Shown one piece after another: positions 1-32,000 of a DNA stretch of 32,000 nt. The stretch comes from Synechococcus sp. Nb3U1. GTDB taxonomy: Bacteria > Cyanobacteriota > Cyanobacteriia > Thermostichales > Thermostichaceae. Every line of letters starts with the position of its first letter. Position 1 is the first letter of the stretch. The notes below the pieces were generated by a model, which saw only the letters and a program-made list of their open reading frames with translations, searched no databases and was not told where the DNA came from. The stretch spans positions 1,896,427-1,928,426 of the forward strand of contig NZ_JAKFYQ010000001.1 of the NCBI RefSeq assembly GCF_021533835.1, given 5' to 3'. Made by a program: the position numbers and the translations under genes.

Positions 1-264
1 GATTGGCAAACGGGCCGCGAACGGGTGGCCCAGGAGTGGATCGAGCAACTGCTCACGGAGGCTTGGCGCATCGTTCAACCGCAGGGGTTTGGTTGCTTTT
101 TGGCTCCGCTGCAAACGCTGCTGAAACAGGGCAATGAGGCCCAGCGCTGGCTGCAACAGGTCAACCAGGGATCCTCTCCCGCCCAGGTGTACCAACAGGC
201 CATTCAGGAGCTAGCTTCCCAGGAACAAGCGATGCTAGAAACCCTGTGCCAAGCGGTGGGATAA
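1..264 (+). CDS. 3' end of a hypothetical protein gene that starts upstream of the window
   Basis: Frame 1 is open from base 1 to the stop at 262-264. No domain recognised in the visible 87 residues. Confidence 0.4.
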   Translation, partial: DWQTGRERVAQEWIEQLLTEAWRIVQPQGFGCFLAPLQTLLKQGNEAQRWLQQVNQGSSPAQVYQQAIQELASQEQAMLETLCQAVG

Positions 265-364
265 TCCGCGTCATCCTATCAGCTCCGGATTTGAGCCGTA
301 TCGCCACTGATCTCCAGCAGGGCTGTCACTCAGTTGTTACTCATGTTACCCAAAGGATTGGGAG

Positions 365-739
365 CTAGCGGGCGGAGGAAGCAGGAGAAAAATTGGCGAT
401 GCCCGTTTGCAGATCGCTAAAACAGGTCAACACCTTTTCCATGGAAGTGAGATTGAGTACCAGAGCAACGCTTTCGGGCACGCTACAGAGGCTGAGGTTG
501 CCACCCGCAGCACGACATTTGCGCAATGCCGAGATCAGCACCCCCAACCCGGAGCTATCCATAAACGTGACCGACGACATATCGATCAACAGGTTCGGGT
601 AACCAAAATCCAAGACCTGTTGCAACAGTTGCCGAGCATCAGAGGCAGCTTTGGCATCGAAACGGCCTTCCAGAGGAACCACTGCCAGCTTTTGGCCTTG
701 GGGAGTTTCGGCAGTACGAATGCGCGGCTTGAAATCCAT
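365..739 (-). CDS. STAS-domain anti-sigma-factor antagonist (SpoIIAA-like)
   Basis: 124 aa. The motif ...VTFMDSSGLGVLISALRK... is typical of the STAS/SpoIIAA family. Confidence 0.85.
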   Translation of the reverse strand: MDFKPRIRTAETPQGQKLAVVPLEGRFDAKAASDARQLLQQVLDFGYPNLLIDMSSVTFMDSSGLGVLISALRKCRAAGGNLSLCSVPESVALVLNLTSMEKVLTCFSDLQTGIANFSPASSAR

Positions 740-831
740 CGTTTCCAGCGAAAACTTTATGCCTCACCTTAGCACCGTCTGTTATTCCTCACCAGCGGGT
801 TCTCTCTAGGGAGCCCCAAGGGAGGATGGGT

Positions 832-1776
832 TTAGAGCATGGGCTCTAGGGCGAGAACATCGGTATTGAGAGGGGGGAGGGAAACGTGCAAACGAGGACG
901 GTGCATATAAAGCAACTGGGCCAACCGTTTGCGCAACTCCGTCCGAGGCACAATCGCGTCAATCAGTCCGTGAGCCAGCAGATACTCGGCGGTCTGGAAG
1001 CCCTCCGGCAGCTTACCTTTGCCGATGGTTTGCTCGATCACGTTCGGCCCGGCAAACCCCACCTGTACCCCCGGCTCTGCCAGGATCAAATCCCCCAACA
1101 TGGCAAAGCTGGCGGTCACCCCCCCATAGGTGGGCTGGGTGAGCACAGAGATAAACAACTGCCCAGCGTCGCGGTGTCGTTGCAGGGCGGCAGAGGTTTT
1201 GGCCATCTGCATCAGGCTGAGGATCCCTTCCTGCATACGGGCCCCCCCAGAAGCAGAAAAGATCACTAGGGGCAGATGATCCCGGGTGGCACGTTCGGTG
1301 AGGCGGGCGATTTTTTCTCCCACCACAGATCCCATGCTGCCGCCCATAAAGCGGAAATCCATTACCCCAACCGCCAGTGGGATCCCGTCCAGGTTACCCA
1401 GCCCTGTCAAGACAGCATCCTTGAGTTGGGTACGCTCTTGGTAGCTGCTGATGCGCTCAGGGTAAGGCTTTTGGTCGAAAAAGCACAGCGGATCCGCCGG
1501 GGCCAAGTGCTCGTCGAGGGGTTGCCAGGAGCCAGGATCCAGGAGTTGCTCCAAACGCTCGGGAGCTGTAATGCGCTGGTGATGGCCACAATTGGGGCAA
1601 ACTTGCAGATTTTGGTGCAGGTCTTTGGTGTAGGTGAGGGCGTCGCAGGCAGAACATTTTTGCCAGAGGCCATCGGCAATCTCCCGTACCTGACGCTCTT
1701 TATCAAAGGGGCTGCTGCCCGTCAGGTTAAGCGAAGAAGCTTTGCGGCGCTCCGCGAACCAGTCCAGTAAAGACAT
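832..1776 (-). CDS. accD: Acetyl-CoA carboxylase carboxyltransferase beta subunit
   Basis: N-terminus [12 protein letters not shown], zinc ribbon [13 protein letters not shown]...CPNCGHH, and a carboxyltransferase GG motif region. The start is placed at ATG 1776; the ORF-track start at 1854 adds 26 non-conserved residues. Confidence 0.9.
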
Positions 1777-1838
1777 AGCTGCTGAAACATCTCCTCCCAT
1801 GGGTAGGGATGGTGAGAGCCAGTTGAGAGGTTGTACAG

Positions 1839-2789
1839 GTGATCTGCGAAACACATCTCAATGTTCTCAAGCTACCAAAGAATCGCCAAACTGAAAATAA
1901 GTGGAAAGGAGGAAGACAGGTGGTGACCCATGGAACAAAGTTGCCGTTTTTGACCACGGGGGATGGATCCCTGACCTTTTTCTCGGCAGAGTTTGGGCAG
2001 GCGTTTCACAATCTGAGCGGCGCGGCACAAGAGGCCCTGGAGAAATTTGTCCGTCCCTGTCGTCTGGATCGGTTGCCGCTAGAACGGGATCCCCTACAAC
2101 CAATCCACATCCTCGATATTTGCTTTGGCCTAGGGTATAACTCCGGCATTGCCCTGGAAACCCTCTGGCAAGTTAGGCCCAACTTTCCGGTGCGGGTGAT
2201 GGGCCTGGAGCGTTCCCCGGAAGTGCCGCGGCAGGCGTGGCAAGCCGGTGTGGGATCCCACTGGAGCTTTCGGCAGACCTGGCAACAGTGGATCGAGCAG
2301 GGCTCCTGGCAATCGGAGCAGTGGCAGGGGGAACTGTTGTGGGGAGATGCCCGACAAACCCTGTTGCAGGTGCCGCTGGGGTGGGCGGATGCTGTGTTTT
2401 TGGATCCTTTTTCTCCTTCTGTCTGCCCGGAGTTGTGGACGGTGGAGTTTCTGCGGGCTGTGGCGGAACGGATGCGTCCCCAAGGCTACTTAGCCACCTA
2501 TTCCTGTGCAGCATCGGTGCGAGCGGCTCTGCAAGAGGCGGGTCTGCACATTGGCTCTACTCCCCCTTTGGGTCGCCCTTGGCCGGGAACGGTGGCCTCA
2601 CCGCAGAGTCAGGATTTGCCGCCCCTTTCGGACATGGAGTGGGAACACCTGAAAACCCGCGCTGCTGTGCCCTACCGGGATCCAACGTTGCAAGAGGGAC
2701 GATCCGAAATCCGGCTGCGCCGACAGCAGGAACAACAGGGATCCCTCCTGGAATCGACTTCTGTCTGGAAGCGCCGTTGGCATCAGTAG
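1839..2789 (+). CDS. Stand-alone MnmC methyltransferase-domain-like protein (DUF752 / SAM-dependent MTase)
   Basis: [13 protein letters not shown] (SAM-binding loop), [22 protein letters not shown] and [13 protein letters not shown] match the MnmC methyltransferase domain. The true start may be GTG near 1920. Confidence 0.7.
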
Positions 2790-2890
2790 TAGATATGAAA
2801 GACTTTGTCATCTTCCACAGACTCCGACCCGAAAGGGTTGCTCAAGGCCCTACAGGGTCACAGTATCAATGCTGATGGCCTGAACCAGAG

Positions 2891-4927
2891 CTATTCCTCC
2901 ACCTGCCGCAGTTCAATAACATCGGCACGGGGATCCGCTTGCAGCACTTCTAGTTCAATCCAGGCCCCTAGCGGGATCTGACGTTCTAACCTCACAGGCA
3001 CCCGAAAGGCGATTTCATCCAGCATCACCAGCACCAAATTCTCATGCTCGCGCAGATAGCCCAAGACCAAAGCCCGCCAAATTTGGCCCGGTCGCAGGCG
3101 CAGATATTCGATGCTCCAGTAGCGTTTGGATTTACGCTCCACCTGAATGGCCTCTCCGGTGCCCGGCTCCAGAGCCAGCAACAACTGCTGTACATCCGGC
3201 TCCGTTAACGGTAGGGGATCCCCCCGCAAAAAGGCTTTGATCTGGTAGTGGGCTACCAAATCCGCATAGCGGCGAATCGGGGAAGTCACCTGACAGTAGG
3301 CATCCAGGCCCAATCCGGTGTGTCGGCCTGGCTGTGTGCCTACTTCCGCCCGTGATAGGCACCGCATGATGGCAAATGAACGCACAGGCCCTTGGGGGTA
3401 CACATCCAAAACTTCTAGAGGGGGAAGATCGGGAGCCGGTTGCAGGCGGTAGGGCACTGGGATCCCGTTTTGGTGGGCAAAGCGAGCCGCCACCTCTCCG
3501 GTGAGCACCATCATTTCCGCCACCATTTGCCGCGAGGGGGTATCTTCAATGACCCGCAGATAGGGAATGTCATCGATCACCTTGATGTCTTGTTCCGGCA
3601 GACCGATCTGGATCGCTCCCTGACCCATGCGCCACCCGTAGCGCCACTGAGCTGCCTGGGCAATCGCCGTCAATTGGGCCTCTGCTCCCAGCTCCAGCAT
3701 CTCGTCGGCATCTTCATAGGTGAGGCGGTAGGTGACTTTGATTTGGCTGAGGCAAATTTCGGAGGCGAGGATCTGGCCGTTGCATCCTAGTACAATGCCA
3801 AAACTGAGGGCGGGCCGTACTTCCCCTTGGACCAAGCTCATCGGGCCGGTGGACAGTTGCGGCGGGAACATCGGAATGACCTGCTCCGGCAGATACACGC
3901 TCGTACCCCGCTTACGGGCCTCCACATCCAGGGGATCCCCCCACTGTACCCAACGACTGGGATCGGCAATGTGGATCCACAGTTTCACCCGCTCATCAGA
4001 CCAAGACTCGATACTGAGGGCATCGTCAATATCGCGGGTACTGGCATCGTCGATGGTGTAGGTGTGGAGGTGGGTGAGATCGCGGCGGGGCAAGTCTTCG
4101 GGCGGGGGATCCTCCAGCAAAGTTTGCGTGTACTGCTCCACCTCCTTCGGGAACTGGGTCGGGATCCCGGTCAGGCGTAGGGCCAGGTTTTCGTGGCGGC
4201 TCCACAATCCCAAAGCAATCAGCGCATCAAAGGCCCCCTGGGGTGTGGCGGGAAAGCCCATCTGTTCCAGGAGTTGCGAGGCCCGTTCTCGATCGGAGGC
4301 ATTGAGGTTGTTGGAAAGATCATCGTGGCTACGGATCGCTGCTGCTGCCCCCTGCAAAGCCAGGCGCTCTAGCAATTCCAGGCGGGCTCGTTCAGCAGCA
4401 GTCCAGGCATAACCCTGTCCGGGATGGGCCAAAGCCTGCTGCACATGCGCTTCAAACTCCGCCTGTTCCTGCTGCCGTTGTTGGGTAACCGCAATTTGAT
4501 GCAGAATCTCCTTTACCTGAGCTGGAGTACGCGGTTCGTAGCCTTCCCCTTTCGGCTTGAAATAGGTGCGATCGTCGCTGAGCAGGCGATAGGTGGCATA
4601 GGTGGAAATGGGGGAGTCATCGGAAAATAACAACTGGGCGATCTCCGACAGACTGAGGACGTGGTGGTCTTCTTGCACCAATTCCCAAGCAACCGCCAGA
4701 CTCTCGGGATCCAACTTGGCTTGTACGGCCTGCCAAAAGCCGGGAATATCAGAAGCGGTGAAACTGGAGCCGCTATTCAGGGCAAAGGTAATCTGACGGG
4801 GATGAACACTGTGAACCTGGCCCGAAGCAACCCCCAACAACAGGTTCTTTTTACCTTCTGTGCCCTGAACCACCGCCAATACACGGTCGCTATTGTGACG
4901 AAACTCCACCAGCGTGCCCTTTTCCAC
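2891..4927 (-). CDS. RNase II / RNase R family 3'-5' exoribonuclease (RNB domain)
   Basis: 678 aa with RNB motifs YTIDDASTRDIDDALS and VTSPIRRYADLVAHYQ. Confidence 0.9.
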   Translation of the reverse strand: MEKGTLVEFRHNSDRVLAVVQGTEGKKNLLLGVASGQVHSVHPRQITFALNSGSSFTASDIPGFWQAVQAKLDPESLAVAWELVQEDHHVLSLSEIAQLLFSDDSPISTYATYRLLSDDRTYFKPKGEGYEPRTPAQVKEILHQIAVTQQRQQEQAEFEAHVQQALAHPGQGYAWTAAERARLELLERLALQGAAAAIRSHDDLSNNLNASDRERASQLLEQMGFPATPQGAFDALIALGLWSRHENLALRLTGIPTQFPKEVEQYTQTLLEDPPPEDLPRRDLTHLHTYTIDDASTRDIDDALSIESWSDERVKLWIHIADPSRWVQWGDPLDVEARKRGTSVYLPEQVIPMFPPQLSTGPMSLVQGEVRPALSFGIVLGCNGQILASEICLSQIKVTYRLTYEDADEMLELGAEAQLTAIAQAAQWRYGWRMGQGAIQIGLPEQDIKVIDDIPYLRVIEDTPSRQMVAEMMVLTGEVAARFAHQNGIPVPYRLQPAPDLPPLEVLDVYPQGPVRSFAIMRCLSRAEVGTQPGRHTGLGLDAYCQVTSPIRRYADLVAHYQIKAFLRGDPLPLTEPDVQQLLLALEPGTGEAIQVERKSKRYWSIEYLRLRPGQIWRALVLGYLREHENLVLVMLDEIAFRVPVRLERQIPLGAWIELEVLQADPRADVIELRQVEE

Positions 4928-5315
4928 CCTGTTTTCCTCGGCTCAGGCTTTTCTCCCATTCTCTATCAGACCCGTCCATCTGCCCATGTGCAGGCATACC
5001 GAGGCGCGAGAACATGAATTGTTACAAATTGTTGCTGACTGGGCAAGATTAAGAGACGGGATCCCTGACGCTGAATCGTGAGAAAACTTCTGATGCAGCT
5101 ATTTCCAAGCTTTTCAGTTGGGTAATCTCACTCTTGTCAATTTTGTATAAAAGCGCATCTCCGTATATGTGCAGGTTTGGGTTAAATTCTAGCAAGGAGA
5201 ATCAGTAAACTATCGGATCCCTGAGTATCATAGTTGTGTACTGAAATCTGCGGGTACCCTTGGCTTCCCCCTCAACTCCTTCCTCTTTAGCTCTTTAGAA
5301 AGCGAAAGGCGAACT

Positions 5316-5954
5316 GTGGACAACCAAAAGCGATTGCTGCTCATTGATGATGACCCGAACTTGATCCTTCTGGTCAAGGATTACCTAGAGTTTCGCGGCT
5401 ATGAGGTGATCCCGGCAAGTAACGGTCGAGAAGGATTAGAGGCGATGCGCAACTTCACCCCTGACTTGATCGTCTGTGACGTGATGATGCCGGAGATGGA
5501 TGGCTACACCTTTGTTGAGACGATCCGAGCCAACACCGCCACGGATTGGGTGCCTGTGATCTTTTTGTCGGCGCGAGGGCAAACGGCGGATCGGGTGCGC
5601 GGCCTAACCACAGGGGCAGATGTTTACATGGTCAAGCCCTTCGAGCCGGAAGAGCTGGTGGCTCAGGTGGAGTCTTCCCTAAAACATACGGATCGCCTGT
5701 TGCAGATGCAGAATGTGGGCATTCAGCCGATTATGAAACTGGATCGGGAAATTGACCTCACTCCAACAGAAACCAAGGTGATCCAGTACGTGGCCAAAGG
5801 TATGTCCAATCGGGAGATCGCGGATTCTCTTGGGGTAAGCCAGCGCACCATCGAAAGCCATGTTAGCAACATGCTGGGCAAAACCGGCCTCCACAACCGT
5901 ACCGAATTGGCTCGTTGGGCGATGGAAAGTGGGTTGGGCAAAAACCGGGTATAA
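5316..5954 (+). CDS. Two-component response regulator, NarL/LuxR type (REC + LuxR HTH; Ycf29-like architecture)
   Basis: REC motifs LLIDDD...DLIVCDVMMPEMDG...K. C-terminal LuxR HTH LTPTETKVIQYVAKGMSNREIADSLGVSQRTIESHVSNM. GTG start. Confidence 0.9.
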   Translation: MDNQKRLLLIDDDPNLILLVKDYLEFRGYEVIPASNGREGLEAMRNFTPDLIVCDVMMPEMDGYTFVETIRANTATDWVPVIFLSARGQTADRVRGLTTGADVYMVKPFEPEELVAQVESSLKHTDRLLQMQNVGIQPIMKLDREIDLTPTETKVIQYVAKGMSNREIADSLGVSQRTIESHVSNMLGKTGLHNRTELARWAMESGLGKNRV

Positions 5955-6036
5955 GCAGTTCCCGTCTTCTCTCAGGATTCTCTCACCCTGTCGACAGCCT
6001 TTGGGGATAGGGTAGTAGCGACGCTCGCAGAGCAAG

Positions 6037-6651
6037 GTGGATATGGTGGGCAAGTTTTTTCAAAAGTTGGCTGGGGAGGATCCCTTGTCTAGTCGAGTGC
6101 CCCCTGGGCAGCATTTGGCGCGGGGCTTTCCTGTCCTCACCTACGGGGATACCCCGGTGATCCAGCCGGAAGAATGGCAGCTACGCATCTGGGGATCCGT
6201 GGAAAAAGAGGTGGTGCTCACCTGGGAGGATTTGCTGGCGTTGCCTCAGCATACCTTCACGGCAGATTTTCACTGTGTTACCCGCTGGTCGAAGCTGGAC
6301 GTAACCTGGACGGGGGTGCGGATCCTGGATTTGTTAGAGGCAGTGTCGATTCGTCCTGAGGCCAAGGCAGTGATGCAACACTGTTACGGCGGCTACACCA
6401 CCAACCTGACCCTGGAGGAGTTTATCCGTCCTGAAAACTACATGGTGCACACCCTAGAAGGGGAGCGGATCCCGGTGGATCATGGTGGCCCGGTACGGAC
6501 TCTGGTGCCCCATCTCTACGCCTGGAAAAGTGCCAAGTGGATTAGCGACCTGGAGTTTCTCCCGCAGGATCGACCGGGTTTTTGGGAACGCAACGGCTAC
6601 CACATGCGCGGCGAACCCTGGTCGGAAGAACGCTACAGCAGCAATTTCTGA
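6037..6651 (+). CDS. Molybdopterin-binding oxidoreductase (sulfite-oxidase-like / YedY-like catalytic domain)
   Basis: FTADFHCVTRWSKLDVTWTGV and GGPVRTLVPHLYAWKSAKW are characteristic of the Oxidored_molyb domain. Confidence 0.8.
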   Translation: MDMVGKFFQKLAGEDPLSSRVPPGQHLARGFPVLTYGDTPVIQPEEWQLRIWGSVEKEVVLTWEDLLALPQHTFTADFHCVTRWSKLDVTWTGVRILDLLEAVSIRPEAKAVMQHCYGGYTTNLTLEEFIRPENYMVHTLEGERIPVDHGGPVRTLVPHLYAWKSAKWISDLEFLPQDRPGFWERNGYHMRGEPWSEERYSSNF

Positions 6652-6774
6652 GGGGCTCACGCTTCTTTGCCCGCAGCAACCCCTTTTGGCAGCACACTGG
6701 AATAGGTAAGTTAGGCTCTGGCCTGTAAGTTCTGTTTTCAGCCATCAGCCCCTGTCGCTTTTTTTCCAACTGCC

Positions 6775-7989
6775 ATGGGATCCCGTTCATCTCGTCCAGC
6801 CCAACCAATCCGTTCCGGCCATTACCCCGCCAAAGAGCTGTGCAGCCAGTGCGGCCTTTGCGATACCCACTATGTGGCGCAGGTCAAAGAAGCCTGTGCC
6901 TTCTTAAATCAACAATTTACGGAACTAGAGGAACACACCCACGGGCGGTCGCGGGAATCGGTACGGGTGGGATCCCCAACCCCGGAGGTTTCGGATACCG
7001 ATTACTTCGGTATTTACGAAGAGATGTTCACCGTCCGCAAACGGGATCCGATTGAGGGAGCCCAGTGGACGGGCATTGTCAGTAGCATCGGCATGAAGGC
7101 CCTCACTGCCGGCTTGGTGGAGGGGGTGGTGTGTGTGCGGGCGGATGTGGAGGATCGCTTTAAGCCGCAACCCATTTTGGCGCGTACCCCAGAGGAGGTT
7201 TTGGCGGCACGGGTGAACAAACCAACCTTATCTCCGAATTTATCGGTGCTCGAGCAGGTGGAACAGAGCGGTCTGAAGCGGTTGTTGGTGATCGGGGTGG
7301 GCTGCCAAATTCAGGCCTTGCGGGCGGTGGAGAAGAAGCTGGGCTTAGAAAAACTCTACGTGTTGGGCACCCCTTGTGTGGATAATGTCAGCCGGGCCGG
7401 GTTACAAAAATTCCTCGAAACCACCAGCCGCTCCCCAGAAACGGTGGTGCATTATGAATTCATGCAGGATTTCCGCGTCCATTTCAAGCACGAAGATGGC
7501 TCAGTGGAAAAGGTGCCCTTTTTTGGCCTCAACACCAAGCAGTTGAAGGATGTTTTTGCCCCCTCTTGCCTCAGTTGTTTTGACTATGTAAATGCCTTGG
7601 CGGATCTGGTGGTGGGTTATATGGGATCCCCGTTCGGCTGGCAATGGCTGTTGGTACGCAATGGGCGGGGGCGAGAGTTGCTGGATTTGGTCTGGGAGGA
7701 GCTAGAGATCCAAGCGGTGATATCCAAGGGATCCCGGCAAGCCGCTGTTCAACAAGGGATCCAAGCCTATGACCAAGCCATGACCTTGCCGATGTGGTTG
7801 GCCTATCTCATGGGGGCAGTGATAGAGCGGATTGGGCCACAGGGGTTGGAATATGCCCGCTTCTCCATCGATTCTCACTTCACCCGCAACTATCTCTACG
7901 TGCGCCGCCAACATCCTCAAAAACTAGAACAACACGTCCCTCCCTTTGCTCAGCGCATCGTCAGCCAGTACCGTTTGCCCAAAAATTAG
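6775..7989 (+). CDS. FrhB/FdhB-family protein (coenzyme F420 hydrogenase beta-like; cyanobacterial homologue of 7-hydroxymethyl chlorophyll a reductase)
   Basis: N-terminal Cys cluster ELCSQCGLCDTHY...CAF, a VIGVGCQIQAL core and GTPCVDN. The length of 404 aa is typical. Confidence 0.8.
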   Translation: MGSRSSRPAQPIRSGHYPAKELCSQCGLCDTHYVAQVKEACAFLNQQFTELEEHTHGRSRESVRVGSPTPEVSDTDYFGIYEEMFTVRKRDPIEGAQWTGIVSSIGMKALTAGLVEGVVCVRADVEDRFKPQPILARTPEEVLAARVNKPTLSPNLSVLEQVEQSGLKRLLVIGVGCQIQALRAVEKKLGLEKLYVLGTPCVDNVSRAGLQKFLETTSRSPETVVHYEFMQDFRVHFKHEDGSVEKVPFFGLNTKQLKDVFAPSCLSCFDYVNALADLVVGYMGSPFGWQWLLVRNGRGRELLDLVWEELEIQAVISKGSRQAAVQQGIQAYDQAMTLPMWLAYLMGAVIERIGPQGLEYARFSIDSHFTRNYLYVRRQHPQKLEQHVPPFAQRIVSQYRLPKN

Positions 7990-8236
7990 ATGAGAACGGC
8001 AATCCGTGTCATTTGCTTGTTGAGTCCTGTCACCTGCTGGGTCAGGAGCACCAGTAAGTCTTTGAGCTCTTGATTGTTATCGCTCACAGGCTTAATGCTT
8101 TGGGATGAGCTTTGGGATGAACTGTTGCCCCAACTATAGCGCAGCACTGGCCGGTGAAATTGACCTCGATTCCTGTGGGGGAAAGGGATCCCTACTCATC
8201 GGGAACAACCCACTGTACAGCGATAGAGAGGTTGAA

Positions 8237-9148
8237 TTAGACGACTTTGCCGTCAGCCGTGATTTTCCCCTTCAATTTACTGGCGCGTTCTTCCGCCTCA
8301 TCCATAACCACTGCGAGTTGCTCTAACACCTCACCAGGATGCTTTTCCAAGACCCGCGTAGAAAGAGCCATCCGTCCTTTGGCCTCATCCAGGTCGATCA
8401 CGACCGCTTTGATCAGTTGGCCCGGCTTGAACAAATCCGGCAGAGAGGCTACAAAACTTTGGCTCACTTGTTTGATGTGCAGTAGCCCGGTTACCCCTTC
8501 CAAATCCACGAATACCCCAAAGGGCTTCAGACCACTCACCTTGCCCTCGACCACCTGGCCAATCTCATAACGGCCCAAGTTCTCGGCCTGAGCTGCCACC
8601 CGTTGCGACAGCACCAGTTTATTGGCTTCTGCATTCACTTCGATAAAGCCCGCCGTCAGGGATTGTCCCACCAGCTCCTTGAGGTCTTCCCGCTGGTTGA
8701 GGTGAGAGCGAGGAATAAAGCCGCGCAGCCCCTGTACATCCACCAGTACCCCACCCTTGTTGGTGCCGATCACCGAAACCGTCACCGTCTGGCCGTTGGC
8801 TTGCTTCTGGGCCAGTTCCTCCCAGATCAGCTTCAATTGCAAGCGCCGCACCGAGAGTAATATCTGTCCATCCCGGTCTTCCCGGACGATTAAAAACTCG
8901 GCTTCCGTTTTCAGCGGGAACAGCTCACTCAAATCCTCCACTGGGCGGATCCCTGCTTCCCGCAGGGGCAAAAAGGCCGGAGACTTGCCGCCAATATCCA
9001 CCAGGACACCGTCATTCTGATGTTGGAAGATGCGGCCCCGTACCACCTGTCCTGGTCGAAAGTCGAGGTTTTGCGCCTCTAAAGCCTGGGCAAAATCTTC
9101 CGAGGAAAAAGAATCAGCAGCCTGAGAGCGAGGAGATTGGACGGTCAT
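8237..9148 (-). CDS. S1 RNA-binding-domain protein (30S ribosomal protein S1 homologue, short cyanobacterial form)
   Basis: Three S1 repeats (GQVVRGRIF..., VTVSVIGTNKGGVLVDVQGLRGFIP, GQVVEGKVSGLKPFGVFVDL). The start is placed at ATG 9148, because the longer ORF-track start would overlap the Rrf2 gene. Confidence 0.85.
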   Translation of the reverse strand: MTVQSPRSQAADSFSSEDFAQALEAQNLDFRPGQVVRGRIFQHQNDGVLVDIGGKSPAFLPLREAGIRPVEDLSELFPLKTEAEFLIVREDRDGQILLSVRRLQLKLIWEELAQKQANGQTVTVSVIGTNKGGVLVDVQGLRGFIPRSHLNQREDLKELVGQSLTAGFIEVNAEANKLVLSQRVAAQAENLGRYEIGQVVEGKVSGLKPFGVFVDLEGVTGLLHIKQVSQSFVASLPDLFKPGQLIKAVVIDLDEAKGRMALSTRVLEKHPGEVLEQLAVVMDEAEERASKLKGKITADGKVV

Positions 9149-9249
9149 GGAAATGGGGTCAGTCAAAAAAACAATGCGCTTCAGGATAACCCAAAACTTG
9201 CCAGGGATCCCAGCCTGTCTTGAACAGTCCTGGGGTGGGTGCGGTGGGT

Positions 9250-9690
9250 TCAGATGTAGTACATCAGATTGGCTCGTTGCTGTTGCGCTTGCTGGTCGCA
9301 GAGGTCTTGGAGGGTGGTCTTTTGCAGAATCGCCACTGCCGCCGCTTGTGCATCTTGCCAAGCCTTGAGAAGCACTTCCCGCTCTGGGGTGGGATCCGCT
9401 GTGGGCAAATCGCGGGATCGGGTCAGATCTTCCCCTTCAATGGCCTGGATCACATCCAGCAGAGAGATCATCCAGGGTGCCCGTGCCAGAGAGTAGCCGC
9501 CTTTGGCTCCCCGTTGGCTGCGAACCAATCCCTGCCTGCGTAAGGTGGCCAGTAACTGCTCTAGGTAGCGGTCGGGAATAGATTGATGGGCAGCGATTTC
9601 CTTGATTTGCAACACTTGTCCATCATTGTGGTGCTGGGCTAACTCCAGGAGAGCCAGTAGGGCGTATTCAGTTTTACAAGACAGTTCCAA
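9250..9690 (-). CDS. Rrf2-family transcriptional regulator
   Basis: MELSCKTEYALLALLELA...IPDRYLEQLLATLRRQGLVRSQRGAKGGYSLA is the canonical Rrf2 wHTH. No C-terminal Cys cluster is seen. Confidence 0.9.
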   Translation of the reverse strand: MELSCKTEYALLALLELAQHHNDGQVLQIKEIAAHQSIPDRYLEQLLATLRRQGLVRSQRGAKGGYSLARAPWMISLLDVIQAIEGEDLTRSRDLPTADPTPEREVLLKAWQDAQAAAVAILQKTTLQDLCDQQAQQQRANLMYYI

Positions 9691-9822
9691 GGTTCAAATC
9701 CTTCGTGGAGGCATCCAATCTATGATACTCCGGCTTACCACTGGGGTTTGTCAGGATTCCATACCCGGCTGAGGAGGGGATCCAACCTGTATGGTGGATA
9801 TAGGCTCCTTTGGGAATGATTT

Positions 9823-10824
9823 ATGGCTGCTGTCCCTACCTTGTCTGCTTCTGGTTCAACAGGGATCCCGGCAGAAGCCTTACAAGGGTTACACCAACAA
9901 ATTGGTCGGCTGAACGCCAATATCGAATCGGTATTTCAGGGCAAGCCTCAGGTGGTGCGGGCGATAGTCACAGCCTTGGTTGCAGAAGGCCATGTCTTGC
10001 TTGAAGATGTGCCAGGTGTCGGCAAAACTACCTTGGCTCGGGCCATAGCCCGCAGTTTGGGGGCGGATTTTCAACGAATTCAATTCACCAGCGACCTGTT
10101 GCCGACAGATATTTTGGGCCTCACCCTGTTCAACAAAGACAAGGCAGATTTTGAATTTCGCCCCGGCCCGATCTTTGCCCATGTGATTTTGGCGGATGAG
10201 ATTAACCGGACTTCTCCCCGCACCCAAAGTGCTCTGTTGGAGGCGATGGCGGAAAAGCAAGTCTCGGTGGATGATCGCACCTATTCTCTGCCGGATCCGT
10301 TTATCGTGTTAGCTACCCAGAACCCGTTGGAATATCACGGTACTTATCCTTTACCAGAAAGTCAGTTGGATCGGTTTTTGGTGCGGTTGTCGATTGGTTA
10401 TCCTAGCGCCGAGATCGAGCGAGCCCTACTTCTACAACGGCAACAAGCTGAGCCAGTGGATTCTTTGCAGCCGGTTCTCTCTCTAGCAGAGTTACGGCGT
10501 ATTCAGGCAGCGGTGGATCAAGTGCATTTAGAGGGATCCCTGGCGGATTACCTTTTGCAAGTGGTGCAGGCAACTCGTGCCTCCAAGCTGTTGCGGGCAG
10601 GGGTTTCGACTCGCGGGGCCTTGGCCTTGGCACGGGCAGCACGGGCGCAGGCGTTGGTGAATGGGCGCAGTTTTTGCTTGCCAGAGGATTTGCAAACCCT
10701 GTTTGTGTCGGTGTTGGCGCATCGGATTTCTCTGCTCGGATCTGGGGAAAGGGCTGGCAACCAACGGCAAGAGGCGGAGGCGGTGATCCGAGATATTGTT
10801 TCGACAATAGAGCCCCCTGTTTGA
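9823..10824 (+). CDS. MoxR-family AAA+ ATPase
   Basis: Walker A LEDVPGVGKTTLARA, Walker B VILADEINR, and FIVLATQNPLE...LPESQLDRF. Confidence 0.9.
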   Translation: MAAVPTLSASGSTGIPAEALQGLHQQIGRLNANIESVFQGKPQVVRAIVTALVAEGHVLLEDVPGVGKTTLARAIARSLGADFQRIQFTSDLLPTDILGLTLFNKDKADFEFRPGPIFAHVILADEINRTSPRTQSALLEAMAEKQVSVDDRTYSLPDPFIVLATQNPLEYHGTYPLPESQLDRFLVRLSIGYPSAEIERALLLQRQQAEPVDSLQPVLSLAELRRIQAAVDQVHLEGSLADYLLQVVQATRASKLLRAGVSTRGALALARAARAQALVNGRSFCLPEDLQTLFVSVLAHRISLLGSGERAGNQRQEAEAVIRDIVSTIEPPV

Positions 10825-10845
10825 GCTGTTCTTGGGTTGTTGCTG

Positions 10846-18343: not shown

Positions 18344-19774
18344 ATGTCCACAGGATATTTCTCTGTAAAAGAAGCGTCTGAAATGCTTGGCTATTCAGAA
18401 CAATACGTTCGCAGGCTGCTTAGGAGTGGTGAACTCAGCGGAGAATTGATCAGTAATAGATGGGTGATCACATCAGAATCGGCTAATGAATATCGCTATA
18501 AAGAGGATAAACCAGATTCTGTTGTTCCAGATCATGAGAGACGGTCTTCTGGCAAACCTATTTTGAAGGCGTTAAGCTTCTTTTCTGGCTGCATGGGACT
18601 TGATTTGGGGCTGGAAAAAGAAGGAATTGAAGTAATCCTTGCCTGCGAAGTAGATAAAGCCGCACGAAGGACAATCGAATCAAATAAACCTGATATTGCT
18701 CTGATTGGCGATATCAGAGACTATTCAGCTAGACAGATCAGAGAAAAGGCAGGATTAGCCCTTCAAGAAGATATTGATGTAATAGTTGGTGGTCCACCCT
18801 GCCAAGCCTTTAGTAGTGCTGGCAAGAGACAAGGTTTTAATGATGAGCGAGGAAATGTATTTCTAACCTTCATCGATTTGATTATTGAGTTGAAGCCCAA
18901 ATATGCTGTTATTGAAAATGTTAGGGGTTTATTATCCGCTCCTTTGAAGCATAGACCTCACAACATGAGAGGTGATAAAAATTTACCACTATCCCCAGAG
19001 GAAAAGAGAGGTGGAGCGTTACTTCACCTTACTCGTAAGCTGAAAGAAGCAGGCTACAGCTTTTCGTTCAATCTATATAATGCTGCAAACTTTGGTTCAC
19101 CTCAAAGTCGTGAAAGAGTAGTGATTATCTGTAGTCGAGATGGGAAAAAATTGCCTTATCTCACTCCTACGCACTCGGAAAATGGTTTATATGAACTGCC
19201 GAAATGGAGAACACTCAGGGAGGCTCTTCAAGGTTTGCCAACTGATGGGCACTGTTTTGTCAAATTTCCAGAGAAGCGCCTGAAATATTATCGGTTGCTA
19301 AAACCAGGGCAGTATTGGAGAGATTTGCCTACAGAATTACATGAAGAAGCATTAGGAGCCTCATATCATGCTAGTGGTGGAAAGACGGGTTTTTACAGGA
19401 GACTAGCTTGGGACAAGCCTTCTCCAACTTTGGTGACTCATCCAGCGATGCCAGCAACTGACTTAGCACATCCAGAAGAAGATAGACCACTTAGTATTCA
19501 AGAATATAAGCGGATACAAGAATTTCCAGATGACTGGATTATAGAAGGCAGTTTATTAGATCAATATCGACAAGTTGGCAACGCTATTCCATGCTCTCTA
19601 GGTAGGGCGATCGGTAGAATGCTAATTAGTCACTTAAACGGGGAAAGTATAAAAATATTTAACGACTTTCCCTACTCACGTTACAACAACACAGACGATG
19701 TAAGTTGGACAAAAGAAATTATTGGCTCCATAGATGAACCATCAGATAAGCAACTTTGTCTAGCTCTGATCTGA
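18344..19774 (+). CDS. DNA (cytosine-5) methyltransferase with an N-terminal HTH domain
   Basis: Motif I FSGCMGLDLG, motif IV GGPPCQAFSSAG, motif VI ENVRGL, motif VIII QSRERV, motif X QVGNAIP. The N-terminal YFSVKEASEMLGYSEQYVRRLLRSGEL is an excisionase/MerR-like HTH. The ATG at 18344 is preferred over the TTG at 18281. Confidence 0.9.
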   Translation: MSTGYFSVKEASEMLGYSEQYVRRLLRSGELSGELISNRWVITSESANEYRYKEDKPDSVVPDHERRSSGKPILKALSFFSGCMGLDLGLEKEGIEVILACEVDKAARRTIESNKPDIALIGDIRDYSARQIREKAGLALQEDIDVIVGGPPCQAFSSAGKRQGFNDERGNVFLTFIDLIIELKPKYAVIENVRGLLSAPLKHRPHNMRGDKNLPLSPEEKRGGALLHLTRKLKEAGYSFSFNLYNAANFGSPQSRERVVIICSRDGKKLPYLTPTHSENGLYELPKWRTLREALQGLPTDGHCFVKFPEKRLKYYRLLKPGQYWRDLPTELHEEALGASYHASGGKTGFYRRLAWDKPSPTLVTHPAMPATDLAHPEEDRPLSIQEYKRIQEFPDDWIIEGSLLDQYRQVGNAIPCSLGRAIGRMLISHLNGESIKIFNDFPYSRYNNTDDVSWTKEIIGSIDEPSDKQLCLALI

Positions 19775-20524
19775 TAAGTACTGCCAAGGATTTCCCACTT
19801 CCACAGGTAGAGCGTTTGGATTACGTTCTAAAGTTCTCTGAACGAACAAAATGAAATTTTCTTCAGAAAATTGATCAGTATCATATTTTTGATTAAAGTA
19901 TGCCCATTGAAATCTTCCAGTCTTTGCATCAACTCTGTACCATTTCTCAATTGGCTGATTGATACGAACTCTTTGATTGATACGAACTCTTGATGAAGAG
20001 CTATTCTCTGAATTGCTGCGGTTCTTTACTTGCAAGAGAGAACGATCCTTGTGGCAGAAATCAACATGACGTATTACTTCACCCCAGCAACAAAACCATC
20101 CGTAATTTGTTAACTGCTCGGCTAGGAATTCTTCAAGAAGCAATCCCTGAATATTTTCTGCTGACATAGACAACCTATGGGCGTATTTAATCTGCTCAAG
20201 ATGTTCGATCTCTAACCCAGTAAGTCTTGCTTTAATAATTGTTTCAACTATAGAATCCGCAATTGTCCCCGGTGGACTGGACACCCGCTGTGAAATTCTA
20301 CTCTCGAAAGCATTATGGTACTTTTTGAGCCACCTTTGGGCAAGGGCTATTTCTGAAGTGCCCTTTAAGCCTGGAGACAGCCCTGGATTTCTATAACAAG
20401 CTGAAAGAATAACCTCATGTGCTTCCAGAAATAATTCATCTATTTCTGAAAAGGCATCCTTAAAAACTTGCAAAAACTCGCTTTCAGAATTAGCAGTAGC
20501 GATAATGTTATCGAAAGTAACCAT
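19760..20524 (-). CDS. Putative type II restriction endonuclease (partner of the m5C MTase)
   Basis: Convergent with the MTase and overlapping it by 15 bp. A candidate PD-(D/E)xK core is ...HVDFCHKDRSLLQVKNRSNSENSSS. The family assignment is not verified. Confidence 0.55.
   Translation of the reverse strand: MVTFDNIIATANSESEFLQVFKDAFSEIDELFLEAHEVILSACYRNPGLSPGLKGTSEIALAQRWLKKYHNAFESRISQRVSSPPGTIADSIVETIIKARLTGLEIEHLEQIKYAHRLSMSAENIQGLLLEEFLAEQLTNYGWFCCWGEVIRHVDFCHKDRSLLQVKNRSNSENSSSSRVRINQRVRINQPIEKWYRVDAKTGRFQWAYFNQKYDTDQFSEENFILFVQRTLERNPNALPVEVGNPWQYLSDQS
19957..19992. repeat. 18 bp tandem duplication inside the endonuclease gene (in frame)
   Basis: GATTGATACGAACTCTTT / GATTGATACGAACTCTTG. 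It encodes RVRINQ RVRINQ. Confidence 0.9.
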
Positions 20525-20722
20525 GTGATCCGTGAAAGGGTAACTCTATTTTAGAGATGCCCACATTTCCTACACAAATGATTACTTAGTTCATCCAGTA
20601 AACTCTTAAACTTCAAGCGACACAATTCTTAACCGTCTGCCAAGTTCACTTACTCACAACGTTTTAACCGTTCATGCTGGGAAGTAGTCTAAACGGGTGT
20701 GCCCTACAAATAGCTGAAAGCC

Positions 20723-20848
20723 GTATAACGACCAAGCTCAGCGACCGCCGCCGGAAACGCCCGGTCAGCTGCAACCATCGCTGCCAAATTACCTGGACCG
20801 TCCGACTGCCCAGTGAAGCGGCGGTTCGCTGCAGCGCTCTGGTTAGGC
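20723..20848 (-). repeat. attC-2 (126 bp)
   Basis: GTATAAC...GTTAGGC. The arms CAGCGACCGCCGC / GCGGCGGTTCGCTG pair with an extra base. The first 27 nt after the leading G/GT are identical to attC-4. Confidence 0.75.
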
Positions 20849-20855
20849 CACAAGC

Positions 20856-21260
20856 TCACCGACGTGCTTCCACATACCGGGCAAAGCGGTCGAGGATCGC
20901 TTGCCAGCCCGCACGCTACTGCTCGACCGAATGGTCAGCGTCCGCTTCAAACGTCTCGCGCACCGTCACGCCGCTCGCGTTACTGACAAACTCGACGACG
21001 AGGCCACGATCCCCAAGCGAACACTTGATCAGTTCGTAGGGCACGACCTTCGTGTAGATGCCCTCGAAGTCGAAACCGAAACTGCCGTCTTTGGCCTCCA
21101 TGCGCGATGAGAACGCGCCACCAACTCGCAAATCCACCGTGGCGGCTGTGGTGTGCCAGTCATCGGATGCGGCGTTCCACTGCTTGATGTCCTCCGGCGT
21201 CGTCCATGCACGCCATACCTCCTCGATGGGCGCAGTGACCGTGGTCTCTACTGTGATCAT
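20856..21260 (-). pseudogene. SRPBCC / AHSA1-like (Activator of Hsp90 ATPase homologue 1-like) protein with an in-frame TAG
   Basis: MITVETTVTAPIEEVWRAWTTPEDIKQWN... TAG at 20916-20918, then the same frame continues RAGWQAILDRFARYVEARR to the TGA at 20856-20858. Confidence 0.85.
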
Positions 21261-21297
21261 GTGTGATGCTTCCTTGCTGGTTGTGGCGTGTGATGTG

Positions 21298-21384
21298 GCC
21301 TAACGTTCCCAATCAGCGGCTACGAACAACCTTTGCAACACCGCCAAGATCTCTCGGTAGTCCGCTCCAGCCGGGTTGTTATGC
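21298..21384 (-). repeat. attC-3 (87 bp)
   Basis: GCCTAACGTTCCCAATCAGCGGCTAC...GTAGTCCGCTCCAGCCGGGTTGTTATGC. The arms are imperfectly complementary. Confidence 0.8.
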
Positions 21385-21414
21385 TGCTGTTGCTTCTGCT
21401 ATTACCCATTCTTT

Positions 21415-21753
21415 TCAAGGGTTTATCAATTGTTGAAGGGAAGCTTCTAACGAAACAAGGTCTTCTTGAACCGTTTGCCAGATAATGGATAGATTCACTT
21501 GAAAATACTCGTGAATCACAATATTTCGCATTCCACGCACATCGTCCCAGGGAATTTCAGGATGTGAAGCTTCTACATCAGGTGGAATGCTACGAACTGC
21601 TTCACCAATAATTGCCAGGTTATATAAAACTGCTCTGATCGTTTTTCGGTCGTTCTGAAACTCCTCAAAGGTTATCTCGTTTGTGAACTCCTGGATCTCT
21701 GCAATCGCGGCTAGTACATCTCTTACTCTATTTTGCCAATCTCTAGAAGGCAC
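21415..21753 (-). CDS. hepT: HepT (DUF86) RNase toxin
   Basis: Rx4HxY motif RNIVIHEY. Overlaps the upstream nucleotidyltransferase gene by 11 bp. Confidence 0.9.
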   Translation of the reverse strand: MPSRDWQNRVRDVLAAIAEIQEFTNEITFEEFQNDRKTIRAVLYNLAIIGEAVRSIPPDVEASHPEIPWDDVRGMRNIVIHEYFQVNLSIIWQTVQEDLVSLEASLQQLINP

Positions 21754-22033
21754 GAATCGCCTCCCGGAAAACGGGTTCCCGTAGATAAGGTTTGAGGGAG
21801 TCAGGTGTACCCAGATCGACCGAACTCTCTAAAATCTCTTCCAAGTATCGTTTCAAGCGTACAAAGGTGAGCAACCCGACCGGACGGTCGAACTCTACCA
21901 GCAGATCAACATCGCTGTCTGTTCGCGCTTCATCTCTTGCTACTGAACCAAACAGCATCATAGACTTTACGCCAAAATCCTTCAGCGTGTTTTGGTGCTT
22001 TTCCAGTAATGTAAGGACTTCCTGTTTTTGCAC
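21743..22033 (-). CDS. mntA: MntA minimal nucleotidyltransferase antitoxin
   Basis: LFGSVARDEARTDSDVDLLVEF (GSxxRxxxxxxSDxD motif). Confidence 0.9.
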   Translation of the reverse strand: MQKQEVLTLLEKHQNTLKDFGVKSMMLFGSVARDEARTDSDVDLLVEFDRPVGLLTFVRLKRYLEEILESSVDLGTPDSLKPYLREPVFREAIRAF

Positions 22034-22183
22034 TACCTAACCTGCAATGAAGAGAAAAACCTATTGAGAATTGTAGCCCACCAGTCACTTCCTAATTACG
22101 TCTCAATAGAAGATTCGCAACTACTGGGACATCGCGTCCCACCAATAGCTTGCCGCTTACGCTCTCATCGACAACTAAAGGCG

Positions 22184-22275
22184 GCATAACGACCAAGCTC
22201 AGCGACCGCCGCAAATCACCTTTGAATCATAATCGATCAACTCTCGGCGGTCGGTGTGCATGGGCGTTGTTAGGT
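22184..22275 (-). repeat. attC-4 (92 bp)
   Basis: GCATAACGACCAAGCTCAGCGACCGCCGC...CGGCGGTCGGTG...GTTAGGT. The tauE-like ORF terminates inside it. Confidence 0.8.
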
Positions 22276-23105
22276 TGCTGGTACGCAGATGACTTCTTGA
22301 GACCCTGTAATAAGCTGTCACGATTTTGTATTAATACAAATGTGGCAACAGCTAGAAGAAAGTAACCAAAGCCTTTCTGAAGTTGTTTTGTGGAAACAAA
22401 TTGGGCAAGATAGGCTCCAATCACCGTTCCGCAGCCAGCCAAAAAAGTAAATGAAACCGTCAGCGTCCAGTCTAAAGAAACATGCCCTAAATAACCGAGC
22501 AAACCCGCAACAGAATTACAGGCAATAATCAACAGCGAAGTCCCGATCGCCTGTCGCATTGGGATATTGCCCAGCAGCACTAAAGCCGGAACGATCGCAA
22601 AGCCACCCCCAACACCGACCAACCCAGTCAAAACGCCCACAGCGATTCCTTCCGTCATCAGCCATAGCCAGCAATATTTACAGGCAGGTTTGATGTACTG
22701 GATCGATGCTAGCTCATCCTCATTGGACTCAGGCTTTGCCTTAATCGATCGATAAATCATCAAGCCAGCAGCGACCAACATTGAGAGTCCAAACAGAATC
22801 ATCTGGAAGGCACTTGTGATGAATGGAAGTGTAGCCATCCTGGCACCCAGATAAGCCCCCACCATGGTTGCCGAGCCAAAAATTGCCGCTACTTTAAGAT
22901 TCAGATTGCCGCGTCGTGCATGGGGAATGCTACCCAATAAGCTCACACTCCCAACAATAATTAAAGTCATGGCGATCGCGGGTTTCGGCGGGACTCCCAT
23001 GATATAAACCAGCACAGGCAGCGCTAACACCGAACCACCACCACCCAGCAAGCCAAGACTGATCCCAATGCAAACGGCAAAAAGATGCCCAAGAATCCAA
23101 GTCAT
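22227..23105 (-). CDS. TauE/SafE (DUF81) sulfite-exporter-family membrane protein
   Basis: 292 aa polytopic protein with duplicated GGGG-containing halves (LLGGGGSVLALP, LVGVGGGFAIVP). ATGA overlap with the rhodanese gene. Confidence 0.85.
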   Translation of the reverse strand: MTWILGHLFAVCIGISLGLLGGGGSVLALPVLVYIMGVPPKPAIAMTLIIVGSVSLLGSIPHARRGNLNLKVAAIFGSATMVGAYLGARMATLPFITSAFQMILFGLSMLVAAGLMIYRSIKAKPESNEDELASIQYIKPACKYCWLWLMTEGIAVGVLTGLVGVGGGFAIVPALVLLGNIPMRQAIGTSLLIIACNSVAGLLGYLGHVSLDWTLTVSFTFLAGCGTVIGAYLAQFVSTKQLQKGFGYFLLAVATFVLIQNRDSLLQGLKKSSAYQQPNNAHAHRPPRVDRL

Positions 23106-23647
23106 AGTTTATTACCAGATCGTTGGTTATAGGGTAACTTGGCGAGTAGCAATCCCATGGCGCAGGTGTTGGTAATTCCAGCAAACACCAGTCCAGGGCC
23201 AACAAAGCCGCTGAGAAGCAAGAAATTGGGGGATACTAGCACCCCTAAAACAGTTCCTAAAAACACCAAGGAACCAGCCACAATTTGCACCTGCCGAAAC
23301 AGGCTAATCGGGGCATTTTGACTTTTTTCAACACCGTAGCCTGCACTTTTCCAAGTGGAAATACCGCCATGCAGATGTATCACCGAGTCGAATCCTGCAG
23401 CTACACATTTTTGGGCCGCTTGGGTCGATCGATTGCCCGATTGACAGTAGAGCACTAGGGATTTGCCCTCAACCGAACGGAGTTGCTGTGGGTCGAACTG
23501 TGATAAAGGATGGAGCTTCGCGCCAGGAATCCGTTCAGTTGCATGTTCTGCTGATTCACGTACATCCACTAATGTAACGGCATGATCGTCGAGCCATTGC
23601 TTCAAAGTTTGAGCATCAATTGCTTGAATCCGAGTATTGTTCGTCAT
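23102..23647 (-). CDS. Rhodanese domain fused to a DUF2892 membrane anchor (YgaP-like sulfurtransferase)
   Basis: Active-site loop YCQSGNRS. The C-terminal hydrophobic hairpin ends ...ITNTCAMGLLLAKLP. Confidence 0.85.
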   Translation of the reverse strand: MTNNTRIQAIDAQTLKQWLDDHAVTLVDVRESAEHATERIPGAKLHPLSQFDPQQLRSVEGKSLVLYCQSGNRSTQAAQKCVAAGFDSVIHLHGGISTWKSAGYGVEKSQNAPISLFRQVQIVAGSLVFLGTVLGVLVSPNFLLLSGFVGPGLVFAGITNTCAMGLLLAKLPYNQRSGNKL

Positions 23648-23656
23648 GGTTATCCT

Positions 23657-24373
23657 TTAAATTGAGTAGGTGTTAGCAACGATTGCGAGTGTTTGCCCAC
23701 ATCGTTCATTGGCGGGCAATGCCTCCATCATTTTTTGTGGATCGGGCAGATTCAGTTCATTCATAAATTGCCGAAATTCATCGCGACTACGCCCTACAAA
23801 TCGCGGATTCCAGCGTTTTTCCTCGGCCACGGAAGAAACTGTCTGTCCGCGATAGTCATGGGCTGGATAAATCAATGTGGCCTCTGGCAAGGTGAATAAT
23901 CGTTGCGTGACTGAATCAAACAAGGTTTCAGCATTCCCGCTCTGAAAATCCGTGCGCCCACAGCCACGAATCAATAGCGCATCGCCCGTTAGCAAGTGCG
24001 TTCCACCAACAAGATAGGCCATGTGACTATCGGTATGTCCTGGTGTGGCGATCGCTTGCACTTCCACGCCACCAACATGCAGCATTTCACCGTCTTGAAT
24101 AAATCGATCGGCACATGCTACCGACGCTTGATTGGGCACCACACTCAAACATCCCGTCTGTGATCGCAGTTGGGCTGCGCCTGTAACATGATCGGCATGA
24201 ACATGGGTCTCTAAGCAGTAGCGCAGGGTTAAGCCCAATTCTTGCAGTAACTTGAGATCGCGCTCAACCTGCTCTAAGACTGGATCGACTAGGATGGCCT
24301 CGGCAGCCGCACGATCGGCAATCAGATACGTGTAGGTACTGCTTTCACGGTCAAAAAGTTGACGAAATAGCAT
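23657..24373 (-). CDS. MBL-fold persulfide dioxygenase (ETHE1 / Blh-like)
   Basis: HVHADHVTG, TPGHTDSHMAY, and GDALLIRGCGRTDFQSGN are ETHE1-type motifs. ATG at 24373. Confidence 0.85.
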   Translation of the reverse strand: MLFRQLFDRESSTYTYLIADRAAAEAILVDPVLEQVERDLKLLQELGLTLRYCLETHVHADHVTGAAQLRSQTGCLSVVPNQASVACADRFIQDGEMLHVGGVEVQAIATPGHTDSHMAYLVGGTHLLTGDALLIRGCGRTDFQSGNAETLFDSVTQRLFTLPEATLIYPAHDYRGQTVSSVAEEKRWNPRFVGRSRDEFRQFMNELNLPDPQKMMEALPANERCGQTLAIVANTYSI

Positions 24374-24433
24374 CACTATTTACCTTCTTTAAAAATCTAA
24401 CGGACAAATTCCATCTCTCACTCTTTAATCTCT

Positions 24434-25135
24434 TTAGGCAGCCTCAGCAATCTCAGTAATCTCAGCAGTCTCAGGCTCTAAAACTCTACTGTGAGGACTC
24501 GTAAACGTTAATAGCGCTTGCGTCTGCTGACAAGCAATCATCGTTTTGACGTGTTCCCCTTCGTCATCTCGGATATTGATAAACACGTCATAAAGGTTGT
24601 CTACTGTTGGGCGACGTGATTCAGACCGAATAGTGGTTTGAAATTCATCAAACATATAGAGGTCGCCATCTCGATAGTAGTTGATGGCAACCTGTGGCGC
24701 AGGTTGCGTTTTGAGGATTTCGCCATGCGTTTCTAAAAATACGGCATAGGTATGGTATGCATGTTCCTCAATTAGCTCTGCCATGTAATAAGCGGACTTG
24801 GGAAATAGCATATAAAGCGAAATGACGACCCAATAGTATGCCACTGCTAAATGTTGCGCCAAGAAGCGATCACCCCAAACATCATTACCTCCCAATGACT
24901 CCATAATCAGCAAGTGATGTAACTCATTCCAGGTTTCTGCAAAGTGAACCTTCAGAAGGTCTGCCTTGCGCCAAAAGCCGAGGGTTTCATAGAGATGAAG
25001 CACTGATAAATATGCAAAGTAGGGAATGCGAGCAATCGTTTCTAATACTTAGAAGCGCGGGTAGGGGCGATTTTGGTAAACCACATCTGTGATGAATACC
25101 AAGACGCTAACAAATGATCGAATCAAAAGTTTCAT
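24434..25135 (-). pseudogene. Plastoquinol terminal oxidase (PTOX / AOX di-iron family) with an in-frame TAA
   Basis: MKLLIRSF...NRPYPRF*VLETIARIPYFAYLSVLHLYE...ETWNELHHLL...ELIEEHAYH...RDDEGEHV. The TAA at 25049-25051 replaces the aromatic residue in front of the first iron-ligand motif (LET). Confidence 0.85.
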
Positions 25136-25233
25136 GGTCAATCTCCTAAAAGTTGTCAGCAAAACGGCGTAGAGATAGGATTACTCCTGATATTGGCAAA
25201 CCACGGATAAGGTAGTGTCCAATCCTCTTAGGC

Positions 25234-25357
25234 ACTTGAGATCGTGCTCAACCTGCTCTAAGACTGGATCTACTAGGATTGCATCAGCAGAAGCACGATC
25301 GGCAATCAGACACGTGTAGGTACTGCTTTCACGGTCAAAAAGTTGACGAAATAGCAT
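25234..25357 (-). pseudogene. Duplicated 5' fragment (about 41 codons) of the persulfide dioxygenase gene
   Basis: 25234-25363 is roughly 90% identical by eye to 24250-24379. It encodes MLFRQLFDRESSTYT... and then diverges. Confidence 0.75.
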
Positions 25358-25388
25358 CACTACTTGCCCCTCCTTGCGTTTATTGATG

Positions 25389-25408
25389 ATATTACTATAT
25401 AGTAGTAT
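25389..25408. promoter_or_regulatory. Palindromic candidate operator between the arsR-family gene and the blh fragment
   Basis: Perfect 12 bp palindrome TACTATATAGTA (25393-25404), extendable to ATAT-TACTATATAGTA-GTAT with one mismatch pair. Confidence 0.4.
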
Positions 25409-25454
25409 GATGAAAAAGACAAGTCTGAATTAAAATTTGCTTACTCCCGCCCTT

Positions 25455-25810
25455 ATGTCACAAATCCCAATTTCCGCGCTCACCCAAGTTGCCGACTATT
25501 TCAAGGTTCTATCAGAACTGAGTCGGCTGCAAGTATTGTGTGTTCTCAAGGACGGGGCAAAGAATGTGACTGAAATCATTGAAGAAACGAACCTAGGACA
25601 AGCCAACGTTTCCAAGCACTTGAAGATTTTGACCCAAGCAGGAATTGTGAAACGGCAGCCGCAGGGAGTCAGTGTTTACTATCAAATCACTATCAAATCA
25701 CCGACCCCATGATTTTTGATCTATGCGAACTAGTGTGTCAACGCCTCGAAATTCAATTGCAAGAACAGTCACAAGCGTTAAAAACCCTCGACGGGTTGCG
25801 TCAGCCCTAA
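25455..25810 (+). pseudogene. ArsR/SmtB-family (BigR/SqrR-like) regulator, frameshifted by an 11 bp tandem duplication
   Basis: ...FKVLSELSRLQVLCVLKDG...VSKHLKILTQAGIVKRQPQGVSVYYQIT. Removing one copy of TATCAAATCAC restores ...DPMIFDLCELVCQRLEIQLQEQSQALKTLDGLRQP* ending at 25810. Confidence 0.8.
25680..25701. repeat. 11 bp perfect tandem duplication (TATCAAATCAC x2)
   Basis: Read directly: 25680-25690 equals 25691-25701. Confidence 0.95.
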
Positions 25811-25893
25811 TTATTTCGATTTTATGTGAGGTGGACGTGCTGATTTCTATTGAGGGAGGGTTTGAAGCATTGTCCTCACCGATAACCTAAGCA

Positions 25894-26056
25894 ACCTAAC
25901 GGCTCGCGCTTCAGCCGCTCCGCTGCGCTTCGCGGCGCGGCTGGAAACGCTTTTTGGGCGGCACTGCAAAGCTACGCCTCCGAGAGCACTGTCACGACCG
26001 CAAAACCAACCTGCCGCGTAGTGGTAGTGCAATATCGCTGCAAGCGGTTGTTCGGC
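25894..26056 (-). repeat. attC-5 (long, GC-rich, 163 bp)
   Basis: ACCTAAC...GTTCGGC. The arms GCGCTTCAGCCGC / CGCTGCAAGCGG pair imperfectly, and there is an internal GC hairpin at about 25908-25952. The boundaries are supported by box complementarity with the neighbouring attCs. Confidence 0.55.
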
Positions 26057-26096
26057 AGCTACGCGGCGACCAAAACGATAGCCGATTAGAGATGCG

Positions 26097-26768
26097 CTAT
26101 TCGGAGCCGCTCGATAGTCTCCGGGTGGACCCATCAGGCCACGCAGCGATACAGACGCGGTTGCCCGCGCGGTCGGCGAGCCTCCAGTGCGAGGGCGCAT
26201 GAGAGTCGTCAACAATGCGTCCACCCGCTGCAAGCGCTGCTTGTAGTCGTACCATGGCCTGCTCACGCGCAACCGACACATCGATGTGCATCGCGTGCCG
26301 CAAGGGCTTGCTCTCGTTGAGCTCCTGCATCCAGACTGTCGATCCATGTCCAAGGGGGTCTACCGCATTGTCGTCAGCCGCCGGCACGTAGCCCAACACG
26401 GCGCGCCAGAAGTTGACATCTATCTCATCGCGCTTCGCCGCGATTGCAACCTGCACCTCCTGAACAGCGGCACGATCCGCAGGTACATTATGCTCCTGTG
26501 CAATAGCAGAGATGGCCCGCGCAAACTCAATGTGTCGCGGCTCGAGTTGCCAGATGTCGCGCGTCAGCCGAACAGTGAGACGGTCATTCGCTATCGTCAT
26601 CACGACCCCCGAATCCTCAAGACCGGTAATCCCTGCGATTGCTTCGGCTAACCGCACGGCTTCTCTCAGGGACCCGACACGAAAGACAGCCGTCGCTCCT
26701 CCGTGTAGAACGACTCAATCGTCTATGCCTTCAGCGGAAAGAAACTCTTGCCAACCTTGTTCACTCAT
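26097..26768 (-). pseudogene. Pterin-4a-carbinolamine-dehydratase-like plus glyoxalase/VOC-like domain protein with an in-frame TGA
   Basis: MSEQGWQEFLSAEGIDD*VVLHGGATAVFRV...; FWRAVLGY...DPLGHGSTVWMQ...MHIDVSV...WRLADRAGNRVCI. The TGA at 26715-26717 sits where Trp is expected. Confidence 0.8.
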
Positions 26769-26794
26769 GCTTATCGACTCCTGTCTCGCCAGCC

Positions 26795-32000: not shown

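Follow-up and report, generated by a model that had tools for sequence, protein, structure and literature searches.

Between positions 22190 and 25899 of the window, the 32,000-nt stretch of Synechococcus sp. Nb3U1 DNA analysed here, lies a compact set of genes that reads, from its promoter on the minus strand, pdo stub, PTOX, pdo, rhodanese and tauE, with an ArsR-type regulator divergent on the plus strand. Open reading frames and profile matches confirmed the gene list of the first-pass annotation (TauE, rhodanese/YgaP, an MBL protein, AOX/PTOX and an ArsR HTH protein), and the features are as follows.

22190–25899, minus strand: whole gene cassette, 3,710 bp (R′/R″ rule and ends of homology to relatives)
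22184–22275, minus strand: attC 'G', the cassette's own recombination site (covariance model R1, inverted repeat, fold energy)
22227–23105, minus strand: intact gene for a TauE/SafE-family exporter, 292 aa (PF01925, 6.9e-47; syntenic in all close relatives)
23102–23647, minus strand: intact gene for a membrane-anchored single-domain rhodanese (YgaP-like), 181 aa (PF00581, 2.3e-17; PF11127, 5.2e-7)
23657–24376, minus strand: intact pdo, for an ETHE1-type (type I) persulfide dioxygenase (PDO), an MBL protein (matches to solved structures)
24235–24384, minus strand: repeat copy 1, RBS and first 46 codons of intact pdo (repeat search, alignments)
24385–25218, minus strand: segment without counterpart in related cassettes (blastn gap against L089–L096)
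24434–25135, minus strand: PTOX (plastoquinol terminal oxidase, AOX family) pseudogene, 233 codons (translation, PF01786)
25219–25368, minus strand: repeat copy 2, the promoter-proximal pdo stub (repeat search, alignments)
25369–25454, no strand assigned: divergent promoter and putative operator region (palindrome, promoter scan, likeness to relatives' upstream regions)
25455–25810, plus strand: broken ArsR/SmtB-family (SqrR/BigR-like) repressor gene (profile match, frameshift alignment)
25894–26056, minus strand: attC 'H' of the upstream Glyoxalase_6 cassette, 163 nt (ends aligning with the other six sites; homology break)

Two complementary boxes, GTTAGGT at 22269–22275 and ACCTAAC at 25894–25900, had been proposed to bound a single unit. 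By themselves these 7-mers carry no statistical weight, with 3 matches where 2.0 would be expected, and it is the cassette-rule context together with the breaks in homology that validates them: nucleotide homology to four related loci ends at 25898–25901 and 22266–22267. The minus strand is the top strand of the surrounding array, and with the crossover placed at G|TT the cassette starts with TTAGGT at 25899 and ends with the G (22190) of the R′ box GTTATGC (22190–22184) of its own attC, which is included. The R″ box of this site is ACCTAAC at 22275–22269; the site contains the last ~16 TauE codons with the stop codon and has a 24-nt imperfect inverted repeat, and the DNA fold energy is −23.8 kcal/mol. 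The start point is the R′ box GTTAGGT (25900–25894, minus strand) of attC H, a site that model R1 left undetected and that is therefore weaker than the others.

Seven attC-like elements in the window share the ends YTAACG...GTTGTTRRRY, and the cassette rule, by which R′ of one site complements R″ of the next, is perfect in five of the seven cassettes and has one mismatch in the other two. Their consensus hairpin has 21 pairs, 10 of which show compensatory changes, and two bulged bases on the plus-strand 3′ arm. Using the attC covariance model R1 to detect sites in the window, the Logan contig L001, relatives and controls, we recovered window sites on which it had not been trained, namely G, which scored 31 bits (E 7e-5 to 8e-6) when read on the plus (bottom) strand but 16 bits on the minus, and F (E 6e-3), as well as several further sites in L001, reaching window ~41 kb. 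Control cyanobacterial DNA (1.22 Mb) yielded only 6 hits, clustered in 3 loci, against 7 sites in 16 kb here, and 0.47 Mb of PDO loci yielded none. The chromosomal array of integron-type cassettes spans 16.3–32 kb of the window plus at least 9 kb beyond (at least 25 kb in total) and carries toxin–antitoxin pairs, a restriction–modification pair and small ORFs, all typical of cassettes. An IS110-family element sits within one of its attC sites, and at least one other ORF is interrupted. HIP1 GCGATCGC sites are present, and all close homologues are cyanobacterial. As no integron integrase, attI or Pc occurs in the window or L001 (41 kb, the window plus 9 kb beyond), the array is classed operationally as either a CALIN or a distal stretch of a sedentary integron, and integrase-mediated mobility of the cassette is suggested by its structure.

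The sulfide-detoxification module moves as a unit among cyanobacteria. Without PTOX, it occurs in other members of the group at 86–88% nucleotide identity, with homology to the window stopping at the two boxes; in eight closely related loci (L089–L096) this homology covers 25898–25219 and 24384–22266. The order pdo–rhod–tauE with a divergent ArsR gene recurs in these loci and in several closer metagenomic ones, and an attC lies directly after tauE in L089 and L092–94 (60–70 bits with model R1). L089 and L092 have in common 2,710 nt that begin where the window cassette begins and finish with ...AACGTT of R′, whereas their flanks are unrelated (a kaiABC side in one, a urease/phosphorylase side in the other). 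The ~2.7-kb module with its own attC stands alone as a cassette in two chromosomal settings unrelated to each other, and the unit limits are identical in three unrelated contexts. Three different sequences nevertheless come after the identical R″ box (in the window, L089/L092 and L095/L096), which canonical recombination at R′ fails to explain.

An alternative is that the operon is plain chromosomal DNA, flanked by palindromes that are ordinary terminators or belong to a dispersed cyanobacterial repeat, as the missing intI, the failure of the model at H and the more distant PDO operons (47–73% identity), which lack attC-like sites, might suggest. We regard this as very unlikely, given the complementarity rule across seven consecutive units, the hairpin covariation with bulged bases on one strand only, the clustering of sites, the common unit limits ending at GTT, and typical cassette content with an IS110-family element inside an attC. 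The limits, the attC model and the unit shared by relatives instead support the initial proposal that a whole operon is packaged as one multigene integron-type cassette.

The MBL protein, probably starting at the ATG at 24373 to give 238 aa, was rightly recognised as an ETHE1-type persulfide dioxygenase: its best PDB matches are Myxococcus PDO (4ysb, 2e-82) and BpPRF (5ve3, 3e-71), followed by human ETHE1 (4chl, 1.6e-68) and 2gcu (4e-65), and its motifs THVHADH, TPGHTD and TGDALL align with those of these structures. Its naming as Blh does not hold as orthology, with 107 bits against the cut-off of 625 bits for the bifunctional Blh model; likewise, the regulator is an ArsR HTH protein on the plus strand as annotated but scores 45.8 bits against 155 for BigR, and by sequence alone metal-sensing ArsR proteins are at least as near to it as BigR or SqrR. 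By these NCBIfam cut-offs, which we used to separate analogues from equivalogs, both proteins are analogues of BigR and Blh. The rhodanese has the active-site loop CQSGNRS. Measured against L092, dN/dS is 0.15 for pdo and 0.08 for the rhodanese gene, and pdo, the rhodanese gene and tauE remain under strong purifying selection (0.08–0.15).

The repressor gene is frameshifted by an 11-bp tandem duplication (CTATCAAATCA, 25679–25700), a lesion overlooked on first reading. The product stops at 25710–25712, without helix α5 and the C-terminal Cys motif LCELVC; with the 11 bp removed, it matches the three closest intact regulators from end to end at 92–94% identity. Because of this frameshift, the operon in the window copy is probably no longer sulfide-regulated. 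Between the divergent genes, a palindrome (25380–25417) accompanies −35/−10-like hexamers arranged back to back and marks a candidate operator, in a region where the promoter scan is not significant on its own.

Compared with its relatives, the window copy has gained 984 bp, made up of ~0.83 kb of PTOX with native flanks and a 150-nt repeat of the pdo start, both missing from 8/8 close relatives, in agreement with the earlier view that PTOX and the duplicated pdo 5′ end represent an insertion. The PTOX segment includes native flanks, ~70 nt on the 5′ side with the RBS and ~40 nt on the 3′ side. Upstream, other PTOX loci are homologous at the nucleotide level as far as 25164; the 3′ flank, judged by eye, looks like the intergenic spacer that follows PTOX in L002. 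A piece of an ordinary cupin–PTOX–X locus has therefore been joined between promoter and pdo. The duplication, previously put at about 130 bp, is slightly wider at 150 nt; the two copies are 89% identical, differing at 16/150 positions with a longest exact run of 51 nt, and the stub ORF (25181–25360) encodes 59 aa, ~46 of them pdo-derived. The stub lies at a synonymous distance (dS) of 0.10 from the L092 allele and 0.20 from the resident pdo, and it keeps ancestral states missing from the latter. As it is no closer to the resident gene than to a foreign allele, a simple recent in-situ duplication is unsupported.

Misassembly or sequencing error could in principle have produced the duplication, the stop codon or the frameshift, and both Logan contigs of SRR17483484 break within the 51-nt exact repeat, so short-read graphs are ambiguous there. 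The differences between the copies and the short maximum exact run nonetheless allow reads to distinguish them, and the exact matches to L101 (993 nt, identical to 24349–25341, covering both junctions and the TAA) and L001 (identical to 25333–32000, 11-bp duplication included) make such an artefact exceedingly improbable.

The stop codon noted earlier in PTOX is an in-frame TAA at codon 29 (25049–25051), present in both window and L101 and differing by one base from the Tyr found in 111/120 homologues. It is the sole lesion: all di-iron ligand motifs are kept in translation and alignment, none of the 103 columns at least 95% conserved among 120 homologues deviates (median of the others, 1), and dN/dS against the nearest relatives is 0.03–0.05. 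The adjoining stub is evolving neutrally, as its 46 codons differ from L092 by 8 nonsynonymous and 3 synonymous changes (dN/dS ~0.8). If both stem from one event, PTOX would have been kept by selection while the stub decayed, and it may have functioned in the cassette until recently. PTOX would then have been an operon member under a persulfide-responsive promoter, consistent with its sense orientation downstream of that promoter and its own RBS. Since AOX-type oxidases resist sulfide (PMC5589949), such an enzyme would keep the plastoquinone pool oxidised and SQR running while haem–copper oxidases are poisoned. In L080, PTOX lies between two BigR-like regulator genes and adjoins YeeE/YedE sulfur-transporter genes, which also fits. 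Such adaptive recruitment nevertheless seems doubtful to us. The arrangement is unique: intact PDO occurs in 0/80 GTDB PTOX loci, PTOX in 0/88 PDO loci (80 metagenomic and 8 close cassette relatives), no plasmid carrying both was found, and the closest PTOX genes adjoin cupin, GMC-oxidoreductase and PNPOx genes. Stub and PTOX may differ in age, given the stub's distances to the two pdo alleles; a recent arrival of PTOX would equally explain its perfect conservation; PTOX is now dead; and the window holds no SQR gene. As the linkage is conserved in none of the loci examined, the suggested physiological coupling of PTOX and PDO stays conjectural.

We give about even odds to a neutral accident, a recent rearrangement without adaptive value in an array prone to recombination, possibly one that involved two diverged copies of the cassette. 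Under this reading PTOX was never selected here and the whole cassette is heading for loss. Three independent lesions within 1.5 kb, an arrangement conserved nowhere else among the loci examined, and an array with an IS and other interrupted coding sequence all point this way, and the ancestral states of the stub fit a two-allele chimera. The low dN/dS of the three intact genes and the lack of PTOX decay apart from the stop codon argue against it.

Taken together, the locus is very probably a mobile integron cassette carrying a persulfide-detoxification operon that gained PTOX and is now decaying. The ancestral cargo was a complete self-regulated operon, with an ArsR/SqrR-type repressor divergent from pdo, membrane rhodanese and tauE. 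By analogy with characterised families, sulfane sulfur would bridge the two cysteines of the intact repressor and release it from the palindromic operator; PDO would produce sulfite by oxidising glutathione or low-molecular-weight persulfide, the rhodanese would transfer sulfane sulfur (for example, turning sulfite into thiosulfate) and TauE would export the oxyanion. The PTOX join left the 150-nt direct repeat and would have come about through illegitimate or microhomology-mediated recombination or through recombination of two diverged cassette alleles. The window copy is decaying, with its neutral pdo stub, PTOX nonsense codon and frameshifted repressor; the cassette's own promoter probably drives constitutive expression of the intact pdo, rhodanese gene and tauE.

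In the BigR–Blh operon of Xylella fastidiosa and Agrobacterium tumefaciens, reportedly described by Guimaraes et al. in 2011, the logic is similar. There, H2S is detoxified by an MBL-fold sulfur dioxygenase together with TauE-like membrane proteins, all under the control of an ArsR-family thiol-switch repressor. The components differ, since the regulator is no equivalog, the dioxygenase here is a stand-alone ETHE1-type enzyme rather than the bifunctional 423-position Blh, and the rhodanese is a separate membrane-anchored protein. Like SqrR of Rhodobacter capsulatus and CstR-type persulfide sensors, the regulator has a winged-helix ArsR fold; its helix α2 Cys aligns with that in the RLMIMCYL segment of SqrR, and the repaired protein and its relatives have a second Cys in the C-terminal helix, which the window allele lost through the frameshift. 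The metal sensors CzrA and SmtB match the regulator in sequence at least as well as these persulfide sensors do, leaving persulfide sensing putative. In Synechococcus sp. PCC 7002, pdo, rhod and tauE are reported to be up-regulated by H2Sn (PMC12466478); the cluster has these three structural genes in common with ours, which differs in lying attC-bounded in a cassette array with a PTOX insertion, a pdo stub and a frameshifted regulator. PTOX belongs, like cyanobacterial PTOX and sulfide-resistant AOX, to the di-iron quinol oxidase family PF01786, but unlike relatives in cupin/GMC-oxidoreductase/PNPOx neighbourhoods it sits inside a sulfide operon as a pseudogene. Integron cassettes occur in sedentary chromosomal integrons and CALIN elements, and they are also found singly or at secondary sites with no integrase close by (Cury et al. 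2016, PMC4889954). The array described here resembles these in its one-orientation attC-bounded units, its richness in toxin–antitoxin and restriction–modification genes and its internal IS. Whereas a typical cassette holds one promoterless ORF in about 0.5–1 kb, this one has 2.7 kb (3.7 kb in the window copy) and four or five genes, and brings along a divergent promoter and a dedicated repressor of its own.

At about 16.3 kb the window passes from DNA of ~57% GC, on its left side, into DNA of ~44% GC with two islands of 61%. The left part holds housekeeping functions (accD, RNase II, ABC transporters and an S1-domain protein); the genes of the right part are small or of defence type, as listed here.

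Gene content of the array to the right of 16.3 kb
16745-18046, IS110-family transposase (domains DEDD_Tnp_IS110 and Transposase_20)
18281-19774, plus strand, C5 methylase with HTH domain, of a SinI-type restriction-modification pair
19760-20524, minus strand, RE_SinI, of the same pair
20916-21260, AHSA1
22190-25899, cassette under study
26097-26657, Glyoxalase_6
28704-31205, plus strand, MerR-ArsP set
31291-32000, minus strand, membrane-protein frame
also in the array: a HepT/MNT toxin-antitoxin pair and a PIN protein

Between the array genes stand seven related imperfect palindromes of 86-163 nt with the common ends YTAACG...GTTGTTRRRY. A consensus hairpin drawn from five sites, one of them in L001 (a Logan contig of SRR17483484 that runs past the window end), comprises 21 pairs with compensatory changes in 10. 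An attC covariance model, R1, built from these five sites, recovered two window sites on which it had not been trained, F (20721-20850) and G (22182-22277, 31 bits), along with more untrained sites in L001 out to window-equivalent ~41 kb. As a control, 1.22 Mb of cyanobacterial DNA gave only six hits, clustered in three loci, and 0.47 Mb of PDO loci gave none. Successive sites follow the cassette rule: each crossover G is followed by a 7-mer complementary to the R'' box of the site that comes next, perfectly so in 5 of 7 units and with one mismatch in the remaining 2. Most array genes lie on the minus strand, each followed by a site, and the hairpin has two bulged bases, both in its 3' arm on the plus strand. 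By the known architecture of attC sites, this makes the plus strand the recombinogenic bottom strand and leaves the minus strand as the top, with an integrase expected to the right. Neither the ORFs of the window nor the genes of L001, a contig that extends to window-equivalent 41,061 (9 kb past the window), include a tyrosine recombinase or intI. As seen, the array is a CALIN; an integrase may lie farther on, as the array exceeds the available sequence. Same-strand pairs of attC hits also occur less than 10 kb from PTOX genes in Stenomitos frigidus ULC18 (L074, 399-2531), a Chamaesiphon MAG (L079, 4133-6842) and a Xenococcaceae MAG (L023, 2002-4566), and the family is thus spread over several cyanobacterial orders. 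The L023 PTOX gene, with an attC 570 nt downstream, was considered as a cassette gene and rejected: its setting is the ordinary SDR-cupin-PTOX arrangement of the chromosome, here bordering on a toxin-antitoxin cassette.

Among the neighbours, an IS110-family element (16331-18223), which resembles the attC-targeting IS1111-attC group, lies within the array's last attC, whose halves are at about 16331-16397 and 18217-18223 (GTTATGC); its left end carries two 64-nt direct repeats (16415-16478 and 16534-16597). The restriction-modification pair apparently forms one ~2.6-kb cassette (18224-20848). The AHSA1 and Glyoxalase_6 cassettes (20850-21386 and 25900-26883) have ~61% GC in an array of 44% GC, which suggests that their cargo came from a different, high-GC donor. 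A second regulated operon is present as a cassette in the MerR-ArsP set, which encodes a MerR regulator, a DSP-phosphatase-like protein, a Thioredoxin_3 protein and an ArsP permease, all antisense to the array. It is flanked by attC D and attC C, and their boxes (GTTAGAT / ATCTAAC) complement each other without mismatch. The membrane-protein frame enters from beyond the window end and is broken by a stop codon in frame near 31730; it probably represents one more cassette gene in decay.

The cassette under study measures 3,710 bp with its own attC, site G, counted in; read along the top strand, it begins at 25899 (TTAGGT), and its last base is the G of GTTATGC at 22190. The first-pass annotation had bounded it by a pair of complementary boxes: both are present on the minus strand (GTTAGGT at 25900-25894 and ACCTAAC at 22275-22269, a perfect complement), and homology breaks there, but the 7-mers alone are at chance level (3 found versus 2.0 expected) and were dismissed as stand-alone evidence. 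Under model R1, site G (22184-22275) scores 31 bits on the plus strand versus 16 on the minus (E ~1e-5); attC H, the site of the upstream Glyoxalase_6 cassette (25894-26056), was not confirmed by this model, even with filters off.

The limits of the unit are mirrored in L089-L096, the cyanobacterial loci with its closest relatives. These hold the closest homologues of the dioxygenase PDO (86-91% amino acid identity) in the order ArsR, divergent from PDO - rhodanese/YgaP - TauE, with PTOX in none, and their nucleotide homology to the window covers 25898-25219 and 24384-22266, stopping 3 bases or less from each box. Despite unrelated flanks (urease/phosphorylase versus kaiABC), L089 and L092 have in common a unit of exactly 2,710 nt, from a TTAGGT-type start to the ...AACGTT of an attC; in the L089/L092 relatives this attC directly follows tauE and scores 60-70 bits by model R1. 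Because the window, L089 and L092 have equal limits amid unrelated flanks, the operon is a discrete mobile unit, and the proposal that it is packaged whole as a single integron-type cassette holds, given its own attC, the box rule and the same limits in unrelated contexts. Among PDO operons of lower similarity (80 metagenomic loci, 47-73% identity) none has an attC, so the cassette form is confined to the close clade of L089-L096 and the window. L089 and L092-L094 (attC 8094-8185) are solo cassettes, each 10-13 kb locus having a single attC and an unremarkable chromosomal setting; in L095 (2176-2266) and L096 (2919-3009) the nearest attC lies 70 nt downstream in opposite orientation. What is unusual is that a complete, regulated four-gene operon forms the mobile unit, that it occurs elsewhere as solo cassettes and that the window copy has captured PTOX.

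Three different sequences follow the R'' box of the module, one in the window, one in L089/L092 and one in L095/L096. The canonical crossover is at R' and leaves these R'' junctions unexplained; since each relative loses its homology to the window immediately past the R'' box, an exchange of attC at R'' is implied.

Full-length structure matches and aligned metal motifs indicate that the MBL protein is, as first proposed, an ETHE1-type persulfide dioxygenase. It matches Myxococcus PDO (4ysb, 2e-82, residues 2-230 of 239), the PDO domain of BpPRF (3e-71), human ETHE1 (4chl, 1.6e-68) and the structure 2gcu (4.4e-65), glyoxalase II chains matching at ~1e-18 only, and its THVHADH, TPGHTD and TGDALL motifs align identically with those of characterized PDOs. 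The exact 239-aa, GTG-start protein is not on record; the gene caller places the start at an ATG (238 aa). The more specific equation with the BigR operon did not survive: the dioxygenase scores 107 bits against a cut-off of 625 for bifunctional Blh (NF040641), matching only profile positions 145-404 of 423, the MBL half, and the regulator scores 45.8 bits against a cut-off of 155 for the BigR equivalog (NCBIfam NF040642). The regulator belongs to the ArsR/SmtB family, its best model being the generic NF033788 (81.8 bits). A PDB profile search was discarded as a guide to its subfamily, since metal sensors score equal to SqrR and BigR. Persulfide sensors of the BigR/SqrR type switch by a di- or tetrasulfide between a conserved Cys of helix alpha-2 and one of the C-terminal helix. 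The alpha-2 Cys of the regulator aligns with that of SqrR; its C-terminal LCELVC motif, which the closest relatives also conserve, reappears once the sequence is repaired, a frameshift having removed it from the window product. The rhodanese carries a YgaP-type membrane anchor and a CQSGNRS loop. The tauE gene is intact, and the attC encodes its last ~16 codons; the frame (window 22227-22275) enters the attC and meets its stop codon there; the C-terminal tail consequently varies with the attC of each copy, giving 292 aa in the window and 290 and 299 aa in relatives. In Synechococcus PCC 7002, pdo, rhod and tauE are reported to be H2Sn-induced (PMC12466478).

Relative to the 2.7-kb relatives, the window copy has gained 984 bp: 834 bp that it alone has, plus a direct repeat of 150 nt. 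The repeat (24235-24384 and 25219-25368, 89% identity) comprises the pdo RBS and first 46 codons, the promoter-proximal copy remaining as a stub. The unique segment consists of PTOX and its native RBS region: nucleotide homology to other PTOX loci begins at 25164, and by eye the 3' flank is like the spacer that follows PTOX in L002, another PTOX locus. Around the closest PTOX genes (82-87% amino acid identity) the arrangement is cupin-PTOX-(GMC oxidoreductase / PNPOx / P-type ATPase), and the donor was likely a locus of the cupin-PTOX type. We also considered PTOX as a nested cassette: a GTTAGAT lies at the PTOX/pdo junction (24395-24401). The idea was abandoned, as there are only ~36 nt between it and the PTOX stop, with neither an AAC box nor a palindrome.

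The duplication is genuine, and neither it nor the lesions described below are an assembly artefact, with exact window matches in two contigs of an independent Logan assembly (SRR17483484): L001 over 25333-32000 and L101 over 24349-25341. Jointly they span both junctions, the TAA in PTOX and an 11-bp duplication in the regulator, and both end within a 51-nt exact stretch of the repeat, as expected for a true repeat. The stub has ancestral states in common with L092 that are absent from the resident pdo, and its synonymous distance is 0.10 to L092 and 0.20 to the resident pdo (small counts); this pattern fits equally an old duplication-insertion in situ and a chimera of two diverged cassette alleles.

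The window copy carries three lesions. An 11-bp tandem duplication (25679-25700) shifts the regulator frame before the last helix; without these 11 bp, the regulator is 92-94% identical over its full length to the three closest intact regulators. PTOX matches the AOX domain (PF01786, 3.1e-23 on the 189-aa ORF), and its sequence keeps the di-iron ligands (E, ExxH, E, ExxH), in the motifs LET, NELHH, EEH and DEGEH. The stop codon noted earlier is confirmed as a TAA at codon 29 (25049-25051), a position at which 111 of 120 homologues have Tyr, and it is found also in L101; a restart downstream would drop the first Glu ligand. The stub differs from L092 by 8 nonsynonymous and 3 synonymous changes (dN/dS ~0.8) and evolves neutrally; for intact pdo, dN/dS is 0.11-0.15.

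Was PTOX ever useful in this operon? We think it unlikely that it was functionally recruited into the persulfide-sensing operon, the combined unit then circulating as an integron cassette. PTOX deviates at 0 of 103 conserved columns while the adjacent stub decayed, and a flawless PTOX beside a neutrally decayed stub might be the trace of selection that ended only recently. Where sulfide is present, a sulfide-insensitive PTOX could still pass SQR-derived electrons to O2 while haem-copper oxidases are inhibited; AOX-type oxidases are sulfide-resistant (PMC5589949), which we count for recruitment, as we do a PTOX gene that lies between two BigR-like genes and adjoins YeeE/YedE genes in locus L080. 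Against recruitment, the arrangement is unique: an intact PDO lies within 10 kb of PTOX at 0 of 80 GTDB PTOX loci, PTOX occurs at 0 of 80 metagenomic PDO loci and in 0 of 8 close relatives, and no plasmid with both PTOX and a PDO module was found. The nearest hit of the GTDB scan had 77% identity or less. Nostoc and Acaryochloris plasmids carry ArsR-MBL-TauE modules and, separately, PTOX genes (66-72% identity). Conserved synteny of PTOX with sulfur genes was not found, a PDO fragment (L076) and the BigR-like genes of L080 being the only instances among 80 loci. L080 (6011-10034) comes from the MAG Synechococcales cyanobacterium RM1_1_8 and reads, in order, a BigR-like gene divergent from two YeeE/YedE-type sulfur-transport genes, an HxlR-type regulator divergent from PTOX, and a second BigR-like gene; it is the only PTOX locus of the 80 with persulfide-sensor-like neighbours.

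Judged from its gene families, the intact cassette would act as a plug-in sulfide/persulfide response. The repressor may bind a candidate palindrome (25380-25417) between back-to-back promoter-like hexamers until sulfane sulfur oxidizes its Cys pair; after that, PDO, rhodanese and TauE would turn persulfide into sulfite or thiosulfate for export. The truncated repressor of the window copy probably fails to dimerize or sense, in which case the promoter would drive the stub, the PTOX pseudogene, pdo, rhd and tauE constitutively.

Integron cassettes are usually regarded as single promoterless genes. Here, a whole sensor-plus-pathway module (repressor, operator, dioxygenase, sulfurtransferase and exporter) is mobile as one attC-bounded unit, which occurs within an array and also, on different cyanobacterial chromosomes, as a solo insertion. 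This suggests that integrons, or their cassettes inserted at secondary sites, are able to disseminate regulated functions that work on arrival, sulfide tolerance among them. To our knowledge, integrons have barely been studied in cyanobacteria. One module in three attC contexts, joined exactly at R'' in each, adds a data point on how cassettes and attC sites are assembled and exchanged. The PTOX capture is, on present evidence, a single, now-broken instance; had it once been functional, it would tie PTOX genetically to sulfide metabolism for the first time.

Set beside known systems, the cassette is an integron gene cassette of the kind found in CALINs or sedentary arrays (PMC4889954), and its cargo is the cyanobacterial ArsR-pdo-rhod-tauE module. 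To the BigR/Blh system of Xylella and Agrobacterium it is alike in logic and superfamily, but it is no equivalog.
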